From the NCBI GenBank assembly GCA_051313645.2, contig JBNRSN020000001.1:603198001-603262000 (forward strand): a stretch of DNA of 64,000 nucleotides, given 5' to 3'. Below the pieces are notes generated by a model. The model was not told the DNA's origin. It did not search any database and saw only the letters and a list, made by a program, of their open reading frames with translations. The stretch is from Centroscyllium fabricii. Taxonomy: Eukaryota. Positions 1-64,000 of this stretch are shown here, piece after piece (the first letter of the stretch is position 1; each line of letters opens with the position of its first letter). A program made the translations under genes and the position numbers.

Positions 1-267
1 GGCGCTATATAAAAGCAAATTCTTTCTTTGCGTGTGCCCATTAATTTGGATATATCTTTGGTTTTCTGATTTGGGTTTTATCCATCAATGAGGCAACGGC
101 ATCAAGAACAGACCTTTCTAAACACTAGACAAAAGCAACGTGTACAAAATGCGAGCATCAAATAGCACTGAATCGAGACTTTAAGGTGTGCAGTGCTAGA
201 GGGTGCATGGCTATTCCTGCTACAGAGTCAATCATCAAAATGACAAGAGCTAAGAAGAGACAAATAC

Positions 268-1225
268 GAGAGTGGGTACAGAGGAGGTATACAAGGATGT
301 TGCGAGGACTGGAGAATTTTAGCTGTGAGGAAAGATTGAATTGTCTGGGGTTGTTTTCTTTGGAACAGAGGAGGCTGAGGAGAGACTTAACTGAGGTGTA
401 GGCAATTATGGGGGGGTCTAGATAGAGTGGATAGGAAGCACCTATTTCCCTTATCAGTTCAATTCAATTCAATTCAATTTATTGTCATTGTAAAGTGAAC
501 ATACACAAAACAACGAAATGCAAACATGCAATCTCCCAAGATATTAAAATGTCCTTTAGTCCCAGTCTGATCCATTCCATCCCACCAGGACGACCCGGCG
601 CTGCAGCCACGATGCTCCCGGTGACCGGCCACGCAGGCCACGACGGCCTCGCAGCTCCCGGCCCCCGACGGCCTCGCAGCTCCCGGCCCCCGACGGCCTC
701 GCAGCTCCCGGCCCCCGACGGCCTCGCAGCTCCCGGCGCTCCGACCACAGCGGCTTTGGTGCGTCAACACCGGTGCTCCGATTGAGGAGCACCGGTGCTC
801 TACTCCACTGACCCCGCCGTCCTCTCCAGGAACAGTGCAGGAACCAGGGACACCATCAATCTGGGAGACGCAAAGCCGCTGCGTCTATGCGCGCCTATGC
901 GCGCCGCCATCTTGTCAGAGAGGACAATAACCAGGGATATAGATTTAAAGTAGTTGGTAGAAGGATTAGAGGGGAGTTGAGGAGTACTTTATTCACCCAG
1001 AGGGTGATAGGGGTCTGGAACTCACTGCCTGAAAGAGTGATAGAGGCAGAAATCCTTGTTGCATTTAAAAAGTACTTGAATACACACTTGAATTGCTGTA
1101 ACCTACAAGGCTACATACCTAGAGCTGGAAAGTGAGATTAGGCTGAATAGCTCTTTTTCAGCCACACAGACACGATGGGCCGAATGGCCTCCTTCTGTGC
1201 TGTAAATTTCTATGATTCTCTGATT
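268..1225 (+). mobile_element. 5'-truncated CR1 LINE 3' end, split by the insertion at 458-913
   Basis: Degenerate ORF2 C-terminus (VQRRYTRML...[15 protein letters not shown]; FTQRVIGVWNSLPERV) followed by the CR1 tail gggccgaatggcctccttctgtgctgtaa...ctatgattc. Confidence 0.88.
458..913 (-). mobile_element. Short non-autonomous retroelement with AGATGGCGGCG head, GC-rich 25-bp VNTR and TGACAATAAA-(TTGAA)n tail (copy 1)
   Basis: Head and tail are homologous to the element at 57323-58021. About four 25-bp units start at 641, 666, 691 and 716. Candidate TSD tt(a/g)tcag at 451-457 and 912-918. Confidence 0.8.
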
Positions 1226-1298
1226 GATTATATAATTAAAAGAGAGTGACTCTGTACAGTCAGCAAGCACTGGCCTCTAAAGGAATGTGGGAACATAC

Positions 1299-1391
1299 TT
1301 CTTCTCGAAGCTTGTGATCTCGAAGAGTTGGCGAGATCCCTGGGTGTTTTGCCTCCAGCAGCTCCATAAGGTTGTGGGTGGCATGAAGTCG
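1299..1391 (-). CDS. SHPRH: SHPRH internal coding exon (93 bp; RLHATHNLMELLEAKHPGISPTLRDHKLREE)
   Basis: Read by hand. Acceptor ttttccag|CGA at 1392/1391, donor GAA|gtatgt at 1299/1298, phase 0/0. Matches SHPRH RLHATHNLMELLIARHPGIPPTLRDGRLEEE. The gene continues beyond both ends of the window. Confidence 0.93.
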
Positions 1392-1526
1392 CTGGAAAAG
1401 AACATTTCAATTGATTGGTAAATGAGTAGTGCGCCTGTCGAAAATCTGCAACAACACGATCAATATGGAGCTTATACCATTCTGCAATGCAGAATTACAA
1501 GTTGCAATCCAGATTGGTCTACTTAC

Positions 1527-1615
1527 CTGTAAAGAGTCTGTTTGAAGTTTGCCTTTATGCTCCTCGGATGAACGCAGAACCTCTCTGTAATATTCAACAG
1601 CTGTTACGAACTCAC
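1527..1615 (-). CDS. SHPRH: SHPRH internal coding exon (89 bp; (G)EFVTAVEYYREVLRSSEEHKGKLQTDSLQ)
   Basis: Not in the ORF track; read by hand. Acceptor tttacag|GT at 1616/1615 (split codon G+GT = Gly), donor CAG|gtaagt at 1527/1526. Matches SHPRH GEYALAAELYREVLRSSEEHKGKLKTDSLQ. Confidence 0.93.
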
Positions 1616-1647
1616 CTGTAATATATAATAATAATAATACAGGTATC

Positions 1648-1997
1648 AGCCATGGCTCAGCAGTAGCATGCTCATTTCTGAGTCAAAAGGTTGTGGGTTC
1701 AAGTCCCACTCCAGAGACTTGAGCACCAAACCTAGGCTGACACTCTCGTGCACTGTTGGAGGTGCCGTCTTTCAGATGAGATGTTAAACGAATATTTATC
1801 CCTCAACCAACATCACTAAAAATGTTCTGGTCTTTATCACATTGCTATTTGTGGGAGCTTGCTGTGCACAAATTGGCTGTTGTGTCTCCTACATTACAAC
1901 AGTGACTACAGTTCAAAAGTATTCCATTGACTGTAAAGCGCTTTGGGAATTCCTTAGGTTGTGAAAGGTGCTGTATAAATGCATGTCCTTTCTGTTC
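1648..1997 (+). mobile_element. DeuSINE (SacSINE1/AmnSINE1-like tRNA-head SINE)
   Basis: tRNA-like head (tggctcagcagtagc...gggttcaagtccc), Deu-domain-like core (tcaaccaacatcactaaaa...tgtgggagcttgctgtgcacaaattggctg) and tail gtaaagcgctttggga...tgaaaggtgctgtataaatgca. The same tail occurs at 1-28 and 23020-23090. Confidence 0.75.
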
Positions 1998-2026
1998 TTG
2001 CTTTAATACCACAAAATATACCTGTT

Positions 2027-5000
2027 TAGAGTCATAGAGTAATACAGCACAGAAAGAGGCCCTTCGGCCCATCGTGTCCGTGCCGCCCATCAATCCCAGT
2101 CTATACCATTTTCCCGCATTTGGTCCGTAGCCTTGTATGCTGTGGCATTTCAAGTGCTCATCCAAATGCTTTTTGAATGTTGTGGGGGTTCCCGCCTCTA
2201 CCACCCTCTCAGGCAGTGAGTTCCAGACTCCAACCACCCTCTGGGTGAAAAAGTTCTTCCTCACATCCCCACGATACCTCCTGCACCTTACCCTAAAATT
2301 ATGCCCCCTAGTTATTGACCCCTCAACCAAGGGAAAAAGTTCCACTCCATCCACCTTATCTATTCCCCTCATAATTTTGTATACCTCAATCAGGTCCCCC
2401 CTCAGCCTCCTCTGCTCCAAGGAAAACAACCCCAGCCTCTCCAGTCTCTCTTCATAGCTGAGGCTCCCCAGCCCAGGCAGCATCCTGGTGAATCTCCTCT
2501 GCACCCTCTCCAAAGCTATTACATCCTTCCTATAGTGTGGCAACCAGAACTGCACACAGTACTCCAGCTGTGGTCTTACCAGCGTTTTGTACAGCTCCAT
2601 CATAACCTCCTTGCTCTTATATTCTATGGCTCGACTAATGAAGGCAAGTATCCCATATGCCTTTTTAACCACCTTATCCACCTGTCCTGCTGCCTTCAGG
2701 GACCTATGCACCTGCACACCAAGGTCCCTCTGATCCTCTGCCTTTCCTAGCGTCCTACCATTCATGGTGTATTCCCTTGCCATGTTAGACCTACCAAAAT
2801 GCATCACCTCACACTTTTCAGGATTAAATTCCATTTGCCACTGTTCCGCCCATCTGACCAACTCAACTATGTCGTCCTGCATGTTGCGGATTTCCTCCTC
2901 AGTATTTACCAACCCACCAACTTTTGTGTCATCTGCAAACCTACTGATCATGCCTTTTACATTAATATCTAAATCATTAATATAGACTACAAACAGCAAG
3001 GGTCCCAACACCGATCCCTGCGGTACCCCACTGGACACAGGCTTCCAGTCACAAAAACAACCTTCGACCATCACCCTCTGCCTCCTGTCACTAAGCCAGT
3101 TTTGGATCCACTGTGCCAAGGTGCCCTGGATCCCATGGGCTCTTACCTTCTTGACCAGTCTCCTATGCGGGACCTTATCAAAAGCCTTACTAAAATCCAT
3201 GGATACCACATCCAGTGTACTACCCTCATCCACACACCTGGTCACCCGTTCAAAAAATTCAATCAAATTAGTCAGACACGATCTTCCCTTGACGAAGCCA
3301 TGCTGACTATCCTTAATTAATCCTTGCCTCTCCAAGTGGAGACTAATTTTGTCCCTCAGGATTCTATCTAGTAATTTCCCCACCACTGATGTCAGCTCAC
3401 CGGCCTGTAATTCCGTGGTTTCTCCCTGCTACCTTTCTTGAATAATGGCACTACATTGGCCATTCTCCAGTCCTCCGGCACATCCCCTGTGGCCAGAGAG
3501 GTTCTGAAAATTTGTGTCAGAGCCCCTGCAATCTCTTCCTTAGCCTCACCCAGCAGCCTGGGATACATCTCGTCAGGGCCTGGAGACTTATCCACTTTTA
3601 AGCCTGCTAAAACCGCTAGTACCTCCTCCCTGTCAATACTAATATGATCAAGTGTATCGCATTCCTCCTGTCTTATTTCAATGTCCACATCGCCCTTCTC
3701 CACAGTGAACACAGATGCAAAACATTCATTCAAAACCCCACCTACATCCTCTGGCTCTACAGAGATTCCCACTTTGGTCCCTAATGGGCCCCACCCTTTC
3801 CCTCGTTATCCTCTTGCCCTTAATATATTTATAAACCATCTTAGGATTTTCCTTTATTTTGCCCTCCAGGGTTATCTCATGGCCCCTCCTCGCTCTCCTA
3901 ATTTCTTTTTTAAGTAACCCCCTGCACCTTCTATACTCCTCTAGAGCCTCCTCTGTCTTTAGTTCTTTATGTCTGCCAAAAGCCCCCCTTTTTTTCCGAA
4001 TCAATTCACGTATATCCCTTGACATCTAAGGTTCCCTGGGCTTATTGGTCCCACCCTTGACCTTAAGGGGAACATGTTTCCCTTGCACTTTCTCAATTTC
4101 CTTTCTGAACGCCTCCCACTGTTCTGATGCGGACTTTCCATTGAGTAGCTGGTCCCAGTCCACTTGGGCCAGCTCCAGCCTGATCATATTAAAATCGGCC
4201 TTGCCCCAATTTAGAACCTTTATTTCTGGTCCATCGTTGCCCTTTTCCATTACTACCTTAAATATTACCGAATTATGGTCACTGTCCCCAAAGTGCTCTG
4301 CTATTGACACTTCTTCCACTTGCCCGTCCTCATTTCCCAGAATTAAGTCTAATATCGCCCCCTCCCTTGTAGGACTTCCTACATACTGGCTCAAAAAGCT
4401 CTCCTGGATGCACTTTACGAATTCTGCACCCTCTAAGCCCTTCACACTTTGGCTATCCCAGTCAATATTGGGAAAGTTGAAATCCCCTACTATTACTACC
4501 CTGTTATTTCCACACTTCTCCGAGATTTGCCTGCAAATCTGTTCCTCTATTTCCCTCTGACTGTTTGGGGGTCTGTAGTATACTCCCAGTAATGTGCTTG
4601 CCCCCTTCTAATTTTGAAGTTCCACGCAAATAGCCTCATTAGAGGACCCTGCCAATATATCACCCATTCTAACAGCAGTAATTGACTCCTTAATTAATAT
4701 CGCGACACCCCCTCCTCTTTTCCCCCCCTCCCTGTCTTGCCTGAAGATTCTATACCCCGGAATATTGAGCTGCCATTCCCGCCCCTCCCTCAACCATGTC
4801 TCTGGAATGGCAACAATATCATATTCCCATGTGCTTAACAATACCTTCAATTCATCCCCCTTATTCGCCAGACTCCTTGCATTAAAATAAATGCCATTTA
4901 ACCTTGCCCTACCCCCTTGTGCCGAGACATATTTGCTCTGCCTTCTAAGCTGACTTATTTTTTCCTCTACATTTGTCTGCACATGACCCCCTATTTTTGC

Positions 5001-6779
5001 TCCCCTCTGTATCCCATCCCCCTGCCAAGTTAGTTTAAACCACCCCCAACAGTGCTAGCAAACCTCCCCGCAAGGATATTGGTCCCTTTCTGGTTAAGGT
5101 GGAAACCGTCCGACTTGTACAAGTCCCACCTTCCCCAGAAGCGGTCCCAATGATCCAGGAAACTAAAGCCCTCCCTCCTACACCAACTCTTCAGCCACGC
5201 ATTAAGCTGCTCTATCCTTCTATTCCTATACTCACTAGCTCGTGGCACAGGGAGTAATCCAGAGATTACAACCTTTGAGGTCCTGCTCCTTAATCCTCTA
5301 CCTAGCTCCCTCAATTCCTGCTGCAGGACCTCATCTCCCTTTTTACCTATTTCGTTGGTTCCAATGTGAACCACGACCTCTGACTGGTTGCCCTCCCCCT
5401 CCAGGATGCCCTGCAGCCGTTGAGTGACATCCTTGACCCTGGCCCCAGGGAGGCAACAAACCATCCTGGAGTCACGTCTACGGCCACAGAAACGCCTATC
5501 TGCTCCCCTTACAATAGAGTCCCCTACCACTATTGCTCTCCCACTCTTTTTCCTCCCATGCTGAACAGCAGAAACACCCCCGGTGCCAGGAAGTTGGCTG
5601 CTGATGTCTTCCCCTGGAAAGTCATCCCCCCCAACAGTATCCAAAACGGTATACTTGTTTGCGAGGGGGATGCCCACAGGGGTCCCCTGCTCTACCTGCC
5701 TACTTCTATCACTCCTCCTGATGGTCACCCATTTCCCTTCTGCCTGTACACCCTTAGCCTGCGGTGTGACCAGTTCACTATACGTGCTATCCACGAGCTT
5801 CTCAGCATCGCGAATGCTCCAAAACTCATCCACCCTCAGCTCCAGCGCCTCAATGCGGCTTGTCAGGTGCTGAAGGTGGATGCATTTCCCGCACACATGT
5901 TCGTCAGGGACCTCAGCAGTGTCCCTGACTTCCCACATGCAGCAGGAGGAGCAGATCACGGGTCTGTGCTCACCTGACATGACTTCCCTTTGTATTAATT
6001 TACACTAATTTAAACCACCAATTAAACACTAGGGCGCTTGTACGGCAAAGGTCCCCGCTAAACCACAGAGATCCAAGAAAATACAAGCCTCCCAAATCAA
6101 ATCACTCTCACGAATTTACACTCTAGTTAGTGATCTATTTAAGGCCCTGTTTTTCTAACAGACTCCGCTATACCACAGGGACCCTAGAAACTTAAAAAAA
6201 CACCGAAATTTATGTTTTATAAAAGGAAAGAGAAATAGAAGAGATAAATACTTACCAACCAATCACTTACCCGCCTGTTGGTGACATCACACTTCGATTT
6301 TTTTTACCTCGCTTCCCGCTACTGAGTCGGTTTTAGTCCCAAGGGCCGCTCTCCTCTCCGCTCCGGGCCTCGGCTGCTGCTGGCGCCAACTCTCCCGCTT
6401 TAAGTACCTCCTCCTCGGGGTAACTCACCCAGGGCCGCTCTCCTCTCCGCTCCCGGGTGTTCTTATATTCACTCTAACCCTATAGGTTAGAGGAGGTGGA
6501 AGGGTGGGAGACACTACAAGTGTAGTGCCTCGGGTTTAGCAACTGGCCAACTTATATACAGGTACCAATTAGAGGGCCACGCCCCCTACCTGCTTAAGTA
6601 GCCTACTGATTCGACTCCTCTGCAAAAAAGCCCGCGAAATATCTGGGCGCTCTGCTGCTGCTGAGTCGGCTTTTAAAAAAGCCCGCGCTGGCTCAGCTCT
6701 CCTGCAAAAAGAAAGGTCAGCTCCCCTGTAAAAAAAAGATACCTGCGCTGCCGCTCCGCTGCTCCCCACCTCAGGTAAG
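2027..6779 (-). mobile_element. Near full-length CR1 LINE (5' UTR, intact ORF1, disrupted EN-RT ORF2)
   Basis: ORF2 is in fragments 4982-4608, 4445-4026, 4025-3726, 3772-3392 and 3386-~2090. Motifs include the APE endonuclease (YFNARSL, ETWL, GDFN, GDSDHN) and RT (DFSKAFDKV, GVPQGSVLGP, FADDTK). Tail ctatgactct near 2027. The 5' boundary is approximate. Confidence 0.92.
5030..5980 (-). CDS. CR1 ORF1 protein (zinc finger / leucine zipper plus SGNH esterase-like domain), 316 aa, uninterrupted
   Basis: N-terminal CSSC...CGKC and heptad LTSRIEALELRV. GDSIVRG, HIGTNE and DGFHLN motifs are typical of esterase-type CR1 ORF1. Confidence 0.85.
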   Translation of the reverse strand: MSGEHRPVICSSCCMWEVRDTAEVPDEHVCGKCIHLQHLTSRIEALELRVDEFWSIRDAEKLVDSTYSELVTPQAKGVQAEGKWVTIRRSDRSRQVEQGTPVGIPLANKYTVLDTVGGDDFPGEDISSQLPGTGGVSAVQHGRKKSGRAIVVGDSIVRGADRRFCGRRRDSRMVCCLPGARVKDVTQRLQGILEGEGNQSEVVVHIGTNEIGKKGDEVLQQELRELGRGLRSRTSKVVISGLLPVPRASEYRNRRIEQLNAWLKSWCRREGFSFLDHWDRFWGRWDLYKSDGFHLNQKGTNILAGRFASTVGGGLN

Positions 6780-7240
6780 TACCTGATTTAATTTGAGACA
6801 AAGTCCACCTATATGTATAATTAAAAGTTACAGTACCACAACAGATCTATAGGCAAGACAGAGCTCCATTTAGCAAGAAAACTTGATTGTCTCAAACATT
6901 GTATGGATACAAAAAAAATGAACTCACCAAATCACTAATAACGGAAAGAACTTAATTGACTCAAACAACACGAAGAAGATCGGAAAAATCTACTGATTAG
7001 GAACCACCAGTCACCAGAAAGCAATCAATCAAATCAGTATTGGAAATTGCTTGCAGTGGCTATCTTGGTTTCACTCCAAACCCCATCATATACCCTTAAA
7101 GTTTATAAATAACTTTTTAAAAAGACATTCTTGGGGGAAAATAACTAAAATCGCCCCTAAGAAAATGCCTAAACATACCTAAATAAACGTTAACGGTACA
7201 CATAGACAAATATTAAAAACTGTCACTAATTTCCCGTGTA

Positions 7241-7355
7241 TAGAAACATAGAAACATAGAAGATAGGAGCAGGAGTAGGCCATTCGGCCCTTCGAATGAG
7301 ATCATGGCTGATCATCCAAACCCCGCCCCTGCCCACTCCCCATATCCCTATCGAG
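7241..7355 (-). mobile_element. 3' tail fragment of HE1-type SINE / CR1 LINE
   Basis: tagaaacatagaaacatagaagataggagcaggagtaggccattcggccc... is the reverse complement of the tail shared by the SINEs and CR1s in this window. Confidence 0.75.
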
Positions 7356-7564
7356 TATAGTTCACATCTCGGTCTGCAGCTTAGAGGCTCTAGTTCTGTT
7401 CCATTCTGAAATCTTCCAGACTTTCCCTTTAACTTAATGATATTTCCTGATCTCTGTGCGTGCCCCATGGTCAGTGCCTTGGTTCTTTCCTTTGGGCCTT
7501 TCTGTGGCATTTAAGTATCATTTTGCACCCGCAACACAAGTAAGATGTAGTTAAAATATTTCAA

Positions 7565-10174
7565 ATTCAGTTAGTGTATTCGCATTCAGTTAGTGTATTC
7601 GGATTGCGTTACTGTATTCAGATTCAGTTAGTGTATTCGTGATTCAGTTACTGTATTCATGATTCAGTTATTAATGTATTCAGATTGAGTTAGCATATTC
7701 AGATTCAATTACTGTATTAGGATTCAGTTAGTGTATTCATTTCAGTTAGTGTATTCTATTGAGTTACTGCATTCGTGATTCAGTTAGTGTATACTGTTCA
7801 GTTAGTGTATTCGTGATTCAGTTAATGTATTCGGATTGAGTCAGTGTATTCGGATTCAGTTACTGTATTAGGATTCAGTTAGTGTATTCATTTCAGTTAG
7901 TGTATTCTATTCATTAGTGTATTCGTGATTCAGTTACTGTATTTGTGATTCAGTTAATGTATTCGGATTCAGTTAATGTATTCGGATTCAGTTAGTGTAT
8001 TCGGATTGAGTTACTGTATTCGTGATTCAGTTAGTGTATTCTATACAGTTAGTGCATTCTATACAGTTAGTGTAGTCCGATTGAGTTAGTGTATTCTATT
8101 CAGTTAGCGTATTCTTGACTCAGTTAATGTATTCGGATTCAGTTAGTGTATTCGGATTCATTGAGTGTATTCGGATTCAGTTAGGGTATTATATTCAGTT
8201 AGTGTATTCTATTCAGTTAGTGTATTCTATTCAGTTAGCGTATTCTTGACTCAGTTAATGTATTCCGATTCAGTTAGCGTATTCTTGACTCAGTTAATGT
8301 ATTCGGATTCATTTAGTGCATTCGGATTCAGTTAGTGTATTATACTCAGTTAGTGTATTCTATACAGTTAGTGTATTCTATACAGTTAGTATATTCTATT
8401 CAGTTAGTGTATTTGTGACTCAGTTAATGTATTTGGATTCAGTTAGTGTATTCAGATTGAGTTAGTGTATTCTATACAATTAGTATATTCTATACAATTA
8501 GTATATTCTATACAATTAGTGTAGTCGGATTGAGTTAGTGTATTCTATTCAGTTAGTGTAGTTGGATTGAGTTAGTGTATTCTATTCAGTTAATGTATTC
8601 AGATTGAGTTAGTGTATTCTATACAGTTAGTATATTCTATACAATTAGTGGAGTCAGACTGAGTTAGTGTATTCTATTCAGTTAGTGTATTCGTGACTCA
8701 GTTAATGTATTTGTGATTCAGTTACTGTATTTGTGATTCAGTTAGTGTATTCCGACTCAGTTAGTGTATTCATGACTCAGTTAATGTATTTGGATTCAGC
8801 TAGTGTATTCAGATTCAGTCAGTCAATGTATTCGGATTCAGTTGCTGTATTCAGATTCAGTTGCTGTATTATAATTCAGTTAGTGTATTCGGATTCAGTT
8901 AGTGTATTATATTCAGTTAGTTTATCATATTCAGTCTGTGTATTCTATACAGTTAGTGTATTCTATTCAGTTAGTGTATTCGGATTCAGTTACTGTATTT
9001 GTGATTCAGTTACTGTATTCAGATTCAGTTAGTCTATTTGTGATACAGTTGGTGTATTCTATTCAGTTAGTGTATTCTATTCAGTTAGTGTATTCTATAC
9101 AGTTAATGTATTCTATTCAGTTAGTGTATTCTATTCAGTTCGTGTATTAAGATTCAGTTAATGTATTCGTGATTCAGTTAATCTATTCGTGATTCAGTTA
9201 ATGTATTCATGATTCAGTTAATGTATTTGGATTCAGTTAGTGTATTCTATACAGTTAGTGTATTCAGATTGGGTTAGTGTATTCAGATTGGTTAGTGTAT
9301 TCTATACAGTTAGTGTATTCTATACAGTTAGTGTATTCTATACAGTTAGTGTAGTTGGATTGAGTTAGTATATTCTATTCAGTTAGTGTATTTGTGACTC
9401 AGTTAATGTATTCGGATTCAGTTCGTGTATTCAGATTGAGTTAGTGTATTCGGATTCAGTTAGTATATTTTATTCAGTTAGTGTATTCTATTCAGTTAGT
9501 GTATTCAGATTGAGTTACTGTATTCGGATTCAGTTAGTATATTTTATTCAGTTAGTGTATTCTATTCAGTTAGTGTATTCTATACAGTTAGTGTAGTCGG
9601 ATTGAGTTAGTGTATTCTATTCAGTTAGTGTATTTGTGACTCAGTTAATGTATTCGGATTCAGTTAGTGTATTAAGATTGAGTTACTGTATTTGGATTCA
9701 GTTAGTATATTCTATTCAGTTAGTGTATTCTATTCAGTTAGTGTATTCTTTGCAGTTAGTGTATTCTATACAGTTAGTGTAGTCGGATTGAGTTAGTGTA
9801 TTACACAGAACATAGAACATACAGCACTGTACAGGCCCTTGGGCCCTCAATGTAGTGCCGCCCTTAGTCTGTCTCTGATTTTTCCTGTCCCCACTACTGT
9901 TCCTTCCCCTCCATGTACCTGTCTATCATCCTTTTAAAAGCACCCAGACTGTCCGCATCCACTATTTCAGATGGTAGCCTATTCCATTCCCCGACCACTC
10001 TCTGTGTAAAGAACTTGCCCCTTCCATCCCTTCTGAATCTTCCTCCTTGAATCTTGTATTCTATACAGTTAGTGTACTCAATACAGTTAGTGTATTATAT
10101 TTAGTTAGTGTATTCAGATTCAGTTAGTGTATTCGGATTCAGTTTGTGTATTCAGATTGAGTTAGTGTATTTGT
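7565..10174. repeat. Minisatellite, 18-20 bp unit TTCAGTTAGTGTATTC(TA/GGA/GTGA), left part
   Basis: Tandem degenerate units are directly visible; interrupted by a CR1 tail at ~9803-10055. Confidence 0.95.
9803..10055 (-). mobile_element. CR1 LINE 3' fragment inserted in the minisatellite
   Basis: agaacatagaacatacagcactgtacaggccc tail, plus ttccattccccgaccactctctgtgtaaagaac (FFTQRVVGEWN on the minus strand). Confidence 0.75.
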
Positions 10175-11875
10175 TTCACATTTACTGTTACTGTTTAAAA
10201 TCTAAATTTCCCAGCTTTAAACAGGGTTATAAAACAATATACAATGCCAACAATTCAGAGCAGCTGAAGGCAGTTAATTAGGGAAACTAGATTAAACTGG
10301 TTCTCCTGTAGCTGGGCTCAGCAAGTCTCCTTTGTTTCAGAGCCTATAAAAACAGGCTTTAAAGGGAAGTAAGGTCCCTAGTGTATTTAATATTATTTAA
10401 TTTAAAGGAAGTAAAGGGTGTAAATTAAGGGTAGGGCATGGCAGGACAGCTCTGCACCGTGGAGTGCTCCCCCTGTGCTATGTGGGAAGTCAGGGACACT
10501 TTTGGTGTCCAGGGTGAACACGTGCAGGAAGTGTCTCCAGCTGCAGCTACTCGAAATCCACGTTTCGGAGCTGGAGTCACTGTAGAGCATGCGCGAAGCT
10601 GAGATCTTCGTGGATAGCACGTTTAACGAGGAGGTCACACTGCAGGTAAAGAGTGCACAGGCAGACAGGAAATGGGTGACCACCAGACAGAATAAAAGAA
10701 CTAGGAAGGTAGTGCAGGAGTCCCCTGGGTCCATCTCTCTCTCCAACAGATTTTCCATTTTAGATACTGCTGGAGGAGATGGTTTATCAGGGGAATGCAG
10801 CAAGAGCCAAGTCCGTGGCACTATGAGTGGCTCAGCTGCACAGGAGGGGAGGAAAATGAGTGGGAGAGCAATAGTATTCTATCGTAAGGGGAACAGATAG
10901 ACATTTCTGTGGCCGCAGATGTGACTCCAGGATGGTATGTTGCCTCCCTGGTGCCAGGGTCAAGGATGTCACTGAACAGCTGCAGGGCATTCTGAAGGGG
11001 GAGAGTGAACAGTCAGAGGTCATGGTTCACATTGGTACCAACGACATGGGTAGAAAGAGGGATGAGGTCCTGCAACAAGAATTTAGGGAGCTAGGTAGCA
11101 CATTAAAAAGCAGGACCTCAAAGGTTGTAATCTCTGGATTACTCCCGGTGCCACGAGCTAGTGAGTATAGGAATTGGAGGATAGAGCAGTGGTTAAAGAG
11201 TTGGTGCAGGAGGGAGGGCTTTAGCTTCCTGGATCACTGGGTCTGCTTCTGGGGAAGGCGGGGCCTGTACAAGTCTTGGGGGTTGCACCTGAATCGGAAC
11301 GGGACCAACATCCTTGCGGTTTGCTGGTACTGTTGGGGGGGGGGGTTAAACGAACTTGGCGGGGAATGGGATACGGAGTGGAGCTATAGTAAGGGGTGAT
11401 GCACAGCCAAATATAAAGGAAAAAACAAGTCAGCCTGGAAGGCAGAGCAAATATGTAATGGCACAAGGGAGTATGGCAAGGCTGGATGGCATTTATTTTA
11501 ATGCAAGGAATCTTGCGAGTAAGACAGATGAACTGAAGTTGTTGATGAACACATGGGAGTATGATACTGTTGCTATCATAGAGACATGGTTGAGGGAGGG
11601 GCAGGACTAGCAGCTCAATATTTCAGGGTATAGAATCTTCAGGCGAGACAGAGGGAGGTGAAAAGAGGAGGGGGTGTCGCAAAATTAATCAAGGAGTCAA
11701 TTACTGCTGTAAGGAGGGATGATATCTTAGCAGGTTCTTCTAATGAGGCCATATGGGTAGAACTTAAAAACAAAAAGGGTGCAAGCACTTTGCTGGGAGT
11801 GTACTATAGGCCCCCAAACAGTTAGGGGAGATAGAGGAACTGATATGTAGGCAAATCTCAGAGAAGTGTAGAAAT

Positions 11876-13070
11876 GTATTTGGACTTTCAAAAGGCTTTC
11901 GATAAGGTCCCGCATAAGAGATTAGCGTGTAAAGTTAAGGCACATGGGATTGGGGGCATGGTATTGACTTGGATAGAGAACTGGTTGGCGGACAGAAAGC
12001 AGAGAGTAGGAATTAACGGGTCTTTTTCCGAGTGACAGGCAGTGACTAGTGGGGTACCGCAGGGATCAGTCCTTGGACCCCAGCTATTCACAATATACAT
12101 CAATGATCTAAATAAGGGAACTAGATGTAATATCTCCAAGTTTGCAGACGACACAAAGCTGGGTGGGCGTGTGTGCTGCGAGGAGGATACTAAGAAACTC
12201 CAGGATGATTTGGACAGGTTGAGTGATTGGGCAGAAGCGTGGCAGATGCAATATAACGTGGATAAATGCGAGGTTATCCACTTTGGTGTCAAAAACGGAA
12301 AGGCAGACTATTATTTGAATGGCAATAGATTGGGAGAAGGGGAAGTGCAACGAGACCTGGGTGTTCTTCTGCACCGGTCGCTGAAGGTAAGCATGCAGGT
12401 GCAGCAGGCGGTGAAGAAGGCAAATGGTATGTTGGCCTTCATAGCAAAAGGGTTTGAGTACAGCAACAAGGATGTCCTGCTGCAGTTGTACAGGGCCTTG
12501 GTGAGACCACACCTTGAATACTGTGTGCAGTTCTGGTCGCCTTATCTGAGGAAGGATGTTCTTGCCATGGAAGGAGTTCAGCAAAGATTCACAAGGCACC
12601 TGGGATGGCAGGAATGACGTATGAGGAGAGACTGGGTCGATTGGGCTTATATTCACTGGAGTTTAGAAGAATGAGAGGGGATCTCATCGAAACTTATAAA
12701 ATTCTGACAGGACTGGACAAACTAGATGCAGGAAGAATGTTCCCGATGGTTGGAGAGTCCAGAACCAGGGGTTATAGTCTAAAGATAAGGGGTAAGCCAT
12801 TTAGGACAGAGATGAGGAAGAATTTCTTCACCCAGAGAGTGGTGAACCTGTGGAATTCTCTACCACAGAATGTAGTTGAGGCCAAATCAATAAATATATT
12901 CAAGAAGGAGTTAGATATATTTCTTAGAGCTAAAGGTATCAAGGGATATGGGGAGAAGGCATGTACGGGGTACTGAGTTTGGATGATCAGCCATGATCTC
13001 ATCGAATGGCAGAGCAGGCTCGAGGGGCCGAATGGCCTACTCCTCCTATTTTCTATGTTTCCATGTTTCT
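11876..13070 (+). mobile_element. 5'-truncated CR1 (HER1-like) LINE nested in the endonuclease region of the host CR1
   Basis: RT fragment YLDFQKAFDKV...FADDTKLGG to tail ctatgtttccatgtttct. The host ORF2 resumes after it. TSD AAAT at 11872-11875 and 13071-13074. Confidence 0.9.
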
Positions 13071-13325
13071 AAATAATAGGGTAATAATAGTGGGCGATTT
13101 CAACTTCTCCAATATTAACTGGGATAGTCAGAGTGTGAAAGGCTCAGAGGGTTCGGAATTCTAAAGTGCATCCAGGAGAGCTTTTTGAGCCAGCATATAG
13201 AAAGTCCTACAAGAGAGGGGACCTAATTCTCGGAAATGTAGCCAGGCAAGTGGTAGAAGTGTCAGTAGGAGAGCATTTTGGTGACAGTGACCATAATTCG
13301 TTGAGATTTAAGGTAGTCATGGAAA

Positions 13326-13726
13326 ACATAGAAACATAGAAACTAGGAGCAGGAGTAGGCCATTCGGCCCTTCGAGCCTGCTCCGCCATTCAATGAGATC
13401 ATGGCTGATCATCCAAACCCAGTACCCTGTCCCTGCCTTGTCCCCATATCCCTCGATCCCTATCGAGCCTGCACCGACACATATCCCACCCTATCCCCGT
13501 AACCCCACATATTTGATCTCCCTAACACTAAGGGTCAATTTATCCTGGCCAATCAACCTAACCCGCACATCTTTGGACTGTGGGAGGAAACCGGAGCACC
13601 CGGAGGAAACCCACGCAGACACGGGGAGAATGTGCAAACTCCACACAGATAGTACCCGAGGCTGGATTTGAACTCGGGTCTCCAGTGCTGTGAGACAGCA
13701 GTGCTAACCACTGTGCCACCCAGGCC
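13326..13726 (-). mobile_element. HE1-type V-SINE (tRNA head, V-domain, CR1-derived tail)
   Basis: Minus strand reads ggtggcacagtggttagcactgctg...gtgtggagtttgcacattctccccgtgtctgcgtgggtttcctccggg...ctatgtttctatgttt; inserted into CR1 ORF2. Confidence 0.9.
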
Positions 13727-15971
13727 AAAGGACAAAGATGGACCGGAAATAAAGGTTCTAAATTGGGGGAAGGCCGATTTTAATATGATAAGGCAGGATC
13801 TGGCCAAATTGGACTGGGATCAGCCACTTGCAGGAAAATCCACATCAGAGCAGTGGGAGTCTTTCAGAAAGGAAATTGAGTACAATGCTAACATGTTCCC
13901 GTAAAGGTCAAGGGTGGGACCAACAAGCCCAGGGAACCCTGGATGTCAAGGGATATACAAGAATGGATTAGGAAAAAAAGGGAGGCTTCTGGCAGATACA
14001 AAGGACTGAAAACAGTGGAAGTCCTAGAGGAGTATAGAAAGAAAAATTAGGAGAGCAAAGAGAGAGCATGAAAAAACACTGGCGGGCAAAATAAAGGAAA
14101 ATCTCAAGGTGTTTTATAAGTATATTAAGAGCAAGAGGATAACCAGGGAAAGAGTAGGGTCCATTAGGGACCAAAGTGGCAATCTGTGTGTAGAGCCGGA
14201 AAATGTTGGTGAGATTTTAACTGAATATTTAGCATCTGTGTTCACTATGGAGAAGGACAATGTAGACATAGAAATCAGGCAGGGGGACTGTGATATACTT
14301 GAGCATATTAGCATCGAGAGGGAGGAGGTACTAGCGGTTTTAGCAGGCTCAAAAGTGGATAAATCTCCAGGCCCGGACGAGATGTATCCCAGGCTGCTGT
14401 GTGAGGCAAGGGAGGAGATTGCAGGGGCTCTGACACAAATTTTCAGAACCTCTCTGGCCACAGGCGATGTGCCAGAGGACTGGAGAACAGCTAACGTAGT
14501 ACCATTATTCAAGAAGGGTAGTAGGGATAAACCAGGGAATTGCAGGCCAGTGAGCCTAACATCAGAGGTAGGGAAATTATTGGAAAAAGTTCTGAGGGAC
14601 AGAATTAGTCTCCACTTGGAGAGGCAAGGATTAATCAATGATAGTCAGCATAGTTTCGTCAGTGGGAAATCATGTCTAACTAATTTGATTGAATTTTTCG
14701 AGGGCGTGACTAGGTGTGTGGATGAGGGTAGTGCAGTTGATGTAGTCTACATGGACTTCAGTAAGGCTTTTGACAAAGTCCCGCATGGGAGACTGGTCAA
14801 GAAGGTAAGAGCCCATGGGACCCAGGGCAATTTGGCACATTGGATCCAAAACTGGCTTAGTGGCAGGAGGCAGAGGGTGATGGTTGAGGTTGTTTTTGTG
14901 ACTGGAAGCCTTTGTTCACTGGTGTACCACAGGGATCGGTGCTGGGTCCTTTGCTGTTTGTAGTGTACATTCATGATTTAGATATGAATGTAGGAGGTCT
15001 GATCAGTAAGTTCGCAGATGACATGAAAATTGGTGGAATGGTAAATAGCGAGGAGGGAAGCCTCAGGCTACAGGATGCTATAGATGGGTTGGTTAGATGG
15101 ACAGAACAGTGGCAAATGGAATTTAACCCTGAAAATTGTGAGGTGATGCATTGTGGGAGGACTAACATGGCAAGGGAATACACAATGAATGGTTGGACCC
15201 TAGGAAGGACAGAGGATCAGTGGGACCTTGGTGTGCATATACATAGATCCCTGAAGGCACCAGGCCAGGTAGATAAGGTGGTTCAAAAGACATATGGGAT
15301 ACTTGCCTTCATTAGCTGAGGCAGAGAATATAAGAGCACAGAGGTTATGATGGAGCTGTACAAAACGCTAGTTAGGTCACAGCTGGAATACTGTGTGCAG
15401 TTCTGGTCGCCACACTAAAGGAAGGATGTGATTGCATTGGAGAGGGTGCAGAGGAGATTCACCAGGATGTTACCTGAGCTGGTCTGCTTCAGCTATGACG
15501 AGACTGGACAGGCTGGGGTTGTTTTCCTTGGAGCAGAGAAGGCTGAGGAGGGACCTGATTGAGGTGAACAAAATTATGAGGGGCATAGATAGGGTAGATA
15601 GAAAGGAACATTTCCCCTTCGTAAAGGGGTCAATAACCAGGGGGCATAGTTTCAAGGTAAGGGGCAGGAGGTTTAGAGGGGATTTGAGGAAAAACTTTTT
15701 CACACAGAGGGTGGTTGGAATCTGGAACTCATTGCCTGAAAGGGTGGTAGAGGCAGGAACCCTCAAGAACATTCAAAAAGCATTTAGATGAGCACGTGAA
15801 ACGCCATAGCATACAAGGCTACAGGCCAAGTGCTGGAAAATGGGATTAGTATAGACAGGGCTTGATGGCCGGTGCAGATACGATGGGCCGAAGGGCCTCT
15901 TTCTGTGCTGTATAACTCTATGACTATGACTCTTTGTATTCAGATTCAATTAGTGTATTCTATACGGTTAT

Positions 15972-18354
15972 ACACGAGGTACTCAACAAATACCAGATTG
16001 CACACCTGGACGCAGCCCTTATAATGGCTGGGGACTTTAATAGAGCGAACCTCAAAATGGTAATGCCCAACTTTTACCAACACATCACATGCCCTACCAG
16101 AGGGGATAGGACATTGGACCACGGCTACTCGCTGTTCAAAGATGGATACAAAGCTCAATCCCTCCCTCCATTTGGTAAATCAGACCATGCCGCCGTCTTC
16201 CTCATGCCGAAGTATAAACAAAGGCTTAAGCAAGAAGCTCCGGTGACGAGGGTGGTCAAACGTTGGTCCGATCAATCAGATGGTATGCTACAGGACGCAC
16301 TGAATGACATCGACTGGGACATGTTCCTGGCTTGCTCTGACGATATCAACATGTTTACAGAAGCGGTTGTGGGGTTCATTAGTAAACTGGTAGAGGACAT
16401 TGTTCCTTCCGTCACCATCAAGACCTTTCCCAATCAGAAACCGTGGGTGGATAAAACTATTCGTGATGCACTGAATGTGCGCACCGCTGCCTATAATTCA
16501 GGGCTAGTGTCTGGGAACATGGAAGAGTACAAAATAGCTGCATACGACCTACGGAGAGCAGTGAAGGAGGCAAAGAGACGGTACAGGGATAAAGTGGAAG
16601 CCCAATTCCAACAGTCTGCCACAAGACGCATGTGGCAAGGATTAAGGTCAATCACAGATCATAAAGGGAAACCCTCTACCACGACGAGCATCAACGCCTC
16701 TCTGGCAGAAGAACTAAACTCCTTTTATGCACGCTTCGAGGTCAATGAAACATCTGAAGCGAAAGCACCAGCCGGAGAAGAGTGTACGCTCACGATTTCA
16801 GAACAGGAAGTGAGGAGAACCTTTAGTAGGGTGAACACCCAGAAGGCAGCAGGACCGGACGGTATTCCCGGGCGCGTCCTCAAGGCCTGCGTTGACCAGC
16901 TGGCGCCAGTGTTCACGATGATATTCAATCTATCCCTGACCCAGTCCATTATACCTACATGTTTTAAAATGTCCACTATTGTCCCTGTGCCCAAGAAAGC
17001 ACACCCAACCTGCCTGAATGACCATCGCCCTGTAGCACTCATCTCTGTTGCCATGATGTGCTTTGAGAGGCTAATCAAAGATTATACAAGTTCCTCTCTA
17101 TCTGGCACCCTGGATCCACTGCAGTTTGCCTACCGCCCCAATAGATCCACGGGCGATGCCATCGCACACGTCATGCATACCGCCCTATCCCACCTGGACA
17201 ACAGAAAGGGGAACTATGTGAGGATGCTGTTCATTGACTATAGTTCAGCTTTCAACACCATAGTCCCCTCCAAGCTCGGCACCAAGCTCAGGGACCTGGG
17301 GCTGCACAGCTCCCTGTGTAACTGGATCCTCGACTTCCTGATGGGTAGACCTCAGGTGGTGAGGGTAGGCAGCTACACCTCATCGACCATCATCCTCAAT
17401 ACGGGGCCCCCCCCCCCCAAGGCTGTGTCCTGAGTCCCCTCCTATACTCCCTGTACACACACGACTGTGTGGCCACGCATGACTCCAACACTATTGTGAA
17501 GTTTGCTGACGATACATTTGTAGTGGGCCTGATCACCAACAACGACGAGAAGGCCTACCTGAAGGAAGTGGAGAACCTGTCACTGTGGTGCCAGGAGAAC
17601 AACCTCTTCCTGAACGTCAGTAAGACTAAGGAGCTGATAGTAGACTTTGCGAGGAAGCAGGAGAGGTACTATAACTCTCTCAAGATCGATGGGACCCCAG
17701 TAGAGAGGATGAGTAATTTCAGATACCTCGGGGTCCATCTTTCTGATGACCTGACATGGTCCCTTCATATAGACACCTTGGTGAAGAAGGCGCGGCAGCA
17801 TCTTTACCATCTCAGAAGCCTGAGGAAATTTAGAATGTCCCCCCAAATACTAAAGAACTTTTATAAATGTACTATCGAGAGTATCCTGTCGGGGAGCATC
17901 ACCGCCTGGTATGGCAACAGCACTAAACAAGACCGTAGGGCCCTGCAGAGGGTAGTACGGTCGGCAAAATGTACCACCGGGGGTGCACTCCCTAACCTGC
18001 AGGATATCTACACCAGGCGGTGCATGACTAAGGCTAAGAAAGTTATAAGGATCCTAGTCACCCGAGCAATGGCCTCTTCTCACTGCTGCGGTCAGGAAAA
18101 CGCTACCGCAGCATTAAGACAAACACAGAGAGGCTTTTACCCCCAAGCCATCCGGATCCTAAATGAAGATGCTGCCAAGGGTCGGCATACTGACGACTGA
18201 ATGCCTTTTCTTCTTATAATTGTTAATTTATTATTTGTATTTATTGTTATCCAGAGAGCACAGACATGGAGCTTGCGACTAAGCATTTCACTGCACTTTG
18301 TACATGTATAATGATGTATGTGACAAATAAAGTAAACTTGAACTTGAAACTTGA
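15972..18354 (+). mobile_element. 5'-truncated Rex1/Babar LINE (EN C-terminal part, RT, C-terminal domain)
   Basis: Motifs GDFN, GKSDH, FPNQKPW, DPLQFAYRPNRST, RMLFIDYSSAFNTI, LSPLLYSLYTHDC, KFADDT, KKARQHLYHLR are typical of Rex1/Babar. Tail tgtgacaaataaa...(cttgaa)n. Frameshift at the C12 run 17407-17418, with further small lesions near 18048 and 18134. Confidence 0.88.
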
Positions 18355-20175
18355 GTTAGTGTGTTCGGATTTGGTTAATGTATTCTATTCAGTTAGTGTA
18401 GTCTGAGTGAGTTTGTGTATTCTATTCAGTTAGTGTATTCGGATTCAGTTAGTGTATTCAGATTCAGTTAGTGTATTCAGATTCAGTTAGTGTATTCTAT
18501 ACAGTTAGTGTATTCTATACAGTTAGTGTATTCTATACAATTAATGTATTTAGGTTCAATTAGTGTATTCGGATTCAGTTAGTGTATTCGGTTTCAGTTA
18601 GTATATTCAGATTGAGTTAGTGTATTCTATTCAGTTAATGTATTTAGATTCAATTAGTGTATTCATGATTCAGTTCGTGTATTTGGATTGAGTTTGTGTA
18701 TTCAGATTGAGTTAGTGTATTCTATTCAGTTAGTGCATTTAGATTTAGTTAGTGTATTCGTGATTCAGTTAGTGTATTCGTGATTCAGTTAGTGTATTCG
18801 GATTGAGTTAGTGAATTCGGATTGAGTTAGTGAATTCAGATTGAGTTAGTGTATTCTATTCAGTTAGTGTATTGAGATTCAATTAGTGTATTCGGATTGA
18901 GTTTGTGTTTTTGGATTGAGTTAGTGTATTTGGATTGAGTTAGTGTATTCTATTCAGTTAGTGTATTCGGATTGAATTAGTTTATTCTGTTCAGTTAGTG
19001 TATTTAGATTCAGTAAGTGTATTTGGATCCGGTTAGTGTATTCAGATTCAGTTAGTGTTTTCAGATTGAGTTAATTTATTCAGATTCAGTTAGTGTATTC
19101 GGATTCAGTTAGTGTATTCTATACAGTTAGTGTATTCTATTCAGTTAATGTATTTAGGTTCAATTAGTGTATTCGGATTCAGTTAGTGTATTCGGTTTCA
19201 GTTAGTGTATTCAGATTGAGTTAGTGTATTCTATTCAGTTTATATATTTAGATTCAATTAGTGTATTCATGATTCAGTTCGTGTATTTGGATTGAGTTTG
19301 TGTATTCAGATTGAGTTAGTGTATTCTATTCAGTTAGTGCATTTAGATTCAATTAGTGTATTCGGATTGAGTTTGTGTTTTTGGATTGAGTTAGTGTATT
19401 CGGATTGAGTTAGTGTATTCTATTCAGTTAGTGCATTTAGATTCAATTAGTGTATTCGGATTGAGTTAGTGAATTCGGATTGAGTTAGTGAATTCGGATT
19501 GAGTTAGTGTATTCGGATTGAGTTAGTGTATTCTATTCAGTTAGTGTATTCGGATTGAATTAGTTTATTCTGTTCAGTTAGTGTATTTAGATTCAGTTAC
19601 TGCATTTAGATTTAGTTAGTGTATTCGTGATTCAGTTAGTGTATTCGTGATTCAGTTAGTGTATTCGTGATTCAGTTAGTGTATTCGTGATTCAGTTAGT
19701 GTATTCAGATTGAGTTAGTGAATTCGGATTGAGTTAGTGTATTCTATTCAGTTAGTGTATTAGGATTTAATTCGTTTATTCTGTTCAGTTAGTGTATTTA
19801 GATTCAGTTAGTGTATTCGGATTCAGTAAGTGTATTTGGATCTGGTTAGTGTACTCAGATTCAGTTAGTGTAATCAGATTCAGTTAGTGTATTCAGATTG
19901 TGTTAATTTATTTAGATTCAGTTAGTGTTTTCAGATTGAGTTAATTTATTCAGATTCAGTTAGTGTATTCGGATTCAGTTAGTGTATTCGGATTCAGTTA
20001 GTGTTTTCAGATTGAGTTAGTGTATTCGGATTGAGTTAGTGTGTTCAGATTGAGTTAATTTATTCAGATTGAGTTAATTTATTCAGATTCAGTTAATTTA
20101 TTCAGATTCGGTTAATTTATTCAGATTGAGTTTGTGTATTCGGATTCAGTTAGTGTTTTCAGATTGAGGTAGTAA
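18355..20175. repeat. Minisatellite, 18-20 bp unit (same as 7565-10174), right part
   Basis: Same TT(C/G)AGTTAGTGTATTC core. A short remnant at 15933-15971 between the two LINEs shows it was one array split by insertions. Confidence 0.95.
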
Positions 20176-20383
20176 TACACAGGAATACATACAAGTTACA
20201 ACACAGTAACTGACCATTTAACCCATTCAGTCCATGTTGGCACGTGCAAAGTCTGGATCACAATTTACCAGTCCTGTTTCCATAGCCATTTATCCCCTTA
20301 TCGATTTTCCCTAAAATCAGTAGATTCATATTCATTTAGTATATTTAGATGCAAAGAAATCCATTGGTAACAAGCGTGCTGAC

Positions 20384-20505
20384 CTCTGATAATCTGAATA
20401 CCAGCCAATCCATTAAGAGCACACACCAGCTGCCGATGAGCCTCTTCACACTCTGTGCAACATTTTTTCTGAAGAGACTTTAAGAGTTCCTCCATCGTCA
20501 TGGTA
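20384..20505 (-). CDS. SHPRH: SHPRH internal coding exon (122 bp; (S)TMTMEELLKSLQKKCCTECEEAHRQLVCALNGLAGIQIIR(G))
   Basis: Directly continues the SHPRH peptide; split codon AG+T = Ser. Acceptor ttgcag|TACC at 20506/20505, donor G|gtcagc at 20384/20383. Confidence 0.95.
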
Positions 20506-20720
20506 CTGCAACCACAAAAGCAAAAACAATCTAGGTAAGAGAATAAAAAAATAATTTTAAAAATACATTGCCAAACTTTGCATTTGCCATGCAAAAGCAT
20601 GTACACATCCAACAGTGTCTGCTGTGGCTCAGTGGATAGCACCCTTGCCTCTGAGTTAGAAGGTTGTGGGTTAATCTAGGCTGACTCTCCAGTGCAGTGC
20701 TGAGGGAGTCTTTTGGATGA

Positions 20721-21766
20721 GGATTGGTTAATGGGCAGAAAACAGAGAGTAGGAATAAATGGGTCATTTTTGGGTTGACAGGCTATAACTAGTGGGGTAC
20801 TGCAAGGATCAGTGCTTGGGCCTCAGCTATTCACAATCTACATCAATGATTTGGATGAGGGGACCAAATGTAATATAGCCAGGTTTGCTGATGATATAAT
20901 GGGAATGAAAGTTGTGAGGAGGATGCAAGGAGGCTTCAAGGGGATATAGACAGGCTAAGTGAGTGGGCAAGAACATGGCAAATTGAATATGTGTAGAAAT
21001 GTGAAGTTATCCACTTTGGTAGGAAAAATAGAAAAGCAGAGTAGTTTTTAAATGGTGAGAGACTGGGAAATGTTGATGTTCAGAGGGACCTGGGTGTCCT
21101 TGTACACAAATCATTGAAAGTTAACATGCAGGTACAGCAAGCAATTAGGAAAGCAAATGGTATGTTGACTTTTATTACAAGAGGATTTGAGTATAACTTA
21201 CTGCAATTATATAGGGCCTTGGTGAGACCACACCTGGAGTATTATTATGTACAGTTTTGGTCTCCTTACCTAAGGAAGGATAGACTTGCCACAGAGGGAG
21301 TGCAACGAAGGTTCACCAGACTGGTTCCTGGGATGGGAGGATTGTCCTCCGAGGACAGGTTGAGTAGACTAGGCCTATATTCTTCAGAGTTTAGAAGAAT
21401 GAGAGGTGATCGCATTGAAAAATACAAAATTCTTATAGAGCTTGACTGGGTAGATGCAGGGAGGATATTTCCCCTGGCTGGGGAGTCTAGAACCAGGGGT
21501 CACAGTCTCAGAATAAGGGGTCAACCACTTAGGACTGAGATGAGGAGAAATTTCTTCACTCAGAGGGTGGTGAATCTTTGGAATTCTCTACCCCAGAGGG
21601 CTGTGGAGGCTCAGTCGTTGAGTATATTCAAGACAGAGCTCGATAGATTTTTGAATATTAAGGGAATCAAGGGATATGGGGATAGTGCTGGAAAGTGGAG
21701 ATGAGCCATGATCTTACTGAATGGCTCGAAGGGCCAAATGGCCTACTCCTACTTCTTATGTTCTTA
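20721..21766 (+). mobile_element. 5'-truncated CR1 LINE
   Basis: Degenerate RT C-terminal region (ORF 21114-21704, LVRPHLEY...FFTQRVVNLWNSLP) and tail gcctactcctacttcttatgttctt. Confidence 0.88.
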
Positions 21767-21947
21767 AACTGAGATCCCGTCTGCCTTCTCAGGTGGACGT
21801 AAAAGATCCTATGGCACTATTTGAAGAAGAACAGGTGAGTTCTCCCCAGTGTCCTGGCCAATATTGTTCCCTCAACCAACACCTAAAAAAAATACAAATT
21901 CATTTCTTCATTGTTTGTGTAAGCTGGCTACATTTACAACAGTGACT

Positions 21948-22994
21948 TGTCACAGTTTGGCATGCCCCTTTAAGGCATCCATGTTTTATTTGGGCATATC
22001 CCTTTAATGTTCCCATTTTGGTTCTAAGTGTTGTTCTGTGTGTGGTTTAGTGTATCAATTTGGTTGTTCACAACCAGGTGTTTTCTGTTTGTATATGCCT
22101 GCACCCTGATTGGTCAACATCAATCATCTGATTAGGCTGGTTTGGGTTTATAAGCTGTTGGTTTGACCAGACAGGTTGCGGGATCATTGCAGAAGTTTCT
22201 ATGATATCACACTTCACTGGATGGAAAAGAAGCAGAAGGGATTGCTCTGCTTCTCTGAGTGGACTTAAGAGGGACTATGGGACCGAGCCCACATCACTCC
22301 GTCTTGACATAGTACCCTGCTATCTGGGACTCAGACATGGACACTCATCTGTTGGGTAAGGGAGTTCCCCTGCCAGTAGACCTGGTGCGCTACTGCCTGA
22401 TGCCATGGGGTTAAGTCTCCGTGGTGGAGCAGAAGAAGTAGGTCGGACCCATTTCTACTCCTTGGACATTGGCTTAATTCACCCGAACCGAGGTTTGGAC
22501 ATCTGTTAGGAAGTTCAGGAATTCTCTTTCCTGCTTGTTACCATGGGGTTAAGTGTCTGTGGTGGAACAGAAGATCTGGACATTATTGCATTCTACCTTC
22601 ATAATTGGACTGTTCATTATCTGTTGTTATTAGGCCCTGTTGTATGTTAGCTACTCTACTACTTGGCTGCGTAGAACTTGTTCCTCTCTGATAGAAGTGG
22701 TCATAACAGATTCCACTAAGGCTTGTACCTCTCTGGGGTTGTGGTCGGTTTAAAGGGTTCCACGCCCAGTAGAAAGCCTGTCCGGTTCGGAGGAGGACTT
22801 GTTAATATTCTGCCTCTAGGGTTTTAATAATAACGCTAAAGTATGTGCCTGTCTTTAGCCAAAGACTTGTGTCTAGAATTGTATGTCTTATTCAAACATG
22901 TTTTGTTAGATTAAAGGGGTTTTTGTATCAAGACGGTTTCTCAGTGTTTCTGCATTTGGGCCCCGCTCACCAGATCCATTACCATTCCCTTACA
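21948..22994 (+). mobile_element. Solo LTR, 1047 bp, TGT...ACA, with 6-bp TSD GTGACT
   Basis: Begins TGTCACAG and ends CCTTACA; GTGACT flanks it at 21942-21947 and 22995-23000 within the host DeuSINE. TATA-like TTTATAA near 22147, reverse CCAAT near 22109, ATTAAA near 22910. Orientation is inferred from these signals. Confidence 0.78.
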
Positions 22995-23331
22995 GTGACT
23001 ACACTTTAAACGTTTTTCATTGCCTGTAAAACACTTTGAGATGTCCTGTGGTCATGAAAGGTGTGAAATAAATGCGAGTCTTTTTTTTTTAGCAATTAGG
23101 TACCCACCATCAGGTATAATTACACATCTTGAGGTTGGGGACGGCATTAAAAGGGAAATCAGAGAAGCATGCAGTAAGGGCACAGCAGTCATCATGGGTG
23201 ACTTTAATTTACATATAGATTGGGCTAACCAAATTAGTAAAAATACTGTGGAGGAGGAATTCCTAGCATGTTTACGGGATGGTTTTCTGGAACAATAAGT
23301 CGAGGAACCAACCAGAGATCAAGCCATATTA

Positions 23332-24009
23332 TGCCCCAGTTTCACTGGAGGCTAAGAATGTCAAGAATATCAAGAATCGTCAGGAATCGAAATTCTTGGC
23401 GATTCTGCAAAAAATGCGAAAATTCGTGGTTGATTCTTGGCGATTCTTGGTGAATTCTTGGCGATTCTGGACAAGGTTAAGAATCTATCACGAATTATTG
23501 TAGGAATGAGGTACGAATCACTTACGAATATGCAGAATTAAATTACGAATCCACTACGACCTCCACGATTAAGTTACGAATTCTACAAATTAGCTACGAA
23601 TTGCATTCGTAGTGCATTCGTGGACATTCGTGATGAATTCGGCGTTTTTCCACGAATTTGAGAAAATCAAGAATGCCCAAGAATAGGCAAGAATGCACTA
23701 CGAATCCACTACGAATCAGTTACGAACGGTAAGAAAGGGTCACGAACGGTAAGAAAGGGTCACGAATTGTTTAGGAATCTATCACGAATTGGACATTCGT
23801 GAACCCTCCCACGAAATTTTTTGACAAACAAAAACTTTCTTGAAACCTCAAAGAAATCACGCGAACTTCCGCGAACTCTACGAATCCACTACGAATCCGC
23901 TACGAATCCGCTACGAATCAACCACGAATTGCAAGAATTACCCACGAATCGGACAAATTTCACAATCGGCACGATTCGGCAATTCTTAGCCTCCAGTGAA
24001 ACTGGGGCA
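23332..24009. mobile_element. Non-autonomous DNA transposon (PIF/Harbinger-type MITE), 678 bp
   Basis: Perfect 28-bp TIR TGCCCCAGTTTCACTGGAGGCTAAGAAT and 3-bp TSD TTA (23329-23331, 24010-24012). Removing it restores host CR1 gccatattagactgg (AILDW). The interior is rich in ACGAAT/ATTCGT. Confidence 0.88.
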
Positions 24010-24849
24010 TTAGACTGGGTATTATGTAATGAAAAAGGATTAATTAGCAATCTTGTTGTACGAGGCCCCTTGGGTCAGAGCGATCATATGATAGAATTAT
24101 TCATTAGGATGGAGAGTGAAGGAGTTGACTCAGAGACGAGGGTCCTGAATTTAAATAAAGGAAACTACGATGGTATAAGGCACGAATTGCGTAGGATTGA
24201 TTGGGGAATGTCACTCAAAGGGTTGACGGTGGATAGGCAATGGCAAACTTTCAAAGATCGCATGGATGAACTACAGAATTTGTTCATCCCAGTTTGGCAT
24301 AAGAATAAAACAAAAAGGGTGACTCAACCGTGGCTAACAAGGGAAATTAGGGATAGCATAAGATCCAAGGAGAGGGAATAAAAATTGGCCAGAAAAAGCA
24401 GTAACATGGAGGATTGGGAGCAGTTTAGGATTCAACAAAGGAGTGAGAATTATTCACACAGTTTTCTTACATTTTTCCTTCAACTCTTAATTTTCTCATC
24501 CTCTTTCACCACTCAGGACTACAGTTACAATCTATCCCAGAGCTTGATTACCTGCTTGTATAAATTGGTTATTGATCCTGTGCTTCTGTAGGTATGATCC
24601 AAGTGTCAGCTGCACTGTTCAACCAGCAATGAACTCACAATCAGTATATTTAGAAAATGCTCTCCTTAATTAGTGATTTTTTAAATTAAAATATTTTATG
24701 CAACAACAATAACGTTTCTAAAATGCAGCCAAACCTAATTTATAATTGTGAATGAGCTGGAAGATCTTTTATATCTGCGACAACCCTCTTCCCCTTGCCT
24801 TCCAAGCCAAACAACCCCTAAGGTTCGCCCTGCCCTAGCCTGGTTTCTT

Positions 24850-25090
24850 TCCTAACTCCCCTCAAGCCCTCTTCAAGCTCATCTTGTCCATGAGACCTAC
24901 CTCCTTCTCTCTTGACCCTACTCCATTAAACTGCTGACCTTCTTGGCCCCATGTTAGCTGACATTGTAAATGGTTCCCTCTCCTCAATTACTGTCCCACT
25001 CCCTTTCAAAACTGCTGCCATCAACAACCTCCTCAAAAAAAACCTCTGACTCCTATGTTCTATGAAAACTACCACCTCATCTCCAACCTC
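24850..25090 (+). mobile_element. Old L2-like LINE RT-proximal fragment
   Basis: Degenerate sequence resembling L2 ORF2 (cttgaccctactcc...gctgacattgtaaatggttccctctcctc...tttcaaaactgctg...aactaccacctcatctccaacctc, i.e. LDP...IVN.SLSS...FKTA...NY.PISNL). Confidence 0.6.
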
Positions 25091-25330
25091 CAAAGATGTG
25101 CGGGTTAGGTTGATTGGCCATGATAAATTGACCCTTAGCGTTAGGGGGATTGAATATGTGGGGTTACGGGGATAGGGTGGGATGTGTGTCGGTGTAGGCT
25201 CGATGGGGATCGAGGGATATGGGGGGAGGGCAGGGGCGGGGTACTGGGTTTGGATGATCAGCCATGATCTCATTGAATGGCGGAGCAGGCTCGAAGGGCC
25301 GAATGGCCTACTCCTGCTCCTATCTTCTAT
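25089..25330 (+). mobile_element. 5'-truncated HE1-type V-SINE (3' half)
   Basis: tccaaagatgtgcgggttaggttgattggcc... to tail ctcctatcttctat; matches the other V-SINE copies. Confidence 0.85.
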
Positions 25331-26474
25331 GAGAAAAGGATTAATTAAGAAGGGGAAAATAGAATATGAAAGTAAGCTTGCAGGGAACATAAAAACTGAC
25401 TGTAAGCGTTTTTATAGATATGTGAAGAGAAAATGATTAGTGAAATCAAGTGTAGGTCATTTGCAGTCAGAAGCTGGGAAAGTTATAATGTGGAACAATG
25501 AAATGGCAGACCAATTAAATGCATATTTTGGTTATGTCTTCAAAAAAGAGGACACAAATAACCTCCCAGAGATGTTGGAGAACATAGGGTCTGATGAAAG
25601 GGAGGAACTGAAAGAAATCAGTATTTTTAGGGAAATGGTGTTAGGGAAATTGAAGCGATTAAAGGCCGATAAATCCTCAGGGTCTGATAATCTACATCCT
25701 AGGGTACTTAAGGAAGTGGCCCTAGAAATAGTAGATGCATTACTGATCATCTTTCAACATTCGCTGGAATCTGGAACTGTATCCATGGATTGGAAGGTAG
25801 CTCATGTTACCCCACTATTCAAAAAGGGTGGTAGAGAGAAAGCGGGGAATTACAGCCTGACATCGGCAGTGGGGAAAATGCTAGAGTCCATTATAAAGGA
25901 CATAATAGCTGAGCACTTGGAAAACAGACAAAGTCAACATGGATTTACAAAAGGTAAATCGTGCTTGACTAATCTACTGGAGTTTTGTGAGGATGTAACT
26001 GGGAAAATAGATAAGGGAGAACCAGTAGATGTGGTGTAATTGGTCTTTGAAAAGGCTTTTAATAAGGTCCCGCATAAGAGATTAGCGTGTAAAGTTAAGG
26101 CACATGGGTTTGGGGGCAAGGTATTGACTTGGATAGAGAACTGGGTGGCAGATAGAAAGCAGAGAGTAGGAATTCATGGGTCTTTTTCCGAGTGGCAGGC
26201 AGTGACTAGTGGGGTACCGCAGGGATCGGTCCTTGGACCCCAGCTATTCACAATATACATTAATGATCTGGATAAGGGAACTAGATGTAATATCTCCAAG
26301 TTTGCAGATGACACAAAGCTGGGTGGGCGTGTGTGCTGCGAGGAGGATGCCGAGAAACTCCAGGATGATTTGGACATGTTGGGTGATTGGGCAGAAGCGT
26401 GGCAGATGCAATATAACGTGGATAAATGCGAGGTTATCCACTTTGGTGTCAAAAACAGAAAGGCAGACTATTAT

Positions 26475-26879
26475 GGGCGGCACGGTGGCATAGTGGTTAG
26501 CACTGTTGCCTTACAGCACTAGAGACCCGGGTTCAAATCCAGCCTCGGGTACTATCTGTGTGGAGTTTGCACATTCTCCCCGTGTCTGCGTGGGTTTCCT
26601 CCGGGTGCTCCGGTTTCCTCCCACAGTCCAAAGATGTGCGGGTTAGGTTGATTGGCCAGGATAAATTGACCCTTAGTGTTAGGGGGATTGAATATGTGGG
26701 GTTACAGGGATAGGGTGGGATATGTGTCGGTGCAGACTCGATAGGGATCGAGGGATATGGGGACAGGGCAGGGACGGGGTGCTGGGTTTGGATGATCAGC
26801 CATGATCTCATTGAATGGTGGAGCAGGCTCAAAGGGCCGAATGGCCTACTCCTGCTCCTATCTTCTGTGTTTCTGTGTT
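26475..26879 (+). mobile_element. Full-length HE1-type V-SINE (left arm of inverted pair)
   Basis: gggcggcacggtggcatagtggttagc (A box)...gggttcaaatcc (B box), V-domain, CR1-like tail. Confidence 0.92.
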
Positions 26880-26974
26880 TCAAGAGCTTTCTTGACAGAT
26901 CGTGAATGCCGGTTTCCACCGCATGCGCTGTGCACGCCTAAAACCGCCATTTCTGTTGACCCGACGGGTGTGTT

Positions 26975-27233
26975 CATGGCAAGAACATCCTTCCTCAGAT
27001 AAGGCAACCAGAACTGCACACAGTACTCAAGGTGTGGTCTCACCAAGGCCCTGTACAACTGCAGCAGGACATCCTTGCTCCTGTACTCAAACCCTTTCGC
27101 TATGAAGACCAACATACCATTTGTCTTCTTCACCGCCTGCTGCACCTGCATACTTACCTTCAACGACTGGTGCACAAGAACACCCAGGTCTCGTTGCACT
27201 TCCCCGTCTCCCAATCTATTTCCATTCAGATAA
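26975..27233 (-). mobile_element. Inverted continuation of the CR1 that ends at 26474
   Basis: Minus strand reads YLNGNRLGDGEVQRDLGVLV...YLRKDVLAM, which is what follows ADYY in the related CR1 at 12300-12570. Confidence 0.88.
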
Positions 27234-27639
27234 AAACATAGAAACATAGAAGATAGGAGCAGGAGTAGGCCATTCGGCCCTTCGAGCCTGCTCCGCCATT
27301 CAATGAGATTATGGCTGATCATCCAAACTCAGTACCCTGTCCCTGCCTTTTCCCCATATCCCTCGATCCCTATCGAGCCTGCACTGACACACATCCCACC
27401 CTATCCCCGTAACCCCACATATTCAATCACCCTAACACTAAGGGTTAATTTATCATGGCCAATCAACCTAACCCGCACATCTTTGGACTGTGGGAGGAAA
27501 CCGGAGCACCCGGAGGAAACCCACGCAGACACGAGGAGAATGTGAAAACTCCACACAGATAGTACCCGAGGCTGGATTTGAACCCGGGTCTCTAGTGCTG
27601 TAAGGCAACAGTGCTAACCACTATGCCACCGTGCCGCCC
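27234..27639 (-). mobile_element. Full-length HE1-type V-SINE (right arm of inverted pair)
   Basis: Near-identical reverse complement of 26475-26879. Confidence 0.92.
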
Positions 27640-28114
27640 TGACAAATCCTCCACCTGCCCGGGAGCAGGGTCTCTGTGGGTGGTGAGTTCTGTTTTTTGG
27701 AGACCCTCCACCTGCAGAAAACACTTCCAATTCTTGCGCCTGGTAAAAGCAGGCATAAGGCCTGCTTTTACCAGGATAAGATTTGAAAAATATTTTAATT
27801 TAAAGTCATTTTAAAAAGTGATTTATAAAAAAATGTTTTCCTATGTTTTGGGGGTGATCTCTATTCATATATTTGACAGGTCTTCCTGTCAAATGTATGA
27901 AGGGAGATTCCCTTCTCTGATTGGCTCCCCATGATCCCAGGGATGCTGCGAACGGCCTGCGCCTCTGGGATACGCGGGCCCTGCACACCGGCAGTTTGAA
28001 GAGACCCAGCAACAGAACTCTGTGCCTCCCGGGAGCCCGCCTGTCTTGGCGTAGATCTTTTCGGATTGCAGCCCTCCGCCCGTAGGAGGCCTGCGATCGG
28101 AATTCCTGGGCCAT
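27640..28114. mobile_element. Unclassified hairpin-rich repeat (MITE-like remnant); a piece of it lies inverted at 26880-26974
   Basis: Perfect 16-bp stem at 27739-27775 and a 16/17-bp stem at 27864-27901. No second terminus found. Confidence 0.45.
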
Positions 28115-28254
28115 AATTTATTTACACAGGGGGGTGGTGACTGTGCGGAACGGACTACCCAGGAAGACAGATGGGGAAGATAAGTATTTGAGGGAGTGCC
28201 CGATTGAAGGTATTATGTACAGGACCGGATAGACATGAAAAAGGACAGGAAATA

Positions 28255-28452
28255 CCAAACAGGGAAAATATTGCGGATGCTTGAAATCTGAAAATAAAAC
28301 ACTCAGTGGATCAGGCAGCATTTGTGGAGAGAGAAAATAGGTTAAGGATCCTTACTGAAGGTCAGAATTCTGAAACGTTAACCTTTTTTATTCCTTTCTC
28401 CACAGATACTGCCTGACCTGCTGAGTGTCTACCAGCATTTTCTGTTTGTATA
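28255..28452. mobile_element. Penelope-like element terminal remnant with inverted arrangement
   Basis: atcaggcagcatttgtggagagagaaa...ggttaa is inverted relative to ttaacc...tttctccacagatactgcctgacctgctgag; degenerate hammerhead-like ctgaagg...gaaacgtt between them. Confidence 0.55.
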
Positions 28453-28659
28453 GCAGGGAAAGAACAACTGGTCCATCCAGCCAGTTACCTCCAGACATGA
28501 AGCAACCCCTCCTCCCTCCACAACCAACCCAATCTCCTGGGAGGGAGAAGCAAAAGACAAAGAGAGAAAGAATCTTAGGCCAATTTAGGGGACAAAATGA
28601 CTGACAAATCCATTTTGTTTGTGCTCACAATGACCAGCAACAGAATCCATGGGTGTTCA

Positions 28660-29305
28660 CAGGTTTAGAACAAACTAGAAAACTTGGGTCTTTTTTTTCA
28701 GAACGTAGATTAAATGGTGTAATATAAGTGCTTAAAATTGAGAAAGGGTCGACAGGAGCAGACTGTTTCCAGTAGAATCATAGAATCTTACAGCACAGAA
28801 GGAGGCCATTTGGTCCAGCGTGCCTGTGCCGGCTCTTTGAAAGAGCTCTCCAATTAGTCCCACTCTCCCGCTCTTTCCCCATAGCACTGTAATTTTCTCC
28901 CCTTCAAGTATTTATCCAATTCCCTTTTGGAAGTTACTATTGAATCTGCTTCCATCATCTTTTCAGGCAGTGCATTCCAGCTCATGATAAGTAGTTACTG
29001 GGGTTAAGAACAAGGGATCACAGATAAATGATTAAATGTAAGAGATTTATAACAGAGGACAGGAGAAATGTCTTCACACAGAGAGTAGTGAGGCTGCGGA
29101 ATTAACTCCTAGGGTTAGTGGTTGTGGCAGAAGCGATGTCAACATTGAAGATTAGATTGGATAGGTGGATGAAGGGAAAGGAGTTAAAGGGATATGGGAA
29201 CAGGGTGTAAAACAGTAATTAGAACTATTTGCTCACGTGGAGGGAAAACACCGACACGGACTGGTTGGGCCGAATGGCCTGTTTCCGTGTTACAATTTCT
29301 ATATG
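28660..29305 (+). mobile_element. Old CR1 3' fragment with a nested minus-strand CR1 tail (~28774-28990)
   Basis: ttcacacagagagtagtgagg...gggatatggg...gggccgaatggcctgtttcc tail on +; agaatcatagaatcttacagcacagaaggaggccatt tail on -. Confidence 0.65.
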
Positions 29306-29450
29306 TGTTGTGCGAATTTGACACTCTTTTACTATGTTGCAATGTTTCGCCATAGAAACGAAGCCCTGGAAAATGTTATGGCCCCAATTTTAGGGTCTCA
29401 GTTGGGCAGAATGTTTCCGCGTTCTAACTTCTATGTAATTCTACATATAC

Positions 29451-29707
29451 CTCTTTTGCAGTGGAAGGAACTCTCCTCGGACAGCCTGGGGGTGACAGCA
29501 CGCCTGCCTTAATCTCAGCAAGGGATACAGAATGGAACCAACTGTCCGCCTCTCCAGACTGCTCAACTTGATGCTCCAATCGGAAATCTTCCTCAGCTTC
29601 TGCAGTGCATCTTGGGAGCAAATCTCATGCTGCCGATGGTAGAAGTGCCTTTCCACCGGTGAAAACCGCAGCCAGTGAACTTCCTCAGTCTGAGGGGGGA
29701 TCTGGAT
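29451..29707 (-). CDS. SHPRH: SHPRH internal coding exon (257 bp; IQIPPQTEEVHWLRFSPVERHFY...LRQACCHPQAVRGEFLPLQK)
   Basis: Translation closely matches vertebrate SHPRH as I recall it (human IQIPPQTEEIHWLHFSPVERHFYHRQHE...LLRLRQACCHPQAVRGEFLPLQK). Acceptor ccttttctcccag|ATC at 29708/29707 and donor AG|gtatat at 29451/29450. Ends in phase 2, matching the next exon. Confidence 0.95.
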
Positions 29708-29944
29708 CTGGGAGAAAAGGAGCGCACAGGTGAGGATTAGAAGAAACAGATGCATGGTTCGTCCAAAACCAAACGGAACACTTGAACAAAAACTGCAACG
29801 ACTCTGCTGTGAAATCTAGAGGTGACAACCCTCTGTAAATATAGCAGGAGAAAGTGGTAAAGGATTAGTCATCCCCACTTCTAGTATTCCTACCCGCTCC
29901 CAAAATGCTGGAAATGATGGTGAAAGGTTGAATAAACAATGTAA

Positions 29945-30282
29945 AATGTTTCAAGGCGCTTCACAGGAGCATTATCAGACAAAATTTAATGCAGCTACAG
30001 GAGATATTAGGACAAATGACCAAAAGCTTGGTCAAAGAGGCAGGTTTTAGACAGGATGTCTTAAAGAAGGAGAGAGGTGTAGAGAGGCAAAGAGGATAAG
30101 GGAGGGAATTCCTAGATGGCTGAAGACACAGCCACCAAAGGTGGGGGTGCACAAGAGGTCAGAATTGGAGGAGCACCGAGATAGTGGAGGGTTGTCGGGC
30201 TGGAGGAGGTTTCAGAGCGAGGGATGGGCAAGCGCCATGGAGGCATTTGAACACAAGGATGAGAATTTTAAAATCAAGGCAT
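29945..30282 (-). mobile_element. L2-like LINE 3' end fragment
   Basis: Minus strand encodes LDFKILILVFKCLHG and ends ...tttgaccaagcttttggtca...ctcctgtgaagcgccttgaaacattt, resembling L2 C-terminus and tail. Confidence 0.65.
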
Positions 30283-30881
30283 TGGTGTCCGCTGACTGTG
30301 ATTCTAACTCCAAACGATTGGGCCTTAATATTTTGTCCATCGCTGAAAATTTTTGGCAATAAAATTGATACACAATCAATTACTGCGAGTCTTAGGAGAA
30401 AAGTAACTGAGGCTTTTATTGGCAAAGAACTGGAGTACAGGTCTAGGCGATAGCTGGTCCTGGATGTGCGGGTTAGGCTAATTGGCCATGATAAATTGAC
30501 CCTTAGTGTTAGGGGGATTGAATATGTGGGGTTACGGGGATAGGGTGGGATATGTGTCGGTGCAGGCTCGAGAGGGATATGGGGAGAAGGCAGGGGCGGG
30601 GTACTGGGTTTGGATGATCAGCCATGATCTCATTGAATGGCAGAGCAGGCTCGAAGGGCCGAATGGCCTACTCCTGCTCCTATCTTCTATGGAATGCCAT
30701 GCGGTCAACATGGCTGCCACCTTTATACCCGAGTATGTGGGTGGAGCCAGGAGGAGGGTCCAGCTGAGGCATCCCAAGTAGACAAGAGGTGAGCATGTAC
30801 TATGCAGTGAACTATGTACAATACAGAGGATAACTATATACAGTACAGATTGGTGGTAAACAATAATAACGGTTTACCACA
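30283..30881 (-). mobile_element. Truncated Gypsy-like LTR retrotransposon: 5' LTR (30881-30366) plus start of gag
   Basis: Minus strand TGTGGTAAAC...TATAAA...AATAAA...TGTATCA, then ATG at 30340 encoding MDKILRPNRLELESQSADT, which resembles some Gypsy gag N-termini. Cut off at the L2 fragment. Confidence 0.55.
30465..30690 (+). mobile_element. 5'-truncated HE1-type V-SINE inserted in the LTR
   Basis: V-SINE 3' half with tail; candidate TSD GGA at 30462-30464 and 30691-30693. Confidence 0.82.
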
Positions 30882-31596
30882 CTATGAAACTTATTAAGGG
30901 CTATTTAATGGTCAACGATGAATAACCGGTGAATGTTCTACAGCCACAGACACACACTGAAGGCTAGAGGGTATTTTTTGTTTACATAAGTTCAGAGCTG
31001 GCATAAATGAAGATTATGAACACATAGCGGCAGGAGATCAGTGACTAGTCCCAGAGTCTTCTGGTGATGAGTATTAGCTGTTGCTGGCCATATTGTGGTG
31101 GTGGAGGAAAGTGCGTCTAGAAAGACAGTGTAGGCTATTGAGCCAAACCAGTAGTTACCCCTGGCAGTAACCCTGCTACAACAAGCATTGAGCAATATAT
31201 TAGGAGGATATAAGCCCCCTAAACCCATAGAAGCTCTTCTCTCTGGTGTCCTAATTCTCCTGGCGGCACATCCAACTGCATTTTGAACGTTCCTTTGTCT
31301 CGATTAGTCTTGGCACATCTGTAGAGGTACAGGGTAGATTTTCCGATTGGGTGTCAGGTGGATGGTGCCTTTCACATCCTCAGAATATCCCAATGAATTA
31401 TTTTGAAGTCATTGTCATGTAGACAAACACATTTGCAGAGGCAAGATCTGACAAACAGCGATAACATGAAAGCCCAGTGATTCTACTTTTGATGCAGTAC
31501 ATCACTGGTGACACTGGTCTGCGTACAGAGATGACTGGTGACACCGAACCCAAGGGAATATCTAAAGCAAACCCAAAATTTGTAGCAGTGACGTGT

Positions 31597-32853
31597 AAAC
31601 ATAGAAGATAGGAGCAGGAGTAGGCCATTCGGCCCTTCGAGCCTGCTACGCCATTCAATTAGATCATGACTGATATTTCAGATTCGGTACCCTGTCCCTG
31701 TCTTCTCCCCATATCCCTTGATCCCTTCAGCCTGAAGAAATATATCCAACTCCTTCTTGAATATATTTAATGAACCGACCTCCACCGCCCTCTGGCAGAA
31801 ATTTCCACAGGTTCACCACTCTCTGGGTGAAGAAATTCCCCCTCATCTCAGTCCTAAATGGCTTTCCCCTTATCATTAGACTATGGCCCCTGGTTCTGGA
31901 CTTCTTTCATCGGAAACATCCTTTCTGCATCCAGTCTGTCCAGGCCTGACAGAATTTTATAGGTTTCGATGAGATCCCCTCTCAATCGTCTGAACTCCAG
32001 TGAGTATAAGCCCAATCGACTCAATCTCTCCCCATATGTCATTCCTGCCATCCCAGGTATCAGCCTGGTGAATCATCACTCCTTCAATGGCAAGAACGTC
32101 CTTCCTCAGATGAGGCGACCAAAACTGCACACAATACTCGAGGTGTGGTCTCACCAAGGTCCTGTAGAGCTGCAGCAAGACATCCTTGTTCTTCTATTCG
32201 AACCCTCTTGCTACGAAGGCCAACATACCATTTGCCTTCTTAACCACCTGTTGCACCTGCATGCTTACCTTCAGTGACTGGTGCACAAGAACACCCAGGT
32301 CTCTTTGCACTTCCCATCTCCCAATCTATTGCCATTCAAATAATAATCTGCCCTCCTGTTTTTGCCACCAAAGTGTATAACCTCACATTTATCCACATTG
32401 TAGTGCATTTGCCATGTATCTGCCCAATCCCCCAACCTGTCCAAATCGCATTGGAGTTTCTCGACATCCTTCTCACAGCATACCCTCCCACCCAGCTTTG
32501 AGTCGTCTGCAAATTTGGAGATATTACATCCAATTCCCTTGTCCAGATCATTAATATATATTGTGAACAGCTGGGGTCCTAGGACCAATCCTTGCGGTAC
32601 CCCACTAGTCACTGCCTGCCACTTGGAAAACGACCCGTTTATTCCAACTCTCTGTTTTCTATCTGCCAACCAGTTCTCTATCCAAGTCAATACCTTGCCC
32701 CCAATCCCATGAGCCTTAATTTTGCATGCTAATCTCTTATGAGGGACCTTATCGAAAGCTTTCTGAAAGTCCAAATACACCACATCCACTGGTTCTCCCC
32801 TGTCTATTTTACCAGTTACATCCTCAAAGAATTCCAGTAGATTAGTCAAGCAT
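31597..32853 (-). mobile_element. 5'-truncated CR1 (HER1-like) LINE
   Basis: CLTNLLEFFED...YLDFQKAFDKV...FADDSKLGG...LVRPHLEYC on the minus strand; tail near 31597. Confidence 0.9.
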
Positions 32854-32859
32854 GGTGGA

Positions 32860-33075
32860 GAGCAATTTGAGTCAACGTTTCGGGTCTTTCCTGGTTCCTT
32901 TCCCCCTCCCTCCCCGCCCTCCTGCTTGTGTTTCATTCCCCAACTTCAGTTTTGATAAAGGGTCTGAACCCGAAACGTCGACTCTATTTCTCTCTGCCGA
33001 TGCTGCCTGGCCTGATGAGTTTTTCCTGCATTTTCTGTTGTTATTTCGGATTTCCAGCATCTGCAGTATTTCGTT
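32860..33075 (+). mobile_element. Penelope-like element terminal remnant with degenerate minimal hammerhead-ribozyme-like motif
   Basis: ttgataaagggtctgaacccgaaacgtcgactc (~32951-32985) followed by gatgctgcctggcctgatgag...ttccagcatctgcagt; inverted partial copy gagtcaacgtttcgggt at ~32868-32885. Confidence 0.6.
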
Positions 33076-35970
33076 ATCGTACAGTAAATCAGAGATTGGG
33101 GAGACTATACCAAGGGACGGTGAATCTGAGATTGGGGAGACTATACCAATGGACGGTGAATCTGAGATAAGGGAGACTATACCAAGGGACGGTGAATCTG
33201 GGATTGGGAATACTATACTTGGGGATGGTGAATCTGAGTTTGGGAATACTATACCAAGGGACGGTGAATCTGAGTTTGGGAATACTATATCAAGGGATGA
33301 TGAATCTGAGAATAGGGATACTATACCAGTGACAGTGAATCTGAGATTGAGGTGGCTATACCCAAGGGCGGTGCATCTGGATTGGGAATACTATACCAAC
33401 TGACAGTGAATCAGAGTTTGGAAAGAATATATCAAGGGACGGTGAATATGAGATTGGGGACACTATACCAAGGGATGGTGAATCGGAGACTGGGGAGGCT
33501 ATACCAAGGGATGGTGAATCTGAGATTCAGACACTTACCAAGGGACGATGAATCTGAGATTAGGAATACTATACCCAGGGACGGTGAATTGGGAGATTGG
33601 GGAGACCATACCAAGGGACGGTGAATCAGAGTTTGGGAAGTCTTTACCAAGGGATGGAGAATCAGAGATTGGTGAGACTATACCAAGGGATGGAGAATCA
33701 GAGATTGGGGAAACTATACCAAGGGATGGAGAATCGGAGATTGGGGAGACTATGCCCAGGGAAGTATATCGGAGATTGCGGATTCTATACCAAGGGATGG
33801 TGAATCCTAGATTAAGGAGACTACACCAAGGGACGGTGTATCTGAGATTGAGGACATTATATCAAGGGAATGTGAATCGGAGACTCGGGAGACAATAGCA
33901 AGGGACGGTGAATCGGAGATTGGAATACTACACCAAGGGATGGTGAATCTGAGATTGGGAGACTACACCAAGGAACGATGAATCTGAGATTGGGGAGACT
34001 ATACCAAGGGACGATGAAACCGAGATTAGGAATATTATATAAACGGACAGCAAATCTGAGATTGGGGAGACTATACCTCGGGATGGTGTATCTGAGATTG
34101 CGAAGACTATACCAAGGGACGGTGAATCTGAGATTGTGGAGACTATAACCAGGGATGATGAATCTGAGATTGCCGAGACTATAACCAGGGATGGTGAATC
34201 GGAGATTGGGGAGACTATGGCAAGCGACAGTGAATTGGAGATTGGGGAGACTGTACCAAGGAATGGTGCATCTGAGATTGCAGAGACTATAACCAGGGAT
34301 GGTGAATCGGAGATTGGGGATACAATACCAAAGGGACGGTGAATCTGAAATTCAGGAGACTATACCAAGGGATGGTGAATCTGAGATTGGGGAGATTATA
34401 CCAAGGGACAGTGAATCCGAGGTTGGGAATACAATACCAAGGGACGGCGAATCTGAGATTGGGAATACTATACCCAGGGTCAGTGAATCGGAAGATTGGG
34501 AAGACCATACCAAGGGACGGAGATTCGGAAATTTGGGAGAATATACCAAGGGACAGTGAATCTGAGTTTGGAATACTATAACAAGGGATGGTGAATGAGA
34601 GATTGGGGACATGACACCAAGGGATAGTGAATCGGAGACTGGGGAGACTACAGCAAGGGACGGTGAAGCGGAGATGGGAGAGGCTATACCAAGGGATGGT
34701 GAATCCGAGATTCAGAGACTAAACCAAGGGAGGGTGAATCTGAGATTGGGCATACTTTTCCCAGGGACAGTGAATCAGGAGACCATACCAAGGTACGGTG
34801 AATCGGAGATTGGGGAGACTATACCAATGGATGGAGAATTGGAGATTGGGGAGACTATACCAAGGGACAGTGAATCCGAAATTGGGAATACTATAATAAG
34901 GTATGGTGAATCTGAGATTCGGGAGACTATACCCAGGGAAGTATATTGGAGATTGCGGATTCTATACCAAGGGATGGCGAATCCTAGATTCAGGAGACTA
35001 TACCAAGGGACAGTGTATCTAAGATAGGGAATACTATACCAAGGGATGGTGAATACGAGATGGAGAATACTGCACCAAGGGATGCTGATTCTGAGATTGG
35101 GAATACTATATCAAGGGACGATGAATCTGAGATTGGGAATAGTATACCAAGGGATGGTAAATCTGAGATTGGGGAGACGATACCAAGGGATGGATAATCG
35201 GAGATTGGGAATATTATATCAAGGGACGATGAATCTGAGATTGGGAATACTATACCAAGGGATGGTAAATCTGAGATTGGGGAGACTATACCAAGGGATG
35301 GATAATCGGAGATTGGGAATACTATATCAAGGGACGATGAATCTGAAATTGGGCAGATTATACCAAGGGATGGTGAATCAGAAATTGGGGAGACTATACC
35401 CAGGGACGGTGAATTGGGGAGACTAAACCAAGGGATTGTGAATCCAAAATTCAGGAGAGTAAACCAAGGGACGGTGAATCCGAAATTCAGGACACTATAC
35501 CAAGGGTCGCTGAATCCGAGAGAGGGAATATTATACCAAGTGATGATGAATCGGAGATTGCGTAGACTATATCAAGGGACAGTGAATCGGAGATTGAGAA
35601 TACTGCACCAAGGGATGGCGAATCTGAGATTGGGGAGACTATACCAAGGGACAGTGAATCCGAGTTTGGGAAGACTATACCAAGGGACGGTGAATCTGAG
35701 ATTCAGTAGACTATACCAAGGGATGGTGAATCTGAGATTGGGAATACTATATCAAGGGACGATGAATCGGACATTGGAATACTATATCAAGGGATTGTGA
35801 ACCGGAGATTGTGGATACAGTACTATAGCAATGTACGGTGAATATGAGATTGGGGAGACTATAGCAAGGGACGGTGAATCCGAGACTCAGGAGACTATAC
35901 CAAGGGACGGTGAATCTGAGATTGGGGAGACTACCAAATGACAGTCAAACCGAGATTGGCAATAATATAC

Positions 35971-36339
35971 GACACGGTGGCGCAGTGGTTAGCACTGCTG
36001 CCTCGCAATAAGGAGCTCCTGGGTTCGAATCCTGCTTAGCCCGGGACCTCTCTGCGTGGAGTTTGCATGCTCTCCCCGTGTTCGTGTGGGTTTCCTCCGG
36101 GTACTCCGGTTTCCTCCCACCACCCAAACACATGCAGGTTAGGTGAATTGGAAATACTAAAAATTGCCCATGAGTATGTGTGTGAGATATAGTTCTTAGA
36201 GTGGGGGGTGTCGGGGGATATGGGGAGAGGGTAGGAGGGGGTTGCTGGGTTTGGATGATCAGCCATGATCTCATCAAAATGGCGGAGCAGGCTCGAAGAT
36301 CCGAATGGCCTACTCCTGCTCCTATCTTCTGTTTCTGTG
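35971..36339 (+). mobile_element. V-SINE, second subfamily, inserted in the satellite
   Basis: gacacggtggcgcagtggttagc...gggttcgaatcc head, V-domain, CR1-like tail; TSD TATAC at 35966-35970 and 36340-36344. Confidence 0.9.
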
Positions 36340-39300
36340 TATACCAAGAGACGGTGAATCTGAGATTGGGTTGACTACACCCAGGGACAGTGAATCGGAG
36401 ATTGGGGATACTTTCCCAAGGAATGGTGAATCTGATATTGGGGAGGCTATACCCAGGGATGGTGAATCGGAGATTGGGGAAACTATAACAAGGGACGGTG
36501 AATCTGGATTGGGGAGACTATTCCAAGAGACGGTGAATTCGAGTTTTGGAAGACTATACCAAGGGTCTCAGAATCAGAGATTGGGGAGACTATACCAAGT
36601 AACGGTGAATCTGAGATTGGGGAGAGAAACTCAAGGGACAGTGATTCGGAGATTGGGGATACCATACCAAGGGATGGTGAATCTGAGATTGGGGATAGTA
36701 TACCAAGGGATGGTGAATCGGAGATTGGTGATAGTTAACCAAGCGATGGTGAACCTGAGGTTGCGGATAAAGTACCAAGGGATGGGGAATCGGAGATTGG
36801 GAACACCATACCAAGGGACGGTGAATCTGAGATTGGAGATAATATATAAAGGGATGGTGAATCTGAGACTGGGGAGATTATAACAAGGGACAGTGAATCT
36901 GAGACTGGGGAGACTGTACCCAGGGATGGTGAATCGGAGATTAGGGATACAATACCAAGAGATGGTGAATTGGAGATTGGGGAGACTAAACCAAGGGATT
37001 GCGAATCCAAAATTCAGGAGTCTATACCAAGGGTCAGTGAATCTGAGGTAGGGAATATTATACCCAGTGACGGTGAATAGGAGATTGGGGACACTATACC
37101 AATGGATGGTGAATCGGCGATTACAGCAAGGGACGGTGAATCGGAGAGTGCATAGACTATGTCAAGCGACGGTAAATCAGAGATTGGGAATACTACACCA
37201 AGGGTTGGTGAATCTGAGATTGGGAATAATATATCAAGGGACGATGAATCTGAGATTGGAATACTATATCAAAGCATTGTGAATCGGAGATTGGGGATAC
37301 CAAGGGACGGTGAATATAACATTGGGGACACTATACCAAGGGACGATGAATCTGAGATTGGGGAGGCTATACCCAGGGACGGTAATTCGGAGATTGGGGA
37401 AACTATACCAAGGGACGGTGACTCGGAGATAGGGAATATTATACCAAGTGACGGTAAATATGAGATTGGGGACACTATACCAAGGGATGGTGAATCGAAG
37501 ATTGGGGTGATTACAGCAAGGGACGATGAATCGGAGATTGCGTAGACGATATCAAGGGACGGTGAATCGGAGATTGAGAATACGGCACCAAGCGATGGTA
37601 AATCTGAGATTGGGGCTACTATACCAAGGGACGGTGAATCGGAGAGACTATAACAAGGGACGGTGAATCCGAGATTCAGGAGACTATACCAAGGGACGGT
37701 GAATCTGAGATTGGGGAGACTTCCAAGGGACGGTGAATCTGAGATTGGGGAGACTTCCAAGGGACAGTGAAACCGAGATTGGCCATAATATACCAAGGGA
37801 CGGTGAATCTGAAATTGGGGAGACTATAGCAAAGGACTGTGAATCTGAGATTGGGGAGACTATACCCAGGGACGGTGAATCTGAGATTAGGGACATTATG
37901 CCAAGGGAAGGAGAATCTGAGATATAAGAGGCTATACCCAGGGATGGTGAATCGGAGATTGGGGAGACTATACCAAGGGACGGTGAATCTGAGATTGGGC
38001 AGACTATGTCAAGGGATGGTGAATCTGAGATTGGGGAGACTATACAAAGGAATGGTGAATCGGAGATCAGGATACTATACCAAGGGACGGTGAATCTGAG
38101 ATCGGGCAGACTACACCAAGGGATGGTGAATCCGAGTTTGGGAAGACTAACCCAGCGAATCGGAGAATGGGGAGACTATACCAAGTAACGGTGAATCTGT
38201 GATTGGGGCGAGAAACACAAGGGATTGTGATTCAGAGACTGGGGAGACTATACCCAGGGATGGTGAATCAGAGATTAGGGACACAATACCAAGAGATGGT
38301 GAATCGGAGATTGGGAGACAAAACCAAGGAATTGTGAATCCAAAAATTCAGGAGAGTAAACCAAGGGTCGGTGAATCCGAAATTCAGGAGACTATACCAA
38401 GGGACGGTGAATCTGAGATTGGGGAGTCTATACCAAGGGTCGGTGAATCGGAGATTGGGGAGACTGTACCAAGGGACGGTGAATGAAATTGGGGACACTA
38501 TACCAAGGGATGGTGAATCGGAATTTGGGGCGATTACAGCAAGGGACGGTGAATCGGAGATTGCGTAGACTATATCAAGGGACAGTGAATCGGAGAATGA
38601 TAATACTACACCAAGGGATGGTGAATCTGAGATTGGGAATTCTTTATCAAGGGACAATGAATCTGAGATTGGAATACTATATCAAGGTATTGTGATTCGG
38701 AGATTGGGAATACTATATCAAGGGACAATGTATCTGAGATTAGGAATACTATATCAAGGGACGGTGAATCGGAGATTCAGGAGACTATAACAAGGGACGG
38801 TGAATCTGAGACTCAGGAGACTATAACAAGGGACGGTGAATCTGAGACTCAGGAGACTATAACAAGGGACGGTGAATCTGTGATTGCGTAGACTACACCC
38901 AGGGACGGTGAATCTGAGACTCAGGAGACTATAACAAGGGACGGTGAATCTGTGATTGCGTAGACTACACCCAGGGACAGTGAATCGGAGATTGGGGATA
39001 CTATACCAAGGGATGGTGAATCTGATATTGGGGAGGCTATACCCAGGGACGTTTAATCGGAGATTGGGGAAACTATAACAAGGGACGGTGAATCTGGATT
39101 GGGATGACTATTCCAAGAGATGGTGAATCTGAGTTTTGGAAGACTATACCAAGGGTCTGATAATCGAGATTGGGGAGACCATATCAAGTAACGGTGAATC
39201 TGAGATTGGGGAGAGAAACTCAAGGGTCTGTGATTCGGAGATTGGGGATACTGTACCAAGGGATGGTGAATCTGAGATTGGGGATAGTATACCAAGGGAT

Positions 39301-41642
39301 GGTGTATCTGAGACTGGGGAGACTATACCCAGGAACAGTGAATCAGAGATTAGGGATACAATACCAAGGGATGGTGAATCGGAGATTGGGGAGACTAAAA
39401 CAAGAGATTGTGAATCCAAAATTCAGGAGACTAAACGAAGGGACGGTGAACACGAAAGCCAGGAGACTATACCAAGGGATGGTGAATCTGAGATTGGGGA
39501 GTCTATACCAAGGGATGGTCAATCGAAGATTGGGGGGACTATACCAAGGGTCAGAGATAGGGAATATTATACCAAGTGACGGTGAATATGAGATTGGGGA
39601 CACTATACCAAGGGATGGTGAATCGGAGATTGGGGCGATTACAGCAAGGGACGGTGAATCATAGATTGCGTAGACTATACCAAGGGCCGGTGAATCGGAG
39701 ATTGGGGAATGTAAAGCAAGGGACGGTGAATCTGAAATTGGTGCGAGAAACACAAGGGGTGGTGAATCTGAAATTGGGGACACTATACTAAGGGACGATG
39801 AATCTGAAATTGGGCAGATTATACCAAGGGACGGTGAATCGGAGATTGGGGAGACTATACCCAGGGACGGTGAATCGGAGATTAGGGATACAATACCAAG
39901 GGATGGTGAATCGGAGATTGGGGAGACTAAAGCAAGGGATTGTGAATCCAAAATTCAGGAGAGTAAACCAAGGGACGGTGAATCCAAAATTCAGGAGACT
40001 ATACCACGGGACGGTGAATCGGAGATTGGGAAGTCTATACCAAGGGTCGGTGAATCGGAGATTGGGGTGACTATACCAAGGGACGGTGAATCTGAGATAG
40101 GGAATATTATACCAAATGACGGTGAATCTGAGATTGGGGACACTATACCAAGGGATGGTGAATCGGAGATTGGGGCGATTACAAGGGATGGTGAATCGGA
40201 GATTGCGTAGACTATACCAAGGGACGGTGAATCGGAGATTGGGAATACTACACCAAGGAATGGTGAATCAGATTGGGAATACCATATCAAAGGACAATGA
40301 ATCTGAGATTGGGAATACTACACCAAGGGATGTTGAATCTGAGATTGGGAATACTATTAGAAGGGACGGTGAATATGAGATTGGGGACACTATACCAAGG
40401 GATGGTAAATCAGAGATTGGGGCGAGTACAGCAAGGCACGGTTAATCGGAGATCACGTAGACTATATCAAGGGACGGTGAATCGGAGATTGAGAATACTA
40501 CACCAAGGGATGGTGAATCTGAGATTGGGAATACTATATCAAGGGACGATGAATCTGAGATTGGGATTACTACACCAAGGGATGGTGAATCTGAGATTGG
40601 GAATACTATTAAAAGGGACGATGAATCTGACATTGGAATACTATATCAAGTGATTGTGAATCGGAGATTGGGGATACTATACCAAGGGACGGTGAATATG
40701 AGACTGGGGAGACTATACCAAGGGACGGTCAATCTGAGATTGGGGAGACTACCAAGGGACAGTCAAACTGAGATTGGCAATAATATACCAAGGGACGGTG
40801 AATCAGAGATTTGGGAAACTAAACCAAGGGACGGTGGATCTGAGATTGGGGATACTATACCAAGGGACGATTAATCTGAAATTTGGCAGATTATACCAAG
40901 GAACGGTGAATCGGAGATTGGGGAGACTATACCCAGGGACGGTGAATCGGAGATTAGGGATATAATACCAAGGGATGGTGAATCGGAGATTGGGGAGACT
41001 TAAACAAGAGATTGTGAATCCAAAATTCAGGAGACTAAACGAAGGGACGGTGAACACGAAAGCCAGGAGACTATACCAAGGGATGGTGAATCTGAGATTG
41101 GGGAGTCTATACCAAGGGATGGTCAATCGAAGATTGGGGGGACTATACCAAGGGTCGGAGATAGGGAATATTATACCAAGTGACGGTGAATATGAGATTG
41201 GGGACACTATACCAAGGGATGGTGAATCGGAGATTGGGGCGATTACAGCAAGGGACGGTGAATCATAGATTGCGTAGACTATACCAAGGGCCGGTGAATC
41301 GGAGATTGGGGAATCTAAAGCAAGGGACGGTGAATCTGAGATTGGTGCGAGAAACACAAGGGGTGGTGAATCTGAAATTGGGGACACTATACTAAGGGAC
41401 GATGAATCTGAAATTGGGCAGACTATACCCAGGGACGGTGAATCGGAGATTAGGGATACAATACCAAGGGATGGTGAATCAGAGATTGGGGAGACTAAAG
41501 CAAGGGATTGTGAATCCAAAATTCAGGAGAGTAAACCAAGGGACGGTGAATCCAAAATTCAGGGGACTATACCACGGGACGGTGAATCTGAGATTGGGGA
41601 GACTACCAAATGACAGTCAAACCGAGATTGGCAATAATATAC

Positions 41643-42011
41643 GACACGGTGGCGCAGTGGTTAGCACTGCTGCCTCGCAATAAGGAGCTCCTGGGTTCGA
41701 ATCCTGCTTAGCCCGGGACCTCTCTGCGTGGAGTTTGCATGCTCTCCCCGTGTTCGTGTGGGTTTCCTCCGGGTACTCCGGTTTCCTCCCACCACCCAAA
41801 CACATGCAGGTTAGGTGAATTGGAAATACTAAAAATTGCCCATGAGTATGTGTGTGAGATATAGTTCTTAGAGTGGGGGGTGTCGGGGGATATGGGGAGA
41901 GGGTAGGAGGGGGTTGCTGGGTTTGGATGATCAGCCATGATCTCATCAAAATGGCGGAGCAGGCTCGAAGATCCGAATGGCCTACTCCTGCTCCTATCTT
42001 CTGTTTCTGTG
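41643..42011 (+). mobile_element. Duplicate of the V-SINE at 35971-36339, copied with the 5672-bp block
   Basis: Same sequence, flanks and TSD at offset +5672. Confidence 0.9.
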
Positions 42012-45000
42012 TATACCAAGAGACGGTGAATCTGAGATTGGGTTGACTACACCCAGGGACAGTGAATCGGAGATTGGGGATACTTTCCCAAGGAATGGTG
42101 AATCTGATATTGGGGAGGCTATACCCAGGGATGGTGAATCGGAGATTGGGGAAACTATAACAAGGGACGGTGAATCTGGATTGGGGAGACTATTCCAAGA
42201 GACGGTGAATTCGAGTTTTGGAAGACTATACCAAGGGTCTCAGAATCAGAGATTGGGGAGACTATACCAAGTAACGGTGAATCTGAGATTGGGGAGAGAA
42301 ACTCAAGGGACAGTGATTCGGAGATTGGGGATACCATACCAAGGGATGGTGAATCTGAGATTGGGGATAGTATACCAAGGGATGGTGAATCGGAGATTGG
42401 TGATAGTTAACCAAGCGATGGTGAACCTGAGGTTGCGGATAAAGTACCAAGGGATGGGGAATCGGAGATTGGGAACACCATACCAAGGGACGGTGAATCT
42501 GAGATTGGAGATAATATATAAAGGGATGGTGAATCTGAGACTGGGGAGATTATAACAAGGGACAGTGAATCTGAGACTGGGGAGACTGTACCCAGGGATG
42601 GTGAATCGGAGATTAGGGATACAATACCAAGAGATGGTGAATTGGAGATTGGGGAGACTAAACCAAGGGATTGCGAATCCAAAATTCAGGAGTCTATACC
42701 AAGGGTCAGTGAATCTGAGGTAGGGAATATTATACCCAGTGACGGTGAATAGGAGATTGGGGACACTATACCAATGGATGGTGAATCGGCGATTACAGCA
42801 AGGGACGGTGAATCGGAGAGTGCATAGACTATGTCAAGCGACGGTAAATCAGAGATTGGGAATACTACACCAAGGGTTGGTGAATCTGAGATTGGGAATA
42901 ATATATCAAGGGACGATGAATCTGAGATTGGAATACTATATCAAAGCATTGTGAATCGGAGATTGGGGATACCAAGGGACGGTGAATATAACATTGGGGA
43001 CACTATACCAAGGGACGATGAATCTGAGATTGGGGAGGCTATACCCAGGGACGGTAATTCGGAGATTGGGGAAACTATACCAAGGGACGGTGACTCGGAG
43101 ATAGGGAATATTATACCAAGTGACGGTAAATATGAGATTGGGGACACTATACCAAGGGATGGTGAATCGAAGATTGGGGTGATTACAGCAAGGGACGATG
43201 AATCGGAGATTGCGTAGACGATATCAAGGGACGGTGAATCGGAGATTGAGAATACGGCACCAAGCGATGGTAAATCTGAGATTGGGGCTACTATACCAAG
43301 GGACGGTGAATCGGAGAGACTATAACAAGGGACGGTGAATCCGAGATTCAGGAGACTATACCAAGGGACGGTGAATCTGAGATTGGGGAGACTTCCAAGG
43401 GACGGTGAATCTGAGATTGGGGAGACTTCCAAGGGACAGTGAAACCGAGATTGGCCATAATATACCAAGGGACGGTGAATCTGAAATTGGGGAGACTATA
43501 GCAAAGGACTGTGAATCTGAGATTGGGGAGACTATACCCAGGGACGGTGAATCTGAGATTAGGGACATTATGCCAAGGGAAGGAGAATCTGAGATATAAG
43601 AGGCTATACCCAGGGATGGTGAATCGGAGATTGGGGAGACTATACCAAGGGACGGTGAATCTGAGATTGGGCAGACTATGTCAAGGGATGGTGAATCTGA
43701 GATTGGGGAGACTATACAAAGGAATGGTGAATCGGAGATCAGGATACTATACCAAGGGACGGTGAATCTGAGATCGGGCAGACTACACCAAGGGATGGTG
43801 AATCCGAGTTTGGGAAGACTAACCCAGCGAATCGGAGAATGGGGAGACTATACCAAGTAACGGTGAATCTGTGATTGGGGCGAGAAACACAAGGGATTGT
43901 GATTCAGAGACTGGGGAGACTATACCCAGGGATGGTGAATCAGAGATTAGGGACACAATACCAAGAGATGGTGAATCGGAGATTGGGAGACAAAACCAAG
44001 GAATTGTGAATCCAAAAATTCAGGAGAGTAAACCAAGGGTCGGTGAATCCGAAATTCAGGAGACTATACCAAGGGACGGTGAATCTGAGATTGGGGAGTC
44101 TATACCAAGGGTCGGTGAATCGGAGATTGGGGAGACTGTACCAAGGGACGGTGAATGAAATTGGGGACACTATACCAAGGGATGGTGAATCGGAATTTGG
44201 GGCGATTACAGCAAGGGACGGTGAATCGGAGATTGCGTAGACTATATCAAGGGACAGTGAATCGGAGAATGATAATACTACACCAAGGGATGGTGAATCT
44301 GAGATTGGGAATTCTTTATCAAGGGACAATGAATCTGAGATTGGAATACTATATCAAGGTATTGTGATTCGGAGATTGGGAATACTATATCAAGGGACAA
44401 TGTATCTGAGATTAGGAATACTATATCAAGGGACGGTGAATCGGAGATTCAGGAGACTATAACAAGGGACGGTGAATCTGAGACTCAGGAGACTATAACA
44501 AGGGACGGTGAATCTGAGACTCAGGAGACTATAACAAGGGACGGTGAATCTGTGATTGCGTAGACTACACCCAGGGACGGTGAATCTGAGACTCAGGAGA
44601 CTATAACAAGGGACGGTGAATCTGTGATTGCGTAGACTACACCCAGGGACAGTGAATCGGAGATTGGGGATACTATACCAAGGGATGGTGAATCTGATAT
44701 TGGGGAGGCTATACCCAGGGACGTTTAATCGGAGATTGGGGAAACTATAACAAGGGACGGTGAATCTGGATTGGGATGACTATTCCAAGAGATGGTGAAT
44801 CTGAGTTTTGGAAGACTATACCAAGGGTCTGATAATCGAGATTGGGGAGACCATATCAAGTAACGGTGAATCTGAGATTGGGGAGAGAAACTCAAGGGTC
44901 TGTGATTCGGAGATTGGGGATACTGTACCAAGGGATGGTGAATCTGAGATTGGGGATAGTATACCAAGGGATGGTGTATCTGAGACTGGGGAGACTATAC

Positions 45001-48000
45001 CCAGGAACAGTGAATCAGAGATTAGGGATACAATACCAAGGGATGGTGAATCGGAGATTGGGGAGACTAAAACAAGAGATTGTGAATCCAAAATTCAGGA
45101 GACTAAACGAAGGGACGGTGAACACGAAAGCCAGGAGACTATACCAAGGGATGGTGAATCTGAGATTGGGGAGTCTATACCAAGGGATGGTCAATCGAAG
45201 ATTGGGGGGACTATACCAAGGGTCAGAGATAGGGAATATTATACCAAGTGACGGTGAATATGAGATTGGGGACACTATACCAAGGGATGGTGAATCGGAG
45301 ATTGGGGCGATTACAGCAAGGGACGGTGAATCATAGATTGCGTAGACTATACCAAGGGCCGGTGAATCGGAGATTGGGGAATGTAAAGCAAGGGACGGTG
45401 AATCTGAAATTGGTGCGAGAAACACAAGGGGTGGTGAATCTGAAATTGGGGACACTATACTAAGGGACGATGAATCTGAAATTGGGCAGATTATACCAAG
45501 GGACGGTGAATCGGAGATTGGGGAGACTATACCCAGGGACGGTGAATCGGAGATTAGGGATACAATACCAAGGGATGGTGAATCGGAGATTGGGGAGACT
45601 AAAGCAAGGGATTGTGAATCCAAAATTCAGGAGAGTAAACCAAGGGACGGTGAATCCAAAATTCAGGAGACTATACCACGGGACGGTGAATCGGAGATTG
45701 GGAAGTCTATACCAAGGGTCGGTGAATCGGAGATTGGGGTGACTATACCAAGGGACGGTGAATCTGAGATAGGGAATATTATACCAAATGACGGTGAATC
45801 TGAGATTGGGGACACTATACCAAGGGATGGTGAATCGGAGATTGGGGCGATTACAAGGGATGGTGAATCGGAGATTGCGTAGACTATACCAAGGGACGGT
45901 GAATCGGAGATTGGGAATACTACACCAAGGAATGGTGAATCAGATTGGGAATACCATATCAAAGGACAATGAATCTGAGATTGGGAATACTACACCAAGG
46001 GATGTTGAATCTGAGATTGGGAATACTATTAGAATGGACGGTGAATATGAGATTGGGGACACTATACCAAGGGATGGTAAATCAGAGATTGGGGCGAGTA
46101 CAGCAAGGCACGGTTAATCGGAGATCACGTAGACTATATCAAGGGACGGTGAATCGGAGATTGAGAATACTACACCAAGGGATGGTGAATCTGAGATTGG
46201 GAATACTATATCAAGGGACGATGAATCTGAGATTGGGATTACTACACCAAGGGATGGTGAATCTGAGATTGGGAATACTATTAAAAGGGACGATGAATCT
46301 GACATTGGAATACTATATCAAGTGATTGTGAATCGGAGATTGGGGATACTATACCAAGGGACGGTGAATATGAGACTGGGGAGACTATACCAAGGGACGG
46401 TCAATCTGAGATTGGGGAGACTACCAAGGGACAGTCAAACTGAGATTGGCAATAATATACCAAGGGACGGTGAATCAGAGATTTGGGAAACTAAACCAAG
46501 GGACGGTGGATCTGAGATTGGGGATACTATACCAAGGGACGATTAATCTGAAATTTGGCAGATTATACCAAGGAACGGTGAATCGGAGATTGGGGAGACT
46601 ATACCCAGGGACGGTGAATCGGAGATTAGGGATATAATACCAAGGGATGGTGAATCGGAGATTGGGGAGACTTAAACAAGAGATTGTGAATCCAAAATTC
46701 AGGAGACTAAACGAAGGGACGGTGAACACGAAAGCCAGGAGACTATACCAAGGGATGGTGAATCTGAGATTGGGGAGTCTATACCAAGGGATGGTCAATC
46801 GAAGATTGGGGGGACTATACCAAGGGTCGGAGATAGGGAATATTATACCAAGTGACGGTGAATATGAGATTGGGGACACTATACCAAGGGATGGTGAATC
46901 GGAGATTGGGGCGATTACAGCAAGGGACGGTGAATCATAGATTGCGTAGACTATACCAAGGGCCGGTGAATCGGAGATTGGGGAATCTAAAGCAAGGGAC
47001 GGTGAATCTGAGATTGGTGCGAGAAACACAAGGGGTGGTGAATCTGAAATTGGGGACACTATACTAAGGGACGATGAATCTGAAATTGGGCAGACTATAC
47101 CCAGGGACGGTGAATCGGAGATTAGGGATACAATACCAAGGGATGGTGAATCAGAGATTGGGGAGACTAAAGCAAGGGATTGTGAATCCAAAATTCAGGA
47201 GAGTAAACCAAGGGACGGTGAATCCAAAATTCAGGGGACTATACCACGGGACGGTGAATCTGAGATTGGGAAGTCTATACCAAGGGTCGGTGAATCGGAG
47301 ATTGGGGTGACTATACCAAGGGACGGTGAATCTGAGATAGGGAATATTATTCCAAATGACGGTGAATCTGAGATTGGGGACACTATACCAAGGGATGGTG
47401 AATCGGAGATTGCGTAGACTATACCAAGGGACGGTGAATCGGAGATTGGGAATACTACACCAAGGAATGGTGAATCAGATTGGGAATACCATATCAAAGG
47501 ACAATGAATCTGAGATTGGGAATACTACACCAAGGGATGGTGAATCTGAGATTGGGAATACTATTAGAAGGGACGGTGAATATGAGATTGGGGACACTAT
47601 ACCAAGGGACGGTGAATCTGAGATTGGGGATACTATATCAAGGGATGGTGAATCGGAGATTGGGCATAGTATATCAAGTGATTGTGAATCCAAAATTCAG
47701 GAGACCAAACGAAGGGTCGGTGAATCTGAGATTGGCCATAATATACCAAGGGACGGTGAATCTGAAATTGGGGAGACTATAGCAAAGGACTGTGAATCTG
47801 AGATTGGGGAGACTATACCCAGGGAAGGTGAATCTGAGATTAGGGACATTATGCCAAGGGATGGAGAATCTGAGATTTAAGAGGCTATTCCCAGGGATGA
47901 GGAATCAGAGATTGGGGAGACTATACCAAGGGACGGTGAATCTGAGATTAGGGAGACGATACCAAGGGACAGTGAATCTGAGATTCAGGAGACTATACCA

Positions 48001-49116
48001 AGGGACGGCAAATCTGAGATTGGGGATAGTATACCAAGGGACAGTAAATCTGAGATTGGCGATAGTATACCACGGGACGGTGAATCGGAGATCGGGATAC
48101 TATACCAAGGGACGGTGAATCTGAGATCGGGGAGACTATGCCATGGGATGGTGAATCTGAGATTGGGGAGACTATACCAAGGGTCTGCAAATCGGAGAAT
48201 GGGGAGACTATACCAAGTAACGGTAAATCTGTGATTGGGGCGAGAAACACAAGGGATTGTGATTCAGAGATTGGGGAGACTATACCCAGGGACGGTGAAT
48301 CAGAGATTAGGGATACAATACCAAGGGATGGTGAATCGGAGATTGGGGAGACTAAACCAAGGAATTGTGAATCCAAAATTCAGGAGAGTAAAGCAAGGGT
48401 CGGTGAATCCGAAATTCAGGAGAGTATGCCAAGGGACGGTGAATCAGAGATTGGGGAGTCTATACCAAGGGTCGGTGAATCGGAGAGTGGGGAGACTGTA
48501 CCAAGGGACGGTGAATCTGAGATAGGGAATATTATACCAAGTGATGGTCAATATGAGATTGGGGACACTATACCAAGGGATGGTGAAACGGAGATTGGGA
48601 ATACTTTATCAAAGGACAATGAATCTGAGATTGGAATACTATATCAAGGGACGGTGAATCGGAGATTCAGGAGACTATAACAAGGGACGGTGAATCTGAG
48701 ACTCAGGAGACTATAACAAGGGACGGTGAATCTGTGATTGCGTAGACTACACCCAGGGACAGTGAATCGGAGATTGGGGATACTATAACAAGGGACGGTG
48801 AATCTGGATTGGGATGACTATTCCAAGAGATGGTGAATCTGAGTTTTGGAAGACTATACCAAGGGTCTGATAATCGAGATTGGGGAGAGCATATCAAGTA
48901 ACGGTGAATCTGAGATTGGGGAGAGAAACTCAAGGGTCTGTGATTCGGAGATTGGGGATACTGTACCAAGGGATGGTGAATCTGAGATTGGGGATAGTAT
49001 ATCAAGGGATGGTGTATCTGAGACTGGGGAGACTATACCCAGGAACAGTGAATCAGAGATTAGGGATACAATACCAAGGGATGGTGAATCGGAGATTGGG
49101 GAGACTAAAACAAGAG

Positions 49117-52100
49117 ATTGTGAATCCAAAATTCAGGAGACTAAACGAAGGGACGGTGAACACGAAAGCCAGGAGACTATACCAAGGGATGGTGAATCTG
49201 AGATTGGGGAGTCTATACCAAGCGATGGTCAATCGAAGATTGGGGGGACTATACCAAGGGTCAGAGATAGGGAATATTATACCAAGTGACGGTGAATATG
49301 AGATTGGGGACACTATACCAAGGGATGGTGAATCGGAGATTGGGGCGATTACAGCAAGGGACGGTGAATCATAGATTGCGTAGACTATACCAAGGGCCGG
49401 TGAATCGGAGATTGGGGAAACTAAAGCAAGGGACGGTGAATCTGAGATTGGTGCGAGAAACACAAGGGGTGGTGAATCTGAAATTGGGGACACTATACTA
49501 AGGGACGATGAATCTGAAATTGGGCAGATTATACCAAGGGACGGTGAATCGGAGATTGGGGAGACTATACCCAGGGACGGTGAATCGGAGATTAGGGATA
49601 CAATACCAAGGGATGGTGAATCGGAGATTGGGGAGACTAAAGCAAGGGATTGTGAATCCAAAATTCAGGAGAGTAAACCAAAGGGACGGTGAATCCAAAA
49701 TTCAGGAGACTATACCACGGGACGGTGAATCTGAGATTGGGAAGTCTATACCAAGGGTCGGTGAATCGGAGATTGGGGTGACTATACCAAGGGACGGTGA
49801 ATCTGAGATAGGGAATATTATACCAAATGACGGTGAATCTGAGATTGGGGACACTATACCAAGGGATGGTGAATCGGAGATTGGGGCGATTACAAGGGAT
49901 GGTGAATCGGAGATTGGGGCGAGTACAGCAAGGCATGGTTAATCGGAGATCACGTAGACTATATCAAGGGACGGTGAATCGGAGATTGAGAATACTACAC
50001 CAAGGGATGGTGAATCTGAGATTGGGAATACTATATCAAGGGACGATGAATTTGAGATTGGGATTACTACACCAAGGGATGGTGAATCTGAGATTGGGAA
50101 TACCATTAAAAGGGACGATAAATCTGACATTGGAATACTATATCAAGTGATTGTGAATCGGAGATTGGGGATACTATACCAAGGGACGGTGAATATTAGA
50201 CTGGGGAGACTATACCAAGGGACGGTGAATCTGAGATTGGGGAGACTACCAAGGGACAGTCAAACTGAGATTGGCAATAATATACCAAGGGACGGTGAAT
50301 CAGAGATTGGGGAAACTAAACCAAGGGACGGTGGATCTGAGATTGGGGATACTATACCAAGGGACGATTAATCTGAAATTTGGCAGATTATACCAAGGAA
50401 CGGTGAATCGGAGATTGGGGAGACTATACCCAGGGACGGTGAATCGGAGATTAGCGATATAATACCAAGGGATGGTGAATTGGAGATTGGGGAGACTAAA
50501 ACAAGAGATTGTGAATCCAAAATTCAGGAGACTAAACGAAGGGACGGTGAACACGAAAGCCAGGAGACTATACCAAGGGATGGTGAATCTGAGATTGGGG
50601 AGTCTATACCAAGGGATGGTCAATCGAAGATTGGGGGGACTATACCAAGGGTCGGAGATAGGGAATATTATACCAAGTGACGGTGAATATGAGATTGGGG
50701 ACACTATACCAAGGGATGGTGAATCGGAGATTGGGGCGATTACAGCAAGGGACGGTGAATCATAGATTGCGTAGACTATACCAAGGGCCGGTGAATCGGA
50801 GATTGGGGAATCTAAAGCAAGGGACGGTGAATCTGAGATTGGTGCGAGAAACACAAGGGGTGGTGAATCTGAAATTGGGGACACTATACTAAGGGACAAT
50901 GAATCTGAAATTGGGCAGATTATACCCAGGGACGGTGAATCGGAGATTAGGGATACAATACCAAGGGATGGTGAATCGGAGATTGGGGAGACTAAAGCAA
51001 GGGATTGTGAATCCAAAATTCAGGAGAGTAAACCAAGGGACGGTGAATCCAAAATTCAGGAGACTATACCACGGGACGGTGAATCTGAGATTGGGAAGTC
51101 TATACCAAGGGTCGGTGAATCGGAGATTGGGGTGACTATACCAAGGGACGGTGAATCTGAGATAGGGAATATTATACCAAATGACGGTGAATCTGAGATT
51201 GGGGACACTATACCAAGGGATGGTGAATCGGAGATTGGGGCGATTACAAGGGATGGTGAATCGGAGATTGCGTAGACTATACCAAGGGACGGTGAATCGG
51301 AGATTGGGAATACTACACCAAGGAATGGTGAATCAGATTGGGAATACCATATCAAAGGACAATGAATCTGAGATTGGGAATACTACACCAAGGGATGGTG
51401 AATCTGAGATTGGGAATACTATTAGAAGGGACGGTGAATATGAGATTGGGGACACTATACCAAGGGATGGTAAATCAGAGATTGGGGCGAGTACAGCAAG
51501 GCACGGTTAATCGGAGATCACGTAGACTATATCAAGGGACGGTGAATCGGAGATTGAGAATACTACACCAAGGGATGGTGAATCTGAGATTGGGATTACT
51601 ACACCAAGGGATGGTGAATCTGAGATTGGGATTACTACACCAAGGGATGGTGAATCTGAGATTGGGAATACTATATCAAGTGATTGTGAATCGGAGATTG
51701 GGGATACTATACCAAGGGATGGTGAATATGAGACTGGGGAGACTATACCAAGGGACGGTGAATCTGAGATTGGGGAGACTACCAAGGGACAGTCAAACTG
51801 AGATTGGCAATAATATACCAAGGGGCGGTGAATCAGAGATTGGGGATACTATACCAAGGGACGATGAATCTGAAATTTGGCAGATTATACCAAGGGACGG
51901 TGAATCAGAGATTGGAGAGACTATACCCAGGGACGGTGAATCGGAGATTAGGGATATAATACCAAGGGATGGTGAATCGGAGATTGGGGAGACTAAAGCA
52001 AGGGATTGTGAATCCAAAATTCAGGAGACTAAACGAAGGGACGGTGAACACGAAAGCCAGGAGACTATACCAAGGGATGGTGAATCTGAGATTGGGGAGT

Positions 52101-54916
52101 CTATACCAAGCGATGGTCAATCGAAGATTGGGGGGACTATACCAAGGGTCAGAGATAGGGAATATTATACCAAGTGACGGTGAATATGAGATTGGGGACA
52201 CTATACCAAGGGATGGTGAATCGGAGATTGGGGCGATTACAGCAAGGGACGGTGAATCATAGATTGCGTAGACTATACCAAGGGCCGGTGAATCGGAGAT
52301 TGGGGAAACTAAAGCAAGGGACGGTGAATCTGAGATTGGTGCGAGAAACACAAGGGGTGGTGAATCTGAAATTGGGGACACTATACTAAGGGACGATGAA
52401 TCTGAAATTGGGCAGATTATACCAAGGGACGGTGAATCGGAGATTGGGGAGACTATACCCAGGGACGGTGAATCGGAGATTAGGGATACAATACCAAGGG
52501 ATGGTGAATCGGAGATTGGGGAGACTAAAGCAAGGGATTGTGAATCCAAAATTCAGGAGAGTAAACCAAAGGGACGGTGAATCCAAAATTCAGGAGACTA
52601 TACCACGGGACGGTGAATCTGAGATTGGGAAGTCTATACCAAGGGTCGGTGAATCGGAGATTGGGGTGACTATACCAAGGGACGGTGAATCTGAGATAGG
52701 GAATATTATACCAAATGACGGTGAATCTGAGATTGGGGACACTATACCAAGGGATGGTGAATCGGAGATTGGGGCGATTACAAGGGATGGTGAATCGGAG
52801 ATTGGGGCGAGTACAGCAAGGCATGGTTAATCGGAGATCACGTAGACTATATCAAGGGACGGTGAATCGGAGATTGAGAATACTACACCAAGGGATGGTG
52901 AATCTGAGATTGGGAATACTATATCAAGGGACGATGAATTTGAGATTGGGATTACTACACCAAGGGATGGTGAATCTGAGATTGGGAATACCATTAAAAG
53001 GGACGATAAATCTGACATTGGAATACTATATCAAGTGATTGTGAATCGGAGATTGGGGATACTATACCAAGGGACGGTGAATATTAGACTGGGGAGACTA
53101 TACCAAGGGACGGTGAATCTGAGATTGGGGAGACTACCAAGGGACAGTCAAACTGAGATTGGCAATAATATACCAAGGGACGGTGAATCAGAGATTGGGG
53201 AAACTAAACCAAGGGACGGTGGATCTGAGATTGGGGATACTATACCAAGGGACGATTAATCTGAAATTTGGCAGATTATACCAAGGAACGGTGAATCGGA
53301 GATTGGGGAGACTATACCCAGGGACGGTGAATCGGAGATTAGCGATATAATACCAAGGGATGGTGAATTGGAGATTGGGGAGACTAAAACAAGAGATTGT
53401 GAATCCAAAATTCAGGAGACTAAACGAAGGGACGGTGAACACGAAAGCCAGGAGACTATACCAAGGGATGGTGAATCTGAGATTGGGGAGTCTATACCAA
53501 GGGATGGTCAATCGAAGATTGGGGGGACTATACCAAGGGTCGGAGATAGGGAATATTATACCAAGTGACGGTGAATATGAGATTGGGGACACTATACCAA
53601 GGGATGGTGAATCGGAGATTGGGGCGATTACAGCAAGGGACGGTGAATCATAGATTGCGTAGACTATACCAAGGGCCGGTGAATCGGAGATTGGGGAATC
53701 TAAAGCAAGGGACGGTGAATCTGAGATTGGTGCGAGAAACACAAGGGGTGGTGAATCTGAAATTGGGGACACTATACTAAGGGACAATGAATCTGAAATT
53801 GGGCAGATTATACCCAGGGACGGTGAATCGGAGATTAGGGATACAATACCAAGGGATGGTGAATCGGAGATTGGGGAGACTAAAGCAAGGGATTGTGAAT
53901 CCAAAATTCAGGAGAGTAAACCAAGGGACGGTGAATCCAAAATTCAGGAGACTATACCACGGGACGGTGAATCTGAGATTGGGAAGTCTATACCAAGGGT
54001 CGGTGAATCGGAGATTGGGGTGACTATACCAAGGGACGGTGAATCTGAGATAGGGAATATTATACCAAATGACGGTGAATCTGAGATTGGGGACACTATA
54101 CCAAGGGATGGTGAATCGGAGATTGGGGCGATTACAAGGGATGGTGAATCGGAGATTGCGTAGACTATACCAAGGGACGGTGAATCGGAGATTGGGAATA
54201 CTACACCAAGGAATGGTGAATCAGATTGGGAATACCATATCAAAGGACAATGAATCTGAGATTGGGAATACTACACCAAGGGATGGTGAATCTGAGATTG
54301 GGAATACTATTAGAAGGGACGGTGAATATGAGATTGGGGACACTATACCAAGGGATGGTAAATCAGAGATTGGGGCGAGTACAGCAAGGCACGGTTAATC
54401 GGAGATCACGTAGACTATATCAAGGGACGGTGAATCGGAGATTGAGAATACTACACCAAGGGATGGTGAATCTGAGATTGGGATTACTACACCAAGGGAT
54501 GGTGAATCTGAGATTGGGATTACTACACCAAGGGATGGTGAATCTGAGATTGGGAATACTATATCAAGTGATTGTGAATCGGAGATTGGGGATACTATAC
54601 CAAGGGATGGTGAATATGAGACTGGGGAGACTATACCAAGGGACGGTGAATCTGAGATTGGGGAGACTACCAAGGGACAGTCAAACTGAGATTGGCAATA
54701 ATATACCAAGGGGCGGTGAATCAGAGATTGGGGATACTATACCAAGGGACGATGAATCTGAAATTTGGCAGATTATACCAAGGGACGGTGAATCAGAGAT
54801 TGGAGAGACTATACCCAGGGACGGTGAATCGGAGATTAGGGATATAATACCAAGGGATGGTGAATCGGAGATTGGGGAGACTAAAGCAAGGGATTGTGAA
54901 TCCAAAATTCAGGAGA
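49117..54916. repeat. Tandem 2888-bp block duplication within the satellite (~49117-52028 and ~52005-54916)
   Basis: ORFs recur at exactly +2888 (49286/52174, 50300/53188, 51338/54226) with identical translations over the shared span. Confidence 0.92.
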
Positions 54917-55288
54917 GTAAACCAAGGGACGGTGAAACCGAAATTCAGGAGACTATACCAAGGGACGGTTAATCTGAGATAGGGAATATTCTACCAAATG
55001 ACGGTGAATATGAGATTGGGGACACTATACCAAGGGATGGTGAATTGGAGATTGGGGCGATTACAGCAAGGGATGATGAATCGGAGATTGCGTAGAGTCA
55101 GACTATATCAAGGGACAGTGAATCGGAGATTGAGAATACTACACCAAAGGATGGTGAATCTGAGATTGGGAATACTTTAATCAAAGGTCAATGAATCTGA
55201 GATTGGAATACTATATCAAGCGATTGTGAATCGGAGATTGGGGAGACTATACCCAGGGACGGTGAATCAGAGATTGGGGAGAATATAC

Positions 55289-55412
55289 CATAGAAACATA
55301 GAAGATAGGAGCAGGAGTAGGCCATTCGGCCCTTCGAGCCTGCTCTGCCATTCAATGAGATCATGGCTGATCATCCAAACCCAGCACCCCGTCCCCGCCC
55401 TATCCCCATATC
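55289..55412 (-). mobile_element. SINE/CR1 3' tail fragment in the satellite
   Basis: catagaaacatagaagataggagcaggagtaggcc...tatccccatatc. Confidence 0.8.
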
Positions 55413-57322
55413 AAGGGATGGTGAATCTGAGATCGGGAGACTATACCAAGGGACGGTGAATCCGAGATTCAGGAGACTATACCAAGGGACGGTGAATCTG
55501 AGATTGGGGAGGCTACAAAGGGATGGTGAATCTGAGATTTGGAATACTATATCAAGGGATTGTGAATCTGAGATTGGAATACTATATCAAGGGATTGTGA
55601 ATCTGAGATTGGGGATATTATAGCAAGGGACGGTGAATCTGAGATTTGGAATACTATATCAAGGGACAATGAATCTGAGATTGGAATACTATATCAAGGG
55701 ATTGTGAATCGGAGATTGGGGATACTATAGCAAGGGACGGTGAATATGAGATTGGGGAGACTATACCAACTGACGGTGCATCTGAGACTCAGGAGACGAT
55801 ACCAAGGGACGGTGAATCTGAGATTGGGTAGACTACAGCCAGAGACAGTGAATCGGAGATTGGGGATACTATACCAAGGGATGGTGAATCTGATATTGGG
55901 GAGGCTATACCCAGGGACGGTGAATCGGAGATTCGGGGACCTATAACAAGGGACGGTGAATCTGGATTGGGAAGACTATTCCAAGAGATGGTGAATCCGA
56001 GTTTTGGAAGACTATACCAAGGGTCTGAGAATCAAGATTGGGGAGACCTTAGCAAGCAACGGTGAGTCTGAGATTGGGGAGAGAAACTCAAGGGACTGTG
56101 ATTCAGAGATTGGGGATACTATACCAAGGGATGGTGAATCTGAGATTGGGGATAGTATATCAAGCGATGCTGAATCTGAGATTGGAGATAGTATATCAAG
56201 CGATGGTGAATCTGAGATTGGGGATACTGTACCAAGGGATGGTGAATCAGAGATTGGGGACACCATACCAAGGGACGGTGAATCTGAGATTGGGGATAAT
56301 ATATCAAGGGATGGTGAATCGGAGATTGGGAATGCTATATCAAGGGACAGTGAATCCGAGATTCAGGAGACTATACCAAGGGACGGTGAATCTGTGATTG
56401 CGTAGACTACACCCAGGGACAGTGAATCGGAGATTGGGGATACTATACCACGGGATGGTGAATCTGATATTGGGGAGGCTATACCCAGGGACGGTGAATC
56501 GGAGATTGGGGAAACTACAACAAGGGGCGGTGAATCTGGATTGGGACGACTGTTCCAAGAGATGGTGAATCCGAGTTTTGGAAGACTATACCAAGGGTCT
56601 GATAATCGGGATTGGGGAGACCATACCAAGTAACGGTGAATCTGAGATTTTGGAGAGAAACTCAAGGGTCTGTGATTCGGAGATACTATACCAAGCGATG
56701 GTGAATCGGAGCTTGGCGATAGTATAACAAGCGATGGTGAATCTGAGATTGGGGATACTGTACCAAGGGACGGTGAATCCGTAATCCAGGAGACTATACC
56801 AAGGGACGTGAATTTGAGATGGGGGCGACTATACCAAGGGACTGTGATTCGGACATTGGGGATACTATACCAAGGGATGGTGAATCTGAGACTGGGGAGA
56901 CTATACCAAAGGACTGTGAATCTAAGATTGGGGAGACTATACCCAGGGATGGTGAAACGGAGATTAGGGATACAATACCAAGGGATGGTGAATCGGAGAT
57001 TGGGGAGACTAAACCAAGAGATTGTGAATCCAAATTTCAGGAGACTAAACGAAGGGACGGTAAATCCGAAATCCAGGAGACTATACCAAGGGACAGTGAA
57101 TCTGAGATTGGGGAGTCTATACCAAGGGATGGTCAATCGGAGATTGGGGGGACTATACCACGTGTCGGTGCATCTGAGATAGGGAATATTATACCAAGTG
57201 ACGGTGAATATGAGATTGGGGACACTATACCAAGGGTACTACACCAAGGGATGGTGAATCTGAGATTGGGAATCCCATATCAAGCAACAATGAATCTGAG
57301 ATTGGGAATACTACACCAAGGG

Positions 57323-58021
57323 CCAGATGGCGGCGTGCATAGACGCAGCGGCTTTGCGTCTCCCAAGGAAATGATGTCCGCTGGTCCCCGTACTGGTTCT
57401 GAGCGTGGCCAGGCGCCGGTAACATCGAGGCCGTCGTGGCTGGAGCCTGCGTGGCCTGAGCATCGGGGCTGGAGCGTCGGGGCCCTCGTGGCCGGGCGCT
57501 AGGAGCTTCGGGGCCTGCGTGGCCTGAGCGTCGGGTCCGTCGTGGCCGGAGCATCAGGGCCAGGAGCATCGGGGCCTGCGTGGCCTGTGCGTCGGGGCCA
57601 GGAGCATCGGGGCCAGGAGCATCGGGGCCTGCGTGGCCTGTGCGTCGGGGCCAGGAGCATCGGGGCCAGGAGCATCGGGGCCTGCGTGGCCTGAGCATCG
57701 GGGCCAGGAGCGTCGGGGCCAGGAGCATCGGGGCCAGGAACATCGGGGCCTGCATGGCCTGAGCGTCGGGGCCAAGAGCATCGGGGCCTGCGTGGCCTGA
57801 GCGTCGGGGCCAGGAGCATCGGGGCCTGCGTGTCGGGGCCGTCGGGGCCTGAGCATCGGGACCATCGTGGCCGGTGCAGGGGGGCATTATGGACCAGACT
57901 GGGACTTACAGGAGAGGACATTTTAATATCTATTGTTTCTTTGGGAGATTGCATGTTTGCATTTCATTGTATTGTGTTCACTTTACAATGACAATAAATT
58001 GAATTGAATTGAATTGAATTG
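57323..58021 (+). mobile_element. Short non-autonomous retroelement with AGATGGCGGCG head, GC-rich 15/23-bp VNTR and TGACAATAAA-(TTGAA)n tail (copy 2)
   Basis: Clean insertion in a satellite unit with TSD AAGGG (57318-57322, 58022-58026); head and tail homologous to 458-913. Confidence 0.85.
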
Positions 58022-61000
58022 AAGGGATGGTGAATCTGAGATTGGGAATACTATTACAAGGGACTGTGTATGAGATTGGGGACACTATACCAAGGGATGG
58101 TAAATCGGAGATTGGGGCGAGTACAGCAAGGGACGGTGAATCGGAGATCACGTAGACAAATCAAGGGACAGTGAATCGGAGATTGAGAATACTACACCAA
58201 TGGATGGTGAATCTGAGATTGGGAATACTATTTCAAGGGACGATGAATCTGAGATTGGGATTACTGCACCAAGAAATGGTGAATCTGAGACTGGGAATAC
58301 TATTAAAAGGGACTATGAATCTGGCATTGGAATACTATATCAAGGGATTGTGAATCGGATTGGGGATACTATACCAAGGGACGGTGAATATGAGACTGGG
58401 GAGACTACCAAGGGACAGTCAAACTGAGATTGGCAATAATATACCAAGGGACGGTGAATCTAAGATTGGGGAAACTAAACTAAGGGACGGTGAATCTGAG
58501 ATTGGTGCGAGAAACACAAGGGGTGGTGAATCTGAGATTGTGGATACTTTACCAAGGGTCGATGAATCTGAAATTTGGCAGATTATACCAAGGGACGGTG
58601 AATCGGAGATTGGGCATACTTTACCAAGGGACGGTGAATATGAGACTGGGGAGACTATACCAAGGGACGGTGAATCAGAGATTCAGGAGACTACCAAGGG
58701 ACAGTCAAACCGAGATTGGCAATAATATACCAAGGGACGGTGAATCGGAGATTGGGGAGACTACACCCAGGGACAGTGAATCGGAGATTGGGGAAACTAA
58801 ATCAAGGGACGGTGAATCTGGATTGGGGAAACTATACCAAGAGACGGTGAATCCGAGTTTTGGAAGACTATACCAAGGGTCTGAGAATCGGAGATTGGGG
58901 AGACTATACCAAGTAACGGTGAATCTGAGATTGGGGAGAGAAACTCAAGGGACTGTGATTCGGAGATTGGGGATACTATACCAAGGAGTGATGAATCTGA
59001 GATTGGGGATACTATACCAAGGGATTGTGAATCGGAGACTGGGGATACTATACGAAGTGATGGTGAATCTGAGATTGGGGAGAGAAACTCAAGGGACTGT
59101 GATTCGGAGATTGGGGATACTATACCAAGGAGTGATGAATCTGAGATTGGGGATACTATACCAAGGGATTGTGAATCGGAGACTGGGGATACTATACGAA
59201 GTGATGGTGAATCTGAGATTGGGGAGACTACCAAGGGACAGTCAAACCGAGATTGGCAATATTATACCAAGGGACGGCGAATCTGGATTGGGGAGACTAT
59301 TCCAAGAGACGGTGAATCCGAGTTTTGGAAGACTGTACCAAGGGTCTGAGAAACAGAGATTGGGGAGACTATGCCAAGTAATGGTGAATCTGAGATTGGG
59401 GAGAGAAACTCAAGGGACTGTGAATCTGATATTGAGGAGATTATACCAAGGGACGCTGAATCTGAAATTGGGGAGACTATACCCAGGGATGGTGAATCGG
59501 AGATTGGGGAGGCTAAACCAAGTGATTGTGAATCCAGAATTCAGGAAACTAAATGAAGGGATGGGTAATCCAAAATTCAGGAGACTGTACCAAGGGACGG
59601 TGGATCTGAGATTGGGGTGTCTATACCAAGGGATGGTGAATCGGAGATTGGGAATACTATATCAAGGGATGATGAATCTGAGATTGGAATACTATATCAA
59701 GGGATTGTGAATCGGAGATTGGGGATACTATACCAACGGATGGTGAATATGAGATTGGGGAGACTATACCAAAGGACGGTGAATCGGAGATTGCGTAGAC
59801 TATACCAAGGGACGGTGAATCGGATATTGCGTAGACTATACCAAGGAACGGTGAATCGGAGATTGGGAATACCATATCAAGGGACAATGAATCTGAGATT
59901 GGGAATACTGCACCAAGGGATGGTGAATCTGAGATTGGGAATACTATTAGAAGGGACGGTGAATATGAGATTGGGGACACTATACCAAGGGATGGTGAAT
60001 CAGAGATTGGGAATACTACACCAAGGGATGGTGAATCTGAGATTGGGAATACCATATCAAGCGACAATGAATCTGAGATTGGGAATACTACACCAAGGGA
60101 TGGTGAATCTGAAATTGGGAATGCTATTACAAGGGACGGTGAATATGAGATTGGGGACACTATACCAAGGGATGGTGAATCGGAGATTGGGGCGAGTACA
60201 GCAAGGGACAGTGTATCGGAGATCGCGTAGACTATATCAAGGGATGGTGAATCGGAGATTGAGAATACTACACCAAGGGACAGTGAATCTGAGATTGGGA
60301 ATACTATATCAAGGGACAATGAATCTGACATTGGAATAACATATCAAGGGATTGTGGATCGAAGATTGGGGATACTATACCAAGGGACGGTGAATTAGAA
60401 ATTCAGGAGACTATACCAAGGGACGGTGAATCTGAGATTGGGGAGACTACCAAAGGACAGTCAAACCGAGATTGGCAATAATATACCAAGGGATGGTGAA
60501 TCTGAGATTGGGGAGACTACACCCAGGGACGGTGAATCGGGGATTGGGGATACTATACCAAGGGACGGTGAATCTGGATTGGGGAAACTATACCAAGGGA
60601 TGGTGAATCCGAGTTTTGGAAGACTTTCCCAAGGGTCTGAGAATCGGATATTGGGGAGACTATACCAAGGGACGGTGAATCTGAAATTGGGGAGACTATA
60701 CCAAGGGACAGTGAATCTGAGATTGGGGAGATTATACCAAGGGACGGTGAATCTGAGATTGGGGAGACTATACCACGGGACGGTGAATCCGAGTTTTGGA
60801 AGACAATACCAAGAGTCTGACAATCGGATAATGGGGAGACTATACCAAGAAACGGTGAATCTGAGATTGAGGAGAGAAACTCTAGGGACTGAGATTCGGA
60901 GATCGGGATACTATACCACGGTACAATGAATCTGAGATTAAGGAGACTATACCAAAGGACAATAAAACCGAGATTAGGAACAATATACCAAGGGATGGTG

Positions 61001-63751
61001 AATCTGAGATTAGTGACACTATGCCAAGTGATGGAGAATGTGAGATTGGGGAGGCTATACCCAGGGACGGTGAATCGGAGATTGGGGTGATTGTAACAAG
61101 GGACGGTGAATCTGGATGTGGTGACTATACCAAGGGACGGTGAATTTTAGATTGGGGACACTATACCAAGGGACGGTGAATATGAGATTGGGGACACTAT
61201 AGCGAGGGATGGTGAATCGGAGATTGGGAAAACTATACCAAGGGGCGGTGATTCTGAGATTGGGGAGACTATATTCAGGGATGGTAAATCGGAGATTGGG
61301 GAGACTAAACTCAGATGGTGAATCTGAAATTGAGGAGACTATACCAAGGGACAGTGAATCTGAGATTGGGGAGAAGATACCAAGGGATGGTGAATATGAG
61401 ATTGGGGACACTATAGCAAGGGCCAGTGAAACCAAGATTGGGAATAATATACCAAGGGACGGTGAATCTGAAATTAGGGATACTATACCAAGGGATGATG
61501 AATCTGAGATTGGGGAGGCTATACCCAGGGACGATGAATCGGAGATTAGGGAGACTATGCCAAGGGATGGTGAATCTGGATTGTGGAGACTATACCAAGG
61601 GACGGTGAATCTGAGATTGGGGACACTATACCAAGGGCCGATGAATCTGAGATTGGGAATACTACACCAAGGGATTGTGAATCGGAGATTGGGGATACTA
61701 TACCAAGGGACAGTGAATCCGAGATTCAGGAGATTATACCAAGGGATGGTGAATCTGAGATTGGGCAGACTATACCAAGGAATCCTTAAACAGAGGGCCG
61801 ATGAATCTGAGATTGGGAATACTACACCAAGGGATTGTGAATCGGAGATTGGGGATACTATACCAAAGGACTGTGCGTCTAAGATTAGGGAGACTATACC
61901 CAGTGACGGTGAATCGGAGATTAGGAATACAATACCAAGGGATAGTGAATCGGAGATTGGGGAGACGAAACCGAGGGTTGGTGAATCCAAAATTCAGGAG
62001 ACTATACCAATGGACGGTGAATCTGAGATTGGGGAGACTATACCAGGGAATGGTGAATCGGAGATTGGGGAGGCTGAACCAAGGGAAAGTGAGTCCGAAA
62101 TTCAGGAGACTATACCAAGGGACGGTGAATCTGAGATTAGGGACACTATGGTAAGGGATGGTGATCTGAGATTGGGGAGGCTATATCCAGGAACGGTGAA
62201 TCGGAGATTGGAGAGACTATACCAAGAGACGGTGAATCGGGATTGTGGAGGCTATACCAAGGGAGAGTGAACCTGAGATTGGGGAGACTATACTCAGGGA
62301 TGGTGAATATGAGATTGGGGAGACGATGCCAAGGCATGGTGAATATGAGATTGGGGCGATTACAGCAAGGGAAGGTGAATCGGGGATTGCGTAGACTATA
62401 TCAAGGGATGGTGAATTGGGGATTGAGAATACTACACCAAGGGATGGTGAATCTGTGATTGCGAATACGTATCAAGGGCCGATGAATCGGAGATTGGGAA
62501 TACTACACCAAGGAATGGTGAATCTGAGATTGGGGCTACTATATCAAGGGCCGATGAATCTGAGATTGGGATTACTACACCAAGGGATGATGAATCTGAG
62601 ATTGGGAAGACTATACCAAGGGATGGTGAATCTGAGATTAGGGACATTATGCCAAGCGATGGAGAATCTGAGATTGTGGAGGCTATACCCAAGGACGGTG
62701 AATCTTAATTGTGGGGACTATACCAAGGGACGGTGAATCCGAGATTCAGGAGACGATACCAACGGACGGTGAATCTGAGATTGTGGAGACTATACCAAGG
62801 GACAGTGAATCCGAGATTCAGGAGACGATACCAACGGACGGTGAATCTGAGATTGGGGAGACTATACTAAGGGACAGTGAATCTGAGATTGGGGAGACTA
62901 TACTCAGGGATGGTGAATCGGAGATTGCGGAGACTATACCAAGGGACAGTGAATCAGAAATTCAAGAGACGATGCCAACGGACAGTGAATCTGAGATTAG
63001 GGAGACTATACCAAGGGACGGCGAATCTGAGATTGGGGAGATGATACCAACGGACGGTGAATCGGAGACTGGGGACACTATACCAAGGGATGGTGAATCT
63101 GAGATTCAGGAGACTATACCAAGGGATGGTGTATCTGAGTTTGGGGAGACTATACCAAGGCTCAGTAAAACCGAGATTGGGAACAATATACCAAGGGACG
63201 GTGAATGTGCGATTGGGGAGACTACACCCAGGGACGGTAAATGGAGATTAGGGATACTATACAAAGGGACAGTGAATCCAAGATTGGGAAGTCTATACCA
63301 AGGGATGGTGAATCTGAGATTAGGGACACTGGGCCAAGGGATGGAGAATCTGAGATTCAGGAGACTGTACCAATGGACGGCGAATCTGAGTTTTGGGAGA
63401 CTATACCAAGGGCTAGTAAAACTGAGATTGGGAACAATATACCAAGGGACGGTGAATGTGGGATTGGGGAGACTACACCCAGGGACGGTAAATGGAGATT
63501 AGGGATACTATACAAAGGGACAGTGAATCCAAGATTGGGAAGACTATACCAAGGGATGGTGAATCGGTGAATGTGGAGACTATACCAAAGGACAGTGTAT
63601 CTGAAATTGGGAATACTATACCAAGTTAAAGTGAATCTGAGATTGGGGAAACTATACGAAGGGATGGTGAATCGGAGATTGAGGCTATACCAAGGGACGT
63701 TGAATCTGAGATTGGGAACACTGTACCAAGGGATGATAAATCTGAGTTCGG

Positions 63752-64000
63752 TGATAGCGTAGGAGTCGGCAGGCTACCTACTCACGTTTTAAGAGTAAAA
63801 AGACGCGGGGTGTGAGAGCACAGGTACAACACATCTTTATTACATCTGCTCAGGTACAAAACTGTTCGAAAAGCCCGCGAATCCACAAGGTATTCTGGGG
63901 CACATGAATACACATGAGTGGCAATCCCTTAGGCCACTGAGGGACCGAGGCTGGCAAACCGGTTGTCCAATCGGACAGTGGGGGAGGAACCGACCATATA
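63752..64000 (-). mobile_element. Probable LTR end bordering the satellite (runs off the window)
   Basis: Abrupt switch from satellite to TGATAGCG...; the minus strand has AATAAA at ~63841-63836 about 85 bp before a terminal TCA. The other end is not visible. Confidence 0.4.

Follow-up and report, generated by a model that had tools for sequence, protein, structure and literature searches.

A young retroposon family of Centroscyllium fabricii with probable Rex1-type LINE ends around a variable CpG-rich repeat core

The window (the whole stretch of 64,000 nucleotides of Centroscyllium fabricii DNA that was analysed) carries two copies of an element family that is real, young and abundant in the 7.2 Gb genome. 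We consider it very probable that the element is a bipartite, non-autonomous LINE derivative in which two Rex1-type ends enclose a foreign VNTR core. It encodes no LINE protein and is a retrotransposition unit in its own right, judged by its copy number, its 5' truncation and its ladders of subfamilies. Far more tentatively, we propose that this VNTR composite arose independently of primate SVA, that a 12 bp TISU/YY1 motif from a leaderless Rex1 LINE would serve it as both promoter and start codon, and that its source elements may have been selected for a micro-ORF of 14-15 codons with a moving stop, short translation bringing the RNA to the LINE protein or freeing it for that protein. Were this proposal correct, Rex1 would join the few LINE clades that yield two-ended parasites, and the SVA design would have arisen outside hominoids as well, scattering variable patches akin to CpG islands in their thousands. 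The turnover of stops would then offer a natural test of whether the RNA of a non-coding retroposon has to pass through brief translation before it can move and, with the LINE start codon apparently no more than about 4 nt from the 5' end, TISU-type initiation would become testable in a transposon.

Copies in the window and across the genome

Copy 2 (57323-58021, forward strand) lies within a 36 bp satellite, and copy 1 (914-458, reverse strand) carries a private 10 nt duplication in its head. A 27 nt head motif and a 22 nt tail motif each occur exactly twice in the window, compared with 0 expected from shuffles. An earlier note, written from the window alone, had given the coordinates, the common head and tail and the repeat units of both copies, and all of these hold as it gave them, as do the short TSDs and the interruption of a host repeat by copy 2, which has the 36 bp satellite on both sides (Table 1). 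The array of copy 1 consists of 4.2 repeats of a 25 bp unit and the core of copy 2 of 17 units of 15 and 23 bp, running from 57442 to 57820. The head of copy 2 reads CCAG where CAAG is usual, and its predicted 3' stem-loop comprises an 8 bp stem, an internal loop and an upper stem of 2-3 bp. The satellite itself (window 33087-63746, 30 kb) contains long stop-free frames on both strands and shows longer-range duplication, with identical translations 2,888 bp apart.

Table 1. Positions of element features and flanking duplications in the window
Feature	Position	Strand	Basis
5' TSD of copy 2 (AAGGG, 5 bp), in the 36 bp satellite	57318-57322	+	sequence
Head, corresponding to a Rex1-type LINE's 5'-most ~45 nt; its ATG is set in a TISU/YY1-type motif	57323-57367	+	
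Micro-ORF of 15 codons plus TGA (MAACIDAAALRLPRK), in the LINE reading frame	57327-57374	+	
Lineage-A unique segment between head and array, without LINE match	57375-57441	+	
GC-rich VNTR core, units of 15 bp and 23 bp, periods 38 and 53	57442-57885	+	
Fixed 3' segment, present in every lineage, with no alignment to the partner LINE	57886-57942	+	
LINE-like 3' end, with predicted stem-loop and AATAAA	57943-57998	+	
(TTGAA)5 microsatellite tail, final 2 bases (AA) overlapping the TSD	57999-58023	+	
3' TSD of copy 2 (AAGGG)	58022-58026	+	
Copy 1 (lineage B), with 25 bp array (641-745), tail and (TTGAA)4	458-914	-	
TSD of copy 1 (CTGA, 4 bp)	915-918 and 454-457	-	

Genome-wide copy numbers were counted by exact sequence patterns. 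A 29 nt head pattern gave 2,118 matches and two disjoint tail patterns gave 12,879 and 2,403, hence at least 15,282 tails; reversed control patterns gave 0. The proposal of a family with constant ends and a variable core is borne out by these matches at many loci, and their number, in the thousands, disposes of the possibility that only the two window copies exist. A tail lay within 1.5 kb at 29 of 30 head loci. Conversely, the 70 tail loci inspected (the first 30 listed and 40 others listed, all on contig C1) were the element in every case: the head was recognised by pattern in 34 and damaged in 2, and the remaining 34 were 5'-truncated copies of 52-654 bp. LINE coding sequence was joined to the element tail in none of these 70. 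Full-length copies measure 388-1,242 bp, with a median of about 700 bp, and one with an insertion reaches 1,529 bp. Ragged 5' ends combined with intact 3' ends are a hallmark of target-primed reverse transcription. TSDs of at least 4 nt flank 10 of 46 copies, compared with 7% of shuffled pairs, and none was detected in 30 of the 46; 4 of the 46 had unparsed tails and are counted as the script scored them; TSD lengths range from 0 to 7 bp.

Trees of the fixed ends contain three lineages with ladders of subfamilies; a second tree was built without the hypervariable head columns (bases 40-48). Five duplicates of tail loci (L001-L005) were dropped, and copies with insertions or with truncated or misparsed heads (L021; 8 and 12 rows) were left out of trees and core counts. 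Terminal branches of the element have medians of 0.013-0.017. The tail microsatellites differ by subfamily, appearing as TTGAA, TTGTA, TCTTA, TCTAA or TCTGAA. At one locus (L235, G000:C1:152877650-152879650) the tail of a lineage-A copy is interrupted by a more divergent element of a fourth type, which likewise stops at codon 15 and differs in its 3' end, and two copies (L021, L226) share a GC-rich palindromic insertion at an identical site inside the 3' stem-loop.

Origin of the two ends

With PF09004, which we take to be a marker of Rex1-type ORFs, as search profile (150 of 32,542 and 150 of 78,250 candidates scored), we found LINEs that end in an element-like tail followed by (TTGAA)n. This LINE is 3.07 kb long. 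Its single ORF, of 987 aa, has its start no more than about 4 nt into the sequence; ORF1 is lacking, and a variable oligonucleotide repeat comes after the 3' UTR. By Pfam the ORF contains RT and PF09004, with an endonuclease match below cut-off. An ORF of 973-987 aa begins at the ATG of the same head in 17 of 20 copies, which were chosen for long open frames, and ten copies of the same length are 99.1-99.6% identical. Exact matches to a LINE-type tail pattern number 69,594, uninspected and possibly including other short elements. The LINE is presumably Rex1, a label that rests on ORF and tail features instead of a phylogeny with named reference elements; among the 120 homologues listed, none bears it. 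Homologues in fish are up to ~60% identical, and 25 of 32 fish-type homologues, chosen for near-full coverage, begin MA, many of them MAARxDAAA. Rex1/Babar elements are described in the available parts of two sources as having a single ORF with endonuclease and RT and no ORF1 (PMC13343379), and as bearing a short-unit repeat after the 3' UTR (PMC6274825); the available parts of two others (PMC4110674, PMC7599744) give no sequence features by which Rex1 is classified.

In alignments of five elements with two LINE copies, the element head matches LINE positions 2-54 and the tail matches the last 45-75 nt, with scores that 0 of 100 shuffles equalled (42-53 at the 5' end, compared with shuffle maxima of 25-30), whereas the element middle aligns to the LINE at chance level. 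The element ends are ~80-90% like the LINE ends, and folding predicts one and the same 3' stem-loop for element and LINE, its upper stem differing by a single compensatory G-C/A-U swap; folding z-scores are weak (-0.3 to -2.0 for the tails). These alignments show both element ends to be of LINE origin, and the LINE derivation given in the earlier note stands for the ends, with a core that does not match this LINE. The ~110 bp tail it described is shared between copies and is LINE-alignable only in its last ~55 nt. Its alternative, that the whole element is the 5' UTR plus tail of a LINE, fails on a LINE 5' UTR of at most about 4 nt and on a core that the LINE does not match. A candidate origin of the core in the LINE's GC-rich coding stretch was suggestive by eye, proved to be at chance level against shuffles and was rejected.

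Judging from the resemblance of their ends, this particular 987 aa LINE family probably mobilises the element. When the genome was searched for a parent LINE closer to the element, the single match was itself an element copy, and the search revealed no LINE in which the element head runs on into the LINE's next codon. Element tails of the (TTGTA)n, (TCTTA)n and (TCTAA)n types occur in 0 of 18 full-length LINE tails. A second Rex1-type family is present in the window (15970-18350, forward strand) as a 5'-truncated copy with ~50% amino-acid identity to the partner, a different 3' end and a 19 bp satellite on its flanks. Given the degree of likeness of the ends, the existence of this second family and the lack of a closer parent, the partnership is likely rather than proven.

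Codons 15-30 of the LINE ORF encode a hydrophobic, signal-peptide-like segment, found also in 26 of the 32 homologues (13-residue hydropathy of at least 2.0), and the element stop sits just before the position of this segment. In the youngest intact LINE subfamily, an A-rich run of up to ~29 nt lies directly 5' of the ATG in 10 of 18 copies; the run is absent from the 3' flank and suggests slippage as transcription begins or as reverse transcription ends. At one further locus (L082) a reversed LINE 3' end lies inside another copy of the same LINE.

Head motif, micro-ORF and competing readings

The element head corresponds to the first ~45 nt of the LINE, that is, to a start codon set in a TISU/YY1 motif and 13 further codons. 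A YY1 motif does lie at the 5' end, as had been claimed, in coding sequence rather than in a UTR. The TISU consensus SAASATGGCGGC (PMC3177215) is matched exactly by 51 of 81 element heads, and the common LINE form agrees with it at 11 of 12 positions. TISU is a binding site for YY1 and allows translation to begin behind very short leaders (PMC2518114); its description comes from mammalian host genes (PMC2518114, PMC3177215), where it lies shortly after the start and directs cap-proximal translation, and the motif in the element head matches it by sequence. G is enriched upstream of the head: of 59 copies, 38 have it at -1 and 32 at -2, compared with a background of 23%, and an extra G is reported to mark capped full-length L1 insertions (PMC11702581). 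The enrichment favours a capped Pol II RNA as the putative intermediate. This reading must be tempered by the position of the G, which is outside the TSD in some copies and part of it in others, so that the G may instead stem from the choice of target or from transcripts that genuinely begin with GG. Taking motif and flank together, we regard it as reasonably likely that Pol II produces capped transcripts with their 5' end at the TISU/YY1 motif. No tRNA, A box or B box was detected in the element (A and B boxes by regular expressions in 4 copies), in agreement with the earlier reading, and Rfam returned a single match on 6 loci, below the gathering score of its family. A hairpin in the head was considered and rejected, with folding z values from about 0 to +1.5 for 6 of the 7 copies.

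The earlier note saw no real ORF and so overlooked the 15 codons that open at the ATG of the head motif. Of 68 copies, 58 have their first in-frame stop at codon 15 or 16, 2 reach one sooner and 8 later; two of these 8 (L236, L237) were picked for lacking a stop, so this count overstates its loss. By eye, an early stop is present in 93 of 100 copies among the matches listed. Five of the 7 without it (L016, L053, L235, L236, L237) share one TGA-to-TTA change on different subfamily backgrounds, which fits a mutation hotspot, possibly one of RT error, and shows that stop-less copies are common. Bases 40-48 (codons 14-16) are hypervariable between nearly invariant flanks. The basal states have a stop at codon 15 (TGA or TAA), and it has moved to codon 16 as TGA in lineage A and as TAG then TAA in lineage B, two separate shifts on the tree from which these columns were omitted; lineages A and B both have double-stop intermediates (TGA.TGA and TGA.TAG). 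Twelve subfamily states related by 23 changes within 9 nt all keep a stop, and only in the ATG frame, an outcome with p of 0.0009-0.0035 under random placement in a simulation whose 9 nt window and state tree were chosen post hoc. Further stops follow at codon 32 or 58 in many copies, and the peptide is not conserved (MAARVHAAA in lineage C). On balance the pattern of stops leads us to suspect that the head ATG is translated and that source elements are under selection for termination after 14-15 codons.

In the mechanism we envisage, capped Pol II transcription would start at the head TISU/YY1 motif, ribosomes would initiate at the head ATG and terminate after 14-15 codons, this early stop would keep them out of the VNTR core, and a Rex1-type LINE protein would mobilise the RNA in trans.

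Two competing readings leave the bipartite structure intact. Another Rex1-type lineage, extinct or unsampled, may have supplied both the ends and the mobilising protein, with the intact family as its sister. Codon 6 of the element encodes Asp (MAARIDAAA), as in many fish homologues, where the codon in the resident LINE reads Asn, Ile or Phe; a stretch of about 57 nt in the fixed tail is without counterpart in that LINE, further Rex1-type families are present in the genome, and the candidates scored were the two sets of 150 given above. We nevertheless hold such a lineage to be unlikely, given that no LINE appeared among the 70 loci with the element tail or behind the element head, that the 3' end of the second Rex1-type family is less like the element's than is that of the resident LINE, and that element and resident LINE are both young. 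The other reading bears on the stop, which may be a neutral leftover in an A/T-rich patch behind an unused ATG, the head being kept as DNA promoter and RNA signal. The ATG lies inside the YY1 site (PMC2518114), so promoter function alone would conserve it; moreover, 7 of the 100 copies listed do without the stop, many have later stops at codon 32 or 58 anyway, and the simulation was post hoc. Set against this are the retention of a stop in 12 of 12 states at the simulated chance given above, the absence of stops from the other two frames, the existence of both double-stop intermediates and the two separate shifts to codon 16, and we judge neutrality to be quite possible, somewhat short of an even chance.

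Readings that would dispense with a LINE-derived head or with retrotransposition fare worse. A Pol III SINE whose small-RNA head or GC-rich promoter has gone unrecognised could draw on the 4 copies checked for a TTTT run before the tail, none of which has one, so that Pol III read-through would be allowed, and on the existence of SINEs with GC-rich heads of unknown origin (PMC5786205); the lack of A and B boxes, tRNA and any Rfam family above cut-off, the coincidence of the element 5' end with the LINE 5' end and the G enrichment just upstream make it very improbable. Duplication at the DNA level, or minisatellites flanked by chance LINE fragments, would accord with a core that is a minisatellite and with the many copies in which a TSD is missing. 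It is refuted, beyond any reservation that we would take seriously, by flanks that are unrelated from locus to locus and by sharp common ends with 5' truncation and intact 3' ends; the microsatellite tails are variable, and TSDs are more frequent than in the control.

The variable core and likeness to other composite retroposons

RIME, NARTc, Bov-A, RTE-N and Vingi derivatives likewise keep the 5' and 3' extremes of a LINE, and bipartite LINEs share with our element the lack of a small-RNA head and a presumed dependence on Pol II and on mobilisation in trans (PMC5786205). The available part of that source (Kojima 2018, PMC5786205) names only RTE, Ingi, Vingi and R2 as donors of bipartite ORF-less LINEs and does not mention Rex1, which as donor is thus a clade absent from the listed ones. 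Our element differs from bipartite LINEs in that its interior is 300-1,100 bp of foreign tandem repeat rather than a plain internal deletion, and in that its 5' piece is coding sequence rather than UTR; with a middle that matches the LINE no better than shuffles do, it is a variant, not a plain bipartite LINE. It is set apart from Rex1/Babar by its lack of coding capacity, and a TISU-type start at the extreme 5' end goes unmentioned for Rex1/Babar in the available parts of PMC13343379 and PMC6274825. SINE2-5_NV, paired with Rex1-24_NV, is a short element relying on a Rex1 3' end (PMC3747384); it has a tRNA head, which our element lacks, and the available text gives no LINE 5' end or VNTR for it. 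A search of the main texts of mainly open-access literature found no published description of an element of this kind.

SVA and LAVA carry a poly(A) tail and L1-type TSDs. Our element differs in its microsatellite tail, its TSDs of 0-7 bp and its repeat units of 14-43 bp or larger modules. Like SVA, LAVA, PVA and FVA it combines fixed ends with a GC- and CpG-rich VNTR in subfamily-specific arrays, and it resembles these four in length variation between siblings and, putatively, in mobilisation in trans by a LINE (PMC4432496). They occur only in hominoids, are mobilised by L1 and begin with a CT-hexamer/Alu-like part (PMC4432496), whereas the 5' part of the element is a LINE 5' end. The likeness is convergence, not kinship, and the element is not an SVA; the 'SVA-like' of the earlier note holds for the architecture only, the 5' and tail features of SVA being absent.

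The same note had the element spreading small CpG islands, and all 71 full-length copies tested do qualify by CpG-island criteria; the observed/expected CpG ratio over window positions 1-33000 is 0.45. The vocabulary of core units is small, with one 9-mer present in 62 of 71 cores, and the dominant period differs by subfamily: 25-26 or 41-43 bp in lineage B and 23, 29, 36, 38 or 53 bp in lineage A, with longer, looser modules in lineage C. Siblings with near-identical ends vary widely in length, from 688 to 1,242 bp in the group with a 41 bp period. A private 14-mer occurs three or more times in 16 of 71 cores, 'private' applying only within the 71 sampled copies. Re-copying through RNA would not multiply a new error, and such private variants therefore point to amplification at the DNA level, though small unsampled subfamilies could produce them as well. 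We think it rather likely that core length and units change by DNA-level slippage, which would act both in source elements and after insertion; DNA-level amplification has been reported for SVA and LAVA (PMC4432496).
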